Part shown: piece after piece, positions 1 to 64,000 of the stretch
How the letters are laid out: the number at the start of each line of letters is the position of its first letter
Position numbering within the stretch: the first letter of the stretch is position 1
Assembly: GCF_016432865.1 (NCBI RefSeq)
Contig: NC_067400.1
Span: forward strand, 623,782,001-623,846,000
Source of the DNA: Antechinus flavipes
Lineage: Eukaryota
Direction: 5' to 3'
Length of the DNA: 64,000 bases
The notes under the pieces: model-generated
The model's database searches: none
Told to the model about the DNA's origin: nothing
The model's input: the letters and a program-made list of their open reading frames with translations, nothing else
Translations under genes and position numbers: made by a program

Positions 1-319
1 GACCCTTAGCAGCCCTTTAACCTCCCTGGCCCGACTGGTAACGTGAGGGGCCTCCAGACCCGCCACTTCCCGCCTGTGTGTCCCAAGTGGGCCCGGCCGT
101 GGGCAGTGTGACGGTGGCTCCTGCCCGTGTGAATGGAAGCGCCATTTCCTTCTCGGTGGAATGGGAAGTCCGAGGAGCTTCTCCCTGGGGGGAAGGAGGG
201 GGGGCGACTCATGAGGCAGACCTTGGGCCCTGGTCTGCTGTGCTCCCTCCCGTGTGTCTCCCCCAGCGCCCGGCCTCCCCTCCCCCAGCGCCCGCCTCTG
301 CCCCGGCCTCTCCCGACAG

Positions 320-1832
320 GCCCCTTCTACCGCTACCGCACGTTCCACGACTGGGTGCACCAAGGCCCGGCGCGGGTGCCCAGCTGGGAGCCGCTGCTGC
401 TGCGAGCCCGGCCGGCCCCCCTCTTTGGCCTGCTCTTCCTGCTGTCCTCCTGGCTCTTCCCGCTGGAGGCCGTGCGGGAGGACGCCTTCTACGAGCGGCC
501 CTTCGCGTTCCGCCTCTTCTACATGGTGCCCGTCTTCTTCGCCTTCCGGATGCGCTTCTACGTGGCCTGGATCGCGGCCGAGTGTGACTGCATAGCCGCC
601 GGATTCGGGGCCTACCCCGTGGGGGCCAAGTCAAGGGCCGGGGGCGGCCCCACCCAGCCCTATCCTGCCCCGGACAGGTCAGCGCCCACCACGGGTCGGG
701 TGGCTGGGACCCAGGGATGCCCCTTCCCCCGCGGGCCTCCGGGCGCTCCCCTGGTCGGTGGGACCACCCAGGCCATCCTATAGTGGAGAGGGTGCTCTCC
801 CCCACCCGTGGCCCCTGGTGGCCTGAGATGCAGGGGTGAGGGGCGAGGGACCCCCCAGGCTAAGCTGGGCCCTGCCCTGAGGGTGGGCCTGCAAGCCTCG
901 GGCGAAGGTTCTGGAGGCAGAGCTGGTCACCCCGGTGGGCCCAGGCCCGTCCCCTTCGGCTGGGGCGTCGGGGCCCCTTCTGACCTCCAGCCGTCCCTCC
1001 AGCCCAGAAGCCGGAGCAGCCACCAAATACGACTACGAGACCATCCGCAACATCGACTGCCAGCAGACCGACTTCTGTGTGCGTGTCCGCGATGGGATGC
1101 GGTACTGGAACATGACGGTGCAGTGGTGGCTCGCCCAGTACGTCTACAAGAGCGCGCCGGCCCGCTCTTACGTGCTGAGGTGAGCCCCCGGGAGCGGGGA
1201 TGGCAGCGGAGGGCCCCGTGCCCTTGACTCCCGCCATCCCCCCAACTCCCACCATCCCCCCGACCCCCACCATCCCCCTCACCCCTACCGACCCCCGCCA
1301 TCCCCCCAACTCCCACCATCCCAACTCCCACCATCCCCCTCACCCCCACCATCCCCCTCACCCCCACCGACCCCCAACGTCCCCCTGACTCTCGCTGTCC
1401 CGTCTCCCACCTCCCCACAGGAGCGCCTGGACCATGCTGCTTAGCGCCTACTGGCACGGCATCCACCCCGGCTACTATCTGAGCTTCCTGACCATCCCCT
1501 TGTGCCTGGCCGCCGAGGGCTGCCTGGAGTCCGGCCTGCGCAGCCGCCTGGGCCCCAAGGCCCAGCAGGCCTGGGACTGGGCCCACTGGTTCCTGAAGAT
1601 GCGGGCCTACGACTACATGTGCATGGGCTTCGTCCTGCTCTCGCTGAGGGACACCCTTCGCTACTGGGCCTCCATCTATTTCTGCATCCACCTTCTGGCC
1701 CTGGGGGGCCTGCTGCTCGGGCTGGCCCTGGGGGGGGGAGGCCCTGGCCGCAGGGGCGGGGGTGCCCGCTCCGAAGCCAAGACCCTCCCGAACAAGCATC
1801 CCACGCCCCCGGACAAACTGCGGGAGGAGTGA
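320..1832 (+). CDS. MBOAT7: Lysophospholipid acyltransferase 7 (LPIAT1), 3' part; upstream exons lie outside the window
   Basis: Exons 320-677, 1003-1179, 1421-1832, all GT-AG with compatible phases. Translation includes FRMRFYVAWIAAEC, YDYETIRNIDC, YWNMTVQWWLAQY and SAYWHGIHPGYY (catalytic Asn/His motifs) and ends KLREE*. AATAAA at 2094-2099. Confidence 0.97.
1227..1377. repeat. C-rich ~18-bp tandem array in a MBOAT7 intron
   Basis: Repeated acYcccaccatccccc units. Confidence 0.85.
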
Positions 1833-2369
1833 GGAACCCCTGGGGCCGGGCAGGGCAGGGCTGGGCACTGAGTTCCCCACAGATCTGAGGGGACACCAGA
1901 ATCCCTGGGGGTGCCAAGGCTGAGGGGGCTGGAGACCCTGAAGCCTGGATCCCAGAGGGGCAGGAGGATCGGGACCCCGAGGCCCTGCGGGCTGGGGCAG
2001 GATGAGCCTTATTCCCGGGGCTGACAGGGCTGGGAATCCTGAAGCCGGCGCCCCCCGGGCTGGCTCCTTGGGGGGTGCAATTTTAATTTTCTCAATAAAG
2101 AGCCTTGGACAAAAGCTTTGGTGGTGATTGTCTGGAAGGGAGCCCCCCCCTTGGAGATTTCCTGTGTGGGAACGGGGAGGACAGAGCTTCTGCCAGGGGG
2201 GGGGGGGGGGGGGGCCGCAGACTACAGCCCCCGCCAGGCCTTGCGCCAGGTGCCAGGGCAGCCATGGGAACGCTGCTGGGAGACCAGGTGTGGGAGGGGC
2301 CAGCCCCGCCCCGGCCTTACCTGAGCGCTCAGGTTTCCAGCCCTGCAATAGCCGCAGGGACCCAAGAGA

Positions 2370-5300
2370 ATGGAGGCCGGAGCGGTGGGGGAGGACTGGA
2401 TCCCCAGGGGGCCTGGCCGAGGAGGAGGAGGTCGGTAGGGGTTGGGGAGAGAGGGAAAGGATCCCCAAAAAGGAGAGAGGAGGAAGGTGTGAGCTCCGAC
2501 CGGGCCCCTAGGCCCTCTTGAAGGAAGGAGGAAGTGGCCCCAGGCCAAAGTCCTGGTGGGGGTGGGAGGGAACGCTAAGGTCCTCCGGGCTCGGAAGCGC
2601 GGGGCAGCTTAGGGGGCTGGGCTGGGGGGGAAGGGGGGATGCTGGGCTCCCTGAGAGCCTGGGGGAGGAGATGTGAGTTCCTACGGAGAATAAGCTGCTA
2701 GAGGAAAGTCCCTGGAGGAAGCTGATGCTCAGAACCCGAAGAGGACTGGGCAGGGGCATCCCTGGGTCCCCCCGGGGGAGGGAGCTAAGTATCTGAGTGA
2801 ACAGAGCTGGGGGCAGGGGCACAGCTTAGGGGCCCAAAGGAAAGGGAGCCCTGAGGGGGCGGGGTAACAGGAGGGGGGCCTGCTGGGGAAGGCGAGGCTC
2901 AGGCTGGAACCAGGCGCCCCCTCCCCTGTCAGGGTGGGGAAAGGCGTCCTGGATCCCCTTAAGCTTTGCCATCCTTTCTCTTCCCGGCACCGCAGGCCCA
3001 TCGCTGTCCACCTTACTTAGCCAGCTCCCGAGCTCGGCCACAGTGAGGTACAGAGGTCCCGGGGTTCCTCCCTGGGGAGAGCCAGAGGCGCCTCTGGAGC
3101 AGAGCGAGCATGAGGACCGGCTGCACGAGGCGTCTCCCCCCGCGACGCCCCCAGAATCCCAGGCCCTTCGAGAGCTGCCCTGGCCCCTGGAGGCCAAACG
3201 GCTGCGGTGGTGAGAGGCCGCCCCTGCCCCAGCTCCTGCCTTGCCTCCTCCCTTACCCCGGGCGCTAGTGAGGGGCAGAACCCCCCCCCCCGTTTTCTCT
3301 CCTCTCCCTTTCATTTTCGCCAGTCTGTGCCTCTGCCCCCTCTCCCCAGGAAGCGCCAAGCTGGCAGCCCAGCGAGGCCAGCGTCGGGCACCCGGGGATC
3401 CAAGGGGACCCTGCTACTGGGCCGAGCTCGGGCTCGCTTGGCTGGAGCCCCAAAGATACTGGTTCCCTGGAGGACCACACTGACAAGGATCGGGGGTGAG
3501 TGGGGTCTGTGGACACCAGGGTCCCCCGGGACGCAGCCGCCGGGCCAGGGGACCCCTAACATCTCTTCTCCGTCCAGGCCAGTACGGGGCAGGCACCGAG
3601 TCCTACTTCACACTACTTCGCTTTCTGCTGGGTTTGAACATTCTGGGGGCCTTGTTCCAAGGAGCTCTGACCCTGCTGCCCCTCCTCCTGCTGGGGCCCA
3701 TCCCGGGGCCCCCCTCGCACGGGGTCCATCAGCCCTGCGGCCCCTATGACCCGCTCCCCCAGGGCCTTGTGGACTATCCCACGCACCTCATCAACCTGCT
3801 CTCTGGAGAGGTAAGGATCCGGTCCCCAAGAGTCAGGCCCCGCCCCCTGTGCCCTAGTGTCAGGCCCCGCCCCCTGTGCCCATCAGTCCCCACCCCCTGT
3901 ACCCTAGTGTCAGGCCCCGCCCCCGTGCTCAAGAGTCAGGCCCCACCCCCTGTGCCCGAGTCAGGCCCCGCCCCCTGTGCCCTAGCGTTAGGCCCCAGAG
4001 CTTAGGAGCACAAACCCAGCCTGCAACCAATGGCACCGGACAGGAAGAAGCGGAGGCTTCCCAGTCCCCCCAGGGGCATGTTGTCCATCCCGGCCTCCCC
4101 TTGGGTCCACCCCGCTGCCCCCAGTTTTGCTTCCTCCTGCCCGCCTGCCTCTTGTCTCCCTCACAGGGTCATCTAGAGTGGTCTCCCCTCTTTTACGGTT
4201 TCTACCCTGCCCAGCTGACCGGCGGCACCTTCCGGCTGCCAGTGGCCTACTTGTTGTCCACATTCGTCTCCGGGCTCCTCTGCCTTCTCCTGATTCTCCA
4301 CAGGTAGGAGTCCCCAAGGCACCCGGACCCGGACCTTCCTCAGCCCTTCCCGGGCCCTGCCCGAACTGCCCTCCCCACCCCAGCTGCCCTTCCCCTGAGC
4401 TGCCATTCCCCCCGGAGCTGCCCTCCCCCCAGCTGCCCTCCCCCCAGCTGCCCTCCCCCCAGCTGCCCTCTCCCCCCCCAGCTGCACTCCCTCCCGAGCT
4501 GCCCTCCCCCCAGCTGCCATCCCCCCCAGCTGCCCTCCCCCCGGAGCTGCCCTCCCCCCAGCTGCCCTCCCTCCCGAGCTGCCCTCCCCCCAGCTGCACT
4601 CCCTCCCGAGCTGCCCTCCCCCCAGCTGCACTCCCCCCCGGCGCTGCCCCCCCCAACTGCCCTCCCCCCCAAACCCCAGCCCCGCTGGCCGCACTGAGGA
4701 CCCTCCCCCATCCCAGGTCGGTGTCCGGACTGAAGCAGACCCTGTTGAGCGAGTCTGGGGCCCTGACCAGCTACAGCCACCGCATCTTCTCGGCTTGGGA
4801 CTTCGGGCTCCGGGGCACGGGCCCGGTGGAGCTCCGCAGGCGAGCGCTGCGCTACGAGCTGCAGGTGCTTCCCGGCAGCAGGAGCAGGACCATGGACAGG
4901 GCGCAGAAGTCCGGACCGGCCTGGGGGCGGGGCTTAGAGCTTCGAGGAGAGGGACGGGGCTGGGAAGGGGAGGGGGACCAGCCGACGGGGCGGCCCAGGA
5001 TTTAGGCGGGAGATGCTTAGAACGGAGAGCTCGGGGAGCTGAGACGCAGGTAGAGCTGGGGGCGGGGGGCCCAGAAAGGTAAGGGTCGGCTGCCAGCCTT
5101 CCGGCCTCGGAGTCCGAGGTCTGCGCGCTTTCTTCCACAGGTGGAGCTGGAGGAGGCCTCGGAGAGGAAGCGCGCAGAGGCCCGGAGCCGGGCGCAGTGG
5201 GCCGGCCTGTGGGCGGCCAGGATACTGCTCAACCTGCTGGTGCTCGCCGTGCTGGGGGCGGCCTTTTACGGGATCTACTGGGCCGTGGACCCCAACAAGG

Positions 5301-7479
5301 TTTTGCAGGTGTGACCCAGGCGCTGAGGGGGGGCCAAGAATGGGGAAGGGGTGCTGGGCCGGGAGGCTGAGACCTTCAGGGCAGGTCTGTTCCTCCGCCC
5401 CATTCTCCGCCTCAGAACGACCCTGTGGTCCTGGAGACGCCCATCCTGAAGCTGCTGGTCGCCTATCTGCCGTCCATCTTTATATCTGCCGCTAACCTCG
5501 TCCTGCCTCCCGTCTTCGGCCTCATCACTGGCCTGGAGGGCTACACCCGCAGTCGCCAGCTCCAGCTCCTGCTTCTCAGGTGATCCGGCGGAGGGAGCGA
5601 CTCTGGGGCTGGGCCTGGCGCCGCCCACACTCGGCTGGGGCTCCTCCCTCCCCGCCGCTCCACCGCCTGCCTTCCCCGCCCCCCAGGACCGTGTTTCTCC
5701 GCCTGGCCTCGCTGGTCGTCCTGCTGGCGTCCCTCTGGAACGAGATCACCTGCGGGGGCAAGCCCGAGGCTGAGGCCTGTGCCACCTGCGGCTACAACTA
5801 CGCCGAACACCCGGTGATGGCAGGATCCCGGCAAAGGGGACAGGGCTGGGGACGCCTGGACTGGGGTGGGGGAGGGCCGGGGTCCTCAAGGCCTGGAGAG
5901 CAGGGCAGAACATCTGGAGCCTCAAGGGGGCAAGGACCGGGGATGCTGGGTCCCCGAGGGGTGGGGACAAGGAGACGGGGAGCGGTGCCTTGGGTTTTAC
6001 TTGACGGACCCTCAACCCCATCCCCAGTGTTGGGAAACCCGGGTGGGACAGGAGATGTACAAGCTACTGCTGTTCGACCTGCTGACCTCCCTGGCCATCC
6101 CGCTGCTGGTCCAGTTCCCGCGCAAGTACGTCAAACTCCGCCCCCTCCTGGCTAGCCGAGAAGCCCTGGCCATCCTCCCTTCCCTAAGACTTCCCCCTCT
6201 TCTGCCCAGTCCCCATACTCAGGTCCAGAAAACCGACTGCCCACCAGCAAGTAGAGTGCTGGCTGCTCGGTGGGTACCCGAGGCTGGGAGCTGACGGGAG
6301 AACGCAAGCCTTGAGCCGGCTCGCTCCTCCTTCCTCCTCTAGACTCTTGGGCACTATGTGCTGCGGCCGCCTGGGTCGTCTGCTGGGGACCATGGAGTTC
6401 CAGGTCCCGGAGGAGGTGCTGGGGCTCGTGTATGGGCAGACGCTGGTCTGGATAGGGGCCTTCTACTGCCCGCTCCTAGCGGGGCTCAACACAATCAAAT
6501 TCCTGATCGTCTTCTACCTGAAGAGGGTGAGGGGCGCGGCCTGGAGGGGGAGGGGAAAGGGGCAGGAGGGAGGGAGGGTGTCCCTGCCGAGTCTCCCCCG
6601 GCGCCTCCGGGGCCCTGACGAGTCTCCCCCGCTGCAGTTCACGCTCTTCTTCTTCTGTTCTCCGGCCTCTCGCACGTTCCGGGCCTCCACCGCGAACTTC
6701 TTCTTCCCGCTGGTGCTGCTCCTGGGCTTGGCCATCTCGGCCGTCGCCGTGCTCTACGGCATCTTCGTGTGAGTGTTCAGGGCGTCCGGCCCCTCCCCCC
6801 GACCCTCCCGCGAAAGCTCGGGGCTGTCAGGGGGCGCTGCAGAGAGGCGGGCGTGCGCCGAGCCCTCCCGAGCCCGGTCTTAGGGACCGGGGGCAGAAGC
6901 AGAGCCACAACTCCTCCCCCCTTACCGAGAGGCCGGGGACGGAGCGCGGACGCCCGCTCCCGATGCCCGAGTCTGGGTCCCGTCCGTGCGCTCACCCCGA
7001 TTCCCGTTTCTAGGATCCCACCGTCCAAGCTGTGTGGCCCCTTCCGGGGCCAAGTGACCATCTGGGCGGCTATACCTCACGCCATCCAGGGCCTGCCCCG
7101 GACTGCCCGAGATTTCCTTTTCTTCCTGGGGACCCTAAGCTTCGCTGTCCCTCTGATGCTCGTGTCAAGGTGGGTCAGGGACGCCCGGGGGGAGGGGGCT
7201 CCAAAGGGAAAGGGTCTTCACGTCCTTCCTCTCCCCTAGCGTCCTGATGGTCTACACCTTGACACTGGCCAGTTCCTACGGCCGCCAGATCTCCAAGCTG
7301 AAGGGGCACATTCAGATGGTGAGGACCGGGCGGGGGCGGGGACGGGACCGGGACCGGACGGGGACGGGGGCCGCTTCTCTTTTCATTCGCTTCTCTCTCC
7401 TCGTCCTCAGGAAAGCGAAAGTAAAGTACTCTTGGCCCAGAGGATTGTGGCGCTCAGCGGGGAGGAGCGGGACCTCTGA
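2370..7479 (+). CDS. TMC4: Transmembrane channel-like protein 4, 15 coding exons, about 704 aa
   Basis: Exons 2370-2430, 2996-3209, 3350-3495, 3578-3810, 4167-4303, 4717-4864, 5141-5308, 5416-5579, 5687-5813, 6028-6125, 6343-6526, 6638-6768, 7014-7169, 7240-7318, 7411-7479; total 2115 nt, open frame. Motifs [51 protein letters not shown]. Exon 1 is the least certain. AATAAA at 7739-7744. Confidence 0.95.
3830..3997. repeat. ~24-27-bp minisatellite in TMC4 intron 4
   Basis: Repeated gtcaggccccgccccctgtgccc(tagt), about 6 copies. Confidence 0.9.
4355..4665. repeat. ~15-bp minisatellite in TMC4 intron 5
   Basis: Repeated cagctgccctccccc / gagctgccctccccc, about 20 copies. Confidence 0.9.
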
Positions 7480-7570
7480 TGCCGAGAAGCCACCGGAGCG
7501 GGCTCGGGGGTCGGCGGGGAGGGGAGGGACATCTTCCAACTCTCGCCCGCCAGGAGTGGGAGGCACGGAG

Positions 7571-8080
7571 ACTACAAGTCCCATGAGATCTCGCGGCAGA
7601 AGTGCCCTTGGGGATTCTGGGAGACTGAGGGCCTCCTGGCCAATCCGCCGGCCGGTGGGGTAGGTTGTAAAGGTCGCCTGAAATCCTAGCCCCGAGTTCC
7701 CATCGGAAGCCCAGGCGTCGCAGTGCCAAAACCCTCTTAATAAACGTAACCTCGTCCCATCAGCGTTTTTCTCATTCTCTCGGCTCCACCCCTTGAGCTG
7801 CGCTCGATCGGAGAAAGACGATAGGGCAAGGCGGGATATGGACTAGCCAATCAACTATCAGCATTCCAAATGGGGCGGGGCCATCAGGAAAGAGGCACGA
7901 CTATGCACCATTTTTCTGGGACGCTAGGTCCCTTCGACCAATCAGCGCCTGAGGGGGGAGGCGAGGCGCGTCCTCAAGGTGGGGCGAATCACAGGGCAGA
8001 CAGTTTCTACCAATGAAAAGCGGGAAGCCGGGCTAAGAGGACGAGCCGGGGGCGGGGCCAATAACTCCGGAGGAAGTATC
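7571..8080 (+). promoter_or_regulatory. LENG1 promoter elements
   Basis: ACTACAAGTCCCA (ZNF143/THAP11-type) at 7571; CCAAT at 7640, 7847, 7938, 8010, 8058; GC boxes; GGAAGT just upstream of the ATG. Confidence 0.65.
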
Positions 8081-8093
8081 GACGCGCGGGACC

Positions 8094-9426
8094 ATGAATA
8101 TCCTCCCGAAGAAGAGCTGGCATGTTCGAAATAAGGACAACGTAGCCCGGGTACGGCAGGACGAAGCCCAGGCCCGGGAGGAGCAGCGGGAGCGGGAACG
8201 ACGGGCGCTGCTGGCCCAACAGGAGGTACGGGGCTCGGCGGCGATAGGGCGCAGGCGCCATCGAGGCGGGGTAGCCGCCATTGCGCACGCGCGGGGAGGT
8301 GGGGGCGGGGCGGGGCGGGGCGGGTGGAGCTTGCCTGTACCTGGGGCAGCGCGCTAAGAATGATGTCCCCAGCACGGACAGCCCCTGTTCTGTGGGCCTC
8401 ACTCCCGGGTGCCCCGGAGTGCCCCCGGATAGGTGCCCCTGCGCCCCCCGCCCTGCTGCCCGGGATGCCGGCGCCCCCCCCAGGCCCCCCTTTCAGCTTC
8501 CCTATCTGTGAGTTTCTCCCGGTGCGTGCCCCCTGGCCAGGGTCCTAACGAGCTCCTTCCCCAGGCCCGCACCGACCTCCTCCGGAAACGAGCCCGAGCC
8601 AGCGTTCCCGGGCCAAGCGCGCCAGCGGCCGGCGCGGGCGCCAGGCCCGTGGACCTGTTTCGGGAGCTGGTGGAAGAAGGCAAGGGCAAGACCTGTGGCA
8701 ACAAGGAGTACGAGGAAGAAAAGCGGCGGACCAAGGTGAGAGGGGGCAGGGCTCGGCTTTGCCGCCCCCAGCGGGCCCTGGCAGCGGCCCCTGACCCCTC
8801 GCCTGCCCTCTTCTCCCAAGGAACAACAGGAAAAGGCCCTGGGGATCCTGACCTACCTGGGCCAGAGCGCAGCCGAGGCCCAGACTCAGCCCCCGTGGTA
8901 CCAGCTGCCCCCCGAGCCCAGGGGAAAGGACGGCCCCGTGCCCAATGAGAAAGCCAAGAGCCAGCTGGACCCGCTTCAGGAGCTGAAGAGGCAGCTGGGC
9001 AAGAAGAAGGGGGACAAAGGCACTGGCGAAGGGGGCGTCCGCCGCAAGGAGCCGGAGCAGCTGCGCCTCAAGAGGTAAGGGGCAGGGCCGGCCAAGCGAG
9101 CCGTTGGGAAGCCGGAAGGCTGAGAACCAGGGCCTGCCCAGGCACCCCCCCCCCCCCATGGCACCTATGGGTAAGTGAAGTCGAAACCGGGCCGGGCTGC
9201 TCAGAGCCTCTCTCCCTTCCCTGTCCCCCCCAGCTCTGGCGGAAGCTCCTTGGAGCAGCTGCGGGCCGAGCGTCTGAGGAGGGAGGCGGCCGAGCGGGCC
9301 CGGACCGAGGCCCTGATGGCCGCCCTGCGAGGAGAGCAGCCGCAGGAGGAGGAGGAGGCCGACGAACGCAAGAGGCGCTACAACTCGCAGTTCCACCCCC
9401 AGCTGGCCCGGCCCCCGCGCCGCTAG
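8094..9426 (+). CDS. LENG1: Leukocyte receptor cluster member 1 (CBF1-interacting N-terminal domain protein), about 249 aa
   Basis: Exons 8094-8225, 8565-8735, 8821-9074, 9234-9426. Translation [20 protein letters not shown]...[23 protein letters not shown]...[12 protein letters not shown]. Confidence 0.96.
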
Positions 9427-9450
9427 AACCCAGCGCAGGACTGCGGACGT

Positions 9451-9480
9451 CATATAAAACTATTTATTCATAAATATCTT
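9451..9480. terminator. Shared convergent 3'-end region of LENG1 and CNOT3
   Basis: CATATAAAACTATTTATTCATAAAT contains a minus-strand AATAAA (9463-9468) flanked by plus-strand TATAAA (9453) and CATAAA (9469) variants. Confidence 0.65.
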
Positions 9481-9610
9481 CAAAAATGAAAATAGGTTTA
9501 CGAAAAACAAGTCCTTCCCCATCTGGGGAGGGGCGGGGAAAGGAGAGTCCTTGGCCCCAAGTGCTGGGGGCAGGCAGGAAGGGGAGGGGGAAAGGGTCAG
9601 CGGGCAGGGG

Positions 9611-15898
<6,288 letters not shown>

Positions 15899-16836
15899 TC
15901 AGACACTGCGGGGGAGGACAAGGGGACGCGTCAGGGCAGCGGCCCCCCCCGGAGAGCGGGGTCAGAGCAGCCCCTCCCCACCAGATGAGTGGGGTCAAGG
16001 AAGCCCCCCCCCAGGGAAATGACAGTGCCCCCCACGGGAGGAGAAGGGTCACAGCAGCGTCCCACCCGGGAGGGACACGGGGCGGGGGGACCCCCAGGGC
16101 TTGTGAAGGGGCAAGGGGCTCTCCGGAGCCGGCCTGCACAGCCAAAGCTAGCCTGGGGATGCCCACCCCCCGCAGGCCCAGCAGGCACCACACGAGAGGC
16201 CAGACAGATGGGACCCCGGCCCCGGGAGGCTCTGCAGCAGGGGCATGGCTGCCTTGGGGCTCCCCAGCCCAGGGCTCCCCCAGGCAGGGCCGGACAAAGG
16301 GGCCGGGGCACGGAGCTGGGGGGAGGGGGCACGACCCCTTCGGGAGCGGAGGTGGCTCCGCAGCAGGGGCAGGAGCTCTGGGCCCCGACCCCTTTGCTCC
16401 ATCAGAGGCAGGAGTCTCAGGGACGAAGCTCCGGGGGCATAACCCCCCAGGGAGGCTGACTCTGACGTCAAGGCATGACCCTTTTGGGGGAGGGGTGGCC
16501 GGCTCTGCCCACGGAGCGAGATGCTCTTGGAGGGCACGAACCCCTCGCAGGCGGCTCTACAACAGGGGCATGACTCCGGGGATGGCGAGGCTGGTGCTCC
16601 TTGGGGGCACGACACCCAAAGGGGAGGGCCGGCTCTGAGGCCAGGACGTGACCCCTTTGGGGGGCCGACTGCCTGCAAGTCTTGGTCTGGCTCTTTCGGG
16701 GGCACGACCCCCTGAGGGCAGGGGGGGTGAAGGCTCTGCGGCAGGAGCATGATGCTTTTGGGGGACCCGGCTGAAACGGGAATACGGTCCCCCCAAAAGG
16801 CAGGACCCCTCGGCCAGGGCAGGGCGGCGCTCTCAC

Positions 16837-17123
16837 CACACAGGCCCGGCGGCTCCTGGCTCCTCGGCGGCTCCTCGGCGGCCTCGGGGACCGGGCCTGG
16901 GCCGGGGCCGGCCTCGGGCTCCCGGTGGCGGGCGGGCGGGCAGAGGGGGCGGCGCCTGGGAGGGCGCCTGTCGCGACAGGCCCGGGCGCTCTCGTGACAG
17001 CGGCGCAGGCCGGGCTCGGGCTCCCGGGGGGCCGGGGAGGGCTCCCGGGGCTCTGGGGCCAGATGCGGCGGTTCCGCTCGCTCACTGCTCCGCGGAAGCG
17101 GCCCTGGCCGGCTCCAAGATGGC

Positions 17124-17154
<31 letters not shown>

Positions 17155-17160
17155 GCCTCG
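16837..17160 (-). other. CNOT3: Probable non-coding first exon of CNOT3
   Basis: GC-rich segment between the CCAAT-rich promoter and a GTGAGA donor at 16836. An alternative GTGAGC donor lies at 17085. Contains a YY1 motif and a GGC repeat. Boundaries are inferred. Confidence 0.55.
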
Positions 17161-17214
17161 TCTGCGCCCCCGGCCCGGCCCCGCCCCGCCCGCGCGCCCC
17201 GGCCGCGCCCGCCC

Positions 17215-17978
17215 ATTGGCCGCGCCGCGCCGCTGCGCTCGGATTCCATTGGCCGCCCCGCTGGCAGCAGCCGCCGATTGGGCGACATCGAGCCCGGCCC
17301 GCCTCCCACCCCCTCCCTTCAGACTCCCACCCCCTCCAGGCACAACACGCCGGCGCGAGGACAGACGCGTCAGTCAAGCAGCCGTCGCGGCGCCATAGGC
17401 TGGCGTTGTTCCTCCCCGCCCCACCTTCGCCCTATTGGTCGGGGAGGCAGAGCCGGAGGCTGCAGCATCAGTCAGAGCCTGGGCCAAGTTTCACGGGCTC
17501 TAGGTAGCGCCTACCCGCCTGCCATTGGTCAAGGAAGGAAGCCTAGGCAGGGCTTCATTGGTCCCAACCATACCCCCCGTGGACAACAACACGGCAGTGT
17601 GAGGCTCGACGTGTCCGTCAGACGGGAACAGCCTCGCCGTTGGCCAACCCCCACTTCCGCCCCGCCTCCAGCGGCCCAGGGGTGTTCCCAAGCTTGTGAG
17701 ACCCTCCGTACCTCCGCAGGGCCGTGTTCACATCGTTCGCTCCGCTATGGGCCGAGCGATTCTGCCTGAGCTCTCCCACCCCGCTTAGTGCAGAAGGCCG
17801 GGCCTCGCTCCGCAGCCCAGAGCCCCCGCGGCAGCAGCCACGGCTCGGCGTCCATTGGACGGGCAGAGGGCCGGCCCCAAGCACACGATTTCCCTGCGCA
17901 CTATTGGCTGCTGCAGCCGCCACTTATCCCAGAGCCACCAATGAAGGGGCGGGGCCACAAGCAGAGAGATCTGATTGG
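17215..17978 (-). promoter_or_regulatory. CNOT3 promoter with ten CCAAT (NF-Y) boxes
   Basis: ATTGG at 17215, 17248, 17277, 17434, 17524, 17557, 17854, 17903, 17974 and CCAAT at 17938, among GC boxes in a CpG island. Confidence 0.75.
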
Positions 17979-18153
17979 ACCAACGGCCGAGACGGGTCCT
18001 CTGCTACCCAGAGGGAAACTGAGGCTTACGGGCCAGGATGCCATGACTTACAGCCCCTTCAATAAACATTTTTATTTGGTTTTCCACTTTTTCTTTAAAA
18101 ACTGCAAGAGAAAACTAAAAGGGGAAAGGGTAGTGGACCTTGGGGAGGCTCCA

Positions 18154-21100
18154 TCACGTGGACAGCACCCCACTCTTCTCCCCCTTGACCTTGAGGAACT
18201 CGGCCATGCTGGAAAAGTACTTCTGGTTGGCCTCAGCCACCTTCTTCTCGGCGGCCTGCGGGTTCACGATCTCCAGACCCTGGGGAGGGGGTGGGAGGGG
18301 CGCTGAAGGGGCTGGGGGGCAGCCCCCACCCTTAGGTTGTTCTCCTCGGGCCACCTCTAGGCCAACCCCTCCCCCCCAAGTATCACACACACGCCCCTCC
18401 CCCAGGCCTCCATTCCCCTGCTGACCCCGCAGCTTGGTCACCCCAGGGGCCTGAGGCAGTACCTGCAAGGGCGTGAAGGCCACGCTGGACGCAGTCCCTG
18501 AGGACCGGTCTCGAATGGTAGACTTGCCCCCGTAGACCACACTCTGCTTCTGCAAGGTCCGCTGCAAGGTGCAAGAGAATAAGATGGACCCCGGCTCCCC
18601 CTGGGCAGGGTCTGTTTCGGGGTCCCCAGGGGGGCCACAGTCCCAGCCCCGCCCATCCCCCGCCCCAGCACCTGGAGGGTCTTGGAGATCCGGGCCTTGG
18701 TGGCTTCGTTGACTTGGGTCTGGCGCACGCGCCCGCTGCCCGACTTGCCCAAGTGGCCCAGGCTGAAGCCCAAGTCCTCCTGGTAAGCATCCTCCTCAAT
18801 CTAGGGGGACAGGAAGGCGCCATGAGAGCCCAGCCGTCGCAGGAGGGGGAGGGCAGGTTCCCCGGGGGCCCCAGAAGGCCTCACCTCCCCAAAGCTCATA
18901 CGGTTGGCCTGTTTGCGGATCTCCGTGAGCCCCAGACGCTCCTTCATCTTCCGGTACCTGGGAAGGGGCAGAGGGAAGTAGGATGAAGAGGGGGAGCCCC
19001 AGAGGCAGGACCCTCCCAGGGCAGGGCCCGGGGTCCTCACCTGCGGCCACCGCGCTTCTTCCTCTGTCCGTCCAGTGGAGCGGGCAGCGGCTTCACCTGC
19101 TTCACGGGGGGCGGCTCCTGCCACTTGTCGAATTTTCGCTCGATCTCATCCTTGAGGTCATAGCCCACCTGGGGGGAGGAGCTTGAGGAAGTGCCGCAGA
19201 GCCGGGGAGGGGAAAGGGCGCTCCCAGAGGCAGGGTTATTGGGGCACCCATGGGGGCACCCATGGGCACACTCGCCAGTCCGAGCCTTCATTTCCCAAGG
19301 TGTAAAATGTCACCAGCGAACCCCAACCCTCCAGGAGTTCCCGGCAGGTACAGGGCCCACCCCCGGATGCCCCAAGGAAAGGAAGAGCGGCAGCAGCTCC
19401 TCCATGGCCTCCCTACCTTTCCCTCGGGGCTCTCGTGGAAACTGTCCACTCGCGCAGCCAGGGTGCACTTGGCAGCCACCAAGCGAGCCGCCTTCCGCCG
19501 CAGGTCCTGGCGGGGGGGGGGAGGGAGACACTGTCACGGGGCCAGGGACCTTGCCCCCACCCCTCCCGGCCCATCCTCTGCCCAGGACAGAGGCTCAGGC
19601 GGACAAGCCCGAGCCCCGGGAGGGACGCCGGACCTCGGACTCGGCCCCCACATCTCACACGAGTGCGTGCCTTTGGCATCGCGGAAGATGGGCTCCTTCT
19701 GCCCGGGGGCTGGGCCCCAGGCTTGGGCAGAGCGAGCGTCCAGGGGCCACAGGGGCCGAGAGTCCGCCAGTGGACGGACCACCAGCTTCGGGGTGCCTCA
19801 GCCTGCCTGGGCGTGGGCATCGGGACATGGGGGGGAGCAAGGACAAGGACCAGCGGCCCTCGGCTCCCCAGGAGATGTGGGGACGGCCTCACGGCACGAG
19901 CCCAGACGGCTCCGCCCACCCGCGTGCAGACACGTGCACACGCTCACTCGCGGGGCACTGGGGCCGAGCAGGGGCTCTCACCGGGGGCAGCGACTGCACG
20001 ATGTCGCTGTGGTAGATGTAGCCGGTGTGCGGGAGCACCGAGGTGGACGAGAAGCCCGAGAGGGTCTTGCGCTGGGCCCCCAGCAGCATGATGTTGCAGG
20101 CCGGCATCTTGGAGAGGTTGGTCAGGCCGCCAGCCACGCCTGGAGGGGCAGGAAGGTCGTCAGAGGCGGCCCCTCCCCTCAGCGACCCCTTTCTCCCCTC
20201 CCCGGGGGCCCCAGCCTCACCCATGATCTTGGCGGCGGCCGAGGCCCCGATGATGAGGGAGAGGTTGGGCGCGATGAAGGACATCCGAGACTCCACGTAC
20301 TCGTAGATGCGGTGCTTGGAGGCGTTCAGCTCCAGGGCCATGTCACAGGCCTCCTCCAGGCGCTCCAGCTCCTCCTCCGACAGCTGCTGCCTGCGGGGCC
20401 GGGGCGTCAGGGGCCGGCCCTCCCAGGGCTCTGGCGGTCAAAGCCCCCCTCCCAGCTCCAGCCGGACCGGATGAGCGTGGGGCTCTCGCCGGCCAGGGGG
20501 CCAGAGGCCGCAGGCTGCCCCTAAACTCTGTCTCGGGAACGTGGGCGTCCACCCCACGTCCCGACCTCCCAGGCTCTCCAGGAGGGAAGCAAGCAGCGGA
20601 GCAATCGCCCCCCAACTATGCTTAGGGAAACCGAGGCCGAGAGCGGGAGACGGCCTGGGCCGGCCCCCCCACGTACCCCTGCGTAGTCGAGGCCGTCACG
20701 CTGACCACCATGATGGTGGCGTTGGTCAGGATCTGCTGCAAGGTCTCATTGTTCTTACACTTGTCCAGGCTGTTGCCGAGTTCCTGCGAGGTAAAGGGGA
20801 GGACTCCAAGGGTCAGGGGGCGGGTCGCTCTGCCTGAGCCAGTCCACGGTCCAAGCCCTGCTGGACCTTAAGGTCTCTCGGACAAAGAGCTTGGAAAAGC
20901 CCGCTCCAGCCTCGGCTCCTGCCTCCCTCAGACTGGGCACCCCTTAGGACAGACCTGTCTCCCCGCTTCCATCTCCCGCAGCGCCACGTCCCTCCCTCCC
21001 TCCTGCCCTCTCACGTCCCTCCCTCCCTCCTGCCCTCTCACGACCCCCCCTCCCTCCTACATCCCCTCTCCCTCCTGTCCTCCTACGTCCCCCCCTCCCT

Positions 21101-22063
21101 CCTGCCCTCCCACATCCCCCCTCCCTCCTGCCCTCCCACGTACCCCCCCTCCCTCCCTGGCCTGCTCACCTTGACCGTCCGGATATAATCCAAGGCATTT
21201 GGAACGAGAGACTCAAGTTCTGGGAAGCGCTTTGAGTATTTGTCCCGGATAAATTTGTGAATGATATCTTCAAAGAGGGGAGATGGCCATGGGTGGTCTC
21301 CCCCGGGAGTCCCCTCCCCCTCCGGCTGCTCCTCTCCGCCCTTCCTCCCTTCTTCCCTCACTCACTCACTCAGCTCATTCTCAATCTCCACAGTCAGGTT
21401 GTTGGCATCCACGATCACCCGGTACTCGGGGGCGGCCTCCACCGGCCCGGTCACTGTCCGGAGAGCCCAGGTCAGCCGGCACCGCACTCCCCCCCACCCA
21501 CCCAGGGCAGAGGAGAATCCCCAGGAAACAGAGCGGGCAGCTCGGAGGAGCTGATGAAGAGGCCCAGCCACACGCCCGCCCCAGAAAGCGTCTCCGAGCC
21601 GGGAAACGAGCAGGCCGGAGCCCTGCCCCCGTTTTCAGCACGTGGTCAGCGGGACCGCAGGTTGTCCCGAAGGCTTTCTTTGTGGGTCTGCGGGTTCTGG
21701 CCGTCCCACCCCGGGGCCCCGCCACGGCGCCGCGGCCCCGGTACCTTCGGAAGCCTTGGCCTGCTTGCTGACGTACTCTTCAATCTTCACCATGATCTCG
21801 GCAAACTGAGGAGAAGAAGGTCCCGGTCAGAGCCGCGGGCCCGGCCCCTCCCCAGGCCCCCCTCGGGCCCCCGGTTCCCCCCTCACCATCTTGCTGTCCC
21901 ACAGCTTGGCGATGCTCTTCACCGAGTCCCCCGACAGGTCCAGCTGCATCTCCTCCTGCACATCTTCGATGGGCGGCTCCTCCTCCTCCTCCCCAAAGCT
22001 CCCGCCCTCCTCCTCCTCGGCCGCCTCCTCCAGGTCAGCCAGGAGCTCGTCCGCCAGCGACAT
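18154..22063 (-). CDS. PRPF31: U4/U6 snRNP protein Prp31, 13 coding exons, 499 aa
   Basis: Exons 22063-21887, 21805-21745, 21453-21370, 21267-21170, 20783-20677, 20390-20221, 20139-19982, 19506-19417, 19168-19041, 18957-18885, 18800-18672, 18561-18463, 18279-18154; total 1500 nt. Begins MSLADELLADLEE, contains the Nop domain and the NLS RKKRGGRR, ends KVKGEKSGVLST*. Minus-strand AATAAA at 18071-18076. Confidence 0.98.
20988..21158. repeat. ~24-bp pyrimidine-rich array in a PRPF31 intron
   Basis: Repeated ccctccctcctgccctcYcacRtc units. Confidence 0.85.
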
Positions 22064-23107
22064 TCTGGGGCCTCGAAGCAGAGAGGGAGCCCTAAGAGCC
22101 CCGCGGACACCTCCAACACCCCCAGCTTTGTAGGACTCCTGCGCAGCCGAGGTCAAAGCCCATGCTTGTGTCCCAGGGCAGGCAGGGGGCGGGGACGCTG
22201 ACAGAGAGGAGCATCGGGCAGGCCCGGAGGAGGGAGGGGGAGCCGGAGGGCAGCCTCTCGGCCACAGGGGCACACGGGGAGGAGGCAGAGCTAGAACTCG
22301 GGGCCAGTCCTCCCCCGCAGCACAGAGGCCGAGCAGGAAGGAAGCAGCCCCGAGAGACAGGGAGTCAGGGAGGCGGCCTCAGGCAGCAGAGACAGGGAGG
22401 CCCGGCCTCAGGCAGCAGAGATTAGACAAATTCTGGGGCAAAGTTGTGAAAAACAGACAAAGAAAGCTAAGGACCGCTAGGGAGAGAGAAACCAGGAGAG
22501 GGAGCCTGAGGGGCAGACAAAGGCCTGGGCAGGACAGAATGGGGATGGGGGATGGGGGATGGAGGCCAAGCCAGGGGAGGGCACCCAAGAGGGGCTGCCC
22601 ACCCCCGTGTCACCATCTGAAGGACCAACCTCTCGGAAGCCAGGAGCACTCACATACAGGCTCCAAATTTGGGCTGGGGTCAGGATGGAGCCCAAGACCT
22701 AGGTGCTCCCGAGTGAGCTGGGGTGGCCAGGCCTCTGGCCAGCCGGCCAGAAGAAAGGCATCCAGGCACACCGCCCAGACCTCCACTGCCCACACTCCTA
22801 ATCCTCCCTTCCATCTCAGCCTTCCCCTCGGGCCTCATCCCCTGGACATGCTCCTCCCCGGCCTTGCCCCTCCTCTGCCACTCGCTGTCCTCCTGGAGAA
22901 AGGACGCCCTTTCACCTCTCCCTGTTCCTCCAGGACACTGTCCCTGGCCCCCTCAGAGCCAGGAACCTCGATGGAGGGGGCTTCCCAGCTGCGCTCTCCC
23001 CACAGCTCTTGGGACCCTTTCTCTCCTCTCTACAGAGATCTCTTCAGCCCCCATCCCTATGACCTGCGACCCAGGCTCTCTGCTGAGATGCAACCCCAAA
23101 CCACCAT

Positions 23108-23603
23108 CTCGGGGCAGTTCCCCGGGGGTCCCAGGGACCTCCCACTGGTCACCATCACCCGAGGGGCAGCTCCCCCCGGAGTCTCAGGGACCTCCCACTG
23201 GTCACCATCGCCGGTGGGGCAGCTCCCTGGGGGTCTCAGGGCCCTCCCACTGGTCACCATCGCCCGAGGGGCAGCTCCCCGGGGGTCTCAGGGACCTCCC
23301 ACTGGTCACCATCGCCGGTGGGGCAGCTCCGCCAGGGTCCCAGGGACCTCCCACTGGTCACCATCGCCCGAGGGGCAGCTCCCCCCGGGTCTCAGGGACC
23401 TCCCACTGGTCACCATCGCCCGAGGGGCAGCTCCCCCGGGGTCTCAGGGACCTCCCACTGGTCACCATCACCCATGGGGCAGCTCCCTGGGGGTCTCAGG
23501 GCCCTCCCACTGGTCACCATCGCCCGTGGGGCAGCTCCCCCCGGGTCTCAGGGACCTCCCACTGGTCACCATCGCCCGAGGGGCAGCTTCCCCGGGGTCT
23601 CAA
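23108..23603. repeat. 52-bp minisatellite in PRPF31 intron 1
   Basis: Core cccactggtc at 23141, 23194, 23246, 23298, 23350, 23402, 23454, 23506, 23558. Confidence 0.97.
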
Positions 23604-24213
23604 GGCACAAACTCGACACACCCCAAGCCGAGCGACGACCCCCCCTCCAGGCCCCCCAGAATCCACTGCCCGTGGCGTGGCCCCTGGGAGAAGCTGCCCC
23701 GGAACGAGCCGCCTCTGTCTCCGTGCCTGTCAGACGAGGGCCCTTCCCCTGAGCGGCGTGATCCTGCCCGCCCACCCTTCCCGCAAACTTCCCGCAGGGT
23801 CCCCCCCCCCAGGGGCCCCTCCTCATTTTCCCCAGGGCCCCGCCCCCCCCAGGTCCCCGCGAAGCGTCAGAGGAGGACGGGGAGCCTAGTCCGCCTGGAA
23901 GCCCCTTTCCCCCGCGGGCCGAGGAAAGTCACCCTCCCCACCCCGCGACAAGGCTGCAGGCCCGGAGCCCCCGACCCTGGCCCCGAGGCCGCCCCGCTGG
24001 GCACACCTCGGCCCTCCGCCTCCCGCCCCCGCGCACTTGCCCGGGGCCCGGGGCCCTGTCCCATGCAAAACGGTTGGGACTTGCTCCCGCGCTGGGCGCG
24101 CCCTGCGAATTATCTCCGGTTTGCTTAAATGTGAACACGTCGAGCCCCCACGGAGTGTAAGGTGCCGGGGGGAGGGGACGTAGGCCGCCCCCCGACCCCC
24201 AACCGCCACTCAC

Positions 24214-24730
24214 CTACTACCTCCTCACAAGCCGGTGCGAGATCTCTGGAAAAGACGTCGCGGGAAAGTGACGTCCTGGCTACCCGGCTCCTCCTCGCGC
24301 ATGCTCCAGACCCTCAAGCGGAGAAGGAAAAGAGGAGGCGCACAGCTATGACGACAACAGCAAGCGCTAATTGGTTCCCCGGAAGAACCAATAAAAATCG
24401 GCGGCGGCGGCTGCACCAAGACGTGGGGGTCGAGTCCAGCCGAGGGATAGCTGCGGGGCGCTCCGGCCCCTCTGCAGGCCGAGTAAGTTGGAAGCCCTGG
24501 ATGTCTCTGAGAGGGATGACGACCCGGACCGCCGGGCCTCTGGCTCGTTGGATCCCCGCTGGGAGGCGAAGGATTCAGCGTCTTGGACCTTGGGGCCAAC
24601 AGGGCCGGGGAGAACTGCAACTCCCAGGAGAAGCCGGGGCCCAGGCCTGGGCTGTGCAAGGGCCGGCTGCCCCAGAGCCTCCTGGGACTTGTAGTTCCCA
24701 GAGCGCTCCAGCCAAGATTTGGGGCTGTAG
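24214..24730. promoter_or_regulatory. Bidirectional PRPF31/TFPT promoter, including probable PRPF31 non-coding exon 1
   Basis: Head-to-head gene arrangement; minus-strand GTGAGT donor at 24213; CCGGAAG ETS motif and CCAAT near 24370-24395; ZNF143-type ACTRCAANTCCCAG motifs at 24614-24630 (+) and about 24679-24697 (-). Confidence 0.7.
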
Positions 24731-25102
24731 GTGCCGGATTTGAAGAGGTTGCGCCGGGTCCCCAGAGGAGGGGACGTTAGGGTCCGCAGAGGAGGGGAGT
24801 GAAAGATCATGGAAGAGACGCCAGGGTCCCGAGAGGAGAGTGAGGGAAGGTTGGCAGAGAAAGCCCTGGGCCCCTAGAGGAGGGAGGCAGAAAAGGGTTC
24901 CGAGAGGAAAGGGGGGGGGCCCGAGGGAGACAAGGCCAGGAAGGAGCTCCGGGGGCTCCGAGGGGGGAACGCCGAGGCTCCCCGGGAAAAGGAGAACGGC
25001 ATGGGGGTCCGCAGAGAAAAAGCGGGTCGAGGGGAAGAAACCGGGGAGGAGGCGATGGGGTCCCCAAAACCGCAGCCCTGACCCTCTGCTCCCCGCAGCG
25101 CC

Positions 25103-26846
25103 ATGGCGGGCGTGGGCTTCGAGGAGTTCTCGGCGCCGCCGGGCTCCGAGCTGGCGCTGCCCCCGCTCTTCGGCGGCCACATCCTGGAGTCGGAGCTGGA
25201 GACCGAGGTGGAGTTCGTGGGCGGAGCCCTGGGGGGGCCCGGGCTCCGGGAGCGGGAGGAAGAGGAGGAGGCCGCCCGGGGCAGGCGGCGCCGCCAGCGC
25301 GAGCTGAGCCGCCGCAAGTACCAGGCGCTGGGCCGGCGCTGCCGGGAAATCGAGCAGGTCAGAGCCCCTGGGCGCTCCCCCACTGCTTCCCGTTGTCGGA
25401 GAAAGCCCTGTTGGAGCCCGTTTCTGGGACGGAAATGTTGTCACGTGACGGGGTGGGTGGCCCAGGAGGGGGCGGGACCCTCTGACCCTTTCTGTCCCCT
25501 CAGGTGAACGAGCGGGTCCTGAACAGGCTTCACCAGGTGCAGAGAATCACAAGGAGGCTCAGGCAGGAGCGGAGGTAAAGGGGCGCCGGGCCTTGGGGCA
25601 CAGGTAGGGTAAAGCCTCTGCTTTCAGAGCCGCGGCTCCCTGCCAGGAGGCTGGGCCCACCGAGGGACCGAGGTCAGTGGTTCCCGAGCAGCTCTGCCAG
25701 GCAGATCCCCGCTGGGAAACCTTAAAGGGCTCCCCGGGGCCATCGGCCCCAGATGGGCCCCCAGCTGCTTCCCCCCGGTTCCAGTCCCAGGCCTGGAGAC
25801 CCTCGGCTCCCGGGGACTCTCCCCCTCCTCCCTCTAACGGCCCTTCCCTTCCTTGGGAAAGCCCCGGTGCCAGCCCCCCTGCCCTCCAGGTTCTGCACCC
25901 CCCAGTGCACGCAGTAAGCACCGGACACGGTCTAACAGGAGACTGTTAACGAGCAGATGGAGCTTCACGTGGCGGGGACTAGGGGCACCACGGCTGCTCT
26001 CCTAGGACCAACGGGGAGCTGGGGCTGAAGGCGGGACCAGGGGACCGATGGGAGGGGATTCAGGGAGGACTCTAGGGCTTCCATCTTCAGAGAACGGGTC
26101 CTCCGACAGCCGGAGCAGACCGAGGTTGTAGAGGGAAGGTGGGGGTAAGGAGGGCAGAGCCACGAGTCCCACCCACAGCGCAGGGGTCGAGTGACACAAC
26201 AGTGACAGGAGCTGGTTTTAAGACCCCTGAAAAAGCAGAGGGAGAACCAGCTTCTCCTGTCCCGGCCTCAGGTTTCTGATGCGAGTCCTGGACTCCTATG
26301 GAGACGATTACCGGAAGAGCCAGTTCACTATCGTCCTGGAGGTGAGGCCTTGGGGCCCGGGGGGTGGGGGGCCTCTGGTCCTAGAAGGGGAGGACACCGG
26401 CTCCTTGCCTTGATCCCACTGCAGGACGAGGGCAGCCAAGGCCCCGACGCCCCCACCCCAGGAAATGCAGAGAACGAGCCACCAGAAAAGGAAAGCCTGT
26501 CCCCTCCCCCTCGGCGGCCCCCCGAGCCTGGCAGTCCCCCACCGGGGGAAGGCCCCAGCGGAAAGAAAAGGCGGAGGGCGCCCCGGGATGGGCGCCGAGG
26601 TGGGGTACTGCTAACCCCAGAGCTGGACCCGGGCCAGGTAAGCACCTAGAGACACGGGATGGGGAGGGGGGCGAGCCCAGGACTCGCGGCCTCACCTTGT
26701 TCCTCATCCCTCAGATCAAAGTGGAGGATGACTTTGGCTTCGAGCCAGAAGAGGCGCTCACCCCAGGATGGGTAGCCCGAGGCCCGGACAAGCTGCTGTC
26801 CTACCCCACTTTGGCCAGCCCTCCCTTTGACATCACCCCCCAATAA
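25103..26846 (+). CDS. TFPT: TCF3 fusion partner / INO80 complex subunit F (Amida), about 246 aa
   Basis: Exons 25103-25357, 25504-25574, 26272-26341, 26425-26637, 26715-26846. Translation [38 protein letters not shown]...[13 protein letters not shown]...[14 protein letters not shown]. The TAA stop lies inside AATAAA at 26842-26847. Confidence 0.96.
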
Positions 26847-26941
26847 AGCTTTGTCTCCCCTCCACTGCCGCACACGGCCCGGCTGAGACTCGAAGATAAG
26901 ACGAGGATATTTATTAGGGGGATGGGGGGCAGAGGGAGGCT

Positions 26942-28349
26942 TCACAGATTCTTGAGCCACTGGAGCGAAGGGCCCTCGGGTTCCTGAGGATGGCTGGGGA
27001 TGTCATGCATCTTGCCATTATCTCGAACAGGAACTAGGGGTGGGAAAGAAGGAAGAAAGCTCACTGGCCTGGTCCCTCTTTCCACCCCCCGCCCCCCACG
27101 CCAAGGCCCATTTTCCAGGCAGGTACTACTCACCAGGGTAGTTGTAAGGGGTCGCCTGGTTGATCATGCCTGAGTACTTGGTATAGGGGCTTAAAACAGG
27201 GAGGATCAGAGCTGCCGGGGAGAAGGGCAGAGTTAGAGTCTGGGGGCCTCCAGGGAACGGCAAAGCAAAGGGGAAGCGGCCCTGCCCCCACCTCCAAGAG
27301 CTCCCTTCTAGCTGGGGGAGAGGTGGGAAGTGCATCCAGAGCACCGGGTGTCCAGGGAGGGGCTACAAGGGGGCTGAGCTCAGTGGCACCCTTCCCACCC
27401 TTCTAGCTGGGGGCAAGGGGGGGTTGAGCTCAGTGACACCCTTCCCCCCCTTCTAGCTGGGGGCGAGGGGGGCTGAGGTCAGTGGCACCCCCTTTCTCTT
27501 CTAGCTGGGGGCGAGGGGGGCTGAGCTCAGTGACACCCTTCCCACCCTTCTAGCTGGGGGCGAGGGGGCTGAGGTCAGTGACACCCTTCCCACCCTTCTA
27601 GCTGGGGGCGAGGGGGCTGAGGTCAGTGACACCCTTCCCACCCTTCTAGCTGGGGGCGAGGGGGCTGAGGTCAGTGACACCCTTCCCACCCTTCTAGCTG
27701 GGGGCGAGAGGGCTGAGGTCAGTGGCACCCTTCCCACCCTTCTAGCTGGGGGCGAGGGGGCTGAGGTCAGTGGCACCCTTCCCACCCTTCTAGCTGGGGG
27801 CGAGGGGGCTGAGGTCAGTGACACCCCCTTTCTCTTCTAGCTGGGGGCGAGGGGGCTGAGCTCAGTGACACCCCCTTTCTCTTCTAGCAGAGGGTGGAGG
27901 GGGCCAGGAGGCATCCAGATCTCGGGGTACACAGGGAGGCTCTAGAAGGGGGGCTGAGGTCAGTGACACACTCACTCACGCCCTGTTCTGCGACCTTGAC
28001 CCTGCCCCTCCCCAAACCCGGGACCCAGGGCTCACCCGTGGTGCCGATGGCGAAGGACGCGACCAACACGGGCTCCTTGGCCCAGGCATCCTTCAGGAAC
28101 CGTCCCAGTTCTAGCGGGGTAAAGACAAGATCTTTTCACTTTAAACTCAGACCCAGCCACACGTCCCGACCCCCGACCCCTCCATTCGCGATCTTGACCC
28201 GAACCACCTCACTGGGGTGGCCACAGACCCTCTCCCCGCGCGCGACCTCGGGCCCCATCTGCTCGGAGCTGTGCGCGCCGCCCGCAGACGCCCCCGTCCC
28301 CAGCCCAAACCCTTCCCGGCCCCAGACGCCCGGACTCACTGCCCGCCAT
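26942..28349 (-). CDS. NDUFA3: NADH:ubiquinone oxidoreductase subunit A3, 84 aa
   Basis: Exons 28349-28340, 28110-28036, 27211-27134, 27033-26942. Translation [84 protein letters not shown]. Minus-strand AATAAA at 26910-26915. Confidence 0.97.
27300..27890. repeat. 48-bp minisatellite in NDUFA3 intron 2
   Basis: ttctagctgg at 27401, 27451, 27499, 27548, 27596, 27644, 27692, 27740, 27788, 27835 and a variant at 27882; about 12 copies including degenerate edges. Confidence 0.97.
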
Positions 28350-28404
28350 GTTAGCTAGTTTCCCTTCACTGCAGGGGCGGCTGGGATTTGTGTCTGTAGG
28401 AGCC

Positions 28405-28575
28405 AAGGCGCATGCGTGTTTGTCCCTCCGCCTCCCCTTCTGCAATGCGCATGTGCGCACCAGATTAGTTCTCGGCCCACTTCCCTCCGGAGCAGGTCCA
28501 ACAAGAGCATGCGCACTTGAAGTCCGCGTTCCTGGGTCGCCCGTTAGTGGAGGAGACCCTTGTGCGCATGCGCTC
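28405..28575. promoter_or_regulatory. NDUFA3 promoter with clustered NRF1-type sites
   Basis: GCGCATGCGT at 28408, TGCGCATGTGCGCA at 28446, GCATGCGCA near 28507 and TGCGCATGCGC at 28563, all upstream of the ATG at 28349. Confidence 0.75.
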
Positions 28576-28835
28576 GAAGTTCCCTGGCGCTCAGTTCCTC
28601 TCCTGCAGTGACTCCCGTCCATTTGACGCCGGCCGGATCTCTCCTCAGCGGCTCCGCAGCGCAGGGTGAGGGCAGGGTGGCCGAGGGCGCCGCTCCGAAG
28701 CCGGGAAATGGATGCGGGGAGGTCTCGGAGGCATGACAGGCCGCCCCTCCCCACATCTCTCCAGCCCGTCACGTTGGAAAAGCGGCTCGCGTCGTCATTC
28801 CCATTTTACTGAGTCGGAAACTGAGGCTCAGTTTC

Positions 28836-29303
28836 TTTTTTTTTTTTTTTTTAATAACTTTTTATTGACAGAACCCATGCCGGGGTCATTTTTTACAGCA
28901 TTATCCCTTGCATTCACTTTTTCGATTTTCCCTCTCCCTCCTTCCACCCCCTCCCCCAGATGGCAAGCAGTCCTTTACATGGTAAACATGTCACAGTATA
29001 TCCCAGATACAACATATTTGTGCAGAACCGAGCAGTTCTCTTGTTGCACAGGGAGAATTGGATTCAGAAGGTATAAGCAACCTGGGAAGAAGAACAAAAA
29101 TGCAAGCAGTTTATATTCATCTCCCAGTGTTCTTTCTTTGGGTGTAGCTGCTTCTGTCCATCTTTGATCCATTAAGGTTCTCTTTATCGAAGAGATCCAC
29201 TTCCATCAGAATACATCCTCAAACAGTATCGTTGCTGACGTATATAATGATCTCCTGGTGCTGCTCATTTCACTCGGCATCAGTTCATGTCAGTCTCGCC
29301 AGT
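28836..29303 (-). mobile_element. 5'-truncated L1 3' end with TSD, inserted in a MIR-like SINE
   Basis: Poly-T followed by L1 3'-UTR sequence shared with the other L1 copies in the window. TSD TGAGGCTCAGTTTC(TTT) at 28822 and 29304. Confidence 0.9.
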
Positions 29304-29638
29304 TGAGGCTCAGTTTCTTTGCAGCGTCCCCAAGGTCGCACAGGCCTAACCCGGGTGGAGCCCGGCTCGCGGGACTCCAATGTTGGCGAGTCGGAAAGAA
29401 TAAAAGCGGACTTCACCCCCACCCCCACCACTCCTCCCCCCCCCCGCCTATTTTGCAAATGAGGGAAGACAGGAGAAACGAGCTAGAGGGGCGCCTCTGC
29501 GGCTGCGCGCCCCGGGCAGGTGGAAGAGACAGCGGGCAGTGCCCGCACCAGGGAGGCACAAAACCCGGGCGGGAGCGTCCTGGGCGACCAGCTAGATCCG
29601 GCTCCTGATTGCGGACGCCCCCCCCCCCCAGCCGCCCT

Positions 29639-29656
29639 CTAGCGCCCCCTGGGGCG
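29639..29656 (-). promoter_or_regulatory. CTCF-like motif
   Basis: TAGCGCCCCCTGG matches the reverse complement of the CTCF core CCAGGGGGCGCTA at 13 of 13 positions. Confidence 0.6.
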
Positions 29657-30019
29657 GGGAGGGGACTTTCAGGGCCTCCTGGCTATGGCCTGGCCTGAAG
29701 AAAGGACCCGGCAGAGCTGGCCCGAGCTCCGGAGGCAGCGGGAGTGCAGGGGGGGCGAGCTCTGCCCGCGGGGCGTCCGAGCAGCTTCTCCCCCGGAGAA
29801 CCGGGACCGAGGCCTCCGCCTGTCTGTGTATCTACTGCCCCCCGCCCCCCGCCTCCAGCACAGAGCCTGGAGTAGGCGCTTATCATCCCTGCCTCATCCC
29901 CTGGAGAACCCGGGAAATGGGCACGTCCAGCCGCAGCTGGGGAGAGCCGGCCTAGAAGGCGGGCGTCTCCTTCCGGAAGGAGCCAGTGGCCGCAGAGCCG
30001 AGCACGTGGGGAGCGTGTG

Positions 30020-30358
30020 CCCCCCTGTGCCCGCCCCGCTGTGCCCGCCCCGCTGTGCCCGCGCCCCTGTGCCCGCCCCGCTGTGCCCGCGCCCCGCTGT
30101 GTCCGCCCCCTGTGCCTGCCCCCCTGTGCCTGCCCCCCTGTGTCCGCCCCCTGTGCCCGCCCCCTGTGCCCGCCCCCTTGTGCCGCGCCCTGCTGTGTCC
30201 GCCCCCTGTGCCTGCCCCCCTGTGTCTGCCCCCTGTGCCTGCCCCCCTGTGTCCGCCCCCTGTGCCCGCCCCCTGTGCCCGCGCCCCTGTGCCCGCCCCG
30301 CTGTGCCCGCCCCCCTGTGCCCACCCCGCTGTGCCCGCGCCCCTGTGCCCGCGCCCCT
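30020..30358. repeat. ~14-17-bp GC-rich minisatellite
   Basis: Repeated gccccctgtgccc / cgctgtgcccgc units; accounts for the Pro/Cys-rich ORFs. Confidence 0.95.
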
Positions 30359-30774
30359 CGCAGACGTGTTCGTTGGCAGAAGAGCCTGTGGCCTGGGACG
30401 TTTTGGTCCTTCCCGAATTTGCCTCTTATTGAGTAAGCGGTGACTTGTTTATTGGGGTTATCACCGCCCGGGCCTCACTGGTCTATGCCGCGTTAATGGC
30501 GCCGGGCACCGAGACGCACAGTGGGGGGCAGGGGCGGACCCCACTCCCGGGGAATTTCGCTGAGTTCCGGGTCGGGACCACAGCCGACGAAGGGTCCTGC
30601 TGAGTGGGAGGGGAGGGCTGAAAAGTTGTTCATGGAAGAGCCCGTGGCTCAGGACTCAAAATGAGCCACCGGGAGCCCGGCAGGGGAGGATGCGCCGGCC
30701 AGCCAGGGGGTGAGAACGGCGCAGGGCGCACTGTGGGCTACACAGGCGGTCATCTGGGCGTGGTCCCAGTTTCT

Positions 30775-31060
30775 CTTCATTAACACACATTTTTATTTAC
30801 AAAACACACGCAGGGGTAATTTCTCCCCATTGACCTCTGCACAACCTTCTGAGCCAAACTTTTCCCTCCTTTCCCCCACCCCCTCCCCAGAGGGCAGGAG
30901 GTCCAATCCGTCTTAAATATGTTGAAATATATGTATACATGGATACATACTTACGCAGTTATCTTGCTGCACCAAAAAAAATCAGATCTAGAAAGAAAAG
31001 AAAAAAAAACCTGAGAAGGAAAACAAAATGCAAGCAAATATCCCCAGAAAGTGTGAAAAT
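30775..31060 (-). mobile_element. Older L1 3'-UTR remnant
   Basis: Diverged similarity to the younger L1 3' ends in the window; boundaries approximate. Confidence 0.55.
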
Positions 31061-31244
31061 GCTGGTTTCCGCTCTCACAGGCCTCTGTATGTGGCTTTCT
31101 TCCTCACTACACGGCTCCATTTTCTGAGAAAAGTTTGTGGCTGTGGGCAACGAGCCAGTACTCTGCCCTTGACCAGATGTAACCAAGGGAGCCGGCTCCC
31201 CATCTTTAATTCTTTTCCAATTGACTGCTGGACTTTGTACCAGG

Positions 31245-31475
31245 GACATTGCTAGGTGGCACAGCAGATAAGGCACCAAATCTGGACTCAGGGAGACCTC
31301 AGCTCAAATCCAGCCTTAGTAGCTGCTTGATCCTGGACAAATCACTTAACCCCGTGTGCCTCAGTTTCCTCATCTGTGAAATGATCTAAGAAAGAAAATG
31401 GCAAAACCGTTCCAGGATCTTTGCCAATCTTGTCCCCAAAGGGGCCACAAAGAGTCAGTAGGACTGAACAATCAA
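31245..31475 (+). mobile_element. MAR1-like CORE-SINE
   Basis: tRNA-like head, CORE cctcagtttcctcatctgt and RTE-like tail (gaaaatggcaaaacc...ggggccacaaagagtcag). Confidence 0.75.
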
Positions 31476-31718
31476 CACATTTAGTTGTATTTTTTAATTC
31501 CATGGTTTTTAGAATAAATATTACTCCTAGGAAATGTGCAAAAGTTGCAGCTGTTAAAGAGTATACATCAATCGATGATGGTTAGAAATATTGCAAATGG
31601 CCGTTGGTATGGAAAAGTTGAGCATTTCAAAGATTATTCAAACAGGATCAATTGTCCTAAAACACAAATGAAAGCAGTTGATTAAAAAAAAATTTTTTTT
31701 ACAAGAACTGGCCAACTA

Positions 31719-32352
31719 TAGAAGCAGGAAAATGAAAGGATGCCCATCCATTGGAGAATGGCTGGGTAAATTGTGGTATATGAACGTTATGGAATATTAT
31801 TGTTCTGTAAGGAACGACCAGCAGGATGAATACAGAGAGGACTGGCAAGACTTACATGAACTGATGCTGAGTGAGATGAGCAAAACCAGGAGATCACTTT
31901 ACATTTCGACAACGATATTGTATGAGGACGTATTCTGATGGAAGTGGATCTCTTCGATAAAGAGAGCTAATTCAGTTTCAATGGATCAAGGATGGACAGA
32001 AGCAGCTACACCCAAAGAAAGAACACTGGGAAATGAATGTAAACTGCTTGCATTTTTGTTTTTCTTCCCGGGTTATTTCTACCTTCTGAATCCCATTCTC
32101 CCTGTGCAACAAGAGAACTGTTAGGTTCTGCAAACATATACTGTATCTAAGATATACTGCAACCTATCTAACATGTAAAGGACTGCTTGCCATCTGGGGG
32201 AGGGGGGGGAGGGAGAGAGGGAAAAAATCAGAACAGAAGTGAATGCAAGGGATAATGCTGTAAATAATTACCCTGGCATGGGTTCTGTCAATAAAAAGTT
32301 TTAAAAAATAAAAAAAATAAAATAAAAAAAATACATTAAAAAAAAAAAAAAA
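31719..32352 (+). mobile_element. 5'-truncated L1 (ORF2 C-terminus, 3' UTR, poly-A) with perfect 16-bp TSD
   Basis: Encodes CPSIGEWLGKLWYMNVMEYY. TSD AAGAACTGGCCAACTA at 31703-31718 and 32353-32368. Confidence 0.95.
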
Positions 32353-32819
32353 AAGAACTGGCCAACTAGTTTCCTGCAAAGTAGCCTAACTAATCCTCAG
32401 GAAACAAAAGGGACCTGCTGGAGAGGATGTTATAGGTCCGTCCACAGGCAAACTTCCAGAAGTTGCCAGAACAATACAAAGGTCGGGGAGAAGGGGACAA
32501 CTGCTAGTCACTGCTGTGAAGAAACTACACTTGTGGGCAATTTCATAAAAGGTCATCTTGATTGACAAAAGTTTCTTGTTTTATCCAAAACTATTGTCAG
32601 AAGTCCAGGAAAACCTGAAAAATCCCCACATTCCTACTCACCATGACCACCAACACCCCAAAAATATGAGTTAGGGTTTGTTTTGTTTTGTTTTTCCGGC
32701 TCTAAGGAAAAGTCTTGTCCCCACTGAGGGAATGAATTCAGAAAAATACATTAAAAAGCAAAGTTGTCCCAAGATGACAGAAATTGTCCAATGTGGAAAC
32801 CTCAACACAGCCGTGCCCT

Positions 32820-33335
32820 ATGGCACAAGTTAAGAAATGTGCCCAATAGGTGACTGTTATGGAATATTATTGTTCTGTAAGAAACGACCAGCGGGATAAT
32901 TTCAGAGAGGCCTGGAGAGACTGGCAGGAACTGATGCTGGTAAAAGGACACGGTACACAGCAACAAGATTATGTGACGATCAACTGATGGACGTGGCTCT
33001 GTTCGAGGGGATTCGGGCCAAGTCCAATAGACTTGTGATGAGCGAGCCTTCAGCAGCCAGAGAGAGACTGTGGGGACGGAGTGTGGAGCCCAACAGCATT
33101 TTCACTTGTTTGCTGTTGTTTGCTTGCTTTTTTCTTTGTCATTTTTTTCCTTTTTGATTGGATTTTTCTTGTGCAGCATGATACATGTGGAAATATGTTT
33201 AGAAGAATTACACAAGTTTAACCTATATCGGATTATTCGTTGTCTAGAGGAGGCAGTTGGGGGGAACGGAGGGAGAAAGTTTTGAAACACAAGATTTAAT
33301 GTTGAAAGCTATCTTCACATGTATTTTGAAAATAA
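32820..33335 (+). mobile_element. Older L1 3' fragment
   Basis: tatggaatattattgttctgtaagaaacgaccagc and downstream 3'-UTR similarity to the neighbouring L1. Confidence 0.7.
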
Positions 33336-33341
33336 AAAGCT

Positions 33342-33500
33342 AGGGAAAAGCTAGGTAGCACGATGCATAGAGCACCAGCCCCGAAGTCTGGAGGACCTGA
33401 GTTTAAATCTGACCTTAGACACTTGACACTTCCTAGCTGCGTGACCCTGGGCAAGTCACTTAACCCCAATTGGCTCAGCAAAAAAAAAAAAGAAAAAGAA
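33342..33500 (+). mobile_element. WSINE1-like tRNA-derived SINE
   Basis: gctaggtagcac...gatagagcaccagccc...gtgaccctgggcaagtcacttaaccccaattg followed by an A-rich tail. Confidence 0.85.
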
Positions 33501-33664
33501 GAAAGAAAAGAAAAAAGCTATTATTAAAGATTTTTAAAACATACCCAAGAAGTGAGGGTAAACATATTTCCATGGCCTGGAAACTCATTTGATTCAGATC
33601 CATTGTTTTCTAGTGTTGTCATCCTGTGTCCTCTTCTTGATCCCATTTGTTTTTTTGGTTTTTT

Positions 33665-34400
33665 TGTTTTGTTTTTTGGCAAAGATGCTGCAGCAGTTTG
33701 CCATTTTCTTCTTTAGCTTATTTTACAGATGAGGAAACTGAGCTAAAGAGAATTAGTGCCTTGCCTAGGACCCCGCCACTAGTGTCTGAGATCAAATCTG
33801 AATTCACCCAGCAGCCCAAATCCCATTTGGCTTTGTCCACACCATGAGTCCAAGCCCTCTCTTACACTGGTGGCCATCTTTGGCCATTGTTCAGTACAAC
33901 AAATAAAGATGTATTCGATTCCTACTGTGTTCCAGGCACTAAGCGCCAGGGATCCAAAAAGAAGCAAAGGCGGTCCCCGCCGTCGTGACTCAATTCCCAG
34001 GTTGTTCGAAGTTGCTCATCTTTGTGGTGTTGCTGTCATTGCACAAATGCTCCTCCTGGGCTGTTCGGGACGTCTGCCCAGGTCCCTCTAAAACCTCCTT
34101 CTGGGCCATTTCTTGGGGTGCGAGAGCATCGTTTTGCATCGGTTTGTGGTTTTCTTCAGGCGCCCGGCCCAGCCACCCATGACCTTCCTCATCTTCCTTC
34201 AAGTCCCAGCTAAACTCATACCTCCCACAACCACCCTGTGGATTCTCTCTGGTTTATCCTACTGACACAAAGTTGTTTGCAGGCTGTCTCCTTCATTAGA
34301 GTGGGAGCTCCTCGAGGACAGGGACAGTCTTTAACCTTTCCTTGTATCCCTGGTGCTGAACCCAGTGCCTGGCACTTAGTAGGTGCTCAATAAATGCTTA
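33665..34400. mobile_element. MAR1-like SINE (minus) followed by L2 fragments
   Basis: ttttacagatgaggaaactgag core, then the L2 3' end cagtgcctggcacttagtaggtgctcaataaatg near 34365-34397. Confidence 0.65.
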
Positions 34401-34479
34401 GGCGCACACACACTGTCTAATTTCCAGTTCCTTGTCTCCTCAGAGAAGGCTCTGTGCTCTCCGAGCAGAGCAGAATTAA

Positions 34480-34655
34480 ACGTAAGTTAGTCCAAACGTT
34501 CGCGTGGACTTGGGGTGTCCGACCTGTGGCGGGGCACCCCGAGCTCGCGCCGGCCCCATCAGCCAGACGGACACGCCATAACTCGACTCTACCGTGGCGA
34601 CGCCATTGTGGTCCTCTTCCAGAACGAAGGACAACCGGCAGCGCTTTCCTGCGCT
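34480..34655 (+). mobile_element. RTE-type LINE/SINE 3' fragment
   Basis: ccattgtggtcctcttccagaacgaaggacaac resembles the marsupial RTE 3' end (from memory). Confidence 0.5.
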
Positions 34656-34699
34656 ATCTTCCCCCCTTAGAAGCTGAGGGTCTCGAAGGCAGGGTCTTT

Positions 34700-35285
34700 C
34701 TCCCCTGCTGCTCCCATTTGTGTCTGGAGAATGAGCCCTCAGAGCTCCCTGGGAGTCCTTAAGACCCTTTCGGAAGGTCTGCAACGGCAAGACCATTTTC
34801 CTCATGATACTAAGACATTATTTACCTACGAGAACACGCTTCCCTTTTCCAGCTCCACGTCTGTGTGAGACTGGCAGAAGCAGAAGCAGATATGAGAACC
34901 CAACTGCCCTTCTGGGAGCCAGGCATTAGAGAGATTTGTACCGACCTATAGCACAATGAGCGCTCTTCGGCCTGGGTTTTTTTTTTAATTTGGAAGTTAT
35001 AGTGGTTTTTTTTACTCAACATGTAATAGATTGATTATTATTTTATGCAAATCAATATAATTATTAAATCCACTGTGTATATTATATATTAAATGTTAAT
35101 TATTAAAAATATATCAGTTTCTATTTCTAATAGAAACTATTACTTATTATTTACTATTTTACTATTCACTATTATTTCCGTATTTCTAATATGGTAAGAG
35201 ATAAAACCCCCGTTAGCCAGAAAGCTTGTGATTTTTCTGAGAGTGTAAAGGGTCCTGAGATGGAAAAGTTTGCAAGCCCCTGACC
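34700..35285. mobile_element. Probable hAT/Charlie-type non-autonomous DNA transposon remnant
   Basis: Right end aaaagtttgcaagcccctg resembles a hAT TIR and the interior is AT-rich. The left TIR is not clearly seen. Confidence 0.45.
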
Positions 35286-35700
35286 TAGAGCCTAACATGA
35301 TGTTCTAAGGTAGTGAGCATGTGGGGTCCACTCTCCCGTTCATTCATTTACACCAAGAGGTTGAGCCTTGCCCAGGGCCACGAGGGGAACGTCTGAGGTG
35401 AGTCCCGACCGCCCTCTGGGCACTGGGCCCCTGCTGCCAGGCGGGCAGAGGGAGGGCCGAGAGGAGCCCGGGATGGACAGCCGAGAGGACCCTGGGGGGC
35501 GGAGAACGCGAAGGGAAGCCGAGGATGCAGAGAAATGTGGACAGATGGACGGAGCCCGAGGTGTGGCCTGCGGGACTTGGAGGAAGGCAGCACCCGGCTC
35601 CCCCGCCCCCTCCCCCCTACCCCACCACAAACACAGCCCACTCCGGCCGGTCTTGACCTTTTATTCCACAAGCCAGAAGCAGGGCTGGGACCCCGGGGGC

Positions 35701-37142
35701 TCACGCCGGGGCCTCCCCAGGCCGGGGCTGCTTCCTCCTGCTCCACCACCTGACCAGGGTCTTGGTCCCCCACCTTCCGAAGAAGAGCAGACTCAGCCCC
35801 GCCAGGCTCAGCTGGGCCAGGTTGAAGAAGAAGGCAGGAGAGACAACGTGGCGCGCGGCTCTCACTTCGGAGTGGGGGGACAAAGGATTCAGAGCTGGGG
35901 GTGCTCCCCACACACAGAAGTGACGCCCTGAGGGGCTCAACCCCTCTCCGAGCCCGCGTCAAGGCCAGGAAAGGCCGGGCCGGGCTCGGGCCACTGCTGA
36001 GTGCGGACCCCAGCGTCTGGGAGCTCTGAGGCCGGGGTCCCGTTCTCCCCCTCCCTGGGGCGGAGGGGCTCTCACCTGTCATCTCCAGCATCAGCGCCTT
36101 GCTGGGGTGAGACCAGAGGTATGGGGAGAAGGGGGAGTGCCCGTAGCAGTAGTAGGGACCCACATGGTCCTGGGTCATTGCCTGGATCCGGAAGCTGATC
36201 ACAGAGCGACTGCTGTTCATCCTCAGGAGGGGCCTGCGCTCCCGGGCCACGGCAAAGTGGGGGAGACCCAGGTGGGACTGGCAGAGCAAGGCCACGCTCC
36301 TCCCCCCGGCCACCGCCCGGCCCAGCTCGGCCCAGAAGGCAGGCGGGGGGTACAGCCCTGCGGAGAGACAAAGCCGGGAGCTGGGCCGCCAGGGGGCTGG
36401 CTGCTCTCAGATGGGGCTCCGGGGAAGGGGCTGGGGGAGCCGGCCTTGGGGAGGGGCTCGGGGGAAGGGGCTGGGGGGCCATCAGGGAGCCCACCTTGGG
36501 GAGGGGCTCGGGGCTCACCCGTCACCACCAGCTCCACGGGCAGACTGGGTCTGGACCAGGAGGCCTTGTACAGGTAGCGGCAGGTGTAGAGGCCCCCGGA
36601 GGCCTCTGAGATGTGGCCGATGAAAAAGGAGACCTGGTTCCAGAAGAAGAAGCTGTTTGGCGCCTTTTCGCCCAGACTGGTGAGGACGCCTTCCTTCTGC
36701 AGCCGGAAGCGGCTGGCCTAGACTGGAGCCGAGCACTGCAGGGCCATGTAGGAGCCCCTCCGGACCAGCGGGGAGGGCTCCACAGAGAGGACCGGCCTGT
36801 GGGACCCTGGAGTGGAAGGGAGTCAGAGCTGGGGGCTCCGGGAGAGGCCCACCCCCATCCCCACACAGCCCCCCTGGGAGGTGGAGGAGAACCACGCCAG
36901 GGCCGAGGGAGCTGCTGCTGGGGCTGAGGACTCACCCTCCGGGGACCTCTGGTTCTGGCCCAGACACAGCCCTGCAGGAGAGGCCCCCAAGAGTCGGCTA
37001 GTTCCCCTCGTGCCCCCGCCCGAGCGCCCCGCGCCCCCCACCCCAGCTCCCCTCCCAGGGCCCGGGCCAGTACTGCAGTGACCGCCCGGTGAGGGGCCCG
37101 GGTCTCACCAAGGCAGAGCAGGACGCAGAGCCCCGGCCCCAT
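35701..37142 (-). pseudogene. Two-Ig-domain LRC-type receptor (FCAR/GP6/LILRA/NCR1-like architecture) with one premature stop
   Basis: Signal exon 37142-37109 (34 nt, MGPGLCVLLCLG); mini-exon 36971-36936 (36 nt); Ig1 36806-36519 (SHRPVLSVEPSPLVRRGSYMALQCSAPV*ASRFRLQKEG...LYTCRYLYKASWSRPSLPVELVVT); Ig2 36357-36076 (GLYPPPAFWAELG...LLCQ...YYCYGHSPFSPYLWSHPSKALMLEMT); probable TM/tail exon 35864-35701. All junctions are phase 1. TAG at 36720-36718. Minus-strand AATAAA at 35660-35665. Confidence 0.85.
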
Positions 37143-37166
37143 GCTCTTGGCCAAGCTGAAGCCCGG

Positions 37167-37535
37167 GGGGATGGGGAGCACCCGGGCCCGTGGGGGGGGG
37201 GGAGCACCCGGGCCCGTGGGGGAGGGGGAGCACCCGGGCCCGTGGGGGAGGGGGCACCAGGGCCCGTGGGGGGGGGGAGCACCGGGCCCGTGGGGGAGGG
37301 GGCACCAGGGCCCGTGGGGGGGGGGAGCACCGGGCCCGTGGGGGAGGGGGAGCACCCGGGCCCGTGGGGGGGGGAGCACCCGGGCCGTGGGGGGGGGGAG
37401 CACCCGGGCCCGTGGGGGAGGGGGAGCACCCGGGCCCGTGGGGGGGGGGAGCACCCGGGCCCGTGGGGGGGGGAGCACCCGGCCCGTGGGGGGGGGGAGC
37501 ACCCGGGCCCGTGGGGGAGGGGGCACCAGGGCCCT
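37167..37535. repeat. G-rich ~27-bp minisatellite directly upstream of the Ig-receptor ATG
   Basis: Repeated ggggagcacccgggcccgtggg(g)n, about 13 copies. Confidence 0.95.
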
Positions 37536-38546
37536 GCCATTGGCCTTGACTTCCCCCACATGACCGGCCCCGCGCTACCACGACCAGCCACCCGGGGGCG
37601 CTGCGGGGCAAGTCCCGCCCTGCGCTGTTGGCGGAGTTGGGGACTGATCCCCGTCCCGGACGCAGGGGGGGCTCTGGGCAAGCGCCGTGGGGCCGCGTGT
37701 GCGAGGGGCCCCGCTGCCGGCTCTGCCTCCCTGAGAGACCAGAGGAAAGCGGGGCGCGCCCGCTCGCACGGAGACGGTGACAGCGGCGGCGCCCCCGGAG
37801 GCCGGGTCTCCGAACCGGAGAAAGGCAAAGGCTCCTCCCCAGCGGGTGCTCAGAGCCATCCCGCCCCCCGCCCCCCACTTCTCCCCCCCTTTCCCCACCC
37901 CCCCGTCACACCTTCTCATCTCCTTGGAGCCAGGGCTGGCTTCTGGAAAGGGCCAGAGGGATCACGGCCATGTTCCCCGGCCAGCCCCCGGGACCCTTCC
38001 CGGAAAGCGCGCTCAGGTTTCCCAGTGAACAAGAAGCTCTAGACCCCTGGTGCTGGGCTTGGCCCCCGGGTACCCGGCTGCTTCTGCTCCGCGCCCCCTC
38101 CTCTTCCCGCTGTCCCCCCAGACACGCCCACTCCTTTCCTCTGGCCCCTCGGAGGCCGCCCTCCTCACCGGATCCTGCTGGAGGGCGTCCGTCCCCCCGG
38201 GCCATCCTCTCCGCTCAGATGTCCCAGGGCCCTTCCCAAGGCCGGCTCTGACCCTTCGGGCACCTCCGGGAACAAGCGCAAAATCCTCTGCTTCCCGTTT
38301 GGAGCAAACGCGCGAGGCAGCCCCCCCCCAGGACCACCAGTGAGGCTGGCCTCCGACAAAGCCTCCCAGCTTCAGACGGTTTCTGACACCGGGCTCCATG
38401 TTGGGCACCCACCCACCTCCCTCTCCTGGTCTTCCTCTAGTCCCGTTAAACCCCCCAGGGACAGGAAGCCTCTTCTGATCTTTAATGCTAGTCCCTGCCC
38501 AAGCTGCAATGGCATTTTCTCCAGTCCTGAATATGTTCCTTTTTCA

Positions 38547-39130
38547 TAACCCCCCAGCAGGCCGTGGGCTCCATGTGTAACCCCCAGCAGGCCACGGGCT
38601 CCATGTGTAATCCCCAGCAGGCCACAGGCTCCTTTGTAACCCCCAGCAAGCCACAGGCTCCTTTGTAACCCCCAGCAGGCCACAGGCTCTGTGTGTAACC
38701 CCCAACAGGCCGTGGGTTCCATGTGTAACCCCCAGCAGGCCACGGGCTCCATGTGTAACCCCCAGCAGGCCACAGGCTCCTTTGTAACCCCCAACAGGCT
38801 GCAGGCTCCATGTGTAACCCCCAGCAGGCCACGGGCTCCATGTGTAACCCCCAACAGGCTGCGGGCTCCATGTGGTAACCCCCAGCAGGCCATGGGCTCT
38901 GTGTGTAACCCCCAGCAGGCTTCAGGCTTCATGGGTAACCCCCAATAGGCCAGGTGTCCATGTGGTAACCCCCAGCAGGCCACAGGCTCCTTTGTAACCC
39001 CCAACAGGCCGTGGGTTCCATGTGTAACCCCCAGCAGGCCACAGGCTCCTTTGTAACCCCCAACAGGCCGCAGGCTCCGTGGGTAACCTCAGCAGGCTGT
39101 GGGCTCCATATATAACCCACAACAGGCCGG
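38547..39130. repeat. 29/30-bp minisatellite with two interspersed unit types
   Basis: taacccccagcaggccacgggctccatgtg (30 bp) and taacccccagcaggccacaggctcctttg (29 bp); about 19-20 copies. Confidence 0.95.
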
Positions 39131-39394
39131 GGCTCCTTGAAGGTAGGGAGTGTTTGTTCAGAGGAGCTGCCTTTTTTTCTTTTTGAACATCTCCAGTGCT
39201 TGGGGCAGTGGTTTGGGGCTGAGGGCTGACAGGGGCCATAACCACGCTGGGGGGTTGGGGGAATCGGCCATCAGGAAGGATCTGGCCCCGTTCCCCCCCA
39301 CTCCCCCACCCCGTATATTTACACCTTTTATTTCCTCGAAGAGCCCTCACCTCCCCCTCCCTCAGAGAGCCATCCCAGGAACAAATAAAAAGGC

Positions 39395-39597
39395 AGGGGG
39401 AGAGAGAGAGGAAGAGGGGGAGAGAGAGAGGAAGAGGGGGAGAGAGGAAGAGGGGGGGAGAGAGAGGAAGAGGGGGAGAGAGAGGAAGAGGGGGAGAGAG
39501 AGAGAGGAAGAGGGGGAGAGAAAGGAAGAGGGGGAGAGAGAGGAAGAGGGGGGGAGAGAGAGGAAGAGGGGGAGAGAGAGAGGAAGAGCGGGAGGGC
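39395..39597. repeat. Polypurine GA-rich array
   Basis: Repeated gagagagaggaagagggg; almost no pyrimidines on the + strand. Confidence 0.95.
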
Positions 39598-40062
39598 GGG
39601 AAGAGATCGGCAGCTTATCAGAAGTCCCGAACGAGCCCCCAAATCTAAGAGTTTGCGCTCCCTTGGTGCCCCTCTCCAGGGAGGGAGGGCAGCGTTTTCT
39701 CGCTCCCTTTCCATTCTGCCCCCCCCCCCCATGATGACACGCGCTGGCTTCCGGCTGGGGCTTGGAGGTTTTCTTGTTCCTTCCTTTCGAGGTCACCGGC
39801 TAAGTCTCTTGTTCGGCTCGGCTTCCTCCGGGGTGCCTCAGTTTCCCGCGACGTCCTTATTCCCCACGTGACCCGTCGCCCCGAGACCAGAGGCGCGGAG
39901 TGGTCGCGGGCAGGCAGGGCTGGGGCGGGCTGGAGCACGCCGGGAGTTCCCTGCTGCCCGCTTCCCAGTCAGACCTCCTCCCGGAGGAGCTTCACACCCA
40001 TGTCCGGGCAGAAACGGGCGCGTGTGCGCCGGAGACCTCCCGCGAAGCTTGGCGCAGACCGG

Positions 40063-40495
40063 CTCTCCCCGGCTCTTCCCGGCTCTCCCCGGTTCTCCCC
40101 GGTTCTTCCTGGCTCTCCCCGGGCTCCCTCCCGTTCTCCCCGGCTCTCCCCGGCCTCCTTCCGGTTCTCTCCGGTTCTCCCCGGCTCTTCCCGGCTCTCC
40201 CCGGTTCTCCTCGGTTCTCCCCGGCCTCCCTCCGGTTCTCTCCGGTTCTCCCCGGCTCTCCCCGGTTCTCCCCGGCCTCCCTCCGGTTCTCCCCGGTTCT
40301 CCCTGGCTCTCCCCGGGTTCCCTCCCGTTCTCCCCGGCTCTCCCCGGCTCTCCCCGGGCTCCCTCCGGTTCTCCTCGGTTCTCCCCGGCTCTCCCCGGCT
40401 CTCCCCGGCTCTCCCCGGCTCTCCCCGGCCTCCCTCCGGTTCTCCCCGGTTCTCCCCGGCTCTCCCCGACCTCCCCCCGGCTCTTGCCGGCCTCC
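40063..40495. repeat. 10-bp CpG-containing array
   Basis: Repeated tctccccggc / tctccccggt variants, about 40 copies. Confidence 0.95.
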
Positions 40496-41704
40496 GGCAC
40501 CCCGGACCAGGGGCTGGAGTAGAGGGACACCTAGTGGACAAAACAGGCGGAGCATGCCCTTTCTGCTCGATCAATAGCTCACTTCCCCACAGGTAGAGGG
40601 GAGAGGGCAGCGGACACGTTGGAGCCAAGGGCACGGGGTGGGGGGGAAGGGGCGCCCCCCTCGCCTCCACTCTGTTGGCCGCAGTAGGACTCAGAGCTAG
40701 AAGGGGCTTCCGAAACCACCTAGTTCAAGTCCACTGGGAAAAGGAGTCCCAGAGGAGGCGAGGGGGGAAGCGGAAGCTGGAATTGGAACTCGGGTCCTTT
40801 GGGGCAGCCGGGAAGGCTCGTCTCTCCGACTTCAAACGCGGCCTCGGACACTTTGTAGCTGTCTGGCCCAGGGGCAAGTCAGGTGACCCCGTTTGCCTCA
40901 GTTTCCTTTCCTGTAAAACGAGCTGGAGAAGGGAATGGCTAACTGCTCTGGTATCCCTCCCAAGGAAAGCTCAAGTGGGACCTAACTGGAAAAATCACCA
41001 ACAACAATCGCCTTTGGCTCCAGGTCCTGATATCAGGAGGGGGAGGAGGGGGAAAGAGGAGAAGGAGGGAGGAGGAAGGAGGGAAGGAGGCGGGGAGGAG
41101 GGAGGAGGAGGGGGAAAGAGGAGGGAGAATGAGGAGGAGGGAGGAGGGAGGAGAGCACGGTAGAACGGAGAGGTCTCTGAACCGCAGTAAATCCCAGCAT
41201 CCTCCCTGGACACGTAGCGTGTGAGCTGGGCTTTAAAGGTTGAGAGAAATTTCAAATGTGGGGATGGCGCGAACCAAAGGGCAGGGGTGGGAGAGCTTGG
41301 CCACGCCCCGAAGCCCGAAGGCTCTGCCATCCACGCGTTGGCTCCGGGACGGGCAGGGCGACGACTATAGAGCTGGAAGGGTCCTTAGAGGGAATTGGGT
41401 CCAATTCCTTGATTTTACAGATGTGGAAACTGAGGCAGCGAGCAAAGGGAGGCCGCAAGCAGATTGCGGACACTCGGAGAGGAGAGGGCCGTGAGTGTCT
41501 GAGGCGGGACCTGCCTCCTGCCGCTCGCTGGCTTTGCCGGGTCCCGAGAAGAGCAGCGATGGCTTGGCAGAAATGCCCCTGGTCCCTGCTGCCCCCGAGG
41601 CTCTGAGCTCGGGAGAGCGGTACCTGGCGGTGCTGAGCGCAGACCTGGGGCCTCTGGGAGGAGGAGCGGGGCTGGAGGAGGAGGAGCGGGCTGGAGAAGG
41701 AAGA

Positions 41705-41815
41705 GCGGGCTGGGGGGAGGATGGTGGGGCTGGGGGGAGGATGATGGGGCTGGGGGGAGGATGATGGGTCTGGGGGGAGGATGGTGAGTCTGGGGAGAGG
41801 ATGGTGGGGCTGGGT
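41705..41815. repeat. ~20-bp array
   Basis: Repeated gggctggggggaggatgRtg, about 5 copies. Confidence 0.85.
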
Positions 41816-42698
41816 CCAGGAGCAGGAGGACCAACCTGCTCAAACTGACAGGAAGGAGGGATCGTCCTGGGCCTGCCTAGTTCCATCCTCACTTTACAGG
41901 CTCTGCGTGTTAAACCCCTCCCCCAAGGTTGCGAAGGGGCGTGGTCAAGCCAGGATTTGTACCAGGGCAGGAAATATTGGAGGGAGGATCTGCACTATTG
42001 GGGGCTGGCCCGGATGCCCTCTAAAGTCCAGGTTTGGCGGGGGAGGGGAACGAGAAGGGGAGAAAGAGACTCTGGTGGCCACCCACGGCAGTGGCCATTT
42101 CGCCGAAAGGAATATCAATGTCAGGGCTCTCCCACTCCCACTGATCCTCCCTCCCTCCCTCCCTGAGGGGCAGAGCACTTGGGACTCTACCCATTGGATA
42201 GAGGAGGAAACTGAGGCTCGAGGGATCAGCCAGTGCCCAGCAGGGGCTCCAGAGGCAGGAAGGACATAGGAAAAGGGGGCAGAGCCCAAGGGGATGGAAG
42301 AGTTTCTCTTGTACTCCCCGCATCCACGTCAGGACCCCCCTCCATCTGCCCAGCCCCAGGAGCCCTTGAAGCCCCCAGAGCGTGACCAAGCCAAGGCCTC
42401 AGAAACCCCCCGGGGTCCCCATGGAAGTCCGGGCTTGTGATCAGGCTGCAGTGTATCACTATACACTCTTCTCCCATAAATTAGGAGTCACAGGGCACCC
42501 CCCCCCCCATCTCCCCGGGCCCCCAGCACTCTCACCCCTGCAAAACCTCGAATTTTTCTCCCCAATCCCCTCCCCTGGACAGCCAGTAATCCAGCATAGA
42601 CTAAACTTTCTTTAACACATCACAAACCACAGTAACTGGAGTAACAACAGGGGCTTGGGACACTAGGCCGGCGTCCTCCATTTCCATTCCCAAGCTTT

Positions 42699-42802
42699 TT
42701 TCCCCACAGCCAGGAAATGCTAAGTGTCCGAGGTCGGATTTGAACTCAGGTCCTCCCGACTTCAGGGCTGGTGCTCTATCCACTGCGCCCCCTAGTGGCC
42801 CC
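42699..42802 (-). mobile_element. 3'-truncated WSINE1-like SINE carrying a CTCF consensus
   Basis: Reverse complement ggggccactagggggcgcagtggatagagcaccagccctgaagtcgggaggacctgagttcaaatcc..., truncated after ctggctgtgggg and followed by a short A tract. Confidence 0.85.
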
Positions 42803-43458
42803 TGTAGATTATTTTTCAATTAAATCTAAGGGACTGTCTTTGCCCCACATAGATCCCCAACATATTTGCTATTAGGACAACGTGTTTAAAACGGCAAAAA
42901 TAAGTTTTTTCTCTTTACGACACTTTGGTCGGGGCTTTTCTATCGTGGCCTTAAACATACCACTGCAAAAGCTGTTTTATAAATAATGTTGGGGAAAAGT
43001 GTGGGGAAAATATCGCTCTCTTGATTTGTAAATTATTAAGTGTTAGAATCTCCAGGTTCTAAAAGTAGAAGGAAAGAAAGGAGCAATAGGACTTTTAATT
43101 TGGAAGACTATTTTTTTAGGCAACATAAAATAGATCTCTGAGGTTAAGTAGGCAGCCAAGCCTTTTGCAAACGGTTAAAGCTTGGGAATCAAAATGGAGG
43201 ACGCCGGCCTAGTGTCCCAAGCCCCTGTTGTTACTCCGGTTAATGAGATTTGTAACGTGTTAAAGAAAAGTGCCTACCAGGAGTTGGATAATTTGCTGTT
43301 AGAAATGTGAGTTCTTATTTGATTCTTTGGGATTGTGGATTTAATTGTTAAGAGAGTGAAATCCGTCATCAAAAGAAAAGACCCAGTAACCTAGAACTTG
43401 CAAAGGAAAAATTTTTAGAAATCAATCTTTAGGTATTTCTGTGCTCTATCGATGTTAC

Positions 43459-43898
43459 TTTTTTTTTCTTGATAACTTTTTATTGACAGAACCTGTGCCA
43501 GGGTAATTTTTTACAGCATTATCCCTTGCACTCACTTCTGTCCGATTTTTCCCCTCCCTCCCTCCACCCCCTCCCCCAGATGGCAAGCAGTCTTTTACAT
43601 GTTGAATAGGTTACAGTATATCCTAGATACAGTATATGTGTGCAGAACCGAACAGTTCTCTTGTTGCACAGGGAGAATTGGATTCAGAAGGTAGAAATAA
43701 CCCGGGAAGAAAAACAAAAATGCAAACAGTTTACATTCGTTTCCCAGTGTTCCTTCTTTGGGTGTAGCTGCTTCTGTCCATCTTTGATCAATTAAGGCTC
43801 TCTTTATCGAAGAGATCCACTTCCATCAGATACATCCTCAAACAGTATCGTTGTTGAGGGATATAATGATCTCCTGGTTCTGCTCATTTCACTTAGCA
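43459..43898 (-). mobile_element. 5'-truncated L1 3' end
   Basis: Same subfamily as 28836-29303. AGAAATCAATCTTTA is duplicated at 43417-43431 and 43899-43913. Confidence 0.9.
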
Positions 43899-44065
43899 AG
43901 AAATCAATCTTTAAATGGCGTTAGCCTAGGAGTGAGGGAAATTAAACATCTGGTTAATCACCAACTTTTCAAGATAAATATGTAGAAAGCCCATATTAAA
44001 CCTAACACTATACACAAATATATGGAAATGGAATACACACACACACACACACATATGAGATCTCT

Positions 44066-44990
44066 ACCTGGGAAATCTTGTTGAGCTTCCAAAAGAGAAC
44101 CCCCCAAGAGGCTGGGGTCACATCTGGCACCTCCAGGTGTCTCAAAAGAATCTGCAGGTTTGAACCCATCTCCAAGTCAAGGGGCAAAGTTTATTGTAAT
44201 TGTAACATCAACTGAAGTGGGCTGAGTTCCAAAAGGATTTAGCAAAGAACCAGGAGCAAGAGGGAGAATGGATTTATAGGAAAAGACCGAGTGATCCAAT
44301 TCTTCGAGTCACTGATCTGCTAATTTTATGGCTTGGGGATACAACTGAGGAGTGGTCTGGTATGCATCTCAATATTGAATTTTATGGTCTAAAATAGTAG
44401 TCTGTATGCCCCTCACCATTGTCTCAGAAACGCTTTACACTGACCAACAGATTGTTATCTGGCAGTCAGGAAAGTTTCTAGGACTACACTATAGTATTTC
44501 CAAGACCAGGAGACTTTAGGATTATCGATGGACAGATTGTTAAAACAACAGTACTCTAAGGTCAGAGGACCTCAGGATTCTGCTATATCTTACCTAAAGT
44601 CTAGGGAAAGAAATATATCACTACATTATTATATTCCCAAGGCCAGGAGGAGACTTTAGCATCATTGACAGATTGTTAGAACAATAGCCCTCCTAAAGTC
44701 TAGGGAAAGAAATCTATAACTATATTATTATGTTCCCAAGGCCAAAAGACTTTACGATCAACAGACAGATTGTTAGAATAGTAGCACTCCAAGGTCAGAG
44801 GATCTCAGGATTATTTTACCTAAAGTCTAGGGAAATAAATATATAACTACATTATTATATTCCTAAAGCCAGAAGACTTTAGGATCACTGACAGACAGAA
44901 TGTTAGAACAATAATTCTCCAAGGTTGGGGACCTCAGGATTACTGCTATATTTCCCCTAGAAGCTATGTCCTATCAATTTCCTAGCATAT
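44066..44990 (-). mobile_element. Probable ERV solo LTR with tandem U3 repeats
   Basis: On the minus strand, TATAAA (44278-44273) is followed by AATAAA (44195-44190). Upstream are about four degenerate 95-125-bp repeats (cctaaagtctagggaaa...gacagattgttagaa) at about 44470-44960. Boundaries approximate. Confidence 0.6.
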
Positions 44991-44999
44991 CTAGTTTGA

Positions 45000-47900
45000 A
45001 ATCCTAGAAAATCAAAGCTAAAATACTCCAGGCCGCTCCTTTTATAAATCTCAGATATTTAAAAGAGGCAAGGAATTGAGAATCAAATTCTTTAAGGAAG
45101 CAAGGGAAAAGCTTTTGTGAAGATGGGGGGGAAATAAATATATGAATTTATGGATAATAATCTTTTTCTTTTGAAGTGCTGAGTGCTGGACCTTGGAAAT
45201 CAAAATGTTACCATTAGCGATTATAAATCTGGATTTGATTTGATTTAAGCCAAAATCTGTCCTGAAGGAAATAGTAAAAACAGAGTCTGAATGTGCTCTT
45301 CTAACAGGATAATTATAGTAAATTAGAACCTAACACAAAAGACATTTCTTATTTGGTATTAAGGAATTTGTTAACTATATGACCCCATCAAAGTTACCTT
45401 ATATCTGTTTACTTCTGTTTACTGTTCTGTAAAAGGAGAATAATAGCACCCAAGGTTGTTGTGAGGATCACATGATTATAAAGTGCTTAGCATAGAGTTA
45501 TATGAATGTCAACTGTTTTTATCATCTCTTTAATTAGATGTAATTGCTTCACACTTGATATGTTACATGGATTTTTAATGTGATCAATATACATTGCCAA
45601 TGGTGATGAGATGAATGCTTTTCTGTATAAGGTAATATGGATGCACACTTATCTGAATTGAGGCTACCTGATTGGTAATGGGTTTTGTGTAAAGTTTAAA
45701 ATACATGATATTATTTTTGATATTGTCTAAATTTTCTTATGTTATGCAATCCAGTAAGCTATTAGCTATGATTTAAAAAATTTCTAGTGATATATTTTAT
45801 ATCAGAGTAAATTTATACTCTAGAATAAGACAAAAGAAAGAACATGTTTAAAGATCTGGTAAATTTTGTGATTGTGATAAGATGAACTTAATTGGGTATA
45901 ATTATTTTGGCTTAGAAAAATTGAATATCCTCCCCATCGAAAACGTCTTTAACTAGAGGGGGATGGTATTTAGGAATTTATGATGATTAGGGATTTATTT
46001 TGGTTTTTATGGAACTTTTGGGATGTATTTATGATCCTTCAAAAATTTACATCAACTTAACTTTGATAAATACCAATTTTAAGGATTTACTTTTATTTTA
46101 AAGTTGAATAAAAGATAGTTGTAAGACTAGAGGTTTCCAATTAATTTATTTCATGAAACTCTAATAATCTTTTTAATATCATGATAAATTTTAAGCTGTT
46201 TTAAGAAAAACAAATACTTTTAGGAAAGAATATTCAAGTAAATAAAAATCTTGTATATTTTTTGAGAATGGATTGTAGAAGGCCTGATGATTTTTTTTTT
46301 TTTGTAAACAGCTGTAATTATTAGTGAGATTATTGGAGAAAGTTTTTTAGGACCTTGAATATTCTTTGTGAGTTTCATTCTTAGGTTGGTTGTGTCCTTG
46401 GACCAGCTTTCAAAGGGTACTTGAAGACAAAAACGTAGAGTCAGCAGCTCAGTGGAAGCAGTATTTAACGTCTAAGGCTTGTGAAGATCTGTCCCTGGGA
46501 ATAAGGTAGGGTTGGATTTTTCTTAATTTATTTTCCCCTATGAGAAATCTGTCTACCTGGTTCCATGTGCTAGGAGGCTATTTATAGTGGCGTAGGCCTT
46601 GAAGACCAATTTTGATGCTGTTAAAAGCATATGTCTGCTTACAGCTTTTACAGCAAAATTTCTATTATCAGGGTAAGCTAACAGTAAAAGCTTATTTTTG
46701 CAATACTGAATCTATGAGTTAGACTGATCTTAAGGCAACTGCATTATTATAATAAGCTGCAAGTGGGAAAGATCTGAATTTGTGTCTCAGCAAGAGTTAA
46801 ATTAATGCCTAAACTTGTCATATATATAATATTCATTTCCTGAAGTTTCTCATTCTTTCAAAATGATTTGGATAAAAAAAAATGATATGGATACAGAAGT
46901 TTATGAAACAAAGATCTAAATCTATTCATTTGTCAGGTTTAAGTCAAAAATCTCTATTTTTTTGGTTTTAAGGAATAGGATTTCAATACAGACAGTTATG
47001 TTAGTGATAAATAATAATTTATAAATAATATAAAATTCATTAATACATTATCATGTATTAATGCAATTGTGTATTATTCTATAATTAATATTAATTCATT
47101 AATACATTCATTGATAAATAATATAAAATACATCAATATATGTTGATGGGAGGAAAGAAAAAGCATCTATTTAGCATGTTATATCACTAGTTATATCACG
47201 TTGTGATTTTCCTGTGATGAATCTCCTACTATTACTAATGGGATATTATAGTCAGTATTTTTGATCTAGCATATGTGATCCTTGAGAGCTCTGCTTATTG
47301 GAACATAATTTAATTTAATTATTAATTTAAGATCTTATGGGGCTCTCATATTGTTCTCGGTCTGACTGCAGATACCATCATCAGGAAATTGCTGTTAGGC
47401 TCAGGATTCAAGATGCCAGCAGCCCTATGAGAAGGACATGAAAGGAAGGCTTATGGTCTATTTTGTCAATGCCTCAAAGAGACACCAATTTTTGTTAGGA
47501 GTTATTCGTTTGCACAGGGCTGGGAGTCGAAAATGTTATAAATAACTTACTTGCTATGCACTGTTTTAAAATTAATTATTCAATGTATTTCCATATCCTA
47601 GCCCAGAACCTTTTGTTACAAGTGAAGTTCATCTGGCAGCTTCTAAATGAATTCATTTGTGGATTAAGAGTCCATCCAGTAAAAAGGATATTGTTTTTAA
47701 TGAAGTCCTTAGCAAAATCTCATCCTTCTAATGGGGAAAATGATGTGTGTATGGACGTAGGATATGTACGCATGGAGCAACATGGCAGTTGGGCAACCTG
47801 AAAATGTCAATTCCCTGGTCTAAAAGGTTCCAAATTTGGTTTCCTAGTACTAGAGACAAACTTTGGACTAATTTCCATTATTTGAGGTTATTGGCCGAGG

Positions 47901-48250
47901 AAATTCAGAGTTAAGACAAATTTTGTCGATTTTGAGGATCTCTACACGTGCCCTGAATGAGAGCACTGCTCTGAGACCAAAAACAGAGCAGACTTTTATT
48001 TTGTTTTTTTTTCTCTTTTGTGCCTTTTATCTACAAGGTCCCCTTATCAAAAGGGTTGCTCTGATTTTGTCCAAGTGCCTGAATTCCCCGTTCCCCTCCC
48101 GTTGTCTCCCCTCAGGAGCCCTGGGTTAGAAACCCTTGGGGGAGTTTGTCATGTCCACTAGTGATTCGTGGCCGAGACTTTGTCCTTCCATAGAATTGAA
48201 CGGGGGAATGAGGGAAGTGATTATTTCTCATATTAATAACCAATTATTAA
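45000..48250. other. AT-rich non-coding block, possibly decayed ERV internal sequence
   Basis: Sharp AT enrichment, no ORF with recognisable homology, continuous in character with 42810-43450. Family assignment is inference. Confidence 0.3.
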
Positions 48251-50279
48251 AATCGGGCAGACCCAGCTTCCCTTCCCCCCCCCCCCCATTTCCTTGTCCA
48301 GTCCCTCAAGGACAGGGTGACGCAGGCCATACCTAACGTTCTCCTTCCGGGGATCACTCCTCCACCCAACTAGATCAGCTGCTCAGGGTGGGGGCGGGAG
48401 GGGGGATCGCCTCAGCTAGGGGGGCTTAGAAGGAAATGACGGGACCCAGCTTCAGCCCTTGCTGCAATATTCTCTCCCTGAGTTAAGCGGTCAGGGCGGG
48501 CCGCCCTCAGGAGCTCCCTCTTCCAGGGAGCGGAGAATCTGCGCCGCCCCCAGCCGGGGTCACGGTCTGAGAGAGGCGGCCAAAGAGCCCCCATCCCTTA
48601 AAACCCTGGCGTGGTTCACAAAACGGTTACTAGCCCATACGGGGGATCGGCCCAGGCCGAAGGAGTTGTGGGCCCGCCCCAATCCCCCCCTTTCCCTCCA
48701 TTGCCCCAGAAGCTAGCGCCCCTGGCCCGGGAGGGTGGGAGCCGCCAAGTTCAAGGGCGGTGGGAGGCTGGTGTTCTGAGCCTTCTGTCTCCTCCAGGTG
48801 CCCTCCGGGATGTCGGGGGCCGCACCCCCCAGGGATCCCCGTGGCAGATGGACGGGGTGGGCGGAGCCCCGCTCCCTGGGCTTTCCACACCACCCAAAGC
48901 GCCGACATCCCTCACTGAGGGGACTTGGGGGGGTGCGGAGGGGGACCCCAGCCCGGGAGCTAATGGCCCAAAGGCGACGCCGCCCCTTTCCCCAGGAGAT
49001 CCCATTCTTCTGAGAGGGGCCTCCGCCGCCAGCCAGTTTGCCCTGTGGGACCCCCAGTATTACCCCCTCTCTCCCCCCCTCCCCCACCCCGGCACCGACA
49101 GCCAGGAGTCCTAGGGAAGAGAGTGCTGGGGCGGGAAGGGGAGGGGGCGCCTGGCACCGGCCCAAGCCGGGGGGACTCTGGGCCCTTCGGGGGCGGGCGC
49201 CCCGGGTCCTCTTCTCGCCCCCCCTTCCCTCGGCGGCCCGCATCACCCTCCCCCCGGGACCCTCGGCTTTTCCTGCCCAGTCCCCCGCGGCCTCCGCGCT
49301 CCGGCCGCTTCTCGGCCGTCTGGGCCCGACGGTCCCGCGCGCACGTTAGAGCGCGGGAAGGGGAGCGGAGGGATCCCGGGCCTCGGCCCCCGGAGGCCGC
49401 GGTGTCTGCCCGGTCCGCTCCCGGCTCGGCTCCCCGCAGCCCCGGGTCCCTTTTGGCTCCGTCCGTATCCCCGGGGCCTGCGCGCAGTGGGCGCTTAATA
49501 AAGGTCTGAGCTGGGCAAGTCTCCGGCGCGGACCGGACGGGAACAAGCGGCCACGAAGCCCAAGCAGCCCCGGGCCGAGGCTCACAGGGGAGAAGCCAAC
49601 GTGTGCTGGGGGCGTTTCCCAGCCACCAGGTGGCGCTCCTCGCCCTCACCCGGCGCTCCTCGGCCCGGCTGGAGCCTCCGCCAGCTCCTCTCCCCTCGGG
49701 GCGGCCGGCGCAGCCCGGGGCTCTCAACCGGGAGCGCAAAGACCCCGGAGGAGCCTGGCTGGGCCCGGAGATGCTGCCTCCTTCCGGAAGCTTCCCTCCC
49801 CCCCAAGAGTGGCAGACACCCCTCAGGCAGGGGGTGGCGAAAGGGAGGGGACGCCCGGGGCAGAGCCAGACCCAAAGTCCCCTTTCCGCCTTTTAAAGTC
49901 TCTCCCTCAAACCTCTGGACCAAACCAAAGAGGCGGTAGCCCCCCTTCCCAGTCCCCTCCTCCCCAGAAGCTGCGGCAGACCCCGGAAACCTGCCCCAGC
50001 AGCAAAGCCCGTGGAAATAAGCCTTGTAACCCCCCCCCCCAGCTTCTGGGAGGAGAACCCACTGTTTGACTGGGCACACTGGGGAATAACACGGCAGAAA
50101 CCTGGCCCAGACCGACATCTCACAGCCCACACCCAGGGGAGGTCCAAGTGGCCCCTAAAGGGTAGTACTTTACCTGAATTAGGAGATGGGTCACCCAGAC
50201 CGACATCTCATACCCCACAGCCAAATGAGGTCCAAGTGGGCACATGAAAACGTGTACCTGAGGGTGACCCTTTAAGTAA

Positions 50280-52125
50280 ATTAGGAGAGCAAGGCTAGAT
50301 ATTTGGACAAGGGATGACTTTATGACCAAACAGGAGATAAAGAACATAAAATGCAAAATGGATCATTTGTATTACATTAGGTTAATAAGGTTTCACACAA
50401 ACAAAACCAATGCAGCCAAGAATAGAAGGAAAGCAAAAAGCTGGGGAAAGTTTTACAGTCATCGTGTCTGATAAAGGCCTTGCTTCTAAAATGTACAGAG
50501 AACCCAGTCAAATTTATAAGAATATAAGTCATTTCTCAATTGGAAAATGGTTAAAGGATAGGAATAGATAGTACGTCTATAGTCATATAAAAATGCTCTA
50601 AATCACTCTAGACTAGAAAAATGCAGATTAAAACAATTTGGAAGGAACACCTCACAACTAGCAGATTAGATAAAATGCTAAGAAAAGATAACGATAAATA
50701 TTGGAGAAGATGTAGGGAAACTGGACGTAATTGTATTGTTGGTGGAGCTGTGAAATGATCCAACCGTTCGGGAGAGCAGTTTGAAACGATGCTCAAAGGG
50801 CTATAAATCCAACAGTACCACTAGTGAGGCTGTATCCCAAAAAAATCATAAAAGAGAGAAGAGGACCCACATGTGCAGAAATGTAGCAGCTCTTTTTATA
50901 TGGCAAAGAATTGTAAAATGAGTACATGTCCATCCGTTAAAAATGGCTGAAGAAATTGTGGTACACAAAAGTAATGGAATATTATTCTGTGAAAAAGGAC
51001 CAAGATGATTTTAGAAAAGCCTGGAAAGATTTACATGAACTGACGCTGAGTGAAGCAAGCAGAACCAGGAAAATTTATTTTTTTTAATTTTTTTTTATTT
51101 AATAATAACTTTATATTGACAGAATCCATGCCAGGGTAATTTTTTACAGCATTATCTCTTGCACTCACTTCCGATTTTTCCCCTCCCCTAGATGGCAAGC
51201 AGTCCTATATATGTTAGATATGTTGCAGTATATCCTAGATACAATATATGTTTGCAGAACCGAACAGTTCTCCTGTTGCACAGGGAGAATTGGATTCAGA
51301 AGGTAAAAACAACTCGGGAAGAAAAACAAAAATGCAAATAGTTCACATTTGTTTCCCAGTGTTCTTTCTTTGGGTGTAGCTGCTTCTGTCCATCATTTAT
51401 CAATTGAAACTCAGTTAGGTCTCTTTGTCAAAGAAATCCACTTCCATCAGAATACATCCTCATACAATATCGTTGTTGAAGTGTATTATGATCTCCTGGT
51501 TCTGCTCATCTCACTCAGCATCAGTCCATGTAGGTCTCTCCAAGCCTCTCTGTATTCATCCTGCTGGTCGTTCCTTACAGAACAATAATATTCCATAACA
51601 TTCATATACCACAATTTACCGAGCCATTCTCCAATGGATGGGCATCCATTCATTTTCCAGTTTCTAGCCACTACAAACAGGGCTGCCACAAACATTTTGG
51701 CACATACAGGTCCCTTTCCCTTCTTTAGTATCTCTTGGGGTATAAGCCCAGTAGATACACTGCTGGATCAAAGGGGATGCACAGTTTGATAACTTTTTGG
51801 TCATAAATTCCAGATTGCTCTCCAGAATGAACCGGGAAAATTTATACCCAGAAAGAAGATCATGTGATGATCAACTATGACAGACTTGCTTTTTCTCCAC
51901 AATTCAGTGATCCAAGGAAATCCCAGTAAACTTTGGATGGAAAATGCTATTTGCATACAGACAGAGAACAGATTGAATGTGCATCAACACATACTAGTTT
52001 CATTCTTTTTTTGCTGTAGTTTTTTTTACTCATGGTTTTTCCCTCTTATTCTGATTTTTTTCTCCCAATATGACTCACATGGAAGTGTGTAAAAAATGAA
52101 TGTACACTTATAAACCGTTGTCAAG
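50280..52125 (+). mobile_element. Old L1 ORF2 3' remnant, interrupted by a younger L1
   Basis: Degenerate ORF2 C-terminal and 3'-UTR sequence (ataaaggccttgcttctaaaatgtacagagaa..., gatttacatgaactgacgctgagtgaagc). Confidence 0.75.
51078..51828 (-). mobile_element. Young 5'-truncated L1 nested antisense in the old L1
   Basis: Encodes FVAALFVVARNWKMNGCPSIGEWLGKLWY. TSD GAACC(A/G)GGAAAATTTA at 51062-51077 and 51829-51844. Confidence 0.92.
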
Positions 52126-52146
52126 AAGGCTCTTTGTAAACCACAA

Positions 52147-52328
52147 NNNNNNNNNNNNNNNNNNNNNNNNNNNNNNNNNNNNNNNNNNNNNNNNNNNNNN
52201 NNNNNNNNNNNNNNNNNNNNNNNNNNNNNNNNNNNNNNNNNNNNNNNNNNNNNNNNNNNNNNNNNNNNNNNNNNNNNNNNNNNNNNNNNNNNNNNNNNNN
52301 NNNNNNNNNNNNNNNNNNNNNNNNNNNN
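52147..52328. other. Assembly gap (182 N)
   Basis: Run of N. Confidence 1.
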
Positions 52329-52844
52329 TGGTATCACTGTTCCCTCCCACCTCTGGGGACGCCCATCTCCTCCAGGAGGATTCTACTCCTCAGATTTGGG
52401 GGAAGTCTGTCTTCCAGATTGAATTGGTCCCTTTTTGACTCCCACCTTTTGCTCCTGCTTCTGACCTCTGGACCAAGCCTGGCAAAGCCAGTGCCTCATC
52501 CCTGACAGACACTTGCGTGCAGCTCTCAGGTTTCCCAAGTCTTACTTCAGGCTGAAAAAGCCCAGGTCTTTCCACTGATCTTCCTGGGATAGGTGGTCCT
52601 TCCACTACCCAGGCTTCCCCTCTGCAGATGCTCGGAGGCTCATCTGAGCCTGAGATTTTCCCAGACAAACCTGCATCAAAGCCCTAAGGCTGCACCTATT
52701 GACAGAGTAATACACAGTAAAAAAAAAAAAAAAAAGGGGGGGGGGGAGGTGGGGGAGACACTGACTTGAGTCAGAGAGGATGGAGATGACATGGCTGATT
52801 GACTAGACTCCAAGGGAGACAGCTGAGGGTTGGAGCGGGGAGGG

Positions 52845-53085
52845 AGCAGCCAAGAGGCTCAGTGGATAAAGCACCAGGCTGGAGTCCGGAAAGCTGGTCC
52901 TCCTGAGGTCAAATCTGGTCTCAGACACTAGCTGTGTGACCCTGGGAAGTCGCTTCACCTGTTTGCCTCGGTTTCCTCATCTGTGAAACAAGCTACAGAA
53001 GGAAATAGCAAACCATTGCAGTACTTTTGCGAAGAAAACCCCAAACAGAATCACAAAGACTCAGACCCAGTTAAATGAAACATGC
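52845..53085 (+). mobile_element. MAR1-like CORE-SINE
   Basis: cagtggataaagcacc...gctgtgtgaccctggg...gcctcggtttcctcatctgt...gaaggaaatagcaaacc. Confidence 0.8.
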
Positions 53086-54416
53086 ACAGGGTTGACCAGA
53101 GCAGAGGGAAATGCCTAACAGAGAGGAGGGGACGGACCCGTAGGAGCCACTGACCGGTCCAGGGCACCCCATCTGGCCTTGGCTGACCGGGTGCCTGCGT
53201 TGGCTGGGCGGCTCTGACTAAACAGCCACCATGCTGTTTCTCTCAGGGACAGGTTTCAGCTACTCTACCCGCGCAGAGTGAGCATAAGCTGGAGGGGCTG
53301 GAGACGAACATTCTGGGAGAGCCCGCAGAGCCAGGAACCCACAAAAACAGAATAATGAGAGGGGATGTCAGGGTCCCCGACGTCACTTGCCCTCCCGTGC
53401 ACAATCCCTCTGTGTTCTCTCAGCTGATGAGGTGCATCTATGGGGGAGTGGGCCCTGGGTTTGTGAGAGAAATGTTCTCATCAAAAGCTTCACCTTGAAT
53501 AGAGTAATAACAATAATAATAATTACCTGTACTTCTACAGCACCTACTATGTGCTGAGCATATTACATATGCTCAGATTTGACTCATCTGATCCTCATGA
53601 AGATCTTGGAAGGTGAGTGCTGTGATGATCCCCATTCTACAGATGAGGAAACTGAGACACTATGCCTAGGACCACATTGCCAGGAAATGTCTGAGGTTGG
53701 ATTCGAACTCAGGCCTGATGCTCTAATCACTCCATCACCCAGTTGTCTTCTGGACGAGTAGGAAAAAACCCATGGGCTGTCATGTGGAAAAGCGGCAAAC
53801 GTACAAAGTACCTAAAGGTGCCGGTGGCTAATCAGGGAATCCCACTTGAGCGTGTGAGAAGGAAAAGAGAGAAAGGGGAGAGATCTGGAAAGATGCCAGA
53901 GGAATGGTATTAATAATAACCCGGTGCTGCATCCAACCATTTTTTGAGCAGAGTGCTTTGACAAATTGAACGTCTAGGAGTGTGTCATTATTAATAGCTG
54001 TCTTCAAGTCATATGGAAGCTGTTTGGCTCCAGAGGGCAGAGATCTGATCTGATGATGAGCCATGTCACCTAAGCTGTCTCCCCTCCCCCGGAGTTGGCA
54101 GCCGGGGCTGTGGAGGAGGGGGTTCCCCTTCCTGCAGAAGCGGGATGACCATTTGTCAGGAGGAGGGGTTATTTGAGAGGAAGGCTGGCCCGCCTTGCCT
54201 TTGTGGCCCCTTCCAAAGCTGGGATTCTTTGATTTTCTGGGACCCGGAGGCAGGACCCCTTGGCCACAGACGGGGTACCAGTGAGGCAGACCCATCCATC
54301 CCAGAGCCAGTTTTCAAATTCCAGCTGATTCCAGCTGTCCACTTACCTACGTGACTGGGATAGGCTGGATGCAGGGAATGCAGACCACACATCAAATAAG
54401 CCCTGCCTTCGAGCTG

Positions 54417-54418
54417 CA

Positions 54419-54471
<53 letters not shown>

Positions 54472-54724
54472 TTTACACTCACACACAATCTCACACTCAC
54501 ACACATAATCACATACACAATCACACTCACGCACACGTGCACACACACACGCATACACACACACTCTCTTGCTTTTGCACTCACACACACACACACTCTC
54601 ACTTTTACACTCCCATGCACTCTCACACTCACACACAATCACACTCACACACACTCACACACAGTCTCACACTCACTCACACACATAATCACACACACAC
54701 TCACAATCACACGCACGCACACGT

Positions 54725-54758
<34 letters not shown>
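54417..54758. repeat. Compound (CA)n microsatellite
   Basis: Pure CA runs at both ends with an interrupted CA/CT interior. Confidence 0.97.
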
Positions 54759-54760
<2 letters not shown>

Positions 54761-55029
54761 CCCTTATCCCTTATCCCTCTGAGTAGAGCAGTGGCTCCAA
54801 ATCTTGTCTTCCCTGCTCCCCCTCTCTGCCAAAGACTTTATATCATACTTCAATGACAAAAAATAAGGCTGTTGGTCAAAGGCTCCCTCTTCCCTTCTTC
54901 TAGCCCTAAATGCCCTCGGCCACCTGCTCCTTCAGCCCTTCCTGCCGAGGCTCCCCCCGACACGCACAAGGGATGCTTTCCAGCCTGACTCCTCTAGTAG
55001 ATCTGCCCCCACCTCCATCTCCAGTCTTG

Positions 55030-56410
55030 CATCTCTCCCCGGCTGCCGCTTACAAATACCCCAACTCTCCCCTAGCCTAAAAGGAACCTCACCGATGCCT
55101 CCAGCTGTTGTCTAGCTCTCTCCTCTCTGTCTCCTCTGCAGTCTCATGACTATTGCTTCCACTTCCGTTCCTCTCACCCTCTTCCCAACCCCACAGTCTG
55201 GCTTCTGTCCTCATTATCCCCAAACTAGTATCCTCAAAGTTACCATGACTTCTTAGTTGACAAATCCAACAGCCTTTTCTCCCTCCTCATCCTCCTTAAC
55301 GTCTCTGTAGCCTTCGACACTGTTAACCCCTTCTCTCCCTAGCTACAATCTTTTCTGTTGTGCATTGGCTTGGGGAGCAAGCTACTGAGTTGTTTTGGAC
55401 ATGATAAAAGGGAGACGTCGAGACTTCTCAATTGACGATGGCAAACAGGTAATCGATGGTTCAGGACTGGAGCTCAGGGGAGATTATTGCTGGATATCTT
55501 GATCTTGGAATCATCTGTGTTTGGGTACAAATGATAATTGAACCCACAGGATCAACAAGAAAAAGATGGACAAGTGATAAGAGGAGAGTTTGGAAAAATG
55601 TCCCATAACTTTGCTAGCCTTCAGTTTCCCCATCTGTAAAATGGGACAAGTGGGCTTTATGACCTACTTGAAGTAGCTCTGGTGACCCCAGACTCCTCTG
55701 GGAGTAGGCTCAGCATCCTTCCAGACATCTGTCTCTCACCGAGACGTGTAACCCAAAATTAGTCACACATTTTCAGGGAGGAACGGTTGACAAACAGAAC
55801 ACTTTTCTGAAAACAACTCCGCGATTATTTTTCACATTTTGCATTCTGTGTTCTAACACGGCTCAGCCGTGGGCCGTCTCCTCTTCTCCCTCTCCACAGC
55901 TTCTCTTAGAGATCTTATCAGCTCCCATAGACTGAACCACCATCTCTTTGCTGACCATTCTCAGATCCATTCCTCTCTGCTAACCTCTACTCTTGAGTCT
56001 TCCCCCCCTTTTAGGACATCCCAGACTGCCTCCGGGGACGCCTTCAATTCAACAAGTCCAAAACTAAATACAAAATTCTCCTTTCTAACTTCCCTTTTAC
56101 TGTCAACAATGTCACCACCCCAGTAGCCCCAGGCTCCCAACCTGGGCGTCAGCCTCCACTGTTCGCTCCCTCTCATACACTTCCGAACCAATCTGTAGCC
56201 AGCTCCCATTGTTTCCACCTGTATACCTCAAGACGATGAAGGATTTGCAATTTCTCCTGGCTGTCGCCTGTTTGTACCTAGCTATGTGTGTGCCGTCTTT
56301 CTCAGTGGACTCCTGGAGTGCAGGGACTTTATTTTACTTTGCTTTGTGCCCCCAGCACTTGACACAGTGCCTAGCATACAATTGGAGCTTAATAAATGCT
56401 TGTTGACTAA
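55030..56410 (+). mobile_element. L2 LINE remnants (ORF2 and 3' end), with an antisense L2 piece inside
   Basis: Degenerate SGFCPHY...LILLNVSVAFDTV and SLRDLISSHRLNHHLFADHSQI (RT YADD region); 3' end cacagtgcctagc...cttaataaatgcttg. Confidence 0.75.
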
Positions 56411-58437
56411 TAGACTTCACTGGTTGGAGTTCTTTACACCTAGTACATTTCAATTTTATAAATGAGGAAACTGAGACCTTAAAAGTTAAAAGACCTAGTC
56501 CTTGCCTTGTTAACTATTCTCAAAGAGCTGGACTTGAACCTAACTTCTGATTTCACATGCAGTGGGATGTCCACCATGCCAGGCCGCCTTCACCTGGACA
56601 GGAGCAAAGCCATGATGGAAAACCAGTATTTTTATGGTTTATTTAGTTTATTTTGTGAGAAAGTTAACCAAAATAGTAGAAGAAAGGGAAAGGGTAGTTG
56701 AGGGACATTAGTTGTCAAGAGCAGACGTGTAGGTAGAAGTTCCTGAACTCGTTTCCCCCAGTCAAATGGCACAAAGATCGCCTCAATGATGTGCCCTAAG
56801 GGTTCTTCCAGCTCCCAACCCTAGAAAAGCAGATGGCCAAGTTCATGAAGGAATATCCCCTGTCAGCTACTCAATTCTGCCAAGAGATTCCAGCCTCAGC
56901 GTGGGATCGATTTGTCCCTTCCCCAGGTGCCTAGGCTTCCCGGCAGCTGTTTCCTTGTCCTACAGAGGCTCTTTCCCACCTTGGTCCAAGGTCCTGAATC
57001 ATTACTCTCAGGTGGCTTATCATAGGAGGAAAGCTGGAGTCAACTGATGCTGACACTGACTTGCTGTGGTTTTAAGGAGCTCTCTTACCCTCTCTAGGTC
57101 TTTTCTATTGACATTTTGCATTTCATGTAGCATTTTAATTCTTGTAAAATGTTTTACAGATGTGACCTCATGGGATCCTCACTGCAACCCTGCAAAGTAG
57201 GTGACATTATTGTTCCCATTTAATGATGATGATGATGATGATGATGATGAATGAGGAAGAAAACAATAGACGTTAAGTGACTTACTTAGAGTCAGGAAGC
57301 CAGGAAATTTCTGATAAGGCAGGATCTGGATTCAGAACTACTTGCCTCCGTGTCTAATACTACAACTGCCTCATCACCTAGCTGCCTTTTAGATAAATCC
57401 ATTTTTTTAATTTAAAAAATGAAATAATTACAAGTTTACAGAATAAAAATCTCTACCAAAAATACCCATCAAGGGGCTGTCCAGACTCTGCTCAGGGACC
57501 TCCAAGGAGAGAGAACCCACTATCTCACAAGGGAGACTCGGCAGCTCCCTAATTATTGGGGAGTTTTCCTTGTCATCTCACCTCAAAATGCCCTTTTCAC
57601 AATTTCTCCTTGTGGCTCCAGGCTCAAGGTCAAATAGAATCTATTTTTTAAAAAACCAACAAAACCATCAAGTCACATGTTATGGGCGTAAAATCTCTTC
57701 TCTGTGGCTCTCTAAATATTGAACATGATTATGACCTAACTAAACCTCCCCGAAACCATCAAACAATCTTTGTCCCATTGTACGTGAGGCCCTTCACCAT
57801 CTGGACAGCCCTCGCTCACAGATGTTCTTTCTAAAATATGTAGATTTTTTCATTCTCATTTCTGCAGCTTGATAAATATGGAAATATGTTTAGAAGAGTT
57901 GCTCGTTTAACCCATACTGAATTGCTTAGGAAAGGGGAGGGGGAAGGAAGGGAAGGAGATAGAAGAATCTGGAACACAAGGTTTTGCAGGAGTGAATGTT
58001 GAAAATTATATCTTTTGAAAAATAAAAATCTATTGTATTTTAAATGTGTTTTGAAAAATAAGCTGTTATTGAAAAGATAAAATATATAGTGAAGCACCTG
58101 ACGTATAACAAATGCTTGTTGGCTTGACTTCTTAAAATATGGATCTAGAAATGCCCATATTCCTGCAAACAGGTCTGACCAGGGCAAGGGGTTGAAGAGC
58201 TGCTCACTTAGCATGGAGATAATAACTGAACTTCCCTCACAGACTCATTGTGAAGATCAAATAAGATGCCTGTAAAGTCCTTAGCCCAGTGCTAGGGTGG
58301 TGATGATGATGATGGCAAACTATTCCTCTCTTCATGAAGTCCAATGTAGCCTCAACTTTAAGGCTGTCCTGTCACATTATCCACTCATCTTTCTATTAGG
58401 GTCCACTAATTTTTTTTCTTTAAAAAAACAAAATTTG

Positions 58438-58590
58438 GGAGCAGCTAGTTGGTGTAGTGGATAGAGCACCAGCCCTGAAATCAGGAGGATCGGAGTTCAA
58501 ATCTGGCCTCAGACACTTAACACTTTCTGGCTGTGTGACTCTGGGCAAGTCACTTAATTCCAATTGCCTCAGCAAAAAAAAAAAAAAAAA
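58438..58590 (+). mobile_element. Full-length WSINE1-like SINE
   Basis: gcagctagttggtgtagtggatagagcaccagccctgaaatcaggagg...caattgcctcagc followed by poly-A. Confidence 0.9.
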
Positions 58591-58629
58591 TGTGTAACTC
58601 TAATTCTTCCCTTTCTTATAATTTATAAT

Positions 58630-59640
58630 GTTGAATTCTAAAGACCAAATGTAAAGACTTTCCATCCATGTCTACTCAATTTCATCAGATTAGATTCAGT
58701 CCAATGCTCTCACCTATGAAGATGTTATTTTTTTCCTCCGGTGTGTTCACCATTTCACCCAGTTTCAAATTTAAGAGCATGTTCTCTCTACCTTTGTCTA
58801 AGTAACTGATTAAAAATGTTAATCTAACTAGGACCAAATCATATCCCTGCTCAGAACCACAGGAGACCTCCTTCCAAGTCCACCAAAAACTATTAGCGAC
58901 TAGACTTCTCTGTCCGCTCCAGTGGTGCTGAATTCCCCTGTTGTAGTCTTTCCTGGTCTCCATTTCTAAATCTAGAATTACATGAATACTTGAGCACACA
59001 GTTAACTAAAATCTAGATAATCTAGCTTCTCCCAACCTACTGGTTTAGTAATCTGTCATATAAAAAAAGCTTAGTCTGGAATAACCCATTCTTCAGGAAG
59101 CCAGGTTCACTTTCTATAATCATTTCCTTTTTCTAGAGGTTTGCTAACCATCTCTTTAATGATCTTCTGGAGAAAGTTTTCAGGAGTCTTTTCAGAATCC
59201 ATTTTCCCTCTTTAGCTATATTGGGTATTTCCTGCCTCTCAGCCCCTTTTGTTCTCTTTCAACACAAAGATCATTCTCCTAGACGGTGAAAATAAAGGCA
59301 AAATAAGTACAGACCATGCGGGCCTTCTCCCCTGGGCCAGTTGTCCCCATCCCAAACTTTGGAAGAGAAGGTCCTGGACCTTCTTTGGGCCTGCACTTTC
59401 CCCAATGGAGCAAGCTAAGAAGCACCATCTCGACCCTTTTAGATGTCCTTCCTTTTGGCACATCACAAATCTTAGCCCTCCCGAGGCAGCTTTCTCGGAC
59501 TCCAGCATACTCTTACACTCATCCTCTTGTGCTTGCCATTGCTTCCATCGTACAGACATTTCTTCTTCAAATTTAAGTTTGTCACAAATTTCCAGCACAT
59601 CTCCATCATTTCCTTGAGATGACATCAGAATTGTTTCTCT
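58630..59640 (-). mobile_element. CR1/L3 LINE ORF2 remnant
   Basis: Degenerate WKEVSCGSEQG...LKLGEMVNTPEE (compare CR1 VTSGVPQG...TKLGGVVDTPE) and RWKQWQAQEDECKSM. Confidence 0.7.
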
Positions 59641-61999
59641 GCGGACCCTCAGAATTCATCACAGACCCTCAGAATTCATCGCGGACTCTCAGAATTTCAT
59701 TGTTGAGCATTTCCGATCCCACTTGGGCTGACTTTTACTGGAACATTTTAAGCCGTGGGATCCTACCTGTATTTTCTTTGTAATGAAATTCACTTTTGAA
59801 AAATCAAGATCACAAAAAAGAAAAATATCAAGATGTCAGATCAGCCCCAGATTGCCTCTCTTATCAGAAGAGCAGTTAGTAACAGACGGGTCCATCCAGA
59901 ATTTCCCCATCTCTGTCCTTTGAAAGATGAAATGATCTTTCCCGTGGGGGCTCCATAATGCTTCAAGTCCAGAAGGTCTGAGTTTAAGATTGGTCTCTAA
60001 TGCTCACTAGCTGTGAGCCTCACTTAACCTTGGTCTGCCTCACCTATGAAATGGAGAAAATCATCCTAGTACTCGCCTCCCATAGTTGTCATGGAGATCG
60101 AATGAGGTGATATTTGTGAGATGCTTTGTGAGTCATTAAGAATAAGGAGAAGGACATCTAGATGGAGAAGTGGATGGAGCACCAGCTCTGAATCAGGAGG
60201 AACTGGGTTCAAATCCATCTTTAGACCCTTAACACTTACTAGCTTAACCCTGAGGAAGTTGCTTAACCCCAATCCTTAGAAAGGAAAGAAAAGAAAAGAA
60301 GTAGTAGGAAAAAAAAGAGCAATGTGAATGTTGGCTATGAGGGAGGGAGCCGCACAGTGGACCCCCCCCCATGCCTCTGGCCAGGTGCTGTGTGATCGCT
60401 TTCCCCATCTCTTCCCTGCTTTTGTCCAGGTGGTCTGTAATATATTCTGGTGATAAAATGACTCCGACTTCTCCTTCCTTCAACTTTCACCCAAACATCT
60501 CCATCACATTTCCCCAGTCTTTTCCCTGGATTTCTTCCTGTAATTCTACCTTTTCAGCATACAGTCTCCCTTTCACCTATCCTGTTTCAGGAACACCGGG
60601 ATCTAGAAACTCAGGCTGGCTTTTATCTCGTCCAATTTGCATCCTTGCATTAAAATTTCTAATGCCTCACTTATTTTAAAAGTGTTTCTTGTACCTTGCA
60701 AGGGTCATTGTTGAAAAATTACCCATGTATATATTTTGTGAATAAAAAGCCATAATCGAAAATAAATTTTTAAAGAGCATTTCTAACTCCAGATTCAATC
60801 ACGGCGCACTTGCTGTATCACCTTGGATGAGTTCCTGTTTCCCCACATGGGAAACAAAGCGGGCACTGAACTTCCCGGCTAATACGCACCAGGCTCTTGG
60901 ATGCATAAAAGCAGATTAGGATCAAGCTTGTGAAATCATAACCATTGAAGAAGGCCTAATTTTGTGTTCAGAGGATCTGATTTCCAGGAGTGTGGAAGCG
61001 CCTGGATTTAATTCCTGACAATGGAAAGACCCTTCCTTCAGGGACCCCGAGTTGCCGGGGAAGCAGGCTGTTTGCCCCCTGGGGGGGGCATGAGGGACTT
61101 TTGTGGGCAATCTACCTTCCTAGAGATCCCCCCCAGCCCATGTACTTGTGAAGAAAGGGACACACTTGAGATGATTTCAATTCCCCAGCTTTAATCCTGG
61201 GCTGTAGAAGGTGGAACCCGAGCAGTCCCGGTCCACAACTTCGCCCGTGTCCCAAGCAAATTCTATTCCCCAATAAATAAATTATGGCAAAGGAGAAGAA
61301 TCCCTTACGATTTCTCCCTGCCCCTATCAGGTCCCCATCTGCCTCCGCAGGGACCCTCGTCTGTAAGAACCCACCCCCGTACGCCAAGATTTAGCACAAC
61401 ATATATACAAAGGGAGGGAGGGGGGATGGTCCATTGGAGGGGAGCCAGTGGTCTCCGGGATCAGGGAAGAAGAGGAGAAGTTGTCAGAGAGGCGCCGGCA
61501 AAGGGTCGACTCCCCGTGGATGGGCAGAGGTAGCAAGGGATCCGCTCCTTTGGTCCAGGGAGAAGCTGGAGGAGCCACTCCTGGGCTTCTTGGAGCCGGA
61601 AGGGATCTATCTACTCCCTGCATTCGGGGGTGGGGGAGGGCTGGTGGCCAAGGGGGAAAGAGAGGGGAGAAGAAGGAATCTATTCCCCAGAGACGCACGG
61701 GGAGAGGAAGAGGTCTCTCTGTGACTCAGCAAGCGATGGAGGCCCAGACGGGAACCGGAGGTTGTTCACTCGTACCCACGGGACCTCTTCCTTGGCATCA
61801 GCTGGCACCCGAAAGGAGCCCCTCTCATGGGGCCAGGAGAGGAGATGCCGTCCCTGAGGCTGGGTAAGGTCCGAGGAGATCCCACTCTCTGCGGTTGGGG
61901 AGATCTCTGAGCAGCTCCGTGGCATGAGGCCGGGCAGGGGGTCAGAGGGATCTCTGGGGGACCCAAAGAAACCTGCCCATGGTGGAAGGGAACTGGCCG

Positions 62000-63237
62000 T
62001 TAGGTGGCTCCCGCACCTCCAGCCCCTCGATCCCCGGGATGCTGACGGCAGCACATCCCCCAGGTGCTTGAGGGCAGAGCCAGTAGCAGGAAGGAGCCGC
62101 CCCCCAGGAGCAGCAGGGCAGCAGCTGCGAGGGCGCAGGCCACTGACCAGGAATACTCGTACCCCAGCCAAGGGACGGGGCCTGGCCCGGTCCTGGCCAG
62201 CAGCTCCCGGACCCCCTGGCGGAACAGCCCGAGGCTCACCAGCAACAAAAGTCCTGCGGGGAGAGAATAGGAAAAGGGATCCAGCGCTCCACTCAGCCGC
62301 CCGGGGCCCGTGGTCTCCAGCTCCCAGCGGGCACTGCTGGGGTCCACAAATCTCAGACAGCAACAATCCCTAGAACTACCACTCCCGGCCTGCAGCACCG
62401 GCCAGTCAACAAACATTTATAAGCGCCTACTGTGTGCTAGGCGCTGAGTGGCTGAGGCTCCAAGAACTACAACTGCTGGGGAGCAAACCCCTCAGAGACT
62501 TCCCCCCGCCCCCATACATTATTGCCCCTCACAATATGATGCGCTCTCTGGAAATCCCAACTTCCAGCATGCAACTGGGCTGAATTCTGCAAATCGCCAG
62601 CTTTGGGCCAGGCGGAGCACAGGGCCTGGGGAACCGGGCAGATATGGACCAGTCCCTACCTGAGAGGCTGAAGCAGACGGCCGCGTGCGTGAGCAGGAAC
62701 TCGGCGCCTTTGCTGAGGACCATGATGACACAGATGCAGCCTAGGACCGTGATAGCCAGGGCCAGAGTGGCAGTGATGGCTGCAGCTACTCCCAGCTCTG
62801 GGGGGGGGGGGGGAGAGGGGAATAAAGGAGGGGAGGGGAGGAGAGGAGAATGAAAAAGAGGAGGGGAGTGGGGAGGAGAGAACAGGAGAGGGGAGGGGGG
62901 GGGGAAAAGCACATTAGAGACAGCTCCATTATGGCCTACCTGGGGAAGGCAAGCAGTGGCATTGTAGAAACAGGAGCCCCTCCCCGACTGCCCGGGCAAC
63001 TTTAGGGAGGTGACTTCATTTCTCTGGCACTTTTCCTCATCTGTAAAATGGGCTGGAGGGAGTTTAGAATGGAATGGAGCCGGGTGACTTCTGGCATTCC
63101 CTGAGGCTCCTTCGGGGCCTGAATCTCAGCCCAGGAGACCCCCGGGGGCTAAGAGGACCTACCTTTTTTCGTTGTCCTCTGCAGGATCCGGTTGTTCTCC
63201 CCCGTGGTGAAGAATCTGAAGTAAGAGCAGTTTGCCT
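62000..63237 (-). CDS. CACNG6: Voltage-dependent calcium channel gamma-6 subunit, last three exons; exon 1 not found in the window
   Basis: Exons 63237-63163 (EANCSYFRFFTTGENNRILQRTTKK), 62797-62660 (ELGVAAAI...MVLSKGAEFLL...CFSLSG), 62253-62000 (LLLLVSL...YEYSWS...GAT*). Phases are compatible. Confidence 0.93.
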
Positions 63238-63737
63238 CTGCGGGAAGAAGACACAGATATGTGGGGGATGCTAAAGTCAGGGAAAGGGAGAGAAGTGGAT
63301 GGAAGGACAAAGGAGGAGGGGAAGATCTGGCTCTCATAGCTAGCCGATTGTGGAACAGTCATTGTCCTCTGTGTATCCACTTCCTCTTCTGGGAAATGGG
63401 AATAATGAGCCCCAGCCTCCCTATGCTACGGTCCAGAGAGAAGTGGGTGGAGCTTAAGGGAAGGAGGGAAGGAGTCCGCTGGCCAAGTCCGGGTCCTTGT
63501 ATCACAGGTCTCCCCACTGCAGTTTAGAGTCTGGCCCCTTTTCCCAAGAAGGCCGATGGCGGCCCCCTAGGCCGGAGAGTGGCCTCTGTGATCTCCAGGA
63601 TGGTCTGGCTCCTGTCTCCTCCATCTCCCGCTTTCCTGAGTCTGTTCTCGGGTTTACAGAGAGAAGATCTAGGCAAACTGAGTCACAAATGAGGGGCTGA
63701 CTCTCCGACTGGGAAGAAGCCTCAGCGCTATCTGACG

Positions 63738-63753
63738 CAGCGCCCCCTGCAGC
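63738..63753 (-). promoter_or_regulatory. CTCF-like motif in CACNG6 intron 1
   Basis: CAGCGCCCCCTGCAGC, close to the reverse-complement CTCF core. Confidence 0.45.
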
Positions 63754-64000
63754 TGCGGAGCCTTGCCACCACTCTTGATCGCACCCTCCGGGGTCGGGCG
63801 GCCGCCCCTCCCTCCTCCGCACAAAGGCTCCCATGTCCCCTCACCCCACCCCATGCGTCCTCCCTTCTCCAGCACATTCTGAGCCTTCAACTGAGCATCA
63901 TATTACCTAGATTCAAGCCGCCCCCCCCCCTCCCCGCCCTGGATACCTTCTGGATATTCCCCATCTAGCAATATCCTCGAACTGCCCCTCCCAAAATTAA

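What the first reader, a model, noticed from the sequence alone, without database searches (positions are those of the whole stretch)
35701..37142. A lone, inverted two-Ig receptor gene occupies the OSCAR/TARM1/VSTM1 slot
The exon layout (34-nt signal exon, 36-nt mini-exon, two phase-1 Ig exons, one TM-plus-short-tail exon) is that of LRC receptors. The sequence does not look like OSCAR, TARM1 or VSTM1. Ig2 (GLY..P...YYCYG....PYLWSHPSKAL) is closer to FCAR/GP6/LILR D2. Human OSCAR, TARM1 and VSTM1 are transcribed opposite to NDUFA3, whereas this gene is on the same strand. It may be a marsupial-specific receptor lineage, or evidence that an FCAR/GP6-like gene once lay on this side of the housekeeping block.
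Basis: partly seen in the sequence, partly recalled or inferred. Interest (0 to 1): 0.75.

Follow-up and report, generated by a model that had tools for sequence, protein, structure and literature searches.

The report
Disabled lone immune-receptor gene beside NDUFA3
This marsupial carries a single two-domain immune-receptor gene between CACNG6 and NDUFA3 that belongs to an old marsupial-only lineage unrelated to OSCAR, and here it is still transcribed but switched off by an early stop codon.

Summary
The five-exon gene on the minus strand is real: exons of 34, 36, 288 and 282 nt, then a TM-plus-tail exon, with AATAAA. It is the only LRC-type Ig gene in the ~34 kb between CACNG6 and NDUFA3, and it lies on the same strand as both.

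Dunnart, devil and Dromiciops assemblies show the same gene, order and orientation. So this is not a mis-assembly, and the lineage is at least as old as Australidelphia. NCBI names the orthologs 'platelet glycoprotein VI-like'.

Ig2 is an A2-type domain, like LILR, GP6 and FCAR. Clades with OSCAR-d2 and TARM1-d2 proxies are rejected. Ig1 fits A1 profiles best, but the tree does not resolve it. TARM1-d1 and VSTM1 could not be tested.

The TM exon is the LRC NxxR type with Gln replacing Arg, and the tail has no tyrosine.

In this genome the gene is broken:
- Codon 53 is TAG, where relatives have CAG. The TAG lies on at least three haplotypes and in RNA-like contigs.
- A 15-nt deletion removed the ancestral TM-exon acceptor. 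A new upstream AG is used instead.

Verdict: a transcribed, recently disabled member of a little-described marsupial LRC lineage. The scan had already noted the TAG on this same window (s1-189122), not on other DNA.

The parts
37109..37142 (-). Exon 1: start codon and first part of the signal peptide (34 nt, ends in phase 1)
   Evidence: Conserved with the GTGAG donor in dunnart, devil and Dromiciops.
36936..36971 (-). Exon 2: 36-nt mini-exon, the end of the signal peptide
   Evidence: It is 96-98% identical in dunnart and devil, with conserved AG and GT.
36519..36806 (-). Exon 3: Ig1 (288 nt, phase 1 at both ends)
   Evidence: Pfam Ig_2 hit. RNA-like contig of X3 covers 36521-36728.
36718..36720 (-). 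Premature TAG at codon 53. Relatives have CAG (Gln).
   Evidence: Devil and dunnart have Q53. X1 (two haplotype contigs) and X3 read TAG. X4 and X6 (organisms B and C) read CAG.
36076..36357 (-). Exon 4: Ig2 (282 nt, phase 1 at both ends), with an NSS glycosylation sequon
   Evidence: X3 contig covers 36076-36358.
35865..35866 (-). New splice acceptor AG. Dunnart and devil have TG here.
   Evidence: Alignment A3. X3 has a GT..AG joint from 36076 to 35864.
35844..35845 (-). Site of a 15-nt deletion that removed the ancestral acceptor and the first 8 nt of the exon
   Evidence: X6 (organism C) carries the 15 nt here. Dunnart and devil keep the ancestral acceptor.
35701..35864 (-). Exon 5, coding part: short link, TM helix (NLAQ form of the NxxR motif), 25-aa tail without Tyr, TGA stop
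35646..35700 (-). 3' UTR with AATAAA at 35665-35660. RNA-like contigs end near 35646.
26945..28099 (-). NDUFA3 (three exons detected: 28037-28099, 27135-27215, 26945-27034), about 7.3 kb downstream on the same strand
   Evidence: Pfam PF14987, E 7e-7 to 1e-11. Stop-free stretches listed.
25310..25357 (+). TFPT/INO80F exon, a weak hit. TFPT lies tail to tail with NDUFA3.
   Evidence: E 0.0015, below Pfam's cut-off. TFPT is called at the same place in dunnart and Dromiciops.
62003..63358 (-). CACNG6-like 3' exons that bound the slot on the far side
   Evidence: The last exon matches Cav gamma-1 at E 2.8e-11.

Best explanation
This is the local copy of an old marsupial gene of the leukocyte receptor complex (LRC). 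In devil, dunnart and Dromiciops the gene encodes a type I membrane protein. That protein has two C2-type Ig domains of the LILR/GP6/FCAR kind (A1-like plus A2) and almost no stalk. Its membrane helix derives from the FcR-gamma-pairing NxxR type but has Gln in place of Arg. Its tail is short, basic, Trp-rich and has no tyrosine. The gene sits alone between CACNG6 and NDUFA3 and is transcribed in the same direction as both.

Inferred function in relatives: a ligand-binding surface protein, with a predicted TM-less isoform in devil, that does not signal through FcR-gamma or ITIMs. It may act as a modulator or decoy. The ligand is unknown.

In this genome's species two lineage-specific changes occurred. 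First, a 15-nt deletion removed the ancestral acceptor of the TM exon, and a new upstream AG that keeps the frame is used instead. Second, a C-to-T change turned codon 53 (CAG) into TAG. The RNA is still made and spliced. However, the stop lies about 480 nt before the last exon junction, so by the 50-55-nt rule the message is a predicted nonsense-mediated-decay target. It can give at most a 52-residue fragment. The locus is therefore a transcribed, recently disabled unitary pseudogene, or a null allele that is fixed or very common.
For: - Exon model and stop codon.
- Orthologs at 85/85/78/55% identity with an intact Gln53.
- Same order and orientation (receptor, NDUFA3, TFPT) in dunnart and Dromiciops, and the window is colinear with dunnart and devil.
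- The acceptor deletion and the new AG.
- Reads: TAG in two haplotype contigs of X1 and in the divergent X3. CAG in organisms B and C. The 15 nt are present in organism C. X3 has a 58-nt GT..AG junction contig joining 36076 to 35864, contigs that stop at exon edges, and none in intron 3.
- Open reading frames kept in three lineages, with dN/dS 0.4-0.8.
- Group A affinity: PDB scores, tree, AU tests, hhalign (SLOT d1 best against A1 at score 109; d2 best against M2/A2 at 118/117), and fold search topped by LILRB4, GPVI, NKp46 and KIR.
- TM homology with NxxR helices.
- No protein of this species was returned for this gene in either word search.
Against: - The run kinds are not on record. That X3 is RNA is inferred from its 86 Mb of contigs, its exon-edge contigs and the junction contig.
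- The junction contig has 28 and 30 letters on its two sides, just under the tool's 31-letter rule.
- X3 also holds an unspliced contig across intron 4.
- Exons 1-2 and the 5' part of Ig1 are not covered by X3.
- Fixation of the TAG is inferred from three haplotypes only.
- Nonsense-mediated decay is predicted, not measured.
- The place of Ig1 is unresolved in the tree.
- The function in relatives is inference from sequence alone.
Confidence: 0.72

Rival explanations
1. The gene is functional in this species. The TAG is an assembly error, a rare allele or is read through, so an intact receptor is made.
For: Apart from the TAG the frame is open. All splice sites are canonical. The replaced acceptor keeps the frame. 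The gene is transcribed and spliced.
Against: The TAG is present in the window, in both haplotype contigs of X1 and in the divergent RNA-like X3. No T>C change at 36719, which editing of the UAG would give, is listed there. No protein of this species was returned for the gene. By my reading, the base after the stop (UAG G) is not a known read-through context.
Confidence: 0.08
2. It is the marsupial ortholog of OSCAR, strongly diverged and locally inverted.
For: It lies next to NDUFA3, where eutherian OSCAR lies. It has the same five-exon plan with one exon for TM plus tail. Ig1 plus the B1 cluster (A1BG d1, IGSF1 d1/d6, used as OSCAR-d1 proxies) is not rejected (p-AU 0.375).
Against: - Human OSCAR is the weakest LRC two-Ig match (71 bits against 95-102 for GPVI and LILRB4; 52 bits for Ig1).
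- Ig2 with the OSCAR-d2 proxies is rejected (p 0.022).
- hhalign ranks B1 and B2 low.
- OSCAR is not among the first 50 fold matches.
- The TM has Gln, not the Arg of NxxR.
- The opossum has a true OSCAR ortholog (47% identical to human, reciprocal best hit, NxxR TM) in the MHC region (PMC1351924, PMC6557307).
Confidence: 0.04
3. It is related to TARM1/VSTM1, the other genes of the eutherian slot, at least in Ig1. It may be a hybrid of a group-B first domain and a group-A second domain.
For: - It occupies that position.
- In the careful per-domain tree Ig1 falls outside the well-supported A1 cluster (98/97) and inside the group-B polytomy.
- The B3 domain type (TARM1 d1/VSTM1) is described as lineage-specific, with no marsupial counterpart known (PMC6557307).
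Against: - Ig2 with the TARM1-d2 proxies (IGSF1 d3/d11, opossum M4) is rejected (p 0.006).
- Ig1 plus A1 is not rejected (p 0.36).
- Ig1 scores clearly best against the A1 profile (109 against 59-89).
- There is no NxxR arginine (TARM1) and no ITIM (VSTM1).
Confidence: 0.1
4. It is a recent copy that moved into the slot from the large marsupial M1M2/GP6-like clusters elsewhere in the LRC.
For: NCBI names the orthologs 'platelet glycoprotein VI-like'.
Against: The clade lies outside the marsupial M1M2 plus eutherian group A clade, on long stem branches. It is only 30-36% identical to M1M2 proteins of the same species. It is present at the same place in Dromiciops. The GP6 clade (100/98) excludes it.
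Confidence: 0.03

Closest known systems
Gene models 'platelet glycoprotein VI-like' of Sarcophilus harrisii, Sminthopsis crassicaudata and Dromiciops gliroides (P0001/P0002, P0003, P0157)
   Same: These are orthologs. They are 85, 78 and 55% identical, have the same five exons and lie in the same place upstream of NDUFA3 on the same strand. They share the Gln-bearing TM and the tail. The devil's 'two LRC-like exons' on scaffold GL850161 with Rps9..Tfpt (PMC6557307) are probably this gene.
   Different: Their reading frames are open (Gln53) and they keep the ancestral TM-exon acceptor. The name is automatic; they are not GP6 orthologs. Several models have wrong 5' ends.
Eutherian group A two-Ig LRC receptors (GPVI, LILRB4/LILRA5, FcaRI, NKp46, KIR2D)
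   Same: Two C2-type Ig domains. The signal peptide is split over a 34-nt and a 36-nt exon, and the Ig exons are phase 1. Ig2 is A2-type. The predicted fold superposes at TM 0.8-0.9. The TM exon is homologous to the NxxR helix.
   Different: Only 30-41% identical per domain. It branches outside all of them together with marsupial M1M2. It lies on the CACNG6/NDUFA3 side of the housekeeping block. It has no stalk, Arg is replaced by Gln, and the tail has no ITIM or other tyrosine.
Marsupial M1M2 ('MAIR') LRC genes (for example P0181, P0200, P0182, P0179, P0189)
   Same: Marsupial two-Ig LRC genes of the A1-A2 plan. The M2 profile is the best hhalign match of Ig2.
   Different: They form their own well-supported clades that exclude this gene. 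They keep the NxxR arginine. In opossum they are linked to Ttyh1/Leng9/Rps9, on the other side of the block (PMC6557307).
OSCAR, TARM1 and VSTM1, the genes that fill this interval in eutherians
   Same: Position between CACNG6 and NDUFA3. A small two-Ig (or one-Ig) receptor gene with one exon for TM plus tail.
   Different: Opposite orientation relative to NDUFA3 (human orientation taken from established gene records, not tested here). Ig2 is not of their types by proxy tests. There is no NxxR arginine and no ITIM. The opossum OSCAR ortholog lies in the MHC region (PMC1351924).

Membership tests
Leukocyte receptor complex (LRC) Ig-like receptor superfamily | Extracellular C2-type Ig domains of the LRC type | tested here: met
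   Every PDB sequence hit above the shown cut-off is an LRC protein. LRC-Ig HMM: 68 and 44+21 bits. AF2 model pLDDT 91.6, and the listed fold matches are LRC receptors.
Leukocyte receptor complex (LRC) Ig-like receptor superfamily | Signal peptide split over a roughly 34-nt exon and a 36-nt exon; one phase-1 exon per Ig domain | tested here: met
Leukocyte receptor complex (LRC) Ig-like receptor superfamily | Location in the extended LRC, bounded by CACNG6 | tested here: met
   NDUFA3, weak TFPT hit, CACNG6-like exons. The flanking genes are named in PMC6557307.
LRC group A (LILR/KIR/GP6/FCAR/NCR1; A1-A2 plan) | Membrane-proximal domain of A2 type | tested here: met
   In the A2 cluster (98/78), apart from all group B domains (96/89*). 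AU rejects B2 (p 0.022) and B4 (p 0.006). hhalign gives M2/A2 118/117.
LRC group A (LILR/KIR/GP6/FCAR/NCR1; A1-A2 plan) | N-terminal domain of A1 type | tested here: inconclusive
   The tree puts it outside the A1 cluster (98/97*). AU does not reject a clade with A1 (p 0.36), nor with B1 (p 0.375). hhalign scores best against A1 (109 against 89 or less).
LRC group A (LILR/KIR/GP6/FCAR/NCR1; A1-A2 plan) | Position on the RPS9/TTYH1 side of the housekeeping block | tested here: not met
   It lies on the NDUFA3/CACNG6 side in four species.
GP6 (platelet glycoprotein VI), the name NCBI gives the orthologs | Groups with GP6 orthologs; mucin-like stalk; NxxR TM; Pro-rich tail | tested here: not met
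   GP6 d1 (98/91*) and d2 (100/98*) clades exclude it. Ig2 joins the TM exon directly. The GP6 tails seen (NLVR..EDWHSRKK..PLPPLP) have no counterpart here.
OSCAR | Domains group with OSCAR d1 (B1) and d2 (B2) | tested here: not met
   d2 with B2 proxies is rejected. d1 with B1 proxies is not rejected. Human OSCAR is the weakest LRC match. Only proxies (A1BG, IGSF1) could be put in the tree.
OSCAR | TM helix with the NxxR arginine (FcR-gamma pairing) | tested here: not met
   NLAQ here, SLAQ in devil and dunnart, SLTQ in Dromiciops. The requirement comes from PMC6557307.
TARM1 / VSTM1 | d2 of B4 type (with IGSF1 d3/d9/d11) | tested here: not met
   AU p 0.006. hhalign score 79 against 117-118 for A2/M2.
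TARM1 / VSTM1 | d1 of B3 type | not testable with these tools
   No TARM1 or VSTM1 sequence could be obtained by reference. None appeared in the listed PDB matches, in the top 150 representatives or in the named hits.
Unitary (non-processed) pseudogene | A disabling change confirmed in independent reads, intact orthologs at the same locus, no functional paralog nearby | tested here: met
   TAG on three haplotypes, CAG in two sister taxa. Open orthologs. No other Ig exon in the window. Fixation in the species was not tested.

The most novel reading that the evidence does not exclude
The gene is a surviving early branch of the LRC that split off before marsupial M1M2 genes and eutherian LILR/KIR/GP6/FCAR/NCR1 diverged, or even a hybrid of a group-B-like first domain and an A2 second domain. 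It would still sit beside CACNG6/NDUFA3, the side where eutherians keep only group B genes. That would mark this interval as an ancestral home of group A-type receptors and give a living link between the two LRC groups. Its Gln-for-Arg helix would be an old, conserved uncoupling from FcR-gamma.
Probability: 0.2. Interest if true: 0.55.

Novelty: new member of a known kind. Interest (0 to 1): 0.35.

Why it matters
The gene shows that the interval which in eutherians holds OSCAR, TARM1 and VSTM1 holds something different in Australidelphian marsupials. That gene is a single, differently oriented, group A-like receptor that has stayed in place for tens of millions of years. This bears on how the two LRC gene groups were laid out in the therian ancestor.

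The conserved Arg-to-Gln change in an otherwise typical FcR-gamma-pairing helix offers a natural test of what that helix does without its arginine.

The antechinus copy is a datable, very recent loss. The stop codon and the acceptor replacement are absent from two close relatives. That is useful for studies of immune-gene turnover in a genus used as a model of stress-induced immune collapse.

The finding also shows that the automatic name 'platelet glycoprotein VI-like' is misleading.

Tried and rejected
- A word search with the NDUFA3 last-exon stretch, meant to reach NDUFA3 loci of other marsupials and eutherians for synteny, found nothing. Koala, wombat, possum, wallaby, opossum and eutherian intervals therefore could not be fetched.
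- TFPT exons were too short and weak to serve as a query.
- The supplements of PMC6557307, which should list the devil exons of scaffold GL850161 and their class, are not held.
- Pfam on 30 long stop-free stretches between 21 and 63 kb gave only the weak INO80F and Claudin_2 hits. The GC-rich islands upstream of the gene are minisatellites, not genes.
- NCBIfam gave nothing, as expected for a prokaryote-oriented library.
- P0001 has no exact gene on record.
- The representative search ranks by summed score, so its top 150 are mostly multi-Ig proteins and hold no OSCAR or TARM1.
- Rejected readings: mis-assembly; a GP6 ortholog; a recent copy from M1M2 clusters; an OSCAR ortholog.
- The exons of this window's model were never joined into one protein for any search or fold. 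They were searched one by one by reference, with Ig1 in two pieces around the stop. The two-domain tree and the fold used the devil, dunnart and Dromiciops proteins as the tools returned them.
Full report
OBSERVATION

On the minus strand the finding's coordinates hold a complete five-exon gene.
- E1 37142-37109: 34 nt, starts at the ATG, codes MGPGLCVLLCL.
- E2 36971-36936: 36 nt.
- E3 36806-36519: 288 nt, Ig1.
- E4 36357-36076: 282 nt, Ig2.
- E5 35864-35701: a short link, a hydrophobic helix, a 25-residue tail and TGA.
- AATAAA lies at 35665-35660.
- Every intron starts with GT and ends with AG. The Ig exons are phase 1 at both ends.

Two things are missing from this entry. First, Ig1 holds an in-frame TAG at 36720-36718, which is codon 53. 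The same reader filed this separately as s1-189122. Second, the acceptor of E5 is not the ancestral one (see 'State of the gene in this genome').

SURROUNDINGS

NDUFA3 lies on the same strand 7.3 kb downstream. Three of its exons hit Pfam PF14987 at E 7e-7 to 1e-11. A weak INO80F/TFPT hit follows on the plus strand.

At the other end of the window, minus-strand exons match the calcium-channel gamma family. The last exon (62003-62416) aligns to Cav gamma-1 residues 144-220 at E 2.8e-11. An upstream exon gives weak Claudin_2 and gamma-1 hits. By position this is CACNG6, which PMC6557307 names as the LRC-flanking gene.

An HMM built from 250 LRC Ig domains, run over all six frames, finds only the two Ig exons in the 64 kb. 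The next hit has E about 2. The GC-rich islands at 37-42 kb are minisatellites.

So the roughly 34-kb interval between CACNG6 and NDUFA3 holds exactly one LRC gene, on the same strand as both neighbours.

RELATIVES AND SYNTENY

A word search was run with Ig2. The query was the stop-free read-through stretch 35351-36406, restricted to region 17-111 so that full-length proteins qualified. It found three proteins:
- Two devil models, both 85% identical.
- One dunnart model, 78% identical.

A profile search added a Dromiciops protein at 55% identity. Three of the four models are named 'platelet glycoprotein VI-like' by NCBI; the second devil model (P0002) is named 'cleavage and polyadenylation specificity factor subunit 6-like'. 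No protein of this window's own species came back for this gene.

The dunnart and Dromiciops loci both show receptor (+), NDUFA3 (+), TFPT (-). The window is colinear with the dunnart and devil loci from 47 kb to 25 kb. Exons 1 and 2 and their splice sites are conserved.

The arrangement is thus shared by four assemblies of two marsupial orders. It is not a mis-assembly and goes back at least to the ancestor of Australidelphia.

A full HMMER scan of 1.84 billion representatives found nothing outside this cluster with more than about 41% identity to either domain. The nearest hits are eutherian LILR, KIR-like and GP6 proteins.

WHICH FAMILY

Against solved structures, two-Ig chains score as follows: LILRB4 102, GPVI 95, LILRB1 D3D4 90, LILRA5 85, FcaRI 81, NKp46 79 and OSCAR 71 bits. 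The single-domain searches give the same picture.

I built a per-domain ML tree (89 domains, LG+C20). OSCAR, TARM1 and VSTM1 sequences could not be obtained by reference. Following the clusters of PMC6557307, I used these proxies:
- A1BG and IGSF1 d1/d6 for OSCAR d1 (cluster B1).
- A1BG d2-d5 for OSCAR d2 (B2).
- IGSF1 d3/d11 and opossum M4 domains for TARM1 d2 (B4).

Results:
- The four species form one clade for each domain (100/99 for d1 and 100/100 for d2), on long stems.
- Ig2 sits at the base of the A2 cluster (98/78).
- AU tests reject Ig2 with B2 (p 0.022) and with B4 (p 0.006).
- Ig1 falls outside the A1 cluster (98/97) in an unresolved group-B polytomy.
- AU rejects neither Ig1+A1 (p 0.36) nor Ig1+B1 (p 0.375).
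- Profile-profile comparison favours A1 for Ig1 (score 109 against 89 or less) and M2/A2 for Ig2 (118/117 against 79 or less).
- A two-domain tree puts the clade outside marsupial M1M2 plus eutherian GP6/FCAR/NCR1/LILR (81/80).
- An AF2 model of the devil ectodomain (pLDDT 91.6) matches LILRB4, GPVI, NKp46, KIR and FcaRI at TM 0.8-0.9. OSCAR is not in the first 50 matches. The input alignment held group A sequences, so the domain angle may lean that way.

My reading is an early-branching A1-A2 (group A-like) gene. It is not GP6, whose clade excludes it, and not OSCAR.

The literature agrees on OSCAR. The opossum ortholog is 47% identical to human OSCAR, is a reciprocal best hit and has an NxxR helix. 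It lies in the MHC region on chromosome 2 (PMC1351924, PMC6557307).

The 'two LRC-like exons' that PMC6557307 lists on devil scaffold GL850161 with Rps9..Tfpt are probably this gene. The paper does not discuss them, and the supplement is not held.

TM AND TAIL

The helix aligns with the canonical LRC helix (..GNVIRLSLAGLVLVLLG.. in M1M2 proteins). It reads NLAQLSLAGLSLLFFG here, SLAQ.. in devil and dunnart, and SLTQ.. in Dromiciops. So this is the NxxR exon with Gln in place of the arginine that pairs with FcR-gamma, in all four species.

The tail (..WW.RR..P.EAPA) is conserved and has no tyrosine, hence no ITIM. There is no stalk.

dN/dS between species is 0.4-0.8 for the Ig exons and 0.5-1.0 for the short TM exon. 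That is a loose constraint typical of immune receptors, and the frames have stayed open in three lineages.

One devil model (P0001) uses an upstream acceptor and ends without a helix, which would give a secreted form.

STATE OF THE GENE IN THIS GENOME

Alignment with dunnart and devil shows that this genome lacks the stretch holding the ancestral acceptor (..CCCACAG|AT GCC GCC..). It has an AG 20 nt upstream where the others have TG.

Contigs of four public runs were laid on 35500-37160. The findings from that call:
- X1 is organism A, with genome-sized contigs. It shows two haplotype contigs over 36651-36794, and both carry TAG.
- X3 is organism A with only 86 Mb of contigs. It differs from the window at about 1.4% of sites and also carries TAG.
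- X3's contigs stop at exon edges (35646-35866, 36076-36358, 36521-36728), and none lie in intron 3.
- A 58-nt X3 contig joins 36076 to 35864 with GT..AG ends. This is the shape a splice junction takes in a k=31 graph when an unspliced path is also present, and one is (35837-36105).
- I therefore take X3 for RNA and the new acceptor as used. The run kind is not on record, and the two sides of the junction contig (28 and 30 letters) fall just under the tool's 31-letter rule.
- X4 and X6 are organisms B and C, about 5% diverged. Both read G at 36720, which gives CAG.
- X6 carries the 15 nt (CCCACAGATGCCGCC on the gene's strand) at 35844/35845.

Both lesions are therefore specific to organism A. 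The deletion was bridged by a frame-keeping new acceptor (VRAARHVV in place of DAAI). The stop was not bridged. It lies about 480 nt upstream of the last exon junction, so the mRNA is a predicted nonsense-mediated-decay target. It can encode only 52 residues.

I did not verify the species. The run organisms are coded.

VERDICT

It is incomplete in that the gene is broken.

The gene is a distinct lineage known so far only from marsupials, is group A-like in at least Ig2, and is neither OSCAR nor GP6. Still open are the affinity of Ig1 (TARM1 d1 and VSTM1 untested), the gene's presence outside Dasyuromorphia and Microbiotheria, its ligand and its function.

It is a new, essentially undescribed member of a known receptor superfamily. 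It is of moderate interest to comparative immunogenetics and is not a new kind of system.

- The N run at 52147-52328 was left alone.
- The window's exons were never joined. In local scripts Ig1 was read with X at the stop.

Noticed in passing
window 37161-37534, 38551-39136, 39395-39605, 40059-40495, 41656-41814: A run of GC-rich minisatellites (periods 24, 30, 20, 10 and 20 nt) starts 19 nt upstream of the receptor's ATG. They account for the 'GC islands' between 37 and 42 kb. No protein family hits there.
   Followed up: partly
window 27368-27873: A 48-nt unit repeated 10.5 times (91% matches) inside an NDUFA3 intron. The dunnart locus has a similar array (multiple blastn hits).
   Followed up: no
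window 30019-30358: A 14-nt GC-rich unit repeated about 24 times, between NDUFA3 and the receptor.
   Followed up: no
window 62003-63358 (minus strand): The 3' exons of a CACNG6-like gene. The last exon matches Cav gamma-1 at E 2.8e-11. The gene runs off the window's end.
   Followed up: partly
P0002 (L002), P0003 (L001), P0157 (L003): The public models of the orthologs are inconsistent. One devil model is fused to an upstream GC-rich reading frame and named 'CPSF6-like'. The dunnart model lacks the conserved ATG exon and reads the mini-exon in another frame. The Dromiciops model seems to read through intron 2.
   Followed up: partly
L002 about 11150-11880: The older devil assembly has a 100-N gap where the Ig1 exon should be. 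It was not filled or looked up.
   Followed up: no
P0186 (GP6, Lemur catta), TM region: This GP6 model reads NLAQ where other GP6 proteins read NLVR or NLAR. This is the same Arg-to-Gln change in the FcR-gamma-pairing motif as in the gene studied here. It may be real or a model or sequencing error.
   Followed up: no
window 36500-36800: Haplotype diversity is high in organism A. X1's second haplotype and X3 differ from the window at 1.4-3% of sites over the Ig1 exon, yet all share the TAG.
   Followed up: partly
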